Of a DNA stretch of 64,000 nucleotides, positions 1 through 64,000 are shown piece after piece. Each line of letters begins with the position of its first letter. Position 1 is the first letter of the stretch. The position numbers were made by a program, and so were the translations under genes. The stretch comes from the human T2T-CHM13v2.0 reference genome, Homo sapiens. Under the pieces are notes generated by a model. That model saw only the letters and a program-made list of their open reading frames with translations, was not told the origin of the DNA and did no database searches. The stretch is taken from assembly GCF_009914755.1 (NCBI RefSeq), contig NC_060926.1; one strand, given 5' to 3'.

Positions 1-1155
1 TCCAGAAATGCCACCCAACAGCCAATATCTGGAATCAAGGACCCCAAGTGCCTGCTTGGTTTTCTTTCCCCATTGTGGCCAAGCTGCTACCTAAGCTGCG
101 AAACGAAGTACCCTTTATTCTTACCTCTCCATTTCTCAACCAGAAGGAGTCTATTCTCACAGCTAACACAGCTGTGAATGTGCTGGGTCACACCAGACAA
201 CAGCATATCTCAGAGACTCACCTAAGGCCTGTGGAGTTTACTAACTGGTTACTGCTTCTGGTTATTTAGTGCCCATGGGCTCTTTAGTGAGCAAGTAATG
301 AATCCTGGCAAGACTGGATCCTTCCCTTTGGGACGGTGGGTTCCTTTCTGCCCTAGGATTTGTCTGGAAATGTGATATGAGAGCTAGGGCCTAGAATGGA
401 GTCCTCATATCTCTGACCAGTGCCCTATTTAACTGTGGGTGAGCTGGTATCCAAGTTGCAAAACTAAGTCCTCTTTACTCTTCCCTCTCTTCTCCTCAAG
501 TGGAAGGAAGTGGCCTCTTTTGTAGCTGCACTACCTGGGTTGGAGAAGAAGTGACATAAGCACTTCCTAGCTGATATCGCTGGTGTCTCATTAGGTTGTG
601 TACTCCCCAAGACCACTGGCTCCAGGCCTACCCCAGAACTAGAACTTGCCTAAGAATTGCAGTCCTTGTCGCCTCGACTGCCTTTCAAGTTTATTTGGTA
701 ACCCAGGACAGTTTAGCTGTTGTGGTGAGGCTTGCTGAAGCTCAAGATCCGACTGCTGGAATCGGCAATTTCACTATGGATAAAGCTGGTCTAAATGCTC
801 CTGCCATAGACATAGACTGAGTTTTGTCTGGTGTTGGCAGCACTTAGTTCCAGGGTAAAGTGTCACGATTGCTGCACTCTCCATTCCCCAAGTACAAAGA
901 TTCTCTCCTCCTGCCATGCAGCCACTTCTGGGTGATGGGGGATGGATGGTGTCAGCAATTCAAGACTGTCTTTCCTACCCTGTTCAGTGCCTCTTTCAGA
1001 GATATGAAGTTAAAACCAGGTACTGTGATTTTTTTTGTTACTGTTCTTATGAAGGTGTTTGTTTTCTGTGTAGATAAACTTCAGACTTGGTGTTCCTGCA
1101 GGGAGGATGATTGGTGGAGGCTTCTATTTGGCGATCTTACTCTGCCTCCTCCCCC
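1..1155 (-). mobile_element. 5' UTR of an old LINE-1 (L1PB/L1M-like), continuing beyond the window start
   Basis: Reverse complement of 1110-1155 reads GGGGGAGGAGGCAGAGTAAGATCGCCAAATAGAAGCCTCCACC, resembling the L1 5' terminus with a degenerate YY1 core (consensus CAAGATGGCC). The rest resembles older primate L1 5' UTR. Subfamily not resolved. Confidence 0.7.
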
Positions 1156-1566
1156 AGCAAAAGATTTCTTGAAGGGTGAGAGAAGCTGCACAACTTTAGG
1201 GCTGACATAGCTGATGTATTTTTACCTGCTGAACATGTTTGTTGTTCAAGAACTGGGGATCATATTTATCTTACATATTCTCTTATAATATCATAGAATC
1301 ATAGAAGTAAAGTAGCTTTTCATCTTGCCAAACGAAGCCCCTCTTGCTTGTTTGAATGTAAAAATTGATTTCATGGGCACTTAGTTCTAAAGAATAATCT
1401 GAATGATGCAATCCACACCAAAGCTTCAATTTATGGATAGGTAAACTCTTCTTTAGATTCTTTATTTTACTACAGTATAAGAATAGATAGTCATTTGTAA
1501 ATTTTGGCTGCTCATTTTTAGTCCTGGAAAGAATTAAATGTCTGCATGTTGAATAAAATATACTAT

Positions 1567-2174
1567 TGAGAGGTGAAGCCAGCTGGAATTCTGGGTCAGG
1601 TGGAGACTTGGAGAACTTTTGTGTCTAGCTAAAGGATTGTAAATGCACCAATCAGCACTCTGTGTCTAGCTAAAGGATTGTAAATGCACCAATCAGCACT
1701 CTGTAAAATGGACCAATCAACACTCTGTAAAATGGACCAATCAGCATTCTGTAAAATGGACCAATCCACACTCTGTAAAATGGACCAATCAGCAGGATGT
1801 GGGCAGGGCCAAATAAGGGAATAAAAGCTGGCCACCCGAGCCAGTGGTGGCAACTTGCTCGGGTCCCCTTCCACTCTGTGGAAGCTTTGTTCTTTCATGC
1901 GTCACAATAAATCTTGCTGCTGCTCACTGTTTGGCTTTGCACTACCTTTAAGAGCTGTAACACTCACTGCAAAAGTCTGCGGCTTCACTCCTGAAGTCAG
2001 TGAGACCACGAACCCACCAGAAGGAAGAAACTCCAGACACATCTGAACATTTGAAGGAACAAACTCTGGACACACCATCTTTAAGAGTTGTAACACTCAC
2101 CAAAAAGGTCTGCAGCTTCATTCTTGAAGTCAGTGAGACCAAGAACCCACCAGAAGGAATAAATTCCGGACACA
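1567..2174 (+). mobile_element. 5' LTR (LTR12 family), 608 bp
   Basis: Begins TGAGAGGTGAAGCCAGCTGG and ends GGACACA; CCAAT-bearing tandem repeats in U3, AATAAA at 1906-1911, and repeated GAACCCACCAGAAGGAA blocks in U5, typical of LTR12. Confidence 0.95.
1620..1830 (+). promoter_or_regulatory. ERV9 U3 enhancer/promoter: six CCAAT (NF-Y-type) boxes, a GC-box-like GGGCAGGG and an AATAAAA TATA-like element
   Basis: Two 41-bp units (1620-1701) and four 24-bp units (1702-~1797), each with CCAATC; GGGCAGGG at 1801; AATAAAA at 1820. LTR12 U3 is an established NF-Y-dependent promoter, but activity of this copy is not shown by sequence. Confidence 0.7.
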
Positions 2175-2177
2175 TTT

Positions 2178-2195
2178 TGGCTACCATGGAGGGAC
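2178..2195 (+). promoter_or_regulatory. Primer-binding site (tRNA-Arg type)
   Basis: TGGCTACCATGGAGGGAC, 3 nt after the LTR; 15/18 match to the recalled ERV9 PBS TGGCGACCACGAAGGGAC. A splice-donor-like G|GTGAGT follows at 2208. Confidence 0.8.
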
Positions 2196-3426
2196 AATCA
2201 CCAAGCGGTGAGTATCATCGGACCCCTTTTGCTTGCTATTCTGTCCTATTTTTCCTTAGAAGTTGGGGGCTAAATCCTGGGCACCTGTCAGCCAGTTAAA
2301 AGCGACTAGCCTGGCTGCTGGACTAAAGACATGGTTGTCAGGCTTTCTGGGAAAGTGTTCTCTAACAACCCCTGACTCTTTGGGAGTTGGGAGCGTTGGT
2401 TTGACTGGAACCAGCTTCTGCTTTTCCTGTACTTCTGGGCTGAGCTGAGGGTCGACAGATAGTAAAGCCATTCAGCTCCATGGTCCCAAGAACAAGTTGG
2501 TTGACCCTATGGCCATGAGCAGAACTCTCAAAGTCATGTCGCCCAAGCGAGACTCGCCCATGTATCCTGTTTATCCTGACCCTTGCCTCCTGGGTCCTAA
2601 TGCTTGTCAGACAAACTTCATCTTGCTTCTGTTCTCCGAGGCTAGTCCTGCTTCTAAAATCCACTCCCTATCTCTGGTGCATTTCTAGTTTCTCCTATAA
2701 GAATGATTTCTAGTATAAATTTCAGGACACTGTTACTTTCTTTAGGCAATCGGGCTCACCAATCAGAGAGACATAATTTTTGCCCAAAGCCCCATCAGGG
2801 TGGGGGACTATCTGGAATTTTAGGATCCCTCCTCATATCTAGCAGGCCTAACAAAAGCTATTCCTGAAGCTAGGATATGGGAATCTTCAGAAATGGTATC
2901 TTTCCTATTCATATAAGTGAGGACAAAAGGCATCACTCTTCCAACTCTGGAGATCCCTTACCTCCCTCAGGGTATGGCCCTCCACTTCATTTTTGGGGCA
3001 TAACATCTTTATAGGACAGGGGTAAAGTCCCAATACTAACAGGAGAATGTTTAGGACTCTAACAGATTTTTGAGAATGCATCAGTAAGGGCCACTAAATC
3101 CGATTTTTTTCAGTCCTCTTCATGATCTGGTAGGACAGGCAAGGGTGCAGCTTTTCGAGAATGCATCGGTAAGGGCCACTAAATCTGAACTTCCTCGGTG
3201 CTCCTTGTGGTCTAGGAGGAAACCTTGTGTTTTTGCTGCTGCGTCAGTGAGTGCAACTATTCTGATCAGCAGGGTCCAGGGACCATTGCAGGTTCTTGGG
3301 CAAGAGGTGTTTCTGCTGCTGCATCAGTGAGTGCAACTATCCTGATCAGCAGGGTCCAGGGACCATTGTGGGTTCTTGGGCCGGGGGTAGAAACAAACCA
3401 AAACTACGAGCAGTTTTGTCTTTCAG

Positions 3427-4875
3427 ATGGGAAACACTCAGGCATCAACAGGCTCGCCCTTCAAATGCATGCTAAGCCATTGGGACCAATTTGACCCACA
3501 AACCCTGAAAAAGAGGTGGCTCATTTTTTTCTGCACTACAGCCTGGCCCCAATATTCTCTCTCTGATGGGGAGAAATGGCCACCTGAGGGAAGTATAAAT
3601 TACAATACTATCCTGCAGCTTGACCTTTTCTGTAAGAGGGAAGGCAAATGGAGTGAAATACCTTATGTCCAAGCTTTCTTTTCACTGAAGGAGATTCCGC
3701 AACTATGCAAAGCTTGCAATTTATATCCCACAAGAGGACCTCTCATATCCTAGCCTCCCTATAGCTCCCCTTCCTATTAATGATAAGCCTCCTCTAATCT
3801 CCCCTGCCCAGAAGGAAACAAGCAAAGAAATCTCCAAGGGACTACAAAAACCCCTGGACTATTGGTTATGTCCCCTTCAAGCTGTAGGGGGAGGGGAATT
3901 TGGCCCAACTTGGGTACATGTCCCCTTCTCCCTCTCTGATTTAAAGCAGATCAAGGCAGACCCATAGAAGCTTTCAGATGATCATGATAGGTATATAGAT
4001 GTCCTACAGGGTCTAGGGCAAACCTTCTGTCTCACTTGGAGAGATGTCATGCTATTGTTAGATCAAACCCTGGCCTTTAATGAAAAGAATGTGGCTTTAG
4101 CTGCAGCCAGAGGATTTGGAGATACCTGGTATCTTAGTCAAGTAAATGATAGAATGACAGCCGAAGAAAGGGACAAATTCCCTACTGGTCAGCAAGCCAT
4201 CCCCAGTATGGAAACCCACTGGTACCCCGACTCAGATCATGGGGACTGGAGTCACAAACATCTCTTGACCTGTGTTCTAGAAGGACTAAGGAGAATTAGG
4301 AAAAAACCCATGAATTATTTATTGATGTGCACCATAACTCAGGGAGAGAAGAAAATCCTTCTGCCTTCCTCAAGCGGCTATGGGAGGCCTTAAGGAAATA
4401 TACTCCTCTGTGATCCAACTCCCTCAAGGGTCAACTGATCCTAAAAGGTGAGTTTATTACCCAATCAGACACAGATATCAGGAGAAAGCTCCAAAAGTGA
4501 GCCCTGGGCCCTGAACAAAATCGGGAGACATTATTAAACCTGGCACTCTCGTTGTTCTGTAATAGGGACCAAGAGGAACAGGCTGAAAAGGAAAATCAAG
4601 GTCAGAGAAAGGCTGCAGCCTTAGTCATGGCCCTCAGACAAAAAAACCTTGGTGGTTCAAAGAGGATAGAAAATGGAGCAGACCAATCACCTGGTGGGAC
4701 TTGTTATCAGTGTGGTGTGCAAGGACACTTTAAGAAAGATTGTCCAATGAGAAACCAGCTGCCCCCTTGCCCATGTCCACTATGCTGAGGCAATAACTGG
4801 AAGGTACACTGCCCCAGAGGACAAAGTTTCTTTGTGCCAGAAGCCCCCAACCAGATGATCCAACAACAGGACTGA
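3427..4875 (+). pseudogene. gag: ERV9 gag, disrupted by stops and frameshifts
   Basis: ORF 3427-3753 starts MGNTQ (myristoylation-type Gly2) and contains [20 protein letters not shown]; capsid-like fragment at 4049-4393; CX2CX4HX4C zinc knuckle CYQCGVQGHFKKDC at 4702-4743; ends QQQD-stop at 4875. Confidence 0.9.
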
Positions 4876-5107
4876 GGGTGCCCAGCTCAAGCACCAGCTC
4901 ATGTCATCACCCTTACTGAGCCCTGGGTATGTTTAACCATTGAGGGCCAGGAAATTGACTTCCTCCTGGACACTGGCACAGCTTTCTCACTGTTAATCTC
5001 CTGTCCCAGACAGCTGTCCTCAAGGTCCGTTACCATCTGAGGAATCCTGGGACAGCCTGTAACCAGGTATTTCTCCCACCTCCTCAGTTGTAATTGGGAG
5101 ACTTTTC
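4876..5107 (+). pseudogene. pro: Retroviral aspartic protease, truncated
   Basis: EIDFLLDTGTAFSLL with catalytic DTG at 4969-4977; in-frame stop downstream; joined directly to RNase H sequence. Confidence 0.85.
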
Positions 5108-5335
5108 TACAGATAGTAAGTATGCTTATCTAATCCTACATGTCCATGCTACAATGGGAAAGAAAGGGAGGTCCTAACCTCTGGGGGAACCCCCATTAAA
5201 TATCACAAGGAAACCATGGAGTTATTGCATGCAGTGCAAAAACCCAAAGAGGTGGCAGTCTTACGCTGCCAAAGCCACCAAAAGGGGAAGAACAGGGGAG
5301 AACAACAGCATAAGTGGCTGGCAAAGGCAGGGAAA
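5108..5335 (+). pseudogene. pol: ERV9 pol remnant: C-terminal part of RNase H
   Basis: TDSKYAYLILHVHA...GTPIKYHKETMELLHAVQKPKEVAVLRCQSHQKG read across a frameshift; the ERV9 RT core is absent. Confidence 0.8.
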
Positions 5336-5339
5336 GACT

Positions 5340-5480
5340 AGTAGAAAGAAAAGAGAGAAAGAGACAGAAAGTAACAGACAGAGAGAGAGGAAGAGACAGA
5401 GGCAAAGAGGGAGTCAGAAAGAGAGAGACAAAGAAGAAGTCAAAGAGAAAGAAAGAGAGATGGAAGTAGTAAAGAAAAAA
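5340..5480 (+). repeat. GA-rich purine low-complexity tract inside the provirus
   Basis: Nearly pure A/G run of AGAG/AAAG variants. Confidence 0.85.
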
Positions 5481-5985
5481 CAGTGTACCCTATTCCTTTA
5501 AAAGCCAGGGTAAATTTAAAACCTATAATTGATAATTGAAGGTCTTCTCCGTGACCCTATAACACTCCAATACCACCTTGTTGTCAGTGTAAATAAGGGC
5601 ATAGCCCAAAAGCACTGAGGCCACTGACAACCTGTAGCCTTCTTATCAAAAATCCTTAACCCAGCAGGTTTCCTAACAGGGGATCTAAATCTTAATTAAT
5701 TACGATACAAAGGTCTGACCACACCTAGGAAGACCTCCCTTCAGGACAGGATGATAGATGGTTCCTCCCAGGCAATTAAGGGAAAAAGACATAATGGGTA
5801 TTCAGTAAGTGATAAGAAAACTCTTGTAGAAGCAGTTAGGAAAATTGCCTAATAATTGGTCTGTTCAAACATGTGAGCTGTTTCCACTCAGCCAAACCTT
5901 AAAGTACCTACAGAATCAGGAAGGAGCTATCTATACCAATTATAAGTTAATATGGACTGAACAAGGTCTTATTAATAGCAAAGAA
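5460..5985 (+). pseudogene. pol: Second, heavily micro-deleted pol remnant (RT N-terminus, tether, RNase H), HERV-I/HERVIP10-like
   Basis: Manual translation across frameshifts gives EVVKKKQ-YPIPLKARVNLKPII, PYNTPI, VSVNKGIA, QPVAFLSKILNPAGFLTGD, IDGSSQAIKGKRHNGYSV, GKLPNNWSVQTCELF, LKYLQNQEGAIYT and IWTEQGLINSK. Family assignment is from recalled sequence. Confidence 0.7.
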
Positions 5986-6061
5986 TAATTGAAATCGCAA
6001 ACTTACAAGGTTTTCAACTAAAGTAAAGTTTGCTAAAAGTTAACAGTGTAACATGTATTAT

Positions 6062-6528
6062 TCTACTACCACACACTCTTAAAGGATTTCTCAGACAGTT
6101 TGCAAGAAATAACAAAATCTATCCTTACTCTACAATCCCAAATAGACTCTTTGGCAGCAGTGACTCTCCAAAACTGCCAAGGTCTAGACCTCCTCACTGC
6201 TGAGAAAGGAGGACTCTGCACCTTCTTAGGGGAAGAGTTTTGTTTTTACACTAACCAGTCAGAGATAGTAAGAGATGCCACCCGGCATTTACAGGAAAAG
6301 GCTTCTGAAATCAGACGCCTTTCAAACTCTTATACCAACCTCTGGAGTTGGGCAACATGGCTTCTCCCCTTTCTAGGTCCCGTGGCAGCCATCTTGCTAT
6401 TACTCACCTTTGGGCCCTGTATTTTTAACCTCCTTGTCAAATTTGTTTCCTCTAGGATCAAGGCCATCAAGCTACAGATGGTGTTACAAATGGAACCCCA
6501 AATGAGCTCAACTAACAACTTCTACTGA
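6062..6528 (+). pseudogene. env: env remnant: TM subunit only
   Basis: ORF 6100-6528 has a heptad repeat, immunosuppressive domain LQNCQGLDLLTAEKGGLC, a CX6CC motif degraded to CTFLGEEFC, transmembrane segment WLLPFLGPVAAILLLLTFGPCIF and a cytoplasmic tail. No signal peptide, SU or fusion peptide. Confidence 0.9.
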
Positions 6529-6695
6529 GGACCCCTGGACTCACCAGCTGGCCCTTTCACTGACCTAAAGAGTTCCCCTCTGGAGGACACTACAACTGCA
6601 GGGCCCCTCCTTTGCCCCTATCCAGCAGGAAGTAGCTAAAGCGGTCATCACCCAGATCCCAACAGCAGCTGGGGTCCCCTGTTTAGAGGGGGGAT

Positions 6696-7252
6696 TGAAA
6701 GGTGAAGCCAGTGGGGCTTCTGGGTCAAGTGGGGACTTGGAGAACTTTTGTGTCTAGCTGAAGGATTGTAAATGCACCAATCAGCACTCTGTGTCTAGCT
6801 AAAGGATTGCAAACGCACCAATCAGCACTCTGTAAAATGGATCAATCAGTGCTCTGTAAAATGGACAAATCAGCAGGATGTGGGTGGGGACAAATAAGGG
6901 AATAAAAGCTGGCCACCCGAGCCAGCAGCGGCAACCCACTTGGGTTCCCTTCCACGTGGAAGCTTTGTTCTTTTGCTCTTCACAATAAATCTTGCTGCTG
7001 CTCACTGTTTGGGTCTGCACTACCTTTAAGAGCTGTAACACTCACTTTGAAGGTCTGTGGTCTCACTCCTGAAGTCAGCAAGACCATGAACCCACCAGAA
7101 GGAAGAAACTTTGGACACATCTGAACATCTGAAAGAACAAACTCCAGACACACCATCTTTAAGAGCTGTAACACTCACTGCAAAGGTCCGCAGCTTCATT
7201 CTTCAAGTTGGAGAGACCAAGAACCCACCAGAAGGAATAAATTCCAGACACA
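6696..7252 (+). mobile_element. 3' LTR (LTR12 family), 557 bp
   Basis: Preceded by PPT AGAGGGGGGAT (6685-6695); homologous to the 5' LTR; polyA signal AATAAA at 6984-6989; followed by TSD CTAT. Confidence 0.95.
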
Positions 7253-9182
7253 CTATTTGCAGAGGAAAAAATTCGTGCGATCTTTTTGTCTTATTACTTA
7301 CTTCAGTGAGCTTATATTTGAATTATTAAGAAACATAAGAAAAAAAGTGAAAAAGATCCCAAGTATGAAACAATATAGCAAAGTTTGGTGAAGTTCAGGT
7401 GAGAGGCAGTTTGGTGAGAACTGAAATTGTCATAAAAGAAGTTTTTTTATTCATGCTGGTTATTTCATTATTAGAGAGGAAGTTGATAACACTGGGGATC
7501 TGGGGTCAAGTTTGTCAGAAGATTTCTATTACTCCTATTTTTTCAGAGCAAAAATAAATAAATAAGCAAATTTTAACCTTATTGAAATTGCTGGTAGCTT
7601 ATTTATTTTTTGGTACCTCACCACTGGATATATATAAAAAATAACTAATCATTGATGTGCTTTCCTTTTTTTTCCTCTCAAAGCATGAGTTATTTATATA
7701 TATAATAATGATATTATACAATAGATGAGCTTAACTCCTCTCTATAATTCCAGGAGGATGCCATTTAAGGAGCCACACCTATGCCTGCCCTTCTACTAAC
7801 TCTGCGATAAGTTTGCTAGCCCTAGAAGCTGAGGATACTGAGAAAAGCACATGTGATTCTTAATAAAACAAAACATTATCCCAGAGAATTTGACACAAGT
7901 TGATGATCAAATATCTTGGATTCTCTGATCAGTCACACTTTATACTTTTTACTCCAGAATAATAATGGCTTAGTCTTTCATTCTCTAAAGCATCCTGGTC
8001 TGCATAATACATTATACTCTCTGGTTTTAGAGGGAATCACGTATTTCCTTTGTCTTTAATTGTAGAATTGCTTGCTTTTCCACGGCAAAAGTATAATCTA
8101 TGACATGTTTGTTGTCCTTGTTGATACCCATAAGGCTTCACACCTAGATGGTGCTCAATAAAGTTTACTCTATTGAAGAAAACAGTAACAAAACTGAGAA
8201 TAAACTTGAAGGGAAACAATATGTCCCTGACAAAGTGTTAAGAATAGCAGTAGTAGAGGGTCAAAGGGTAATGGGTATCTACTGAAATATGACACAGGTT
8301 ACACGATGTGGTTCTATACTGAGATATATTTCCAGTGTATTACCTGACCTTTCTCTTGGTTTTGAGATTCTATCTCAATTCTGAATAAATATTCTTTTAA
8401 AAAGATTTTATCTTCTATATATGGTTAAATAAGCATCTAGTCTTACCCTATTTATTACAAGATCTATTAAGCATCACAGTTAATGCTGTTAATATGTTTG
8501 TTCATTTACTCTGTAAGCTCTTTTTGAAACTGTCTTATTGTTTACAGAAGCATCAAGAAATATTATGATGATTATTACTAGGATTTATGACTTGCAGTTT
8601 CTGACTTGGGGGTTTAACATACTTTTAATTGCATGTAGTAAACAGAGCATCTTTCCTCCCCAGATTTCCCAGAACCATATTTAAGTGAACCTTAGAACAT
8701 AAAGAATTTTAACCACTGAGAAGAATGCAAGAAATTGGTTTTCTGGTAAAGAAATTAATAAAGAGGATATTCTTGAAGATGTCTGCAACAATCTCTATTT
8801 TACTTGTACATAAATAGAGCAACAATAATATTCTCGTACCCATGTGTAGTAAATACAAAGGAAAAAGAAGGAAAATTGAAAATACTGTCCATCCTCATTG
8901 ACTTGTTTCAAATTGGTTTTTTACACATTTCAGGAGAGCACTAGCTAAACCTATTTATATGGAGGAAAGCTACAGAGTGTCTCCTTTCCTCTTAGAAAAG
9001 ACAAAGGAAATTTTCAAACACCTCTGTGCGTTTAGATGGTTGCTGTGGACTACTTTGTCTGCCTCAATCTAGTAATGCCATGACCCCTAGAAGATTTTGG
9101 ATGTGAAGTAGGATAGAGATGTGTCCATTAGTTAGACACATTTCCTGCGATCTCTTTTTAGTATTTTTTATAAGTGAGTTAA

Positions 9183-9602
9183 TGTGTCAGTTTGGGTTCT
9201 ACAAGAAATGGATGACACGACACAATTAAATGTGCAAGAGATTGATTGTGGGAAACACTTCTGAGGATAATGGGCAGAAGGGGCAGGAGTAGTCAAGGAG
9301 AGACTTCCCTGGGAAAAAAAGAGAAAGGAAATGAAGAGGAATTTTATATGAAGACAAAGTCTTGGCCAGGATGATGGTAACCCCCAGACCAGAGCTTTCC
9401 ATTAGAACAGACCAGTTTGTGGCAGAGATTCCCAACTCAAGATTCCCACTGTGCTCAGTGATTATCTAGGAGCAATCCGGGGTAGGGTGGCTTTATCAAA
9501 AATGCTCTCTTCAGTTGTGAAAGTGTGGCAGCTTCAGGCTATCAGGTAACAATTCTTCTCACAACAGATTGTCTCTTGATGAGAGATCTGAGTGGTAACA
9601 AC
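9183..9602 (-). mobile_element. Old ERVL-class solo LTR (LTR16/33/40/41-like)
   Basis: TGTCAGTTTGGGTTCTACAAGAAATGGATG...ATGTGCAAGAGATTGATTGTGGGAAACAC resembles the reverse-strand terminus of ancient ERVL LTRs. Subfamily and right boundary uncertain. Confidence 0.45.
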
Positions 9603-11119
9603 AAAAAAGCCTTTCTCCAGATTTAAAAGTATACTTGACCTATTAAAAATTGGAAAATATTCTTTAGGTATTGTGAATAATTCTTCAAGACTATAAGATC
9701 TCCACTGAGAGCTTGGTAAAATCTTGGCCTCCAACTTTCTCTTATCACCCATCTAACTTAATCCAAATTATCTACCAATATGGTGCTAAATTTTGGCCCC
9801 ACTCTTACTGCCTGTATTTTTTTTCCTTAGATTCCCTATGGCATCTGATAATTTGAGCAGTGCAAAATTATTGGGACAAAACTGAACCTTGACTGACCTT
9901 CCTCAGTCTATTACATAGAATCTTTAGGCTTCTCATTCCCTCAAATATTCATCTGAATATTATTCTCACATGGCAATAATTGAATAAAGGTTTTGGCCAT
10001 GGACATTGATTGTTCTTTTTCCTTGCACAATTCACTATTTTGCTACCCCTTATTCAATCTCTGACTATATCTTTGCTTATTCCTTTTTGTACTCAATTCC
10101 AAAAGAGTTCTCCCTTCTCTGGCTGGATTGCAAATGGATAAAAAGTGCCTCTTAAAACCTCCCTGGGATTTTACTGTTTAACACTATGATGCTTATATTC
10201 CTACTTTATGGAGTTCCTCTACATTGCATAGATCATCATTTGGAACTGGGTTTGATTTGAGAAGATTTCACAGCACCTGCTGTGGAGCTTCTTGTGACAA
10301 CTCCACTCGTCAAGCTGACTTAAAGCCAATAGAACTGAGAAACCACCTGCTGATTTCACAGCTAGGTGAGTAATGAGGAAAGCATTTTGCTGATTTTTCC
10401 TGGAGATTTCTTAAAGAGTTACAAATTTCTGGTTTCTTAATTTTGTATGTGTGAGGAAAAATCAAGTACAAAAAATGCAATGGCATAGTTGGAAGATGAT
10501 AGAATAACTCAAGGAATCTTATTTTATACAATACATCTGTATGTTCGTGTACAATATTCTTTGGAAAAAGAACGTTTAAATTCTATAGCATTCTACACTT
10601 GGGTGTTATAAATAAGTGTTTGGGTAGAACAATTAGACTTGCTATGTTAGATTATTTTACCCACTGAATCTGATAGCAGCTTGGAGGAGGGACCCTTGGA
10701 TTTTTGCATTAGCTTTATTAATGGCTTTCTGGCCTTGTATATTTTATCACAGAATAGAGCTTGGATGAGTTACAGAATTCCATTAACCAAGTGAAACACA
10801 AGGTACCAGAGGCAGGATTTCAGAAATTGGGAAGGGCCTGGCAAGATTAATTTGGGGATGCAGGTGTTGCTGGAGTACTAGACAGGTTGTTGGATAAGAA
10901 ATTAAAAAACAGACCAAGATGAAATAAAACCCAGTTATATGAGCTAGAAGCAGATGGAGAGAGATTCAGATTCCACACGCTAATAAAAGAACCTTGGATT
11001 TTGACAAGAGCATTATTTTTCAGATGTTGTGAACAGAGCCGAAGAGACTGTGTTGAAAAAAAAGAAGAAAAGGAAAGGAGAAGGAAAACACTGTGACTTC
11101 ACACTTCTACTGTTCTATA

Positions 11120-11425
11120 ATAGCAATTACTTATAATTGAGCACTTACATGTCAGGAGTTATGCTAAGAGCTTTACACACATTAATTACTTAGTTTCACT
11201 TTAATTCTATAGGTTACATACTATTAATGTGGTTTTATGGAGGAGATGCTTTGACGTGTGAAGTTTCGGAACAGTTTCTAAAGCCAGATTATCTGTATTT
11301 AAATCTTGGTTCTCATTTTCTAGCTGTCGGTTTGAGGTTAATTTGGTTGTTACAAAAATTAAATGAGTTAATATATGTAAAGCATCTAGAATAGTATGTA
11401 CTGGACACTGAATAAGTAACAGTTA
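11120..11425. mobile_element. MIR fragments (two pieces, opposite orientations)
   Basis: TTGAGCACTTAC...GCTAAGAGCTTTACA (minus) and ATTAAATGAGTTAATATATGTAAAGCATCTAGAATAGT (plus) match the MIR 3' part. Confidence 0.65.
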
Positions 11426-13911
11426 TCATTTGACAGGTGTGTCATCCAAGGCTGAGTTTAATTTGACTAAATTAAGTTATCAATTCTCCTCATCCCCTGC
11501 TTCTCCTATGTCATTTGCTCTTTTCACTGTCACAAGTCAGATAAATCACAGAAATAATTCCTGCTAAAGACTCTGGATTATTAGTTCAAGAGCAATGTGC
11601 TAACTCTATTCAAGGTCTGGAGTTTGGATGTTTCAGCTTTAAAGGGGCTACATGAAAGAAGGTGGAGATGGGACAAATGAGTTCTAGAAGTGTTAAACAC
11701 TTTCTTTATTTTCTGTTTTATTTACATTATAACTGCCTGACAATCCCTGTTCAGCACCTGGCCCAGATCTTTCCACCTATTCTATCCTTTATTGCTATTT
11801 GTTTGATGACAGTTGTGTATTAACGTTGTGTTTGTAACCATTAATAATTCTAGTTGTGATGCTCTACCTTTGTGTAGGTAGTATTAATTTCCTTAAGTGT
11901 TCAGGAAAAGCAGTCCAAAATACTGAGGGCAAAAATTTCAGCTTTAAATGCTTTCAGCAGCCAGGCAGAGATTCTAATTAAAAGTAGCCAGATAGAAGAA
12001 ACAGTAGAAAGTCAGCAAGTTGGTAGGAAATCTTTAGGGCATATGCTTTGTCTAAATGGATAAGTCAAAACTAGGCTCTGGAGAGCTCTTCCATAAAGGA
12101 ATGAGATAGAATTAAGATATTTCAAAATAATCCCCAAGTTCTTGTTTTTACATGAAATTTCATGATTACAATTTTTTTTCTAGTTGATGTAAAATTTACT
12201 CTAAATTACAAAGAAAAATATATTACTCGGTAGATGGTTCATGGGTCACTTTACCTTTATTGAGTAATCCTTGACTATGAAAGATTGCATTAGATTATCT
12301 ATAGCATCTATTTTATTAATACCCTGTTTTCATCATTTAAGCCATTAATATGTGTAATAATAATGTAATAATAACCATATTCTCTTAGTAGAAACACTCA
12401 GTTGACACATTTAACTTTAAGCAGGGTCTTCAATAGTGGAACGAGAATGGCTCGTCAGTCTTCTCAAAGGCAATCTTTCCATCACTAACTTTGCACAATA
12501 ACACATGGGGCAAAAGACCTGGCTGAGTAAGTCCAGCTTGAGTCTATGAATGTTGTTGACATGTGCACCAAGCATGAATCTTGTTTTTCTTATCACTGTT
12601 CTCAGTCAAAATGAGCTAACGTTCCTGCTCCCAGAAAGATGGCCCATTTCTCTTGTTATCTGTGGATATTGACACAATTGAGAAGTATCAATTATTTATT
12701 CATAGTTCTCCAAATCTCTGAATTCTAAGACCCATACAATGGCTCAAATTTGAAACTTACAAATGCTTAAAATGATAAAACCGTATGGTCCCAGAGTGGA
12801 AAGCCAAATTCAAGCCATATAATTCAAACTTATATCTGATGCTTATGAAGGAGAGATTTATTTTTTAAACTGTGCGTTCACCGAAAACATATAATGTCTC
12901 CTCTGGTATAAACTATGTATCAGTTGATGATTCATTTACAAAAAAAGTCCAGGGAGTTGTATTGGGCAGACAATTTGGATGGCTAAAAATGATGTTTGCC
13001 TCCAGGGCTAAAAAGCCCCAGTGGAATTCATTGCTCCTCTATAAACTTTTCAGTAATGTGTTTGGTTGGGAAAGATTTAATTCTGGGAAGAGTAAAACCA
13101 GGGTGTATAAAGCTAGACATGGATAATAAACTGGGGAAACAGAGAACAATGGGGCCTTTAAAGTAATCCTTCCAGTGTTTGCACTAGTAAGGTTTTAAGA
13201 AAATGCTTTTATTTTCTTCTAATTATTTGATCCAAATTCTTTATTATATATTCAGGCTGTAGTGGCCTGGGGAAGGATAGGCCATATGTATAATTGTAAT
13301 TGAAAGTAAGATGACATCTGCTATAATCAGCAACAAGATTGCCTTGATATTTGGAGAAAACATTGTAGAAAAAATGAGGTGATAATTTAAAAAATCTTTT
13401 CACTCAGTCTCTGGATGTAAGTCACAGGAACAGCTGGAGGAAAAATTGCTTTTAGAGAACAGGCAATACTTTGGTCAAATGGAGGTACCTCAGGCCATTA
13501 AAATTATTGATACATTCTTCTGTTAATTCAGCATTCTATTATTAATTTAGCATTTTGCAATTTTATCACTCATTTATTATCCAAAATTTAGTTAGTATCT
13601 ATAAAAATATATTATTGAAATTTTGAGAGAAGATAGAACCATATAGATGGGAAAGCCAATTCAACTTTGGCTAGAATGTAGGCAGTTCATGGAGTATATG
13701 CACTGTTGAGGACTGCAGAGAATTCACTCTGGCTTCACCGGTAAGCTTAATGTCTGGGAAGAAGAAAGGATTTAAAGAATTAAGAGGATGACACGTAGAA
13801 AATTCTATAAATATTACAAGCAAAAACTGTTACCGAGACAAGTGGAGTCACCTGGCCAGAATTACACAGCTGGTTATGGCAGAGTTGGAAGAAACATAAC
13901 AAGGTCTAGAT

Positions 13912-14110
13912 TACTGATTCTATACTGGGGGAGATTTTACCCGTGAGGGGAAATTTGGCAACATCCACAGATGTTTTTGGTTATCACAACTTGGATGATG
14001 CAACTGGCTTCTAGTGGAGAGAAACTATAGGATGGTGCTAAACAGGATAGCCTCTCATCATGAATAATTATCTAGCTCTAACTGCCAGTAATAAAAGTTG
14101 AGAAACTATG
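13912..14110 (+). mobile_element. MER20 (hAT-Charlie DNA transposon)
   Basis: GGGGGAGATTTTACCC...GGGGAAATTTGGCAAC...TTTTTGGTTATCACAAC...GTTGAGAAACTATG follows the MER20 consensus; degenerate 8-bp TSD GTCTAGAT/GTCCAAAG. Confidence 0.8.
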
Positions 14111-14544
14111 GTCCAAAGAAAGAATATAGAAAATGGGATGGAGGCAGCATAATCAAAAGCAGCAGGAGTATAGAGATGAGAAAGAAGGTGTGGGACACAC
14201 AGTGACAGCATGTTTTTTACTTGTCCATTTCTGTGTGTATAAATGAGATACACCAACTATGCATATTTCACCCTGGGGCAGCACTTCCATGGATAATTAC
14301 CTGGTCATAATCTTTGAATTCTAGTTTCCTAGTTCCAAACATGAAATGAAGAGTAAGTTGATTCTCCTTAAACTGAATGTGTCTTTCACCTGAAAACACA
14401 GGCTTGGCACATATAAATAATTTTAATGGATAAGGCCTAGGTCTGATGGCTAGCCCAGGGAAGTTAAAGGATAACAACTGCCCCACTCCAGCAGGATTCA
14501 GATGAAGGTGATGACAGAAAATAGACATGGCTGGAGAATGGGGG

Positions 14545-16478
14545 TGTCTTAGTCCATTTTGTGTTGCTATAACAGGATGCCTAGGATTGATAATTTATAA
14601 AGAAAATAAATTGATTTGACCCGTGATTCTGATAGCTGGAAGGTTCAAAATTGGAAAGTTGAATATGATGATGACCCCATGATGCTTCAATTTATGGTGG
14701 AGAGTAGAAAAAGGGCAAAGAGTGTGCAAAGATATCCTCATGGCTTTGCTGGTCACAGCTGATGTGGCTTCTCTCATGGTTTGGAGTCAAATGCCTGTAA
14801 CTTTCTCAGGTGGGAATTACATATTCCTGGTGGCTCTGTAATGTTGGGGTCTTGACAGTGGCCCCAATCTCACAGCTCCCCCAGGCACTGAGGTGAGCTC
14901 CCTGTGTCAGCTCTAACCTCACATTTTTAACTCAGCATTGCCCTACTTCTTCACTAGTTCCACCCCATTGGCATATCTGTGCCTCGGTCCACAGACTATT
15001 TCATACCTTCTTTGAAATGCTGGTGGAAGAAACCATGCTTCCATAGCATTGCATTCTGAAGGCCTGCAAATTAGTTCCATGTGTATGTGAATGCCACCAA
15101 GGCTTATGGCTTGCATTCTTTTTGGTGGCAGCATGTGCCTTAACCTGGGCCCCCTTGAGCAATGCTTCTTGCTCCAACAGAGGAGCTGGGATGTGGAAAG
15201 CAGTGTCCCACAGTGGCACTGGAAAGTGGCAACACGGTCCTGTCCTTGATACTATTCTGTCATTCTAGGTCTCTGGGCCTGAGATGGGAGGGGAAACCTC
15301 AGTAATCTTTTAAATGCCTTTTTCTAATTGTTTTGACTATTAGCACCTGGCTCTGTTTTATCGTGCTAATCTCTTTAGTAAGTGGTTGCTTGGCCATACC
15401 CTTGAATTTCTCTCATAAAAATACACTTTCATTCTCTACCACATGGCCAGGCTGTGAATTTTCCAAATTCTTACTCTCTGCTTCCCTTTTAGTTGCAAAT
15501 TCTCTCTTTAGATCATTCTTTTCTCTTATTATTACTCTTTTTTTTTCTGTAGCTCAGCACAGCTATTAAAAATAACCATGCAGCTTCTTGAATACTTTGC
15601 TGCTCAGAAATTTCTTCTACCAGTTATACTAGTTCATTTTTCTTATTTTCCACCTTCACAAAGCCCTGGGACATGGACACAATGTAGCCAAGTCCTTTGC
15701 TATAGTGTAACAAGGGTGACCTGTCTCTACTTCCCAATAGGTACCTCTGAATTTCCATCTGAGATTTTGTCAGAATTGCCTTCACTGTTCATATTTCCAT
15801 TAATATTTTGGTTACAGCCACTTAACCGATCTCTGAGAAGTTCCAAACTTTCCCTCATCCTTTTGTCTTCTGATCCTTCGTCAGAAGTGCCCTTAATGCT
15901 CTTTTCATTGCAATACAGGCAATACAGGCTATTCTATTATGCTCCTCAGCAGACTAGAATACAATCACTACAAATTACGCATTTCCAAAGCTGCCTTCAT
16001 ATTTCCAGTTGTCGTATAACAACATCCTAATCTTCAATACCAACTTTCCATCTTTATTTAGCATTGCTATAACAGAATACCTGAGGCTGGATAATTTATA
16101 AAGAGGTTGATTTTGCTTACAATTCCAGTGGCTGGAAAGTTCAAGATTGAGCATCTGCATCTGGTGAGGGCCTCATGCTACTTAAACTCATGGCAGAAAG
16201 TTAAAGCAGAGCTGGAATGTGTAAAGAGATCACGTGGTGATAGAGTAAGAAATAGAAATTGAGAAAGCCAGACACTGTAACAAGTCACTCTCTTAGGAAC
16301 AAATCTATTCCTAAGAAAGAACTTACTAACTCCTTTGGTGGGGTATTAATGTATTTGTGAGGGATTCGACCCCATGATCCAAACACTTTCCACTAGGCCT
16401 CGCCTCCCAACACTGCAACGTTGGGATCAAATTTCAGCGCGAGTTTTGGTGGGGATAAACCACATCTAAACCATAGCA
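14545..16478 (-). mobile_element. MST-family MaLR element: partial LTR, internal region, full LTR
   Basis: LTR ends TGTCTTAGTCCATTTTGTGTTGCTATAACAG at 14545 and ...AAACCATAGCA at 16478. The right LTR spans about 16049-16478; the left LTR breaks off near 14740 into MaLR internal sequence. Confidence 0.8.
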
Positions 16479-17724
16479 GAAGACATTATTTTAGACCATG
16501 GTTACTCAGAGAGCACCAGATCCACCCTGTCTGGACAAGAGGGGGATATCAGACATTGAGTTTTGAGCATGAACTGTAAATGAACCTTCTTATGCTAGGC
16601 ACTTCTGGAAAAGAGACCACACGGCTTCCTCTCTTATAAGATAACTGGGTACTCTTATCAATAATTGGTAGGTGTTCATGGGCAAGGCTGCCCACACAAA
16701 AGAAATCCAAAAATCCTTTCACATTGTGATACTAAAGCCTGTTAGTATATGTTACACCATTACAATTCCAAGGTATCATTTGCATCTAAGTTCAAAATAT
16801 TACTTTTTTACACAGTTACAGCATCTTGCTTAGGCATAAACATCCTATTACCAGGTGCCATTGTTTTGGTGGGGTGTGGCAAAAGACCCTAAAAATCTCC
16901 CAGTCAAACAATTTTGTTACTTTTTTACATTTCAGGTCAAAATATCACTGAACCTGAGAGTCTGAAGACACTTGAAAGTTTCCAGAAGATATCAAAGTAG
17001 TTGAATCTGAATATCAATATTAAAAATGGACTAAAACTTTAGTTTTAAATAATTACACAAAAATGGGAAATAAATCCTTCATTGGAACGGGATTTTTTCT
17101 AAAAAATTGAGAAAGAAGGACTCTGCATTTTCCTGGCTCTCTCCTCTACTTGCTTAGGCATCCAGGGTTCTTCCGCCTTGCCGTGTGCCAGCCTTGGATA
17201 CAGAGAACTTTTACTGCTCTAAATTGTATTTACTTCTCAGAATTCCTGAGCCTTGATACTAGGTTCTCTGTGGGAGCTCGATAAATATTCATTGATGGGG
17301 ATGGTAATGAATACTAGATTTTTTTGGCTCCCTGCTTTCTGACTTTAATCCAGCCATTTCCTTCTCTCTTCCCTGGGGGGACTGGCAATCTGTTTAAAAC
17401 ATGTTTGCACTTTGGAATCAGGAGGAGAAGCCAGCATAATTGTTAGCTTCCAGTGACTCCTGGACTGTCAGTTAATTCTCAGGTCTTGACATTTTCTCTA
17501 CTCTACACAGAGCTTAAGTTTACACATAAGTGAATTAGTATCACCCTGAAAGATTTATTTCAGCGATGAAAGTATGTCTAGGAAGCCTCCTTTCCCTCTC
17601 AAAATAACATGTTCCAAACACACGACACTGGTGTATACCTCCCTGAAATTCTATTATTCATCCAGTATCTGGACTATAAACTGTCTCCTCTTTAAAAAGT
17701 TAATTCAGGTGGCTTTGAGTGTGG

Positions 17725-17855
17725 GAGGAAATCAGCATGGAGAATGGACTTGGTTATCGTCTTAATGCTGCCAATAATTACCTGTGCAACTTCACAAAAC
17801 TCATTTTATCACTTTGGGGCTCAGTTTTCTTACCCAGAAAATGATGAGCCTGGAA
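17725..17855 (+). mobile_element. MIR fragment
   Basis: TCTTAATGCTGCCAATAATTACCTGTGCAACTT...GGGCTCAGTTTTCTTACCCAGAAAATG resembles the MIR core. Confidence 0.5.
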
Positions 17856-19641
17856 AAAAAAAATGTGTGTTTTCTTTCATCTCTAATTTTTTTAAAAAAG
17901 AAAGAAAGTAAAACAACTCCCATGCAGATGAAAAATGAACATGTGTTAAATATACCATTTAACTCAATATTTAAATTAGGAAAGAAACGTGTAAGATGTT
18001 ACTATCAGTTTATAGGTCGGAATCCAAAGAAAAGATATATTTATAGAGGTAGAATAATGAAATAAATATACAAATTGAGGCCAAACAAGCTGTTTTCACC
18101 TTGAGGAAGTCAGTTGAACCTGCACTATACAAATTTTCTGGGTCTGTTAAGAGAACTTTTTTTTCATTGCTCTCAGGTACCTACAACTTGGAGAATTATA
18201 AAATAGCTCCTATAAAATCAGTATAGTTAACTCTAAAAGGTGTATTCTAAGCAATGCATAGTTTTTTGTTTTGTTTTGTTGTTGTTTGTTTTTGTGGGTG
18301 GTGGTGGTGGTGGTTTGTTTGTTTTTACCAAAGCACAAATTTTCCCTTACATTACAAATCAGGTGCTAAGTACAATGTTTGGTCACAGTGGGTACTCAAG
18401 GTTTATTAGTCACTAATATTTTTTCTAAAATGATAATTTCTCTGTGATTTAGTATCCAAATCTGCCGCCTAAAATTTTGTGTACTTCAAGAGCAATCTGC
18501 TCTTTGTTCTCAAACCTAATATTAACTGGATGCTATATATCAGTTTATACTTTTTATCAAATTACATTTCTCTGATCCTGTGAGGAGAATATTTATTGTC
18601 TTTTTTCCCTCCCTCATTTGAGGGAGACTGTCAAGGTATTCAAAGCTTCCCAACAGGGAAGCATCCTGCGAGAGTCCTTTACTTTATCTGGCATCAGTAA
18701 CTATTTCTTTTTTTTAAACGAGGAATATGCCCATATAATTCAGGTTAAATCAATGTGTCCTGATCCTTCATCAATGCTTACCTTCTCCTGTTTGACAATT
18801 CACTTTAACTATAACACTCTTTCTATACTTACCTCTGGCTTCAAGCAGATCTTTCACCCCTTCATTCTTTCCATTCTTCCTTCCTGTTTAATTTCACTGA
18901 TTCCAACAAAAAGTCAACTCTTGGAAACAGATCAAAGTCTAAATGAGGGCTATTTTGTCCATTATTTGTAAATAAAAATTCTAAAGCAGATAACAGTTAT
19001 GATAAAAATGTTACGTGACTTTGGCAAAATTGGGTGTCTGTGGTGAGGACGGGTTATTAGTGCTTTGTTGAAAGCAATCTCCTAATTGGATGCAATCACT
19101 GCTTCCAACTAACAATACTTGCTTTCATGTGCACAAGTCCCTAATCAATGTTTAGTTTCCGGACTTTAGTTTTAAGATCTTATTTTTCTTTCAAAATGCA
19201 ACTGAGGGATATATTTTCTTCAATGTGTATTTCTAATTTAGTTTTCAGATCATAATTGGCTGGTATAGTCATTTTTCATCAGATGAAAGAACATTGGCAA
19301 CATAATTGTGCTTCAAAAAATTTTACTGGAATGGAACCCAAAATCTTTTAACCTAAACTGATAACAAATTGGCAAATCCAAATCTCATGGGTGTGTCTGT
19401 GTTTGCTCACTATATAACTATAATACTTGGGTATTTTTTTCCTTCAGCGAATAGGTATTTTTTTCCTTCAGCGAATAGTCTACTGAATTATAGAAAATGG
19501 CAGGTAAGGCCAATTAAGCAAATTTGCACTATTGCAGTTTGAATTCATAAAAAGCTTGAATAATAAAATATTTGTAGAGAGACTGTTTTACTGCATATAT
19601 ATCAAATGTAAATTAGAATTAGGGTGATAATATATTTACTA

Positions 19642-20109
19642 CGTAGAGGAAAGGAAATATATTTTTCTCACCCATTCTAGGTTCATTGCCGAGGTCCTTT
19701 AAACAAAAGAAAAATTAACAAAAAAATGCATCAAATTGATTTAAAGTAAGTTTTATGGGAACAGGATCCTTCATAAGGAAGTGGAGACCCAAAGGAATGG
19801 GTAAATCTGTGTATTTTTACGTTAGCTTTGATGAATAAGTGGATAGCCATGGAGAGGTATGATTAAATTAAAAACTGAAGATAATTTAGCAAAGTTGGTT
19901 TGTTCAAATTCTGTTCTGTGTTGCTGTGTCTTCAGAGATAAAGATGTTTCTTTCCTCTACACATGAGGAGGGTAGCTCTCTAATGAGGGCCTTTGGACCT
20001 GCTTTAGGGGAGAAGAGTAAGGGGAATATGAGAGTGGACTTCCTGTTTCTGCTGTTTTCTTGAATGCCAACGTTCCATGTTTTGGGGTAGCATGTCCTGA
20101 ATCCCATCA
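19642..20109 (-). mobile_element. MER31-like ERV1 solo LTR
   Basis: Minus strand begins TGATGGGATTCAGGACATGCTACCCCAAAACATGG, the recalled MER31 start; degenerate 4-bp TSD ACTA/ACCA. Confidence 0.7.
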
Positions 20110-20439
20110 ACCATAATCAGTAGATTAAAAAATATATATATGCTATCTTATCAATGAGGTACTTTCAGAGTAGCAAAAGGACTTTCAAGCAGTCTATCTT
20201 CATAAAAAAATTATATACTTTCTTTAAAAGGATTTTGACATTATTAATTTGTTAAATAAATCTGACATTCATTTGGCCCCAGATCTCTGTGTAGGGCCTT
20301 GCATATTGTGGATATTTAAAAACAACAAGACAACAAAAATAACAGATAATTTATTGACTAATTAACGTGCTTTATTGACTAATTAATTACCTTTGTGAAG
20401 TTTTAAAATGTATACATTGATTTAACTGTAACAAATATA

Positions 20440-20605
20440 TGAAGTAGACACTTTTAGTATCCTTGTTTTACAGGTAAATAAACTAAGGAAGAGGGAAATT
20501 AAGTAATTTTCCCAAGGTCTAATAGCAAGCTAATATTTAAACCATATTTTAACCCAGGAAGAGCAATTTTATGCCCAGTTCACTTGATTACCACACTACT
20601 CTGTT
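20440..20605 (-). mobile_element. MIR fragment
   Basis: TATCCTTGTTTTACAGGTAAATAAACTAAGG...AATTAAGTAATTTTCCCAAGGTC resembles the MIR core. Confidence 0.6.
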
Positions 20606-20644
20606 TCTAAATAAGTGGTTTTATATATAAATGTTATATGTTTA

Positions 20645-20740
20645 CTTCCCTTTCCACTCCTCCCTGCTCACCACAGCCTCTGGTAGCCACCATTCTACTT
20701 TATACTTCTATGAATTTGGCTTTTTTAGATTCCACATATG
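20645..20740 (-). mobile_element. Short L1MA 3' UTR fragment
   Basis: CAGCCTCTGGTAGCCACCATTCTACT...TTAGATTCCACATATG, paralogous to 21180-21267. Confidence 0.75.
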
Positions 20741-20911
20741 GCTTCAAAGATAAACTTCAACAGAGAGGTTTTGTTATTTTTCTACTGTGTCCATGGCATC
20801 CTGCTGAATGACCTATAAAAATTCTCATTTTTTTAACTTTCTTTTTAGCCTTAGTGTTGTATAACTGACAAATAAAAATTGTATGTATTTAAGGAACACA
20901 ACTTGTTTCAA

Positions 20912-23900
20912 GTTTTATTTTATTTTTAATTGATAAATAGTAATTTTATATATTTATGGGGTAAAATGTGACATTGTAATACATGTATGCATTGTGGAAT
21001 GATCAAATCAGGATAACTAGCATATCCTCAAATATTTATCATTTCTTTATGGTGGGAAGGTTTAAAACACACTTTTAGCTATTATTAAGTATTGCTACCT
21101 TGCTGTGAAAAAGCACACTAGAACTTACTCTTTCTATATAACTGTAACTTTATATCCATTAACCAACATCTCAACTTTCTCTGTCTAGTCCTCCCTGCTC
21201 CCGACAGCCTCTGGTAACTACCATTCTAGTGTCTACTTCTATGAGTTTGACCATTAGATTCCACATGCAATTGAAATCATGAAGTATTTGTTTCTCTGTC
21301 CTTGGCTTATTTCACTTAACATAATGTCCTCTAGGTTCATCCATGTTGTTGAAAATGACAGAATTTCCTCCTTTTTTTTTAAGGCTGAATTTTATTTAAA
21401 GCTGAATTTTAGTATTTTATTGTGTATGTGTATCACATTTCTTTAATCCATTTATCTATTAATGGATACTAGGTTGTTTCCATAGCTCAGCTATTGAGAA
21501 GAATACTTCAATGAACATGAGAGTACTGATTTTTCTTCCACATATCAATTTCAATTCCTTTGGGTGTATACTCAGTAGTGGGGCTGCCAGATAATAACTT
21601 AATTCATTTTTAGTTTTTTGAGGAACCTCTCTATTGTTTTCCAAAATGTCTGTACAAATATACAATACCACCAACAGTGTAGAAGCATTCCCTTTTCTCC
21701 ACATTCTCACCAACACTTATCTTCCATCTTTTAGCTAACAGCCAACCTAACAGGTATGAGGTGAAATCTCATTGTGGGTTTTCATTTTCATTTCTCTGAT
21801 TATTAAAGATGTTGAACATGTTTTTATATATCTGTTGGTCATTTGTATGTCTGCCTTTGAGAAATATCTATTCAAGTTGTTTGCCCATTTACAATATGGC
21901 TATTTGTGTCTTATTATTAATTTTCTTGTATGTTTTGGATATGAACCTTTCATCTGATGCATAATTTGCAAATATTCCTCCCAATGAGGGTTGTCTCCTT
22001 ACTCTACTGTTTTCTTTGCTGTGCAGAAGCTTTTGGTTTCATGCAGTTTTATTTGTCTATTTTTGCTTTCATTACGTGTGCTTTTGAGTCATATTCAAGA
22101 AATCTCTACCCAGACCAATGACTTGGAGTTTTATCCAATGTTTTCTTCCATTAGTTTTATATTTTCAGGTCTTCTTTTTAAGTATGTCATCCATTTTGAG
22201 TTTATTCTTGTATAATTGGTGAGGAAAGGGTCCATTTTTATTATTCTGTATGTGTATATCCAGTTTTCGCAACACAATTTATTGAAGAGACTGTTCTCCT
22301 ATTGTGTGTTGTTGGCACTTTGATAAAAAATCAATTGACTATAGATGTGGGGTTTACTTCTGGGCACTCTATTCTATTCCACTGGTTGGTGTGTCTGTTT
22401 TATGCCAGTACCATGATCTTTTAATTACTATAGCTTTGAAACACATTTTGAAATTTGGTATGCAGATTGGTTGAAATGTCTCCAACTTTGTTCTTTTTTG
22501 TCAAGATTGATTTGACTATTTGGGTCCTTTTGTGGTTCTGTATACATTTTAGTATTTTTTTCTATTTATATGAAGAATGACATTGAAATTATTATAGGAA
22601 TTCTGTTGAATTGTAGATTAAGTGTTTATGAATATTTTAACAATATGAATTATTCAAATTCATAAATGTTGGGTATCATTCTATTTGTGTCTTCAATGTA
22701 TTTCATCAATATTTTATTGTTTTCAGTATATATGCATATCTTTATATATAGATATCTTTCACTTCTTGATGAAAGTATTTTTATACTATTATAAACAGAA
22801 TTGGTTTTTAAAATTTATTTTTCAGACAGTTTGTTGTTAGTGTATAGAAACACTATTGATTTTTGTAAGTTGATACTTTATACTGAAAATTTACTGTTTG
22901 TTTATCAGTTCTAACAGTTTTTTTGGCAGAGTCATTAGAAATTTTTATATAAAAGATCAAGTCATCAGGAAACACAAAGAATTTCACTCTATCCTTTCCT
23001 ATTTGGATAACTGTAATTTTTTTCTTTTGCCTAATTGCTCTGTGTAGGACTTCCAGTACTTCAAATAGAAGTGGTGAGAGTGGACATTGTTATTTTTTTC
23101 CTTACCTTAAAGAAAATACTTAGTTTTTAACACCGAGTATGTTAGCTATGAGCTAATAATATATGGCCTTTATTATGTTGAAGAACATTTCTTCTATACC
23201 TAATTTGTTGAGAGTTTTTATCATGAAAGAATGTTGAATCTTGTCAAGTGCTTTTTCTCCATCCATTGAGGTGATCATAAGATTTTTGCCCTTAATTCTG
23301 TGAATATGGTGAATTACACTTATTGATTTGCATATGATGAACTAACTTTGAATCTTAGGACTAAATCCTAATTGATCATGGCAAATGATCATTTTAATGT
23401 ACTTTTGGATAGGAATTGCTAGTATTTCATTGAGGATTTTTGCATCTATGTTCATTAATGATATTTGCCTATAGTTTAGTTTTTTTGTAGTGTTTTTCTC
23501 TGGCTTTGGTATTGAGGTGATGGGGCCTCATTATGAAAAATGACTTTGGATGTAGTCCTTCCCTCATGTATAAATTTCTAGAAGAGTTTGAGAAGGATAG
23601 GTATTAGTAAATTTTTAAATGTTTGAGAGAATATTCATGAAGTCATCTGTTCTTGGATTTTCTTTGGTGAGATACTTTTAATTACCAGTTCAATTTCCTT
23701 ACTCAGCATTGCACTGTTCAGGTTTCTGAATTTTGTGATTCGCTCTTAATAGGTTATTTGCTTCTGGGAATTTGCCTATTTCCTCCAGCTTGTCAATTTT
23801 TTGACATATAATTGTTCTTAGTCTCACATGACTCTTCATATTTCTGTGTTACCTGTTGTAATGTCTCTTTTCTCATTTCTGGTTTTATTTATTTGGGTCT

Positions 23901-26900
23901 TTCTTTTTTTCTTAGGCTAATGAAAGGTTTGTCAACTTTATTTAGCTTTTCAGAAAACCATCTCTTAGGTTTTCTTTCTTTTTTTCTTTTTCTTTTTTTT
24001 AGTCTTTTCTATTGTTTTTTCGTCTCTATTCCATTTATTTCTGCTCTGATCCTTGTTATTTTCTTTCTTCTGCTAACTTAGGGCTTAGTTTCTTCTTTTT
24101 CTACTTCCTTGAAGTATAATATTAGGTTATTTACTTGGGATCTCTTCTTTTTTTGAAATAGGCATTTATTGCTATAATGTTTCCTCTGAAAACAGTTTTT
24201 GCTGCATTCCTTAAGTTTTTTTCATCTTCATTGTCTCAAGATGTTTTAAAATTTCTCCTTTAATCTTTCTTTGACTAAATTATTCCAGAGAATATAGTTT
24301 AATTTCCACATATTGTTAATTTTTCATAATTTCTCCTATTATTGATTTCTAATTTTGTACCATTTTGGTTAGAAAGGATACTTGAAATAATTTTAATCTT
24401 TTTAAAAATGTGCTAAGACTGTGGCCTAACATGTAATCCATTCTAGAGAGTGTTTCATGTGCACTTGAGAAGAATCTGTATATTGTTACTGCCAGGTGGA
24501 ATGCTCTATATGTCTGTTAGATCCATTTGGTCTAAAGTATAGTTCAAATTCAATGTTTCCTTATTGGTTTTCTTCCTGGATGATCAATCCAATATTGAAT
24601 GTGAGGTAATTTGTGTTGTAGTCTATGTCTGTATTCAGATCTCATAACATTTCCTTTATAATGTTTCCTATATTTAGGTGCTCCAATGTTGTGTGCACAT
24701 ATATTTACATTGGTAGGCCCTTTGTTTAATTAACCCTTTTATCATTACATGATGACCTTCTTTGTCTGTTTTTAAATTTTTGATTTAAAGCCTATTTTTG
24801 CTAAAATAAATATAGCTACCCCTGCTCTTTTTGTTTCCACTTGCATGAAATATTTATTTTCTTTGTCTTCACTTTTAGTTTATGAGTTTTCTTTAAGGTA
24901 ATGTGAGTCACTTGTATGCAGCATATAGGAGGATCTTATTTTTTAAAAAAATTCATTTAGCCACTCTCTGCCTTTTGATGGGAGAATTTAATCCACTTAC
25001 ACTTAAAGTTATTATTAGGTTAAAAACTTACTAGTGCCATTTTGTTAATTGTTTTCCCATTGTTTTGTAGACACTTTGTTCTTTTCTTCTTCTCTTGTTT
25101 TCTTCCTCTGTGCTTTAATGGCTTTCCATAGTGGTATCTTCAGGTCTTTTCTTATATATTACAGACTTTTGCTTTTTGGTTATTCTGAAGCTTATATAAA
25201 ACATCTTATTCCTATTACAACCTAATTTAAATTGATAACAAGTTAATTTTGATCACATACACGAATACTACAGTTTTTCTCCTCCTACGTTTTATATTTT
25301 AATATCACACTTTACTTCTTTTTATAATTTTTATACCTTAAGAAATATTATATCTTTAGTTGTTTTTAATTGTTTTGCCTTTTAGCTTTTATACTAGAGA
25401 TATAACTGATTTACCCACTGCCATTACAATATTAGTGTTTGGTATTTGGTAATGTACTCACTTTTACCAGTAAGTTTTGTACTTTCATATGTTTGCATGT
25501 TTCTAATTAGTGTTCTCTTTATTCAGCTCAAAGAACTCCATTTAGCACTTCTTATAAGGCAGGTATAGTGATTATAAACTCTTTTAACTTTTCTTTGAGA
25601 TTGCCTTTAATACCAGCTTCACTTTGAAAGACAAGATTGCTGGGTTTTGTATTCTTGTTTGGCAGATTTTTCTTATTTCAGTTATTGGAATATATTATTC
25701 CACTTTCTTCTGGCCTGCAAGATTACTGCTGAGAAATTCACTGATGTCTTAGGTGAGTTCTCATATACTTTATAATTCACTTTTCTCTTGCTGCTTTCAA
25801 CACTCTAACATTTGCCAATTTATTATAATGTGCTTTCATATGGGTCTCTTTGGATTCATTTTATTTGGTATCTTTTGAGCTTTCTGGCTCTGACTTTCTA
25901 TTATCTTTCACAGGCTTGGAAAGTACTGTGTCATTATTTCTTTAAGTGTGTTTTCTGTTTCTTTTTTCTCTTTCTTTCCTGGTACAACAATAATGTATAA
26001 GTTGTTCTGTTTGATGGTGTCGCATAAGCCTCTTAAGCTATCTTTTACTCTTCTTTATTCTTTTTGTCTCTCTGATTTGATGATTTTCAAAGACCTATCT
26101 TTAAGTTCACTGACCCTTTCTTCTGCTTCATCTAATCTATGTGGAACCCCTCTATTGAACTTTTCAGTGCACTTACAGTATTCTTCAGATCTATGATTTC
26201 TATTTGCTACTTTTTATACTTTCTATTATTTTGTTGAGTTCTCAGTTTGTTCTTGCATTACTGTCTTAACCTTGGTGAACATCTTTATCACCATTATTAT
26301 ATTGAACTCCATGTCAGGCAAATCATACATCTTTACTTCAGGCAGATCAGTTTCTGAAATTTTATTTATGTATTTTTATTTGAAATACATTCCCTTGTTT
26401 GTTCATTTTATTTGACTCTCTTTGTTTCTGCACATTAGATAACTACCTCTCCTGGTATTGTGAGTCCAGCTTCATGTAAAGAAGCATCTCAATAATCCAT
26501 CTGGCTAGAAATATTAAGATGTCTTTCAAATTTTTATGTTTTTTCAGACTACTGTCTCTTTATGGTAGTCCCTGGAGCTTAGGATTTGCTATGTTCTGTC
26601 TGTACCCCAAGACCAATAGTGTAGAAGTCAGACTGTTTATATGTATTTTGAAAGATTGGGATGTTGTATATGTATTAGTGTTTTCTACTTTCACAGTGAT
26701 GCTGAGGAAGGGTGTTTATCTCTCACTTTATCTGCTTTAAATTAGGGAGAGAATCTGGCAAATGGTATACTCATGTTTAAGCTGTACCCTCTGATCCTGG
26801 GGAGATAGCTGCTAAAATTTAGCCTGCTGTATGTCCACCTCTTTGTTTTCTGTAGTCTTGGGTTGCTCAAAAATGCAAAGCCCCATCAATTCCTAGACCT

Positions 26901-28090
26901 AGGTTGTTAAAGAGACAGTCCCTTGGGTGGGAGCTATAGAAGATGTGGCACTTGGTACATGGCTAAACTTCTTCCAGGAAGAATGAGTATGGCTGGATTT
27001 ATCACTGGAGTAAGACAGAGGGAAGGTTCATGAAGGGTCAAGCTCTGGCCCCAGCTGTTGAAGGACTATTGTTTGCCCTGTTAGCTTTCCAATAAAAGTT
27101 TGTTAGAAGCCAGGCCATCACAGCCACTGGCAGTGTGTGTCATAAGCCCCTTTGAGGAAAAATGGAAGTATCGTATTCCTCACCTTTTATGTGCTGCTTT
27201 GAGGGGGTGTATCCCATGGAAGTGTTTATACACTTGTGTAATACCAACTCTTTGTTCTGTGATCTAAGGAGGCTTACATATGCCTAGTCCCTTCTGCTCC
27301 CAGAGCTAAGGATCAAGTTCTTCAGTAGGTATCAGTAAAAGTAGTAGCACTTGATGCATGGCATAAACCTCTTCTGTGGGGAAACAGAGAGGTGTGGTTT
27401 TAATGCCTCTTCTCTGCATGGCTTCAGGGGAATTAAGGCACTGGAAGTGCTTACACACCCATATAAAACTTCCTTTTTTGTGGTTTATATAGACATGCAA
27501 TACTTAGTCTCCTCTATTCCTAAAGCTAGGAGGTTTAGTATGTCGTTCTTCAGGTAGAAGCTGTAAACGTTAGGGTACTTGATGTTATGTAAACACTTCT
27601 TTCAATAGGGATTTATGGAGCTGGACTTATTGCTGGGATGAGTCAGTGGAGATGTCTCAGGAAGTGCCAATCTGCTTCTCAGGCTACCAGATGGCTTACA
27701 CTTGTCTATTCTTTTAACCTGCCAAGTTAGAAGCTCCCCAAGTTTGAAGCCAGACTACCAAGTAGCTGCCAGAGCAGTGTGTCATAAACTCCTTTCTGTA
27801 AGAAACAGGGGCTGTGTTTTCTAAGCTCCTTCTATGCACTACTCCTTGGGGCTTGGGGATGAAGCCCTTGAAAGTGCTTGTTCACTCTTATAAAACCTCT
27901 GCTTTTTTCCTGTGGTCTCTAGAGGCATTTATATGTGAGTTTCTTCCAGTCTCAGAGCTAGGAGGCTTAGGATGCAGTCCCTTGGGTGGAAACAGTAAAA
28001 GTTGGGGCAAGCAATATGGACAAACTCCTTTCAGGAGGAATTATGAAACCTAGAATTATCACTGTGTTGAGCTTGGGAAAAAAGCTTGAT
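20912..28090 (-). mobile_element. Near-full-length decayed L1MA-type LINE-1 (about 7.2 kb)
   Basis: T-rich tail and L1MA 3' UTR from 20912; ORF2 C-terminal remnant (ORF 21459-21716, MWRKGNASTLLV); continuous ORF2- then ORF1-like sequence to about 26450; repetitive 5' UTR to about 28090. No intact ORF. Confidence 0.85.
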
Positions 28091-29060
28091 ATAGCTATGG
28101 CAAGTAAAAGTGAAAAGGGAAAAAATGAGTTTGCTGTCTATTATTGAGCAATTTTTTTGGCTAAAAGAATATTGAACCGTATTTTATGAAAATGAAGTTT
28201 AAGTCACAGTTGTAAAATTTACTCTCTATGTTTCAGCAAATTCTTTACTTCTTCACACTTCTTTTCCAATTAAATAAGAAGGCTGGCCTATTGGGAATTT
28301 TCATTATTAGTCTTTTATATTTTTAAAAACATGTTGTATCCCAAATGTAGAATTACCTGCTCGAATTAAATTTTATTCAGATGACTTATATGTGAACAAA
28401 ACTGCAAGTATTTGTGTGAAGTGGGTGTGGTGGGCTTGAAACTTGTCCAATAGGAATTTATTTTTGCCTCTTGAATGGCCTTGAAGTGACTAGAAAAACA
28501 CAGCTGAGAATATAACATAAAGTTAGTACCTAAATTGTGCAAAGTCTTACTCCAGTATTTTGTAAACGACGACAGAACATTTAAGTATTTGTTTTCTATC
28601 ATGAGATACAAAAGATGATGGTCTTATGTGCAGTGTGGTTCAATGGGCATAACAAGGTTTACTTTAGTTTTATAATCTCCATCCCAATTTAATATTAGAA
28701 TGCAAGAAGTAAAATTTTCTTAGTATGATAACTTCGATCCACTTGAATTTGGAAAATGTTATTTCATTCATGACCTTATGTACTTAATAATTATTAGTAA
28801 TGTATCACTTGAGACATGCCTCAAAATAATTGCAACACACTTGCATTGAGATGCCATTGCTTTAGATGATGCTAATAGCTTGATGTTTTGGGTGAAAGAG
28901 TAAGCAGATATAAGTGACACTTTCTGCAAATAATAAAATTCTTGAACAAGTCCTGCAAATGCAAAAGAGAGTGTCATCTGAAGTGTGAAGTAGGTTAAGT
29001 GCATCAAACAAATACTTTAAGACATCTCTAGAAACAATGACCACATAAATACAAACAATG

Positions 29061-29433
29061 GTGTTAGTCAAGATTTTGCTGTGGTAACAAACAATCCCAA
29101 AATATTAGTGGTTTAAGGCAACAAAGATTAATTTCTTGCTTACACAAATTATACTGTAATTTCCAGCATGAATTTCCAGTTTCACCTAATTTTCCAGGTC
29201 TTTATGTGAAGAATTAGCATTGCACCTCCATAATAAAAATTTTCTTTGTGCATTAAGACAGGGAAAGAGAGTACTTATAACTGCTAATGACACATTTCAT
29301 TTCTTAAATTTAACGTATCAAATCAAGTCATTCAAATAAGATAAACATCAACAAGCTGAGACATTGCAATATCTCTTTGTTCCTTGAAGAAGGACAATTG
29401 TAAATATTGGTGAGAAACACTTTCACCTACTAC
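29061..29433 (-). mobile_element. Ancient MLT1-family (MaLR) solo LTR
   Basis: TTAGTCAAGATTTTGCTGTGGTAACAAACAATCCCAAAATATTAGTGGTTTAAGGCAACAAAG matches the MLT1 reverse terminus; ends CTACTACA. Confidence 0.55.
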
Positions 29434-31441
29434 AGTTATAAACCTGTAAAAGTTTGAACAGTCCAAATCTCCCATGGGCTGCAGCCTAATTTGTCTGGAA
29501 AAAATTCATATTTGACTCATCTAATCCAGGGTATGTTATTATTATTATTTTCTTAATCACCTTCCATTTGGATTTGAAGTACTTTAGGAGACCTTTGGAT
29601 GTACCATAACTGCTAACGTCTAGCTATTAATGGCTCTTTGTCTTCTCACCAGCCTTAACTATTGTAAGAAAACTAACATTTTGTGGAATTATGAGAATAG
29701 CCATCAACTACCATACAGTTGTCTTTTTTTGTCTGTAAAAGAAGAGAAACAGGAAAAAGAAGAACCCCTTGTCTGTCTATTTACATAGCTGGGGCATCTA
29801 TTGTCTCTCCATATTGTGCTCTATTCTTCTATTAACATGGTTTCCCTTTCCTTCATCCACCCATCTCTAACATCATATATTGTGACATATGATGTTGGGT
29901 AGCAGATACTTATTTAAGATTTAGGTGTCATGAAGGGTGGGGGAACTCTGGAACAGGACATAATAAAGAAAACCTTCATTTTAATACTAAATCTCTCTCT
30001 TTTCTAACATATTTTCTCCCCTGGCTCAGTCTGTCTCCATATTATTTGGTTCCCTCTATCTTCTTTCCCCCAGGTGCTAGTCAATTAATTTCATATTCTT
30101 GTTAACCTATTAAGTAGAACTATTGTCTCTTGAAACTCTTTGAGGTACAATACTAAATAAGAAAATAATGTATTCTAGTTCAGAATACTTACCCATATAA
30201 AGAACCAGTTAGCCAAGACATATAAATAAGAGTTGTATTTTTATTTAACACATTTTGGATTATGGACAGAGCAACCTCCAGGAATCATGGATGTCCAATG
30301 GGGTTTCTCTTGTTACATTTGTGATATATGCTGTATAAAATGTATTTTACAAGATCTCACAATTGTCTTAGGATTTTCATCTAATACTGGCCACAAACCC
30401 TTGTTCCTTTTTTACTGGGTACATTTCAAAGGCCTAGAAGTTGCATGTGAATCAAGAAAACTCCATGGGGTTCAGACAAACTTTGACCTCCAAGTGGCAA
30501 GGAACAGAATTGAAAATTTCACGAAAACACCTTTATTCTCAGGGTCAGCTCAGCAGGGACCAAGCAGTACAGAACAGGTGAGAATGAAAGCTAATCAAGA
30601 AAGGAAACTCTTTCAAACAACAACATCAGTCACCAAAGCCATGATTCACAATCAGGATACTAGTTGAGTCGGTTCTTATTTTAACCAAAGAGTCCCTTCT
30701 GGTTCTCCTTGATGCTCATATCCACTTCAGAGGAATGTTACACTATAGGCTGCTGTCTTACGTCTCATAAATAAATCAGTAAGATAAAAATAGCTGTTTC
30801 TCTCAAAGTTAAACCAAAATGAAAGTCAAGGTTTCAGCAATCTTTCTCTACTCTTTCCTTTTCTGTTTTCTTATAATAATATCTAGTTGACTCTGAAAGC
30901 ACAGATTATTCAAGTATAAGTGCAGACTGATTTTGGGAGAAAAACATAGTGTTCACTATTGTGTAAAATTTGTGATTAGCCAGTGTTTTATTAGAAATGT
31001 AATTCCTTTTATCCCTTTATTAAAAAACCCACTTATCTATAAAAATATCTTAGGATATACTCGTATTATACCTCTCTTGCTAGAAGACAAACAGTACTTC
31101 TGTTACAAGAAGTCCTAAGTTACCTGGGGCTATGAGAATAAACTGAAGATGGTTTCTCTACCTGTATCTATGCATATAATAATCCCTAAAGTTTAAGGGA
31201 GTGTTTTGTAATGGAAAGTTGTACATAGATGTTCTTAGTACAAAGGATTCTGGAAAGTTCCATCTTTCACCTCTGCACATAATTTTTACATGTTTTTCTT
31301 AATTGTAGGAATTCAGCTTGCACTTACAGGCAGCTTATTGTTCCAATGGTTGCCAATGCTTCCTTGATGCTTCTTTCTTTGTTCTTCAGAAAGACACGGA
31401 AGAGCTTTAGATATCATGTACGGTGTTTGCTTTTTTAAGAC

Positions 31442-31803
31442 TGTATTAGTCTCTTTTCATGCTGCTAATAAAGACATACCCAAGACTGGGTAATTATAAA
31501 GGAAAGAGATTTAATTGACTCACAGTTCCACATAGCTGGGGAGGCCCTACAATCATGGTGGAAGACAAGGAGGAGCAAGTTACATCTTACATGGTAGCAG
31601 GTGAAAGAGAGCTTGTCCAGGGAAATTCCCATTTATAAAACCATCAGATCTCATGAGACTTATTCACTACAGTGAGAACAGTATGAGGGAAACAGCCCCC
31701 ATGATTCACTTATCTCCTGCTGGGTCCCTCCCACAATAGATGGGAATGATGGGAACTACAATTCAAGATGAGACTTGGGTGGGGACACAGTCAAACCATA
31801 TCA
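31442..31803 (-). mobile_element. THE1B/C LTR (3' LTR of the element)
   Basis: TGTATTAGTC...CATGCTGCTAATAAAGACATACCC...GGGGACACAGTCAAACCATATCA; the adjacent minus-strand polypurine tract reads GGGAGGGGCCAGGGTGGAA. Confidence 0.9.
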
Positions 31804-33315
31804 TTCCACCCTGGCCCCTCCCAAATCTAATGTCCTCACATTTCAAAACCAATCATGCCTTCCCAACAGACCCCCAAAGTCTTAACTCATTTCAGCATTG
31901 ACTCAAAAGTCCACAGTCCAAAGTTTCATCTGAGACAAGCAATTTCCTTGTGCCTATGAGCCTGTAAAATCAAAAGAAAGTTAGTTACTTCCTAGATGCA
32001 ATGGGAGTACAGTCATTGGTTAAAGACACCTATTCCAAAGAATAAATTGGCCAAAATGAAGGGGCAACAGGCCCCATGTAAGTCTGAAATCCAGCAGGGG
32101 AGTCAAATCTTAAAGTCCAAAATGATCTCCTTTGACTCCATGTCTTACATCCTGGTCATGCTGATGCAAGAGGTGGCTTGCCATGGTCTTGGGAAGCTCT
32201 ACCCCTGTGGCTTTGCAGAATACAGCCCCCTCTCCTGGCTGCTTTCATGGGCTGGCATTGAATGCCTGTGGCTTTTCCAGGTGCACAGCACAAGCTGTCA
32301 GTGGTTCTACCATTCTGGGGTTCTGCAGATGGCTCTCTTCTCACAGCTCCATTAGGCAGTGCCCCAGTGGGGACTCTGTGTCCCACCCCACATTTCCCTC
32401 CCACATTGCCCTAGTAGACGTTCTTCATGAGGGCTCTGCCTCTGCAGCACACCTCTGCCTGAACATCCAGGCATTTCCATGCATCCTCTGAAATTTAGGT
32501 GGAGGTTTCCAAACCTAAATTCTTGACTTCTGTGTACCCACAGGCCCAGCACCACATGTAAGCTGTCAAGGGCTTGCACCCTTTTAAGCAATGGCCTGAG
32601 CCATACATTGGCCCTTTTAGCCATGGCTGGAGCAGCTGGGATGCAGGACACAAAGTCCCGAGGCTACACGCAGCACTGAAGGCCTGGACCCAGCCCAGGA
32701 AACCATTTTTCCCTCTTAGGCCTCTGAGTCTGTGATGGGAGGGGCTGTCACAAAGGTCTCTGATATGTGCTGGAGACATTTTCCCCATTGTCTTGGCAAT
32801 TAGCATTTGGCTCCTTGTTACTTATCCAAACTTCTGTAGCAGGTTTGAATTTCTCGCCAGAAAACGGATTTTGCCTTTCTGCTGAATCATCAGCCTGCAA
32901 ATTTTTCAAACTTTTTTGCTCTGCTTTCTTTTGAACACTTTGCTGCTTAGAAATTTTTTTTAAGTAGATGCCCTATATCATCTCTCTCAAGTTCAAGGTT
33001 CCACAGATCTCTAGGGCAGGAGCAAAATGCCTCCAGTCTCTTTACATAGCAAGTGTGACCTTTACTCCAGTTCCCAACAATTTCCTCATTTCCATCTGAG
33101 ACCACCACAGCCTGGATTTTATTGTCCTTATTCCTGTCAGCATTTTGGTCAAAGCCATTCAACAAGTCTCTTAGAAGTTCCAAACTTTCCCACATTTTCC
33201 TATCTTCTTCTGAGCCCTCAAAACTCTTCCAACCAGTACCTATTACCCAGTTCCAAAGTCACTTCCACATTTTCGGGTATCTTTACTGCAGTGCCCCACT
33301 CTTGGTAACAATATC
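31804..33315 (-). mobile_element. THE1 internal region
   Basis: About 1.5 kb of MaLR internal sequence; ORF 32947-33195 (MWESLELLRDLLNGFDQNAD) is the typical THE1 ORF remnant; PBS-like region at 33297-33315. Confidence 0.9.
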
Positions 33316-33859
33316 TATATTAGGGTTCTCTAGAGGGATAGGACTAATAGAACTGATGTATATATGAAAGGGAGTTTATTAAGGAGTATTACTCATACGA
33401 TCACAAAGTGAAGTCCCACAATAGGCTATATGCAAGCTGAGGAGAAGGAAGACAGTCTGAGTCCCAAAACCTCAAATGTAGAAAGCCAACAGTGTAGTTT
33501 TCAGTCTGTGACCAAAGGCCTGAAAACCCATGGCAAACCACTGGTGTAAACCCCAAGAATCAAAACGCTAAAGATCTTGAAGTTTGATGTTCTAGGGCAG
33601 AAAGCATCCAGCACAGGAGAAAGATGGGGGCCAGAAGACTTAGCCAGTCTAGTCCTTCCGTGTTCCACTGACTGCTGTTATCCTAGCTGTGCTGGCAGCT
33701 GATTAAATGGTGCCCACCCAGATTGACAGTGGCTCTACCTCTTGCAGTCTATTGACTCAAATGTTAATCTCCTTTGGTAATACCCTCACAGGCACATCCT
33801 GGAACAATGCTTTGCATCCTTCAGTTTAATCAAGTTGACACTCAGTATTAACCATCATA
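33316..33859 (-). mobile_element. MLT2A (ERV-L/HERV-L) LTR in the 5' LTR position of the THE1 element
   Basis: TATATTAGGGTTCTCTAGAGGGATAGGACTAATAG...GGGAGTTTATTAAGGAGTATT...CAAGTTGACACTCAGTATTAACCATCATA follows the MLT2A1/A2 consensus and is unrelated to 31442-31803 except at the terminus. Confidence 0.88.
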
Positions 33860-34104
33860 GAGACTTAGAGTTTTGATATATGGAACATTTATTTAATATG
33901 GAGAGATTAATGGGATTATTCTGGATTCAACTAAGATGTGCTATTCCATGTTCATTAAACATCATAATAACATTCCAGAAACTAAAATCTGAATGTTTTT
34001 TATCGTTATATTTACTTACTTAGTAATTTTAAACTTTGGTTAGAGTATATATTTCTGTTTTAGAGCTATAAATGCCACTGGAGAATTTGCTTTAAAATGC
34101 CATT

Positions 34105-36900
34105 ATAACTTTCAGCTTTGTATTAGGATATAGAAAACTGGAAAGATTATCATTTAGACCCTTACAACAACAAAAATCTGGGTTCTCTATAAGATTGCAA
34201 CTTTCTTGAACACATCAGAGAGCAGAATTCACAGGGAAACCAACTAACCCAACGTATAAGCAAGACACTCTTTCAAAGAGGAAAAAGGATATGAACACTA
34301 GCTTTCCTAAAGAAGATCAAAGCTATCAAATAAACTTTTAAGAATGTTTAGTAAATATAATTAATTTTTGAACACTGATTATGTGCTATTATGAAAGTAT
34401 AGAAACCCTGGATACTGCAGACACAAGATAAATCACTCCAACTCATAGGCTCTTCTCCACACACATCATTAGGTACTTATAAGAAATACCGGGGGCAAGA
34501 CAAGAGATCAGAAGGAACATTTCTTATGGTGAATGCCTGAAAAAGGGGAATAGCAACTGCTTTGGGGATGGCATGAAACCTTGTTGGGTACTTCTTCTCT
34601 GCTTCCCCATGGGAGAAAAGTCTTAAGCAGTTTGAGTAAGTGCAGTAAGCCCTGTCCCACAGAGAATACAAATAAATACCTATCAAAACTGAGGAATAAA
34701 AACAGAAAAACTTCTTGGAGAAGGGATAGAAAAATGTCCTAGGACCAGATCAATAAAGATTTTCTACCACTAGGGGCTAAGGCACGATCACTGAGAAAGA
34801 TCAACCATTGAGAATGAGAAACACATCAGCTGCCTAAGACTAAGGCTGAACCAGAACAACAGAGAAGGTCTCCTCCTTCTGCCCTCAGAGCTATCAACTA
34901 TGAAAGAACAAGTAAGAGCAATCCAGTATATTTACTGGAAAAGAGCAAGAACATGAAGAGATACTCTCTTTGTGATGTAGGCACAAAGGGAAGCCTTAAA
35001 TTAAGAATTGATTGGATGTTAAAAAATTTCTCTAGCACCAACCTTAAATAGAAGGTAATGCTATAAGTACTTGAAGAGTGGTAATGTACTGAGTAAAATG
35101 ATAATAACAAAAAAAATTCAACTCAGCTCAACCCTTAACTAGATTTACTCAATCCTCCACACAAAAGCTAGAAAATAAAGGGGGAAGCCCATTTTGAAGA
35201 ATGAATAAGCTATAGCTCAGTCTGTATTGCCTAACAAAAGGTATATTTTTAACTAAAGATTATGAAACATGCAAGTGAATAGAACAAATAAAAATACAGT
35301 TAAGAGACAAAGTTGTTGGTAGAATTAGACCATGGCACTGATATTTGAATAATCATATAGGAAATATAAATAATATATTAAAAATTCTAGTGGAAAACTG
35401 TATAATATGAATGAACAGATGGTAGATTTCAGCAGAGATATAGAAAATATAATAAAATTAAATAAAAATGGTAGAAATGAAAACAGAGTAGCAGAGATAA
35501 ATAATACCTTCAATAAGCTCATCAATAGATTTGACAGCTGGGAAAATAATTAGTGAGTCTCATTCTAGGTCAATGGTTATCATCAAAATTACATCACCAA
35601 GAAAAAAATATTTTAAAAATTAAGAATCCAAGATATAGGAAGCGGTTTTTTGTGTGTGTGTTCTAATATCGGTAACTGGAATTTCAGAAGGAAAAGAGAG
35701 ACAAAGTGAAAGATCTTGGGAAAGATAAGGGCAGATACTTTTCTAAAAGTAGTGAAAGACACCAAACAGTATATCCAACATCTCAAAATTTCATACAAGA
35801 TTAAACAAGATAGCCACTCCCTACCCGAAACACAAACACACACACACACAATATATCCTAGTAAACTCTTGAAAACTAAAGACAAAATAAAATCCTGAAA
35901 GTAGTCTGATTAAAAGTCATATTACATATAAAGAAACAAATACAAGAATTATTCCAGTTTCTGCTGGGGCAGTGGCTCACACCTGTAATCCCAGCACTTT
36001 GGGAAGCTGCGGTGGGCAGATAACTTGAGGCAGGAGTTTGAGAGCAGCCTGGGCAACGTGACAAAACCCCGTCTCTACTAAAAATACAAAAATTAGCCAG
36101 GCATGGTGGTGCACACCTGTAATCCCAGCTACTTGGGAAGCTGAGGCACAAGAATTGCTTGAACCTGGGAGCTGAGATCATGCCACTGCACTCTCGTCTG
36201 GGTGACAGAGCAGCAAGACTCTGTCTAACAACACAAAAAAAGAATGATACCAGGATTTTTGTTAGAAATTATTTTGCAAGTCAGAATACAATACAGTAAT
36301 GTCTTTAAAGTGCAAAAATGGGAATAAACTGCTCAACAATATTCTCTATGTAGCAAAAATACCCTTCACATATAACGGAGATATAATAACCTTCAGAGAA
36401 ACAATAGAGAAAATTTGTTGCCATTTTTTCTGTTCTCTACTGAAATGTTAAAAGTAAGTTCTCCAGGTGGAGTGAAAATGACATCAAAGAAAAACTTTCA
36501 TCTACACAAAGAAATAAAGCAGTGTTCTAAGTGTTATAATTGAAGGTAAATACAACATTATTTACTAAACGTTTTAATTGCTCTAAAAGATGGTTGTCTA
36601 AAGTAAAAGAGGTATCAATGGATATTATATTCATAACCTACATAAAAGATAAAATATATTACAATAATTGTGTCAAGAAAGATAACAAAAATGGGCATCA
36701 ACTGTTTAGTAAGGTGCTTATTATACACACAAAATTTTATAATATTATTTGAAGGTGAACCATGATTATCTGAAGATTTATATTGTAAACCCTGTGGTAA
36801 TCTACAAAGACATTTAAAAAATAGATATAAATAATAAACCAATATTGGAAATAAAATAGAATTATAAAAACAATCCACAACTTCTATTTTCAGAACATAT
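34105..36900 (+). mobile_element. Old L1M (L1MD/ME-like) 5' UTR and ORF1 region
   Basis: A-rich strand with ORF1-like coiled-coil and C-terminal remnants at about 35300-36520; interrupted by an Alu. Confidence 0.6.
35963..36240 (+). mobile_element. Alu (AluS/J boundary type) with a short right-arm deletion
   Basis: Dimeric Alu; GGCGGAGGTTGCAGTGA is missing after GAACCTGGGA; degenerate TSD AAGAATTATTCCAG/AAGAATGATACCAG. Confidence 0.92.
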
Positions 36901-36909
36901 AGAAAATAC

Positions 36910-37085
36910 ATCTATATATGTGTGTGTATATATTTGGTTCTTGTTTAACAGTAGAAATAATATATATAATTATATATCTATTGTTAATTATATATTTATT
37001 ATATATATTATATATTTGTTTATATAATTTATATATTTATTAATTATATAACTATATATTTATATTATATTATTTCTATTGTTAA
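36910..37085. repeat. AT-rich (TA)n-derived low-complexity tract
   Basis: Degenerate TATATT/TATAAT runs. Confidence 0.8.
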
Positions 37086-40000
37086 ATACAACTAAAAACT
37101 ATGGACATTATGCATAAAACAAATATAAGAAGACTCCGAATAGTGGAGAGAAGAAGGAAGACCTACCTAGGGACCTTGGAATTCAAGAAATTTCATGGTG
37201 GTGAGTTTTGTGATATTTATTTTTTTGCCTCAAATACATTTGAATTAGAGGTGAAGAAGATAGCAATCTGGAAGCAACAATAGTCACAAACAAAAAGAAC
37301 AAAAAAAGCCAATAACAGCCTGAAGTCTCTAGCTAAAAGCCCAGAAAAGTGGTAGCCAGGCAAGATGGAAAATCGTTAAACAGTATCTTCTCTACTCCAG
37401 CCAAGCACTACAGAAAAGTCTATGGCCCCATCTGCATCTGTAACAACAAAAGTCAGATGGAAAGCCTAGGCTTCCACCCTTATGAGACTATAATATAGTA
37501 TTCCAAAACAGTACTGAGTTAGTGTTGGAGAAGTTGGAAGCCAGGACCTTCCTTCCTGCTGCGCACTAACAAACACGTGCTCGTAGGTCAGTACCATGGG
37601 AAATGCCTAGGTTTTATCCACACTAAGCAGTAACAAGGGTCACACTCCTCCCAAATGGAATGGTGTCAAAGGAGGCCTAGAGAAAAGTCAGAACTTTCAT
37701 TGTCACATAGCAGTAATGAGGCCAATTGAACCCAATCACAGTGCCAGTGGAGACCTCATGGAAAGGCAGAATTCCCACCCTCCTCACTCGAAAATAATGA
37801 TGAAACCTCCTCTTCTCAGGTGTCAACAAGGTCACCTGAGACACCCGTGGAGAACCTGGTCTTCTCCATTCATCTGTCAGCAATAAGGTGGCGACCCCCT
37901 TCCATTGCCAGTGTGGTATCAGAAAAACTCAGCTAAAACAGAAAACATAAATACAACTCTAAATTTTTTAAAATAATAGAAAAAAGACCAATATTCAATT
38001 GAAACTCATTTATCATGCCAAGAATCAGCAAGTTTTCAAACTGAATGAAATGGGTAATCAATACAAAACTAAGGTGACAGAAATGTGGAATTACATAATA
38101 AAAATATTAAAGCAGCCATGATAAAAATGCTTCAATAAGCAATTACAAACATGCTTGGAGCAAATAGAAAAAATAGAGAGTATCAGCAAAGAAATGTAAA
38201 AACTCACCAAAATTAGAAAATACAAATAAGAACCAAATGGAAATTTTAAAACTAAAAAAAATATTATAACCTAAATGAAAAGCTCAGGAGGTGGACCCAG
38301 TAGCAGAATGGAGAGGGAGAGAAGAGAATCAGTGAATTGGAAAATAGAATAATAAAATTAACAATTCCGTATAAAGGAAAAAATAGCCAGGGAAAAAAAT
38401 GGATACAGCTTTAGAGACCCATGGGAATATAACAAAAATTCTAGCAAAATTTTATAATTGAAATAATGGAAGAAGGGGAGAAAAGGTTTGGGACTGAAAA
38501 AGTATTCAAAGAAATATGACTGAAAATTTTCTAAATTTGACAAGAGATACAAAATCTACATATTTAAAGACAGTGAGTGAATCCCAAATAGGATAAACAC
38601 AAAGAAATCTACACCAAGACACAACGTAGTCAAAGTTCTGAAATCTGGAGATAAATACAAACTTTTGAAAGCAGTAAGAGAAAAATGACACTTCGCTTAT
38701 AAAGAAAAAACATTTACATGATACCAGATTTCTCTTCAGAAGCCATGGAAGGCAGAAGAAAATTGCACAGTATTTTTCAAGTCCTGAAAGAAAAGAACTG
38801 TCAACACAGACTCCTAAATCTGCAGAAAATACACTTCAGGAATGAAGAGAAAATAAACAAAAAAATTTTAAATGAAGAAAGATTAAAATTTGTTACTAGC
38901 AGACTTACTCTAAAAGAATGGCTGAAGGAAATTCTCCAAACAGACAGGAGGCAATTAAAAAAACAAAAAAAACAAAAAAAAAAAACAACTTTGGGATAGT
39001 AAGGAAGGAGAAAATACACAGTAAGAAAAAAAAATGACACAGAAAGTACACTTTTCTTTGAGTTTTCTAAATTGTGTTAGATGTTTGCAGCCAAAATTAT
39101 AACACTGTCTAATGTGCCTCTAAATATATGTAGAAAATATTTAAGATAATTACATTATAAATGGAAGAGTAAAGAGATGTGAGGAAGGTAGAATTCCTAT
39201 ACTTCACTCAATCTGGTAGGATGATAATAACTGTAGACTGTGACATGTATATTTATATGTCATATATATTTCTATATATAAATATGTCATATATATACAA
39301 TATATATAATTAGATCGAGATCAACCATTATAAAAGCTATAAAAGAGGTACATTGAAAACACTATAAGTAAATCTAAATGGAATTCAAAAAAGTGTTCAA
39401 GTAACTTACAGAAGGCTTAAAAAACAAAAGAGTGAAACAAAAAATAGAGCAAACAGAAGACAAACATACATTAAACATAATCCCTGTACTGAATAACAGG
39501 TCTGTTTCAAGTGGGAACAGAAAATGTATCAAGACAGACAATATCCTGGGGTACAAAACAAACTCAAACAATTTAGACAAAAAATTAAATAATATAGAGT
39601 GTGTTTCTAGCCACAGTGAGATCAAACTAGCAGTTAAAAATAACAGAAAAACATGCAAGTAGTTGGGAACTGGAGTAAAAAAAAATGCCCCTTCCAAGTA
39701 ATCATGGATCCAAAAGGAAGTTGAAATTGATAACCTAAAATACTATGGAGTTGAATGAAAATGAAAATGTACATATGTCACAACTTTGGTCACATAGTTA
39801 AAGCAGTACTGAGAAAAAAATTATAGTGTTAAATATGTATATACATTAGAAAAGAGAAAAAAATGAAGTAGAAAATCTAAGCTCTTACACAAGAACTTAG
39901 AAAAATAATTTTTAAAAATCCAAGCAACAGAAAGGAAATTGTAAAAATCAAAATAGAAATCAATGAAATTGAAAACATAAAATAGAGAAACTCAGTGAAA

Positions 40001-40440
40001 CAAAAAGCTGGTTCTCTGAAAATAATAGTAAAATCGACTAAGCTTTAGCATGACTGGCAAAAATATGAGAAAAGACACAAATAACCAACAGTAAAAATGT
40101 TATAGGAAAATCACTTTAGACCCTGCAGACATCAAAAGGCTAATAAGGAAATTCTGTAAATTTCTGTAAAATATAAATTTGACAGCACAGATGAATTATA
40201 CCAATTCCTACATAGGCAAAAACTAGCACAACCTATCAATATGAAATGGATCATTTAAATAGCCCTAAAATTATTAAAGGCAGAAAACGAGTAAAGATAT
40301 AGAAGGTTAGAACAATGTTGTCAATCAATTTCTTCTACTTGACATTTTGCAGAACATTCTACCATACGAAAGCAAAATAAGTTTTTAATGTGCATATAGG
40401 ATATTCACGTAGAAAGACCATATTCTGGATCAAAAGTGAA
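37085..40440 (+). mobile_element. Second old L1M (L1MD/MC-like): 5' UTR, ORF1 and ORF2 N-terminal remnants
   Basis: ORF 38718-38999 (DFSSEAMEGRRKLHSIFQVLKEKNCQHR) is the ORF1p C-terminal domain; ORF 39432-39662 (KTDNILGYKT...SSHSEIKL) is an endonuclease remnant. Confidence 0.7.
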
Positions 40441-42944
40441 AAAAATGTTGGACGTGAAACTATTTTGACACATCATAAATATTATATGATGGAATTGTGT
40501 TAACATGACCAAAAATGGTTTTTAAATACAAGGAAAACAAAAGAGTGAAAAATGTAAAATTCAATATCTTTTTTAAAAATATTTTGGACTAAATGTCACA
40601 TTTGGTTTGATTGCATGGATTTTAAGACACAGTGTTTCAAATATTTTATAAGAAAAATGAACCATATTTTAAGTACTGGTAGCCAAAATCTTAAATTTTA
40701 TAAAATAAAGTTGATCCTAGAGACAGGGAATAAAATATTACAGAGTTGGCTTTGGGATTTTTATAATAGGACTATTCCTGAAAAGTTCCACTATGAGCTA
40801 AAGAAAAGCAAACTAAAGCAAGTAAACAACAACAGCAATCACTCCCCCACTATAATCTCCCCATTTATATGTAAGACATTTCAACATTAATGATTTTAAG
40901 GTAAGTGCACTGAGGGATGCAGTTAGAATAGGGCTGTGCAGTTTGGAAGTTGGTAGGATTCCATTAGAGCCACCAGAGCACTTAAACTGTCATAAACTCT
41001 AGTCACTTAGCAGGAGACTAAGGAAAGAAAAGCTAATCTTAAGTGGTGGAGGCAGGAGTTTAAAATAATGGATTGCAGGGGATAGTTTGGCCATCAACAG
41101 GAACATAATCAGAAAACAAGTAAGCTGGGAGATCAATTTAAAACTTACCCAGCAGTTAGCAGGAAGCGATAAAGTAATATAATGAGGGGACAGATGTTGA
41201 AGTGTCAATGTCAGTATAATAGGAGTGCCAGGATCACTAATAATTAAGCAATAAAGACAAAATATCTGAATAAATAGTACCTGAGCATTTCTTACAATCA
41301 GAGAAAAATAATACTTCAATTTGTAAAAATGTATATAATATATCTAAGTGTCATGTATGGTGAGGTGTCATATATACCAATTATAGAAAAGTTGAGGTCA
41401 ACAAAGACAGAAAAGCAGATCTCCTTCTGAGGAACATGGTTCAGCAAAGTTGGACTGGTGACTTCCACAGCAGATTGAATATGAAGTCAGCAAATCATAT
41501 TTTTAAATGCATCATGTACATATCCCTTTTTTGTTTGATTCCACTTTATTTAGAGCCAAAAAATTAGATTTGGGGAAACTACTAGCATTGTAGTTGGTTA
41601 ATAAACTATTATTTTTATTTGATATCAATTTTAACCCGAGCCGTGTATTCTGTTAAATTTCATGGCAGAGTGAAATCCCTTTGAACTCATGACTGTAGAG
41701 GTACTTAAGTTGGGAACAGTGACAAACCAAGGACAGATGTGGTGTGGAGGGAAAGGTAGTGGGTTCAGTGTAAATAGATACCATATATACTATATACACA
41801 AAACATAGATAATTATATAATAGAGTAGTAGTTTTGGATAATAGGTCTACAACAGAATTGCCTTGTTATTTTTACTTCTGTTTCAAATAGGGTGAAATAT
41901 TAGAAAACTGTCTGAAATTCACGCTGTAAGCATGAAAACAATCTGAATAAAACAATTTTTAAAAATGTATTAATGAGCTGATTGTTTAATGGTGAATACC
42001 TCAAGGTCAAAGCTGGTAAAAGGAAAGGGGATCCAGATAGATACATGGGTCACTGAAGCAATTTTCCCTGTTGTATGTGCTGAAACTGAAGACCACAGAG
42101 CTTCTATGTCAGTGGCCTCAAAATTGCAAAGGAAAGGAGGTAAGACCTAGGGCTTATTCAAGTGAAGAGCCCAACAAAAGCAAACCCACTCCTGACACAA
42201 AGTTGACCCTGAAATATAGAACCCTCCATGGAAATGTGGATTAAAAATAAATCTGATATGCTTAACTGCTGCTAGGGGATTATTTAAATTAAAACAGAGC
42301 CCCGCGTGAAAGTGAAAAAACCTTTCTCAGAAATAATTCATGATCACATTCTAGACTCCATCTGCATATGAAAACCTAGTTTGCATAACCCTAATGTCTT
42401 AAGGGGCCTTTGTGGGGGAAAAAAAAATCAAATGTCCCGTTAGTGTTCTCATGTTCTTGGAAAGAGCAAACAAATTTTCTCTCGAAAAACCCATCTTCTT
42501 CTGGGCAGTAAAGCTTTCTCACAGACTAAATCCAAGACCTACAGCTATGACTTTTTCGGTTAAAAATCAGTGATTTTTTTTTCAGTCAAAAAAAACCCAA
42601 AAAAAGATCAAACAAGAGAAAAACAACAACTAGGAATTAGCAGAGAACACAGCAAAATCTAACGTTTGAATCTTCAGAACTGTAAATATCAACTGAAGAA
42701 AATAACATGATTTGTTAAGTACACTTGGATGATTGCAAATATAGGTAAAGATTAAGAAACTAAAAAGTAAAATAATCAAAACTAAAATTAAAAACACAAT
42801 GAATGAAATTAATGACTTGTAAGATAAAGTTCGGAAAAAAATATCTAGGAAGCATAGTGAGAAAGAGATAAAAAGTATAAAAGGAAAGAGTTGAGAGGGA
42901 AAACTGGACAAAGGATATAGTTGAAGAAATAATGATTGAGAATT

Positions 42945-43078
42945 ATCTTAGTCTGCTCAGGCTGCCATTGCAAAATACACAGGATTGGCTGTATAGACAA
43001 TAAAAATTTATTTCTCACACTTCTGGTATATGGAAGTCAAAGATCATGGTGCCAGCAATATCTAGTGTTTGATAAGGT
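42945..43078 (-). mobile_element. MLT1A/MST-type MaLR LTR fragment
   Basis: TCTTAGTCTGCTCAGGCTGCCATTGCAAAATACAC...AATTTATTTCTCACACTTCTGG...AAGATCATGGTGCCAGCA. Confidence 0.7.
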
Positions 43079-44796
43079 AAGAAAGAAGAGAGATTTAAAA
43101 AAATCAGTGCAATTAGCACAAAATTAAAGTGATAGAGATAAATCTAAATGTGGCAGTAAATTATAGTAAATGTAAATGAACAAAATGCTTTATTTAAAAG
43201 GGAAATATTTTGGAATAATTTCTTAAAAATCAAAATACATGTTACAAGAATAATATGCAAAACCTAAATATGCAGAAATTTGAAAGAACGAGGAAACATA
43301 TGCTATGAAATTTATAATAATATTAAAGCTGACATAACTATATTAATAATAGACGATACAGACTTTAAGGCAAAAAACATTACTAGGGAAATAGAGAATC
43401 TTTATATACTGATAGAGATTTCAATCTATCAGGAAGATCATCAATTATAAATCTGTATAACAGCCTCAAAACATATAAAGCAAAGACTTACAGAACTAGA
43501 GACTAATCAACTAACATAGTGAAGGATACATAGTGAGAAATTTAACACACTTCTGTCATTAGATAAAATGCACAAAAAAAATCAGCATATATAGAAGAGA
43601 TTAAAGAGACATTTTTAATGAATTCTGCAAGGACAAAGCAAAAAGTTGGTGAACTTATTCTTTCTATAAAACAGTGAACATACAAGCAAGATAACTAAAA
43701 TAAACTCTTTCAGAAGTGTGGTAATTAGACAAAGCCACAGATTAAACCGAAAATAGGGCAACTGCTAATCCTAGCTAAGACAGCAGAGTCTATATTGTTT
43801 TAATTTAGGGTGATTCCCATCCGCCTCCCTCTTTCAGTGGCACTGTTCCCGAAAGTTGGCAGCAACCTAGAAAACAGAGATATCAGACACTTTTGGAGAT
43901 CTGTTAAAAGTACAATCTCTAGGGCATAGTCAATATTTTATCTGAACTTGCAGTTCCCTGAGATATTTCTATTCTCAAGAATGTGGAGGCTGTTTGATTT
44001 GACTCAGAGCTCAATTCAGCAGAACAGTCTAACCCTAGGGCATTTCCAAAACAATAGCAAACGGATGGCAAGCAGCATAGTTGCCTGAGGCTGTGATTTC
44101 ACTTGGGGCAAACAAGAGCCTGTCTGGGAACTGAAAAGGGAATTTTGGAAAACTAGGTGATCATAGGGAACTTTAAAAAGCTCTGACATATGCCCGAGAA
44201 TCTGAAAGTTTGTATGTATGCGCATACGCAGAAAAATATATGGAAAATAAGAAAGCACCGGTCACTGACTGACTTAAGGCCTTGAACAAACAGAAACTAA
44301 AAGCTAAGACTGTTCTGTAAAATGAGGACCTGAAGTTAAAAGGTGTACCTCCTCACAAGAGTGCCATTAGCAAAGAATAGAAGATACACAGGCAAGGCAC
44401 TTACAAAACTCTGACAAATGATTGGAGCATAATTTAGCTGACCGCTAAATTATACTGACCCAAATATGACCATCAGGGAACCAGGCTTAAAAATAAAAAC
44501 AATAACTTAAAAACAAATACTAACTGTGAACTCTGTGGCCACACATTGCAAAGAATACAGAATCTAAAATTAATTAAGGAAAGTCTTTACACAAATAACA
44601 GCAATAAGGAAAAACATCTCAGTAACAGAAGTAGAAAACTCAACATCAGAATAGCTTTCTTGCATTATCTAGAATGTCCAATTTTTAACAAAATATACTA
44701 GACGTGGAAAAAACGGAAACATAAAACAAACATAAAACGTCAGCAGATTCTGTGACTGAGGGGGCCTGAATTTTGGATTTAGTAAATAAAGACTTT

Positions 44797-45637
44797 TGTA
44801 AACCAAAAATAAAATTCTAAGTCCTCCAGCTAACTGAATGGACCTGTCCTCTTGCCCAAGGCTTTCTAAAATAAACCTGAAACACTAGTTCAGGCCATGA
44901 TGGGAATGGATGGTTGGACATGCTTCATTATACGTTCCTCCCTTTGGAATTCAGGCAGAGCTGACCAGCATTACCATTAAAAGAGGGACCTCAAGACTCA
45001 CAAAGCAGACTTTTTGTAGCAATAAGATACCAATGTGATGGATTATAGGCATTGAAAGAAATCAAAGTATTTTATACCAAAGTATGTTTCTATGACAAAT
45101 TTTAAAAAGGCCCTGCAAAGCTGTCTTTTGTGATGAAAATTTACATTCTGTAGAGGGTTCTTTTCCCTTTCCATGTTTTTTTCCCTGATCCAAGAGAGAA
45201 TTAACTAAGAGTCTGGCACCTTTTTAGGCCTGAGAAGAGCTCTGAAGCCTGCTACCTGGAGGCTTTATCTACGTGATAAAACCTTGGTCTCCACAGCCCC
45301 TTATCTTCACCTAGACATTCCTTTCTATTTATTCCAGGTCTTTAGATAATAAGCCTTTCAACCAATTGCCAATCGGAAAATCTTTGAATCTGCCTAGACC
45401 TGGAAGCCCCCTCTTCAAGTTGTCCTACCTTTCTGGACTGAACTAATGTACATCTTACCTGTACTGATAGATGTCTTATGTCTCCCTAAAATATGTAAAA
45501 CCAAGCTGTAGCCTGACCATCTTGGGGACATATTCTCAGGATCTCTTGGGGCTATGTCATGGGGCATTGGTCACTCATATTTGGCTCAGAATAAGTATCT
45601 TCAAATCTTTTACAGGGTTAAGCTCTCTTCATCAATA
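44797..45637 (+). mobile_element. MER4D/E-type ERV1 solo LTR inserted in L1
   Basis: Starts TGTAAACCAAAAATAAAATTCTAAG and ends ...CTCTTCATCAATA; exact 4-bp TSD CTTT (44793-44796, 45638-45641); host L1 sequence resumes afterwards. Confidence 0.88.
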
Positions 45638-46351
45638 CTTTAAATTAGCTATTAGTATGTTAAAAGAACTACAGAACATAATGTACAAAAATTAAAGTGT
45701 AACAACTATGTATAACCAAATACAGAATATAAAGAAAGAAATAATAATTATAAAAAAGAACCAATTAGAATTTCTGAAGTTGAAAAAAAAACTGGAATAG
45801 AAAATTCACAATGGAGGCACAAAAATAGAGCTGGTAGAAGAAAAAATCAGCAATCATAAAAATATGTTAATAGTGAAATTCCAGTCTGAGGAGGAGAATT
45901 TAAGAAATGAATATAAATGAACAGTCTCAGAGACCTGTTAGCATCAATAATTTCAACATATGCATAATGAGTATTCTAGAAAAAGAGAATGAGAAAGAAT
46001 GAGGAGAAAATAATGAGAAAAAAATTGAGGAAATAATGCCAAAATCTTCCCAATTTTGGTGAAAAATGTTAATCTTGCTGAAAAATGTCACTCAATAAAT
46101 TCAAGAAACATGATGAACTCTAAGTAGAATAAATGTGACTTCATCCATGTTAGACACATCATAGTCGTATTTAAATCAGTAATAAAGAGAAAATCTTAAA
46201 AGCAGTAAGAGAATAACAACTCATTATATAAAACTGTTCTCAGTATGATTAATCTAATTTCTCATCAGAAAACATGAAGGCCAGAAAAGAATGGAATGCC
46301 ATATGTTCAAAGGGCTCAGAATAAAGACTGTCAATTCAGAATCCCATGTCC

Positions 46352-48425
46352 AAGCACATTAAATAAGATCATTCACCATGATCAAGTGGGACTTATCCCT
46401 GGAGTGCATGGATAACTCAATATACACAAATCAATATATGTGATACATCACATCAACAGAATGAAGGACTAAAACCATGTGATTTTCTCAACAGATGCAG
46501 AAAAAGCATTTGATAAAATTTAGCATCGCTTTATAATACTAACCCTCAACAAACTAGGTATAGAAAGAGAGTGGTTCAACACAATATAGGCCATATATTA
46601 CAGACCAACTGCTAAGATTATGCTGAACACAGACAAGCTGAAAACTTTTTCTCTAAGAACTGGAACAAGACAAGGATATCCACTCTCACCACTCTTATTC
46701 AAATTGTATTTGAAGTCATAGCCAGAGAAATAAGGGGCAAGATAAAGAAGTAAAAAAGGAAACCCAAACTGGAAAGAAAGAAGTCAAATTGTCCCTGTTT
46801 GCAAAGGATATGATTTTATATATAGAAAACCCTAAAAGTGCAACCGAAAAACTTTTAGAATTGATACAGAAATTCAGTAAAGTTGCAGGATACAAAATTG
46901 ACATACAAAAATCAGTAGCATTTCTACCCACTAAAAAATGAAATAATGGAAAAATGATGCAAAAAAGAAATCCCATTTACAATAGTTAAAAAATTAAAAA
47001 ATAAAAATCAAGGAATAAATTTAACCAAGAAGTTGAAAGATCTCTAAAGGAAAACTAGAAAACACTAATGAAAGAGATTGAAGAGGTCACCAAAATAACT
47101 AGAGGTATATTTCGTGTTTATGAACCGGACAAATTAATATTGTGAAAACGACCAAAATATAAAGAACAATCTACAGAGTCAATGCAATCCCTATCAAAAT
47201 ATCAATGATACTATTCACAGAAATAAAAAATATCTTAAAATTCATATGGCACTACAGAAGTCCCTAAATCACCAAAGCAATCCTGAACAAAAAGAACAAA
47301 GCTGAAGTCATCACATTACCTGACTTCAAAATATATTCTAAAGCTATAGTAACAAAAACAGCATGTCACTGGCATAAAAAACTAACACATAGACCAATGA
47401 AACAGAATCAAGAATCCAGAAACAAATCCGTATATTTATGGCCAACTGATTTTTGATAAAGGCAGTAAGAATATTCACTGGAAAAAGAAGTGAATGCTCT
47501 TCCATAAATGCTGCTGAAAAAATTAGATATCCATATGCAGAAAAAATGAACCTCTATCTCTATTTCTCTCCCTTTTTTTTTTTTTTTTTTGAGATGTAGT
47601 CTCGCTTTGTCACCCAGGCTAGAGTGCAGTGGCGCGATCTCGGCCCACTGCAAGCTCCGCCTCCCGGGTTCATGCCATTGTCCTGCCTCAGCCTCCTGAG
47701 TAGCTGGGACTACAGGCGCCCACCACCACGCCCAGCTAATTTTTTTGTATTTTTAGTAGAGACGGGGTTTCACTGTGTTAGCCAGAAAGGTCTCGATCTC
47801 CTGACCTCGTGATCCGCCCTCCTCAGCCTCCCAAAGTGCTGGGATTACAGGCATGAGCCACCGCGCCAGACCTCTGTTTCTCATCATATACAAAAATAAA
47901 ATGAAAATGGATTAAAGGCTTAAACGTAATACCTGAAACTATGAATGTACTAGAAGAAAACATTGGGGAAACACTTCAGGACATTGGTCTGGGCAAAGAT
48001 ATTTTTGATAAGACCTCAAAAGCACACTGTTACACAAACATAAATAGACAAACGGGATTATATCAAGCTAAAAAGTACAAGAAAGGAAACAAGTAACAGA
48101 GTGATGAGGCAACCTATTTGCAAATATTTGCAAACTATTCATCTGACAACTGATTAATAACCAGAATATAAAAGAAACTAAAACAACTCAAAAAGCAAAA
48201 GCAAAAAAAAAAAAAAAAACTGATTAAAAAGTGGACAAATGATCTGAATAGACATTTCTCAAAAGGAGACATACAAATGGCCAACAGGCATATGAAAAAC
48301 TGCACATCACTAATCACCAGAGGAATGCATATCAAAACCATAATGAGATGTTGTCTCTCTCCAGTTAAAATGGCTATTATCAAAAAGATGAAAAGTAATA
48401 GACGCTGGCAAGAATGCAAAGAAAG
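46352..48425 (+). mobile_element. L1 (L1MA/PB-like) ORF2 segment, RT to C-terminal region, decayed
   Basis: Remnants of [39 protein letters not shown] (RT FADD motif degraded) and MANRHMK. Confidence 0.85.
47573..47872 (-). mobile_element. AluY
   Basis: Poly-T followed by a full Alu with Y-type diagnostics (CTGCAAGCTCCGCCTCCCGGGTTCATGCCATT, GTGTTAGCCAG, CCTGACCTCGTGATCCG) and many retained CpGs; TSD TCTATTTCTC/TCTGTTTCTC. Confidence 0.93.
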
Positions 48426-49364
48426 ACCGTTGGTAGGACAAGGCTTGTTTAGGCATTTTAAGCAAGAATAATGCTTGTATTTTTAAATGCTTATATAAGA
48501 GGTCTGTGTGGTTTCTGAATTCTGCTTCTGCATTATTTCAAAGGGATTCCTTTTCTATTTATTTTTGTTTTGCTGAAATCCAAGGAAAATTGGAATTGAA
48601 TGTAAAATCACAACCTCAAAGGCAACAGTTGCTGATGAGGATGGTATGCCTTATGCGAAAAACCCTTAATGAATTTAGTCACCTGACAAATTGAGAGCAG
48701 TATGAGCTAAATGGACTTTGATATTTTTCCTTGGTTAAGTCCTGACTGCTTTCCTCTATTTATCTGTGTCACTTTTGTTAATAGTTTATAAGGAAAGTTC
48801 ATGGTTGACAAGGCCAGATGGGTCCTGAAAATATTGGAAATATTTCAGGCTTAAAGATAGGCTTTTTCTTGGGCCGTGATGTGGTAGAAAAAACCCTGGA
48901 CAAGGAGATCAGAGGTCTGCTTTGAAACTCAGTTCTGCCACCAATCATTGACCTTGCAAATCATTGTTTCTCTGGGCCTCAGTTTGAATATTCTGCCTCT
49001 TCTAGTACTACCAATGGATACTATTTTTTGAATACTCAAAATGTGACAGCATGTCAAAGTTAATACACCTATGTCTTTATCTGTAATAATTCATTTAATA
49101 CACACAAGTCTAAGACAAAAACTCTATTTCCTATAAGTAAAATAAAACTCTATAAACTCTATTTCCTCTAAGGTGGGAAATATTATTCCTGGTTAAAATA
49201 CAAACAAACACACTTGAGAAAACTAAGATTCAATGAACTTAAGTAACATTATCAAGATCACGGAGGTGGAATCAAATCTAGGTCTGTTTAAATCCAAAGC
49301 AGTAAATATTGTCTTGATGATTGCTTTGTTGTAATTTTATTGATTAGCATATTATTACTGTATA

Positions 49365-49923
49365 CATTAGCCCTCCTCTTTTCTGTGGGGGATACATTCT
49401 AGGACTTCCAGTGAATGCCTGAGCCTGAAGCCTCAGATCATACTCAACGCTATACATACAATGTTTTATCCTATATATACATACCTGTGATAAAGTTTAA
49501 CTTATAAATTAGGTATAAGAAAAGATTAACAATGATAAATAATAATAAAATGGAACAATTATAACAATATGACAGCATTACTACTGTTGCACTTTGGGGC
49601 CATTATTAAGTAAATTAAGGATTACTTGAAGACAAGCACTGCAATACCACAACACCCAATCTGATAATTGAGGCAGCTACTAAATGACTAATGGGCAGAT
49701 AGTATATATAATCTGGATACACTGGATAAGGGAAGGATTCACATCTCAGGTGAGATGGAGCAGGAAAAGCATGAAATTTCATCATGCTACTCAGAGTGGC
49801 ACAAAATTTAATAGTTACGGATTATTTATTTCTGGAATTTTCCATTTAATATTTTCAAACCAGGGTTGTCTGTGTGTAACTGGAACCACAGCAACTAAAA
49901 CCGCAGATAAGGAGAGACTACTG
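49365..49923 (-). mobile_element. MER44 (Tigger7-derived TcMar DNA transposon)
   Basis: Terminal inverted repeats CATTAGCCCTCCTCTT / GATAAGGAGAGACTACTG, flanking TA dinucleotides, internal match to MER44 (TATTTCTGGAATTTTCCATTTAATATTTTC). Confidence 0.85.
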
Positions 49924-52644
49924 TATATGCAGAAAATGCCAACAGAATGCAAGATAATTAGTAGTTTATTATGTGATTTCCTTGAATACATAGCACATGA
50001 CAATGACAAATATTTCTTATTTCAGATCAAAAACTTCTTACCAACCAGATTCACGTTGATGTAGCTTGAGGTAGTTTTTCTCTTCTTATGAGAAAAACTA
50101 GCTGCTTCTCATAGGGTCTTTTTCTTACTTTCTTTTTATGCTACATTCCCCCCCACTGATTTTATTTGGGTGACTCATAGAGTTTTTCCTCATTTTCCTC
50201 ATTTCCTATATACTTCCCTGGGAAGTATATAAAACATTTGCTGCTCTTAGACTATGTTAAGGTATGTGGCACTATATGTGGTTAGAGGCTTTTCCTCATT
50301 TGAGGAACAGAGCTTTCCTTAATGTCCATGGGTATATGTAAGTTCACAGTGTCTTAGCCCCTTGCAGTGTCTCCACACCTTCATATTCTCTAAGTGAATT
50401 TCCAAGAAAGCTGTGCATGATGTTTCACCACATTTACTTATCCAGGGATCATAAAATTGGGGGATAGAAATGTTGAACTCTCAATCATAAATGATTTTTA
50501 ACCTGAATTTTTTCTTACTCTAAATGAGGTCTTGGAAATATGAAAAACATTTTTCCCACACAAGGTAATCACCTGGTTTATTGCATCAAGTAACCCTGTG
50601 TGATTTCCACTCCAATTACACTCCTCATATCAAGCAGTACTTGAACAATAGCAATTTGGCTTTTCATATTTGGATTCTCAAACAACCAAAGTGAGAGTAT
50701 GCTTAATACCAGAAAACAATCACTCTTTAGGGCAAAATCGTGATGTTTGAAAGTTATTGCTAAGAGCTTTGGAATTTTTATAGAGAATTCCAGGAAGGCA
50801 GAGGTTTCAGGGTGATATGGTAATTACTGAGAAGAACTCTTTTCCTTTGAGGCCAAGCACTGCTTTTTAATTTCATAAAAATGTCAATAAGCCATGAGAG
50901 TTCCATTTTTTAAAATATATGATCTCTTGTATTGATGCTACATAAGAAAATGAAGGGAATTCTATTATTATTCAGGGATTGAGTGTGTTTCCTTTCTTTT
51001 GTTTACGCTTATTAGGCAGATCACACAATATTTGTTTTTCTTTTTCTGGAAATAACGTGAGATCCTTAGAAAGGTAGTCTCTTGGCTCTCCCTATGTAGG
51101 CTACCTGGGACATCAAAATTGATAAACCCAGTAATATATATACAACATAAATGTAAAGTGTTTGGGCATTTGTGTTATAAAGGGTGTTAGATCTTCTACA
51201 AAGAAACAATTTCTCGGAAATAAATTCCTATATACTTAAAAATATTTCTTAGATAATAATTGCTTCTTTATTTGTTCTTGGTTTTAAAATTTAAAAACTG
51301 AGATCCTTATCTTGGTATTTAAGATATTATACAATTTTTTTTCTATTTGCCATTGTGGCACAGACAAATGGGTCCTACCCATGCCTCTGATTAGTCACTG
51401 TGATGAAACCAGACTTGGGGACCAACTGTGATACAGAGGCTCATAAGCCATTTGGGCCTAATATCTAAGGGAACATCTCCATATTAATCAATGTTTGTAA
51501 TTTCCTGCTCTCATATTGGCCTATCTAGCCATCCTCAAAATCTAACTATTGTTACTGCATTGGCTTTCTGTGCATGAAAATATTAAGAAAAGCAGTTACA
51601 CTATTTATAAGATAACTTATTATCTTAATTGTCCTCTATTTTAAAATATATTATCTAGGGTTTTAGAAGTCTTCATAAATACCTTTAAAATTATTATCCT
51701 ATTGGTGCTCTTCTGCAACTCACATTTGGGCTCAAACTTCTTTCAGATGGAAATAAATATATGTAAATATTAATACTAATAGATGTGGGTTCTCTGTGTA
51801 TTGGAAGTATATAGAATATGTACTACTCCTAGAATATGTTAAGATATGTGGCATCATATGTGGCTAGTATGGGGCATTAAAAAGGCCTCCTAAGAACAGT
51901 TTTTTAAAATCAGGTAGTTTTTGAAAGTCCCATGATCAGTAATTACATTTTCAGGCATAAGCTACCAAAAAACTCATGGTGTAAATTCCATAGAATGCCC
52001 TTGGGTTGTTAAAGTGCTGTACTGTTCCAGTTCCTCCTTAGGCCTTCAAGAGAGGGGAGGGTATAGCAAATACAGACCTTATATTATATTTTAAATAACA
52101 TGAAGAATGCTAGCCTAATGCTTTGTGTGTCTGTCTCCCTTCCTCCTGCCTCCCTATCCTAGCCAGTTATGGAGACTGACACAAACCTAGTAAATACATG
52201 GCTTTATTATGATTAAGTAAATATCTACTATAATTAAGTCTCAACTTTTTCTGTGACCACCAAACACACCTGAAAAAAATCTGCCATTCTTTCCCATCAG
52301 CAGAAAAGGCTCACTGCTTCAGTACATCTGGACTGTCCCAAAGGAATCAGCCCCAGCAGGTAGGGCTGATAAGCACTGTTGGTGGCTGGAGCATGAATAA
52401 TTTGAAAAAGTCCCAAATTCCCTGTGAATTTTTATTGATTCTCCACTCTTATTCCAAATCCTTTGAAAAATCAGTGTATATATTTCAAATAAATTAATCA
52501 AATATTTGCAATGCTGTCATCACCTGGATGCTAACAAATTGATGTCTCTCTCTTTTGTCTAGAATATCCTTCCTGATATGGTGAATTTTGACTTCTAGAC
52601 TGGTACCTATGTCTGCTTTTCAACTACTCTATATGGGATCATTC

Positions 52645-52757
52645 TTCCTTTCCTTGCTTCCTTCCCTCCCTGCTTCCCTCCCTCCCTCCCTCCTTCCCTT
52701 CCTTCCTTCCTTCCTTCCTTCCTTCCTTCCTTCCTTCCTTCCTTCCTTCCTTCCTTC
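52645..52757 (+). repeat. (TTCC)n/(TCCC)n polypyrimidine microsatellite
   Basis: Direct reading; explains the LPSF-repeat ORF 52588-52779. Confidence 0.95.
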
Positions 52758-53721
52758 ATTCCCCTTGGTTTTAGAGTAGCATTTATGCCACTAGGTTGTA
52801 ATTTTATTTACTGTTTTTTCTTGTCATTAGCTTGTGTTTTCCTTCAAGGCAGAGGTTATGTCATTTCACCTTTCTATCTCAGATATTTATTACAGACACA
52901 TTACATAATATGTGATTGATAAATGTTGAGAAAAATGCAAAGACAAAAAATTTTCATGATGGAGACAGAGATGGGAAGAGCCTAGTGAGAGAATTTTCTG
53001 GCTGAGGTCATCCTCCTGAGGAATGCCACAGGAAGGGTGTTCAGCAAGGTGGACACTGGAGACTTGAAGGAAGCAAAAGGTTAATTTAGCAAAGGAGAAG
53101 TTTTGCCATCTTGACAATTTCCTCAGGACTTGTCTTCAAGTAGGAACAATTTTATGGTTGTACTAGGCCACATGCTTAGAATGTCCCTTCACTGTTTTGC
53201 TATTGGTGTCATAAAATTCTTATTAGTTTTTAAAGAAAGAATCCATCATTTTCATTATATACTGGGCCCAGCAAATTAGGTAGCTCTTGCGCTTCTTAAG
53301 TTCTGTGGAGCCCTTCAGAGACTCACATAATTGTTGCACCTTAAGTGTTAACATCTGAAATGTGGCTTCCATTAAAGTGCTGTGGAAAAGTCTGTTTGTA
53401 GCTCATCGGCACTACCCACAGGTGCTACTCACTGGCTTCTCCCATATAGCTTGGCAACATGTAGAGCTGACAGAAAGAGAACTGATTTCCATTTTTACTG
53501 CCTATAGAAAGGATTTAATAGAACAGATTTCTCTCTTTTGCTTTTGAAATAAAACTCATTCTAGAAGACTTTTTGCAAGGAATGAGAGAAGTTTAACTTG
53601 GTTAAGGGAAAACTACATAGACATTCTAGATGGGATTTTAGGTGGCCTACTCTGCAGTTGGCTGAATGGTTGCTTTTCATCATGTTGTAGTGAGACCATC
53701 TATTAAGCAATTACAAACAAC

Positions 53722-53932
53722 CAGTGTTCAAATTCCACTTTTGTCATTTACTAGGTGTGTGATTTTAGGCAAGTTTATCTAAAGGATGAATGTCACTTTT
53801 CTCATGTGTAAACTGGCGATAATGTGTGCTGGACTCAGGATTAGTCTTGCAGATTAAATGAGTTAATACGTGGCATATGATCACAGTAGTATATTGCATA
53901 TGGTAAGCACTCAGTAAAAGTAATTGTTATTA
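53722..53932 (+). mobile_element. MIR
   Basis: GTTCAAATTCC...GTGTGATTTTAGGCAAGTT...AGATTAAATGAGTTAATACG...GTAAGCACTCAGTAAA. Confidence 0.75.
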
Positions 53933-54544
53933 ATATGGAACAAGGGTTAGTTAAGTTGTTCAGTTTGTGGAGAAGGGCTTAGAATGCATTTTTAGTAGGT
54001 AAAGAGGAGGAAGGAGAATAATAAGATAAGTATCCTGGCATGTGGTTGTCTAGTCCTAAGTACAATTCCAGTCTAACTCTGTATATGTCCTTAAGCAGAT
54101 TTTTGACGTTCCTACAAAATGTCAAGGGCTTTTGCTGCACATAAAAACAGTGCTGGGAGGCTGGCCACTGGAGTGATGCTTATGATGAAACATTTTTTAA
54201 AAATTTATATTCCTTCAGATGTTTCCCATTGACTCAGCTGAGAATGGGGTGAGAACTTAAGAGTTTACAGGGAACAAATAGAAGCTTAACAGCCATCTGG
54301 TGTCCCAGGGGCATCTGGAGCTTTTCTCTGTAGGATGTGTCATAGGCGCTCTCTCCATTACTCTCTCACTTCCCCACACACTGGCTCAACACACAAAGGC
54401 AATACACACTCATGGTCAGACCGTGGCAAAATTGTGAAATTGGTGGAATTTGTCTTCTTAGTTCTCCATTTCTCAGTCCTATTTCCCATGTCGTTTCCAG
54501 AAGCTCAATGGTCTCTTATTTTTCTTATTACTTGTTCACCTGCT

Positions 54545-55345
54545 AATTAATTTATTCAACAAATATGAAATACCTGCTTGTGATGCACTCTGCTAAGTTC
54601 TGAGGATAAAGTGAGACAGAAAAGTTCACTGCCCCCTCGGGCTTTGTGAAATATACCAATAATAAATAATTTTTAAAATACACTAGATTGTTAATAATTC
54701 TGAAATTCCTGTGAAGGAAACTAATGGGGTGATGAGATAATAATGAGTAAGAGGAAACCAGTTTGGATGGGAATCTGAGGGTGCTCCTCTGGAAATATGG
54801 CGTTTAAACTGAGACACAAAGTACGAGCTCAGAGTGCAAACTATTGGAGAAAAGAGTATGGCAGGAAGAAGGAACAGCAAGTTCAATTATCTAGAAGAAG
54901 GAAAGGGCATTGATGCTTTGAAGAAACAAAAGAAGTGAATGAGGCTGGACTGTAGAGAGATGGAGCTGGGGAATGGTCTTATGATGAACATTCTGGACCA
55001 TAGTAAAAGGGCTGGATATAAATTTAAGAGAAAGTGGAAACCAGTGAGGATCTTTGATAAGGGAAGTAAAGTATACTAACTTATATTAGAAAAAAATCAC
55101 TTACTGGACCAGAAAGTGGCAAAAATGGAAGGAAAGGGATCAAGTCACTTATGCAACAGATGATAATAATTTGCTAGAATGGTGACAGGAGATAATGATA
55201 TAAACGTTAGAGTCAAGAATTACTTCAGAGGTGCAACTTATTTAATTTGATGATAGATTGTATGTGAAGATGAGGGTAAAAGGTGAAATCCAGGATAAGA
55301 CCCATGTGTTTGGCTTAAGCAAATAAAAGGGTAATGATGTTACTA
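54545..55345 (-). mobile_element. LINE-2 3' portion
   Basis: TTTATTCAACAAATAT...GCACTCTGCTAAG is the L2 3' terminus in reverse, followed by purine-rich L2-like body. Confidence 0.65.
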
Positions 55346-55397
55346 ATATCCTATTAAAATCTATTTTAAGAAAAGAACTGGATTAAAGTTCCATTCA

Positions 55398-55730
<333 letters not shown>

Positions 55731-58657
55731 CTAGGCATTTCACAAATGCACTTTGGTGAATATGATCAATTGAGAACAGTTCAAAGTGTTCTCTCTCAGT
55801 GAGCTTTGCATTTTAACAGGCAATGAAAACCTAAGCTAAATTCTAATATTCTACAAGCAGGAACTTTGACGTTTATGTTATTTTTTCTTATTTATTTGCA
55901 GTAAATTCACATCACTTGGGCTAACACCTGTTCTGCTCTTACTTTTGTAAGGTATTAGTCACCACTCCCCTCTCTTCCTCTGTTGGCAGTGCACACTAAT
56001 GAGCCCCAAATCCTAGAGCATGACTGAAATAGACGTCAGAGTGTCAAGGATGAAAATCAGTTAGGTGGAGTTGTGGAGAGGGAGATGGAGGCTCATAATG
56101 GGATTGAATTTTTCTCTTCTTCAAATGAAGAGTTTTGTTTGCTTATTTGTTTATTTATTTGTTTGTTTATATGGAACAGCATTTCTTACCACCACAGTCA
56201 GAATATATCATAATACTGCAAGATGCAAGCTATAAGCCAACATAAATTCTACAGAAAATTAAGAGATTCAAGTTGGTAAACTCAGAGATTCAAGTTTGAT
56301 CCTACTTTGGAGAGGGGAGGGTACAGCAAATATATGAGGAATAACACGAATAAATAACATGAGGAATGCTAGCCTAATGCTAGCATTTTGTTTTTTATAG
56401 TTATTATTTTGTTTTACAGTCTACTTTGCTAGATGATTTACTTTTGATTTTCCCTTAAATTGTGGTGTTCTTTCTTTCTTTTCCCATCTACAGTTGCTCT
56501 GCTTTTTATTCTTAATTTTCTCACTGAAAAATTCCAATTACTTACTGGATTTTAATGATGAGTGATTAGCTGATTAATCACAAACTTCAATTTCAAAAGC
56601 CCACCTATGTCATAAACCAAGCCCAACCATTGGCCAATTTATTTAATGACACTTTAATTAAAATATTTTTAATAATATCTTAATAATTTATCCCAGTCCA
56701 ATCTTTAACATTAACAAAAATTTGCCAGAAATGTGAAAGCCATCTTTGATTCCACTTAGACCATTTTATTCATTTTTTAAAAGTAAGTAGTATTCTTTTA
56801 AAGGCTTCTGAAGTATATTTTGATTTTTGATTCTACTCTATTAAGATTTATTTTAATAAATTATATTTTAATACACATTTCAAAATATTTACTGTTTCTC
56901 TGCTAAAGATACCAGCCTACTCAGAGACTGTGTGTCTTCATCCTCTTAATGTCAGACTTGGCTGTCAAATTTGATACCACTTTTAGCTGATACTTTTGGG
57001 GCTATTCTATGAAATGCCATTCTCTCTTTTCCTTCTGCTGTGAGCTAGGTATACCCCAACTAGAGTGCATGCATATAGACTGAGGTAAATATAATGTCCC
57101 AGATCAACTACTATGATGAAAAATATGAGCAGGAAACAAACCTTTGTTTTTTGTAAGACCTTAAGATTTTTTTGTAATTGTTGCATGTAATATTATAACA
57201 GTTCATTCTTCAAATCATCTATTTATTCCTAGGAACAAATCAAAACAGCCTTTTAGCTAGTTTTTTTCACCAGTTAGCATGTATTAGCCCAAATACCACA
57301 CAATATTTCTTGAGATATTTGAGAAGTCATGTTGAGTTTTGGATAATTTGGGTATTTATGATGATTTTGGAATATCACCAAAAAGTCATAAAATAAGGAA
57401 AAAATTAGAAAGCTGTGGAGACTTATCAAAGTATATCTCTATCCAGAGTTGTATGACATGACAAATGAAAGTAATAATAGTACCCATCATAAAAGTAATA
57501 ATGTTGATTGAATAAAATTAATTATACAAAGTTATTATCGGAATTCCGGATACTAAGTATACATAAAATATACTTAGTATATTTTAGCTAAGGAAAGGAA
57601 CTCTAGTCCCTGGGAAGATATGAGGTCAAAACAACGTATTTCTCACTCTCAGAATGGTCGAGAGCTGAGGCATACGCACTCTTCACACCTTTGCCGTGAT
57701 AGCTCTAAATCCTTAAGTGTGCTAAGAAACACATTTCACTTTACTTTTAAAAATTAAAACATGAATTCTTAATCTCTGAATCTTGCTTGGTGTAAAAGTA
57801 CCTTGCCACTGGCTTGAAAGAATAATTGTACTTCTTTCACAGCTTCAGACATTACCAGGGAGAATGAGGGTACGGGAGAGCATGTGGATCATTCCTTTCT
57901 GTTTGCACTGATGATCGATACATTCTACCAAAAATAAAATATCTGTTTAATTCATATATTTGAAACCTGCTTCAACGGAAACTCATTCTTTCTAAATCAT
58001 AATAAATATTAACAGATTTTTGAATACTATTGCTATTCATTTAAAAAATAATATTTAGGTCATTAACTAAAGCTTTGGTTTTATACTTTTGAATTCAGAA
58101 TATCAGTGTACTAATTTATGGGCTTTCTTACAGTGAAAAAGATAACTCTCATCACTTACTTCTCCTGGCCCCTCTCTTTTGAATTTTTTGGTCCAATGAA
58201 AATACTTTGTTTGATTCATGTGTATTCTGGAGATGATTCAGGGAAAGGCAGCAGGGACCGTTAATATCTTGCTTGCCACAGTGAGAATGATTCTACAGCA
58301 CCACCATTTCTCATAAAAGATGGGTTTTAAATATGTATAGAGTGAGCTACCGTTTGATGGATCACGGCTATGACTCTTTCAATGAAAGAACAAGCCCATC
58401 CCTAAGCTTGACATTCCCCTACAGATGACACTCTAGAACTCTGCTGTCAATACACTTAAAGTAAAAATTGACAGATGGCCAAAATACTCTAGTGTGAAAA
58501 ATGGAGTTGTATCCTCTGCTAAACTTTGGTGTTGGTGGAGATTCATCTTAAGAAAACCTGGTGTCTTCTTTCTGCCTAATCCTGGCTGATGGAAGAAACC
58601 AAATTCATACTACCTGTAAATTACTGAGGCTAATGATATGTGTTTCTTCATATCACT

Positions 58658-58682
58658 ACACACACACACACATACCACCACA

Positions 58683-58727
<45 letters not shown>
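58658..58727 (+). repeat. (CA)n microsatellite, interrupted
   Basis: Direct reading. Confidence 0.95.
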
Positions 58728-58728
<1 letters not shown>

Positions 58729-59021
58729 CCAATGCATAGGAGTTTCTTAACAACAACAAAAATTAATCAGTCCCTAGTGTAGAATTATATATAGCTGGAA
58801 AGCGTTTCTTTCTTTGTTTTTTCACCCCAGTAGTAACTGGGGACAGGACAGTGTTTCTTACCTTTCTCCTCAACAAATTAAGGCTTTTTAAAAAAATATA
58901 TAGGCAAGAGAAGACAGAAAAAATGAGTGATTGGTGGTGTTTCTTTCACCCCACCTCCCCCATAGACTGATGCTCCACTTCCCTAGGTCTTAGAACTCTC
59001 TCCAAACATTTATTTGAGCCC

Positions 59022-59818
59022 TCTTATGGGTTGAATTAAGTCCCCCACAAAAGATATACTGAAATACTAACCCCTAGTACCTCAGGTTGTGACCTTATCT
59101 GCAATTAGGTTCATCACAGAGATAATCAGTTAGATAACGTCATACTAAAGTAGGGTGGGCCCTTAATCCAATATGACTGATGTTTTTATAAGAAGAGGAA
59201 AGACTAACATTTCTCCTTTACCCATACATCCCCTGCCCCCCACCCCCAGTGTCTGGTGGCCACCATTCCACTCTTTTATACTGTGAGTTAGACATTTTTT
59301 AGATTCCACATATGCATGGTGACTATAGGTTATAACAAATTATTATACATTTCAAAGTAGCTAAAATAATGGATTTTAAATCTTCTTACCACAAAAGAAT
59401 GATAAGTATTTCGGGTGATGAATAGGTTAATTAGCTTGATTTGATCATTCCACAATATACACATAAATCAAAACATCACCTTGTACCTCATAAGTATATA
59501 CAATTATTATTTGTCAAGTTATTCTACAAATAAAATAATACTCAAGAAAAAAAGGAAGAGGAGAGAGAGAGGGAAGAAGGCTATGTGAAGACAGAAGCAG
59601 ACATTAGAGTTATGCAGCCAAAACCAAGTAGCCTGAGGCTACTGGAAGGTGAAAGAGTCAAGGAAGGATCATCTTCCAAAGGCATCAGAGAGGAACAGCT
59701 CAAGTGACACCATGATTTAGGGCTTCTGGCCTCCAGAACTGTGAAAGAATAAACTTGTTTTAAACCACCAAGTTTGTGGTCCTTTGTAACAGCAGCCACA
59801 GGAAAGTACTGTACTACA
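59022..59818 (+). mobile_element. MLT1C MaLR solo LTR interrupted by an L1 insertion
   Basis: TTATGGGTTGAATT...GTAGGGTGGGCCCTTAATCCAATATGACTG and CTTCTGGCCTCCAGAACTGTGA...AAACCACCAAGTTTGTGG; exact 5-bp TSD AGCCC (59017-59021, 59819-59823). Confidence 0.88.
59204..59552 (+). mobile_element. 5'-truncated, 5'-inverted L1MA 3' end
   Basis: 59204-59314 is antisense and 59315-59540 is sense L1MA 3' UTR with an A-rich tail; 14-bp TSD with 2 mismatches. Confidence 0.82.
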
Positions 59819-59834
59819 AGCCCCAACATGCAGA

Positions 59835-60354
59835 CTCATCCAATTTATTTAGCCATCAGGGAGCATCCCCCTCTCTTACCAGTGCACACTTGGGCTCTAC
59901 TAACTTGCTAGCTACTACTAGCTGAACTCTTATATCTTACTCTTCTTTCTGATGACTGTTTATAGCTGCTTTAGCTAAGCCAATGCTCCTATGTCGTACC
60001 TTCCTACAGGTGCCTGTCTTGCCTTAGAGTTTGGACTAGCCAATTGCCCTATGACTTAAGGTCACTAATGGGGTCAAGAAAACTACCAAGTATGTAGTTT
60101 GATGGTTTTCTTCTTTTTTTTTTTTTTTTTTAAACTTTTCAGTATGGAAGCTATATCCTTCCCAGATCTCTGCATCTCAAAGCAGAAACCAGAAGTAATA
60201 AATTTAATTGGCTTTGTTTTCATTTTTATTGAATTCAATATATTCAAATATATTTTCTAATTTTCTTTGCATTTTTTTGACCCACAGCTATTTAGAAGTA
60301 TAGATAGATAGATAGACAGATGTATATATATATATGTGTGTGTGTGTGTATATA

Positions 60355-60409
<55 letters not shown>

Positions 60410-61240
60410 CCCCTAGGACCTTGTGTGTATATATATATATACACACACATATATAATTTCTACATATTTATTGAGAGATCTTTTACAACTCAGAATATGA
60501 TTTGTCTTAGTGAGGGCTCAACGAGCACCTGAAAGAAATGGTTATTCTGTTGCCGAATCAAGTGTTATATGTGTGAGTTTATAGGTTTCATCAAATTTGG
60601 TAGCCTTTGTTGCTGTTGGCTAGCTGTTCTTCAAATACATTTTTCTATCTCATTTTCTTTCCTGTATTTTAATTATGTATGTTATAACATTTGCTATTTG
60701 TCTATAATCACTGAGGCTCTGTTTGTTATTAATTTTTTAACTTATCCTGTAATTTTCAATTTTTTTTTCTCTATGCTTCAGCCATGTCATCAAGGTCATT
60801 GATTATTTCTTATAATTGCTATTAATAAAATTTAGTGAATTGCTAAAATTAAAAGTTCCATTTGCTTTCTTTTAATTCCTTGATGACTCATAATTATGTT
60901 AATCTTTTCCTTTAAATCCTTGGCATATTCATAAAAGCTGTTTAAAGTCCTTAATAGAGTTCTATTTAAAGACCTTAGAAAGTCATTCTCTTATCTCCAT
61001 CATTGCTGATTTTTTTCTTTCCCCTGATTTTTCTTCTGATTGTAGATCACACTTTTTGCTGTTTGGAATTTTTATCTGAATGCGAATATTGTTGTTTTAT
61101 GTTGTTTGAATGCTGGATTTTGTAGCTTTCATTTAAGAGTATTCACCTTTTTCTAGGATGCTGTTAAGTTTCTTGCCAGTCATCTTGATTTTTTTAAGAC
61201 TTTAAGCTCTGTTAGGACAGACCTAGAGTAGTATTCTCTA
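59835..61240 (-). mobile_element. Old L1M fragments (a 5' end at about 60196 and ORF1/ORF2 remnants)
   Basis: Minus strand from 60196 reads ACTTCTGGTTTCTGCTTTGAGATGCAGAG, resembling old L1M 5' termini; T-rich L1-like sequence follows. Confidence 0.5.
60300..60454. repeat. Compound (GATA)n/(TA)n/(TG)n/(CA)n microsatellite
   Basis: Direct reading; includes a pure (TA)n of about 40 bp at 60363-60402. Confidence 0.95.
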
Positions 61241-61248
61241 ATCTAGGG

Positions 61249-61408
61249 CAGCACATCTCAATCTCAGCAGTATTGGCATTTGGCACCAGACAATTCTTTG
61301 GTGTGGGGATTGTCCTGCAAATTGTGAGACATTTGTCCTGCAAAACCAATGTCTCTAGATGTTACTGAATGTCCATTGGGAAAAATTTTCCCTTGTTGAG
61401 AGCCACTT
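61249..61408 (-). mobile_element. MER20, internally deleted
   Basis: TCTCAATCTCAGCAGTATTGGCATTT...AATTCTTTGGTGTGGGG...AATGTCTCTAGA...GTTGAGAGCCACT; TSD ATCTAGGG/ATCTAGCA. Confidence 0.78.
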
Positions 61409-61779
61409 ATCTAGCACTTGTTTAGCCTTGCTCCCATGGTGTGATGATTCTAGTAGCTTCCTACTAAATACCCTGTTTCTTCCACTAGGATTCTTCACTC
61501 TGCTGGTTGGAATTGAATGTCTTCCATCCTTGCATGAACTATGGAAATACACAGCTTCCAGCTCCTGATTATTCTCTGCCTATCTTCATTGAATTTTACC
61601 CATTGAATCGGCAGTAACAATGAGATTTAAGAACAGGAGGGTTTGTGTGAAAATTAAGATTAATAATTTCTCTACCTCAATGCAGAACACCAGGAAATAG
61701 AATAATATTAAAATGAAGTGAATATTTTCTGTGGAATACTAAAACACTGGAAGAACATGTGGAAGGAGGCAAAAGTTTT

Positions 61780-62430
61780 AGTTTTATTCATTGAACAAGT
61801 ACTTACTAAACACTTGTGTGTGTGTATATACACACATGCACAGAACACCCTCCCTACTCACTTATATCTGTATTCACTATGTGTTCTAGGAAAATTACAA
61901 TGAGCAAGTCATACACCTTAAGGTCTTTACATCTTTTATAGAAAACAGTAAGGCAAAAAGAGAAAAAGTTAATTATCACAAAGCAATGTGAGTGCTACTA
62001 TTAAAAAAATTAAAAAACAAGATGATAGAAAATAAGCACAAAAAAGCAAGGCTTAACTAGGGCTAGTACTGTAAGTAAACATTTCCAAGAGAAAGAGACC
62101 AATGAACTGAGTGTTAAAATGGGCAAATGTGGAAAATATTCAAATGGGAAAGGGCAGCAGGAACAAAATACAAAGTAAGGAAAATGGTTTGGGGAAATGT
62201 AGGGAAACTGATATGGCTAAATATTAAGGAACTGTACCAGGGAAGACATGAGGCTGGAAATGCAATCAGGGATTAGATTTGTAGGTTCTTCTTTGTCATT
62301 CTAAAATGCTTAAAGTTTCTTCTAAAGGCAATGGGTATTCTGTAGAAACCTTGAAATAAGAAGCACAATGTGATTTAATTTGAACTTTAGCAAAAATTAT
62401 TTGAGACTGATTATGTGGGATAAATACAAA
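61780..62430 (-). mobile_element. LINE-2 fragment
   Basis: TTCATTGAACAAGTACTTACTAAACACTT resembles the L2 terminus, followed by a degraded purine-rich body. Confidence 0.5.
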
Positions 62431-63112
62431 AGAAGCCTAGTGTTATGCTTATATTCTTCTTATCGAACAGATCTCTGTCTTCTAGTTTCAATCAAGCCTC
62501 AATAATCCCTAGGTCTGCTGTACAGCTATCATACTGGGCATTACTCTTCTCACTTTATAGCTGAGTCTACTTTTTGTGGATCACACAATTTCCTCTTGAT
62601 TGAGATCATATCCATTATGTTCTGGTATTTAAGTGTGCCAAGAAGTAAAAAGAAATCATGTTTAGTTTGAATATTTTTTCCTGTGCAAGGGGTAATCTTA
62701 TTTTTTTTATTTAACTCTGATTTTCTGCTGAATTTAAACCTTATAGTAGCATAGCAATTTAATGCCTTTCTGTCTTTTCCCATTATATTATTGTCCTGCT
62801 GAATTTTTGATCTATTAATTCGAAACTTTCTTGTCTAACCAATGACGTTTTTCTAATTTAAATTTAGCTATTACTTCAATTTATTTTACTTTATTCTCTT
62901 AATTTCTAAGACCAACTCTTCCAATGTTTTATCTTTAATTTTCTGAATATACTGTCTGTTCTCAGCATTTCTTTTTTTATATTTTCTTAAATTAATGATT
63001 AAGTTTTGCTTTTGAAATAGTAGTTTTTTGACACCTTTCTTATCTCAGTCTACTTTTTCTTCTTGCTTGTCAATCATTTGTTGTTAAACATACACGCGGG
63101 CACACACACACA

Positions 63113-64000
63113 GAGCTTTACTGAAGTAAAATTGATGTGCTAAATTATACATGTTTAAAGAATAAAATCTGATATGTTTTGGCATATGTATGCACCAATT
63201 AAACAATCACTGCAATAAAGATAATGTATGTATCTAATATGATTAGACTTTGTGCCCCACCCAAATCTCATCTTGAATTGTAATAATCCCCACATGTCAA
63301 GGGAGAGACCAGGTGGAGGTAATTGAATCATGAGGATGATTTCCCACATGCAGTTCCCCTGATAGTGAAAGAGTTCTCACGAGATCTAATGGTTTTATAA
63401 GCGGCTCTTCCCTCTTTGCTCACCACTTTTCCTTCCTGCCACCTTGTGAAGAAGACGTCTTGCTTGCCCTTCGTCTTCCACCATGGTTATAAGTTTTCTG
63501 AGGCCTCCCCAACCATACTGAACTGTGAGTCAATTAAACCTCTTTCCTTTATAAATTACCCAGTCTCGGGCGGTTCTTTATAGCAATAAGAAAAGGGACT
63601 ATACAGTATTCATCACTCCAAAGTTTCCTGATTCTTCATTCTCATTTCCTATTCTTCCTGGAATCCTTTCCTTCTTCAATTGCTGGCAATTACTAACCCA
63701 GTTTCTCTCATTGTGGATCACCTATCATTGTTCAGAATTTTATATGAAGGATTCATACACCATAAACTTTTTTTCTGACTTTTATTTTCACTCAGCATAC
63801 TTATTCTGAAACTCACCTACATCGTTGCATGAATTAATAACTCATTCCTTTGTATTACTAAGTAATATTCTATTGTGTGATTATACCACAATTTGTTCAT
63901 TCAACTCTTGAAGGACTTTTGGATTGTTTCTTGTATTTGGCTACTGCAAATAAAGCTTCTGTAAACATTCATATTAAAGACTTTGTATGAAGATATGCTT
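63113..64000 (-). mobile_element. Old L1M (L1MB/MC/ME-like) 3' UTR, split by a THE1D LTR
   Basis: AGCTTTACTGAAGTAAAATTGA... and TTTCACTCAGCATA...ATTCCTTTGTATTACTAAGTAATATTCTATTGTGTGATTATACCACAATTTG. Confidence 0.75.
63235..63605 (+). mobile_element. THE1D solo LTR
   Basis: CCCCACCCAAATCTCATCTTGAATTGTAATAATCCCCACATGTCAAGGGAGAGACCAGGTGGAGG...GTGAGTCAATTAAACCTCTTTCCTTTATAAATTACCCAG; TSD GTATC/GTATT. Confidence 0.88.

What the first reader, a model, noticed from the sequence alone, without database searches (positions are those of the whole stretch)
31437..33864. Chimeric provirus: ERV-L (MLT2A) 5' LTR joined to THE1 internal region and THE1 3' LTR, inside one TSD
Seen: read on the minus strand, the element is MLT2A LTR (33859-33316), PBS, THE1 internal, PPT, THE1 LTR (31803-31442). 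The MLT2A LTR sits exactly where the THE1 5' LTR should be, and no THE1 LTR remainder lies beyond it. The junction reads GATATTGTTACCAAGAGTGG|GGCACTGC: the start resembles the recalled HERV-L PBS region (GATTTTGGTACCAGGAGTGG) and the continuation is THE1 internal. The outer flanks AAGAC (31437-31441) and GAGAC (33860-33864) match 4/5 (about 1.6% by chance at equal base frequencies). Established: both LTRs of a provirus are normally identical at integration; MaLRs are non-autonomous, are thought to use ERV-L machinery, and make 5-bp TSDs. Inference: an ERV-L plus-strand strong-stop DNA transferred onto the PBS of a co-packaged THE1 minus strand, and the hybrid integrated as one unit. That would be a direct fossil of MaLR/ERV-L co-packaging, with an MLT2A promoter placed over THE1 sequence.
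Basis: partly seen in the sequence, partly recalled or inferred. Interest (0 to 1): 0.82.

Follow-up and report, generated by a model that had tools for sequence, protein, structure and literature searches.

The report
HERV-L/THE1 hybrid provirus, one of many
This old retroviral insertion carries the front repeat of one family (HERV-L type) on the body and rear repeat of another (THE1 type), and about twenty more insertions built the same way show that the two families were copied side by side.

Summary
On the minus strand, a 544-bp HERV-L-type LTR (33859-33316) runs through a tRNA-Leu-type primer binding site (PBS) into a 1512-bp THE1/MST-type internal region, followed by a 362-bp THE1-type LTR (31803-31442). 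The flanks are gtctc/gtctt (4/5).

It is not a one-off. Junction searches of the same genome found 21 independent loci with this 5' junction, counting this one. Of 17 loci extended, 11 show the full three-part build. Of 12 elements with both ends readable, 6 have perfect 5-bp target-site duplications (TSDs), 4 have 4/5, and 2 do not match.

- The switch always lies inside the PBS, and 17 of 18 junctions carry the HERV-L-type spacer.
- Two reciprocal products exist (THE1/MST 5' LTR on a HERV-L leader), one with an HERV-L-type 3' LTR and a 4/5 TSD.
- No credible case has the foreign LTR at the 3' end (0 of 8 pattern hits, against 5,358 canonical junctions).
- The hybrids' internal regions carry no hybrid-specific signature.

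The mechanism is inferred. Family names are recalled, no primate orthologues were available, and six literature searches found no prior description.

The parts
33860..33864 (-). 5' copy of the target-site duplication (gtctc on the minus strand)
   Evidence: It matches the 3' copy at 4 of 5 positions.
33316..33859 (-). 5' LTR of HERV-L type (MLT2A-like by recall), 544 bp, complete, long subtype
   Evidence: 39 other genomic copies at 83-85% over 3-538/544; this LTR type flanks a pol-bearing ERV with the GATTT spacer and a tRNA-Leu-type PBS.
33311..33315 (-). Spacer GATAT between LTR and PBS, of HERV-L type and unlike the GTAAAT of canonical THE1/MST
33293..33310 (-). Primer binding site (TGTTACCAAGAGTGGGGC); the switch from HERV-L-type to THE1-type sequence lies inside it
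   Evidence: HERV-L-type copies continue ..GAGTGG TTC.., while this element continues ..GAGTGG GGCACTGC.. like canonical MaLR internals.
31804..33315 (-). THE1/MST-type internal region, 1512 bp, full length, group A in the tree
   Evidence: 1-1512 aligned to other copies at 77-82%. (tree).
31804..31822 (-). Purine-rich tract (PPT) abutting the 3' LTR
   Evidence: the same PPT-to-LTR junction has 5,358 pattern matches in the genome.
31442..31803 (-). 3' LTR of THE1 type, 362 bp, complete
   Evidence: 1-362 aligned to LTRs of other copies at 70-81%; no similarity to the 5' LTR.
31437..31441 (-). 3' copy of the target-site duplication (gtctt on the minus strand)

Best explanation
The element is a recombinant provirus that formed before integration.

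An HERV-L genome and a THE1/MST (MaLR) genome were reverse-transcribed in the same particle. The HERV-L plus-strand strong-stop DNA (U3-R-U5, spacer and a copy of the tRNA-Leu primer) annealed to the PBS end of the MaLR minus-strand DNA instead of its own. Completing both strands gave HERV-L LTR - PBS - MaLR internal - PPT - MaLR LTR. ERV-L integrase then inserted this as one unit with a 5-bp duplication.

This happened repeatedly. The window's copy is one of at least 21 such insertions, and the reciprocal product also exists.

- Shown: the anatomy, the recurrence, the TSDs, the PBS-confined junction, the donor-type spacer, the 5'-only polarity and the reciprocal class.
- Inferred: that the exchange was a plus-strand transfer, and therefore that the two RNAs were co-packaged.

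Such hybrids are dead ends. One further replication round would rebuild both LTRs alike. Unlike LTRs also cannot collapse to a solo LTR, so hybrids are probably over-represented among surviving full-length copies.
For: Recurrence
- 22 of 39 non-self hits to the 221-nt junction span it. Seven of these are copies of one duplicated locus.
- a second junction query gave 15 spanning hits, of which 4 were new.
- 11 of 17 extended loci have the full three-part build.

Integration as a unit
- of 12 elements with both ends read, 6 have 5/5 TSDs, 4 have 4/5 (this element included) and 2 do not match. Chance of 4/5 or better is 1.6% per element.

Junction
- the HERV-L-type leader and the MaLR internal share only the spacer and PBS, about 20 nt.
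- 17 of 18 hybrid junctions have a GATTT-like spacer. All 6 canonical relatives have GTAAAT or GTAAGT.
- 597 pattern matches for the GATWT spacer with the HERV-L leader, and 4,859 for GTAAAT with the MaLR internal.

Polarity
- 0 credible of 8 hits for MaLR PPT followed by an HERV-L-type LTR start, against 5,358 canonical. Pattern sensitivity is about 76%.

Reciprocal products
- 2 of 4 pattern hits are a THE1/MST 5' LTR on a HERV-L leader. One ends in an HERV-L-type LTR with a gatgt/aatgt TSD.

Independent origins
- the tree is star-like, and hybrids and canonical copies lie on both sides of its only starred split.
- no hybrid-specific diagnostic columns beyond random splits.

Donor identity
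- RT and integrase fragments, then an LTR of the same type, lie downstream of a mismatch-free HERV-L-type junction.
Against: - The mechanism is inferred from anatomy. Nothing here observes strand transfer or packaging.
- From recall, intermolecular plus-strand transfer is rare in studied retroviruses.
- One hybrid (L034) carries the MaLR-type GTAAAT spacer, which simple plus-strand transfer does not predict.
- Only 2 reciprocal products were found. Both have lost most of the internal region, and one is rearranged so that its TSD cannot be read.
- Internal-region group and 5' LTR subtype are perfectly associated: 7 of 7 long, 7 of 7 short. Contemporaneous partners explain this, but two hybrid founder lineages would fit as well.
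- The window's own TSD is only 4/5.
- No orthologous empty site could be examined.
- Only 6 canonical copies were available for the lineage test.
Confidence: 0.72

Rival explanations
1. Recombination before integration, but at the DNA level. Two finished linear DNAs (HERV-L and MaLR) in one cell underwent a single homologous crossover at the PBS, and the product was integrated. This needs no co-packaging.
For: It gives the same two products and the same polarity as strand transfer. The PBS with the LTR tip is the only shared stretch, so any crossover would be confined there. L034, with its junction upstream of the spacer, fits a crossover in the shared ..CTAATACAG tip.
Against: The shared stretch is only about 15-20 nt. 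From general knowledge, that is far below what cellular homologous recombination normally uses, whereas reverse transcriptase is built to use exactly this 18-nt complementarity. 17 of 18 junctions keep the donor spacer.
Confidence: 0.1
2. One or two hybrid founders arose once and then multiplied as hybrid lineages that kept unlike LTRs.
For: There is a perfect association between internal-region group (A/B) and 5' LTR subtype (long/short), 7/7 and 7/7.
Against: Established reverse transcription makes both LTRs of a progeny copy alike (U3 from the 3' LTR, R-U5 from the 5' LTR), so a hybrid cannot breed true. No hybrid-only clade appears in the tree. Diagnostic columns number 1 in group B against a mean of 0.8 in random splits, and 6 in group A against a mean of 17. 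The window's 5' LTR is closer to 39 copies at places not among the hybrid loci found (83-85%) than to any hybrid's LTR (68-81%).
Confidence: 0.06
3. Rearrangement after integration. A THE1 and a HERV-L that were nested or adjacent lost the DNA between their PBS sites, and the 4/5 flank match of this copy is chance.
For: The window's TSD has one mismatch, and 4/5 arises by chance at 1.6% per fixed pair of 5-mers.
Against: No THE1 LTR remnant and no HERV-L internal remnant lies in the flanks. Ten of 12 elements of the same build have 5/5 or 4/5 TSDs at unrelated sites. A deletion would not leave matching flanks outside unlike LTRs.
Confidence: 0.04

Closest known systems
Canonical THE1/MST MaLR provirus (LTR - about 1.5 kb internal - LTR)
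   Same: The internal region, PPT, 3' LTR and 5-bp TSD are those of ordinary copies.
   Different: The 5' LTR and the LTR-PBS spacer belong to another family. Canonical copies have their own LTR plus GTAAAT (4,859 pattern matches).
HERV-L provirus with MLT2A-type LTRs (name recalled; the pairing HERVL/MLT2A1, MLT2A2 is listed in Kojima 2018, PMC5753468, passages read)
   Same: The 5' LTR, the GATTT-like spacer and the 5' part of the tRNA-Leu-type PBS.
   Different: Everything downstream of the PBS is MaLR. There is no HERV-L leader, no pol and no HERV-L 3' LTR.
Mosaic or recombinant HERVs ascribed to co-packaging and template switching (Vargiu 2016, PMC4724089, and Kojima 2018, PMC5753468; passages read)
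   Same: It is a recombinant of two ERV families formed before integration.
   Different: Those mosaics are described as internal patchworks or secondary integrations. Here the exchange is one clean swap at the PBS that leaves two unrelated LTRs inside one TSD. Neither paper mentions HERV-L/MaLR hybrids in the passages found.
LTR swapping between autonomous and non-autonomous plant LTR retrotransposons, and plus-strand strong-stop transfer in yeast Ty
   Same: Exchange of LTRs between a helper and its parasite during reverse transcription, as far as the titles and my recall go.
   Different: Different hosts and families. The sources are Du et al. 2010 and Lauermann & Boeke 1997. I saw only their titles in the reference list of PMC6894440 and could not read either paper, so details cannot be compared.

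Membership tests
Retrovirus-type provirus integrated as one unit | Short direct duplication of the target (5 bp for ERV-L/MaLR) outside both LTRs | tested here: met
   gtctc/gtctt, 4 of 5. Ten of 12 elements of the same build have 5/5 or 4/5.
Retrovirus-type provirus integrated as one unit | PBS directly after the 5' LTR and a purine tract directly before the 3' LTR | tested here: met
Retrovirus-type provirus integrated as one unit | LTR termini TG...CA | tested here: inconclusive
   The 3' LTR has TG...CA. The 5' LTR reads TA...TA here, while relatives read TG...CA. This is taken as later mutation.
Retrovirus-type provirus integrated as one unit | The two LTRs are copies of one another | tested here: not met
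   No significant similarity between them. This is the anomaly.
HERV-L LTR (MLT2A type), for the 5' LTR | Full-length similarity to an abundant LTR family that flanks a pol-bearing ERV with a tRNA-Leu-type PBS | tested here: met
   (39 copies at 83-85%). (LTR end + GATTT + PBS + leader; 597 pattern matches). (RVT_1 at E 1.1e-4 and rve at E 8.2e-7, both just under the Pfam cut-offs). (an LTR of the same type follows).
HERV-L LTR (MLT2A type), for the 5' LTR | Best match to the MLT2A1/MLT2A2 consensus in Dfam/Repbase | not testable with these tools
The name is recalled.
THE1/MST MaLR, for the internal region and 3' LTR | About 1.5-kb internal region without pol, joined by its own PPT to a roughly 360-bp LTR starting TGATATGG | tested here: met
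   5,358 pattern matches for the same PPT-LTR junction.
THE1/MST MaLR, for the internal region and 3' LTR | Own LTR and GTAAAT spacer upstream of the PBS | tested here: not met
THE1/MST MaLR, for the internal region and 3' LTR | Subfamily assignment (THE1A-D versus MSTA-D) | not testable with these tools
   No consensus library was available.
[quoted passage not shown] | Junction confined to the PBS, with the spacer coming from the LTR donor | tested here: met
   17 of 18 junctions. L034 is the exception.
[quoted passage not shown] | The foreign LTR is only ever at the 5' end | tested here: met
   Of the 8 opposite-polarity hits, one was checked against fetched sequence, two were judged from the matched string, and five were dismissed as chance without fetching sequence.
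[quoted passage not shown] | The reciprocal product exists | tested here: met
   2 loci, one with a 4/5 TSD.
[quoted passage not shown] | The two genomes were in one particle | not testable with these tools
   This would need experiment.

The most novel reading that the evidence does not exclude
HERV-L and THE1/MST RNAs were routinely packaged together, and both were reverse-transcribed in the same capsid. The hybrids and their reciprocals would then be a quantitative fossil record of that partnership, at roughly 0.3-0.4% of surviving 5' junctions on each side. The strict pairing of HERV-L LTR subtype with MaLR internal subgroup (7/7 and 7/7) would give a time-resolved map of which helper subfamily mobilised which MaLR subfamily. 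That would be the first direct, sequence-level proof that ERV-L was the MaLR helper.
Probability: 0.45. Interest if true: 0.75.

Novelty: new member of a known kind. Interest (0 to 1): 0.62.

Why it matters
From general knowledge, MaLRs make up about 4% of the human genome and encode no polymerase. Their mobilisation by ERV-L has been argued only from similar LTR tips, the PBS and TSD length. TSD-flanked hybrids with the swap exactly at the PBS, their reciprocals, and the strict 5' polarity are hard to obtain unless both DNAs were made in one reverse-transcription complex. They therefore turn that assumption into something countable.

They also matter for annotation. Pipelines that pair internal regions only with their own LTR names (as described in PMC1794541, methods passages read) will split such elements. 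And they place an HERV-L-type promoter, a type reported as active in early embryos, in front of MaLR sequence at about 20 loci. That could be checked in expression data.

Tried and rejected
- **Counting hybrids by a spacer + PBS + MaLR-internal pattern (226 matches).** Rejected as a count. I fetched 10 of these loci. Eight have an LTR end unlike either LTR here (MLT1-like by recall) with the same GATTT spacer, one has a THE1/MST-type LTR, and one is unclear. The GATTT spacer is therefore shared by older MaLRs and is diagnostic only against THE1/MST relatives.
- **L024 as a HERV-L provirus.** It is a solo LTR with TSD gatat.
- **False reciprocal hits.**
  - L061 is a MaLR with an inverted internal piece.
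  - C2:104023025 reads as MaLR from the matched string.
- **Reciprocal at C2:179.5 Mb.** The HERV-L-type LTR is followed by another PBS, so it is rearranged and its TSD is unreadable.
- **Three of the 4 hybrids new.** They could not be scored for TSDs from the small pieces fetched.
- **Literature.**
  - Six searches turned up nothing on HERV-L/MaLR hybrids.
  - Passages read in PMC10735291, PMC4724089, PMC5753468, PMC1794541 and PMC6894440 mention none either.
  - Smit 1993, Du 2010 and Lauermann & Boeke 1997 are not held, so an earlier description there cannot be excluded.
- **Cross-species orthologues.** No primate genomes are available to the tools.
Full report
**Observation.**
Read on the minus strand, the region is laid out as follows:
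- flank gtctc (33864-33860);
- a 544-bp LTR (33859-33316);
- spacer GATAT (33315-33311);
- a PBS-like TGTTACCAAGAGTGGGGC (33310-33293);
- an internal region that runs to 31804 (1512 bp counted from the spacer) and ends in a purine tract;
- a 362-bp LTR (31803-31442);
- flank gtctt (31441-31437).

The two LTRs share no significant similarity. All three parts are full length against relatives. Outside the element, window 27000-38000 holds no extra THE1-type LTR piece and no HERV-L-type internal piece.

**The structure is recurrent.**
A 221-nt query across the 5' junction was searched against the window's own genome (40 of 5,178 candidates were scored).
- 22 non-self hits span the junction, and 17 cover one side only.
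- Seven of the 22 are copies of one truncated locus spread by segmental duplication (the same break points, near-identical junctions). That leaves 16 independent loci.
- A second junction query taken from another hybrid gave 15 spanning hits: this window, 10 already known, and 4 new.
- The total is therefore at least 21 independent loci, counting the window's.

I extended 17 loci to 7 kb each. Of these, 11 show the full build: HERV-L-type LTR, THE1/MST-type internal region, THE1/MST-type LTR. The other six are truncated or internally deleted.

**Each hybrid integrated as a unit.**
Both ends could be read in 12 elements.
- Perfect 5-bp duplications: 6 (L035 agttc, L040 gtacc, L042 gttac, L043 aggca, L045 aacct, C11:74.9 Mb ccact).
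- 4 of 5: 4 (the window, L033, L034, L044).
- No match: 2.
  - L037 is internally deleted, and its 3' LTR is followed by PBS-like sequence.
  - L041 has a damaged 5' tip.

L036 and L047 have truncated 5' LTRs and were not scored. Three of the four hybrids new could not be scored from the small pieces fetched. Chance gives 4/5 or better in 1.6% of pairs.

**Junction anatomy.**
Copies of the 5' LTR type that are not joined to MaLR sequence continue ..AATACA GATTT TGGTACCAGGAGTGG TTC.. (L048 and L049).
- A pattern for this junction has 597 matches, 100 or more of them without a mismatch in the specified bases.
- 2.3-5.3 kb downstream of one such mismatch-free junction lie RVT_1 and rve fragments (E 1.1e-4 and 8.2e-7, both just under the Pfam cut-offs). 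An LTR of the same type follows them.
- The 5' LTR type is therefore the LTR of a pol-bearing ERV with a tRNA-Leu-type PBS. That is what HERV-L/MLT2A is from recall, and from the pairing table in PMC5753468.

Canonical relatives of the internal region read ..ACTAATACA GTAAAT TGGTACC.. (6 of 6, one with GTAAGT; 4,859 pattern matches).

The HERV-L-type leader and the MaLR internal region are alike only over the spacer and PBS, about 20 nt.

In 17 of 18 hybrid junctions the spacer is GATTT-like, and the sequence turns MaLR-like inside the PBS. L034 is the exception, with GTAAAT.

Within internal-region group B, canonical copies carry a 2-nt insertion in the PBS. Five of the 7 group-B hybrids have it and 2 have the uninserted form. 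A PBS heteroduplex of tRNA-copied plus strand and element-copied minus strand would give such a mix. This last point is inference.

**Polarity and reciprocals.**

| Junction pattern (up to 3 mismatches) | Matches |
|---|---|
| MaLR PPT followed by a THE1-type LTR start | 5,358 |
| MaLR PPT followed by an HERV-L-type LTR start | 8 |

None of the 8 hits is credible.
- Two are antisense THE1 LTR starts, judged from the matched string.
- One was fetched and has no MaLR similarity (L074).
- Five have all three mismatches in the PPT motif. That is about the number expected by chance next to the thousands of such LTR starts (one search lists 4,789 first-look candidates). This expectation is my own estimate, and I did not fetch these five.

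From the copies in hand, the opposite-polarity pattern would catch about 76% of real cases.

The reciprocal pattern, GTAAAT spacer followed by the HERV-L leader, gave 4 hits. Two are real, each a complete THE1/MST-type LTR, a PBS, and 540-590 nt of HERV-L-type leader at 82-86% identity to L048.
- The chr6 copy then runs, through an internal deletion, into an HERV-L-type LTR flanked gatgt/aatgt, 4 of 5.
- The chr2 copy is rearranged.

**Independent origins.**
A tree of the internal region used 14 hybrids and 6 canonical copies. Four hybrids with under 1,000 aligned bases were left out.
- The tree is star-like, with one starred split (95/94). Both of its sides hold hybrids and canonical copies.
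- Hybrids share no diagnostic columns beyond what random splits give: group B has 1 against a mean of 0.8, and group A has 6 against a mean of 17.
- All 7 group-A hybrids, the window's included, have the long 5' LTR. All 7 group-B hybrids have a form lacking positions 297-389.

I read the LTR-subtype pairing as contemporaneous helper and parasite subfamilies. Two founder lineages would also fit it, but established reverse transcription cannot reproduce unlike LTRs.

The window's terminal branch is 0.11 changes per site. By a recalled neutral rate this is roughly 40-50 million years, in line with the timing of MST/THE1 activity in PMC10735291 (abstract and outline read).

**Mechanism.**
A single minus-strand DNA always yields two like LTRs. 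Two unlike, complete LTRs joined at the PBS require a second DNA. The simplest route has four steps:
1. The HERV-L plus-strand strong-stop DNA lands on the PBS end of a MaLR minus strand made in the same particle.
2. Both strands are extended.
3. The reciprocal landing gives the reciprocal product.
4. The ERV-L integrase acts on a HERV-L U3 tip and a MaLR U5 tip, which are alike in relatives (TG..., ...CTAATACA).

This route predicts the PBS-confined junction, the donor spacer, the 5'-only polarity, the reciprocals and the TSDs, and all of these are seen.

A DNA-level crossover between two finished linear DNAs would give the same products without co-packaging. It would have only about 15-20 nt of homology to work with, so I rate it much lower. 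Post-integration deletion and a breeding hybrid lineage are disfavoured by the TSDs and by the tree and column tests.

**Known or new.**
Six full-text searches and the passages read in five papers found no description of HERV-L/MaLR hybrids.
- Vargiu 2016 (PMC4724089) says a thorough MaLR analysis was outside its scope.
- Zuo 2023 (PMC10735291) says recombination among MaLRs was not considered.
- The review PMC6894440 describes the second strand transfer as occurring within one minus strand. Among recombinogenic steps it discusses only the first transfer and template switching.
- Smit 1993 and two papers on plant LTR swapping and Ty plus-strand transfer are not held, so priority cannot be settled here.

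The kind of event, recombination of co-packaged retroelements, is known. This family pair, and the clean two-family LTR outcome in about 20 TSD-flanked copies, appears to be a new member of that kind.

**Limits.**
- Family names are recalled.
- No orthologues were available.
The canonical sample is therefore small and some hybrids were only partly read.
- Counts and one search are lower bounds, because only 40 candidates were scored per search.

Noticed in passing
window 63237-63605 (+) and 15588-15879 (-): A second THE1/MST-type LTR (73% to the 3' LTR over 3-362) and a MaLR-internal-like fragment (69% over internal positions 97-385) lie elsewhere in the window.
   Followed up: no
window 31776-31790 / 32376-32390; genome hits: The MaLR purine tract and a second internal site resemble the reverse complement of the THE1 LTR start (..CCCCACCCAAATC..). 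Two of the 8 hits were antisense THE1 LTR starts for this reason.
   Followed up: partly
L050-L056, L058: MaLR copies with a different LTR end (MLT1-like by recall) use the spacer GATTTT before the PBS, as HERV-L does, whereas THE1/MST copies use GTAAAT. The spacer seems to have changed within the MaLR line.
   Followed up: partly
L009/L038 (chr4:106.24 Mb) and L010, L014, L017, L018, L021, L023 (chr2 89-92 Mb, chr22 17.1 Mb, chr10 38.7 Mb, chrY 11.6 Mb): One truncated hybrid (internal region cut at about position 350) has been copied to pericentromeric regions by segmental duplication. All copies share the same break points.
   Followed up: no
L036 and L037, 3' ends: The THE1/MST-type 3' LTR is followed by gtaaat plus PBS-like sequence instead of a TSD. 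This suggests tandem LTR-internal-LTR-internal arrangements.
   Followed up: no
L049 (chr4:63.32 Mb): An HERV-L-type LTR end and PBS are followed at once by a second copy of the last 56 or so bases of the same LTR type. This is an odd local rearrangement.
   Followed up: no
L060+L063 (chr6:146.05 Mb) and L062+L064 (chr2:179.56 Mb): Both reciprocal hybrids keep only about 540-590 nt of HERV-L-type leader before an HERV-L-type LTR begins at an internal position (18 and 195). Whether such short forms are a recurrent deleted HERV-L derivative was not examined.
   Followed up: partly
L033 (chr7:31.09 Mb): A second, inverted and more diverged MaLR internal region (67%) lies about 1 kb beyond the hybrid's 3' LTR.
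   Followed up: no
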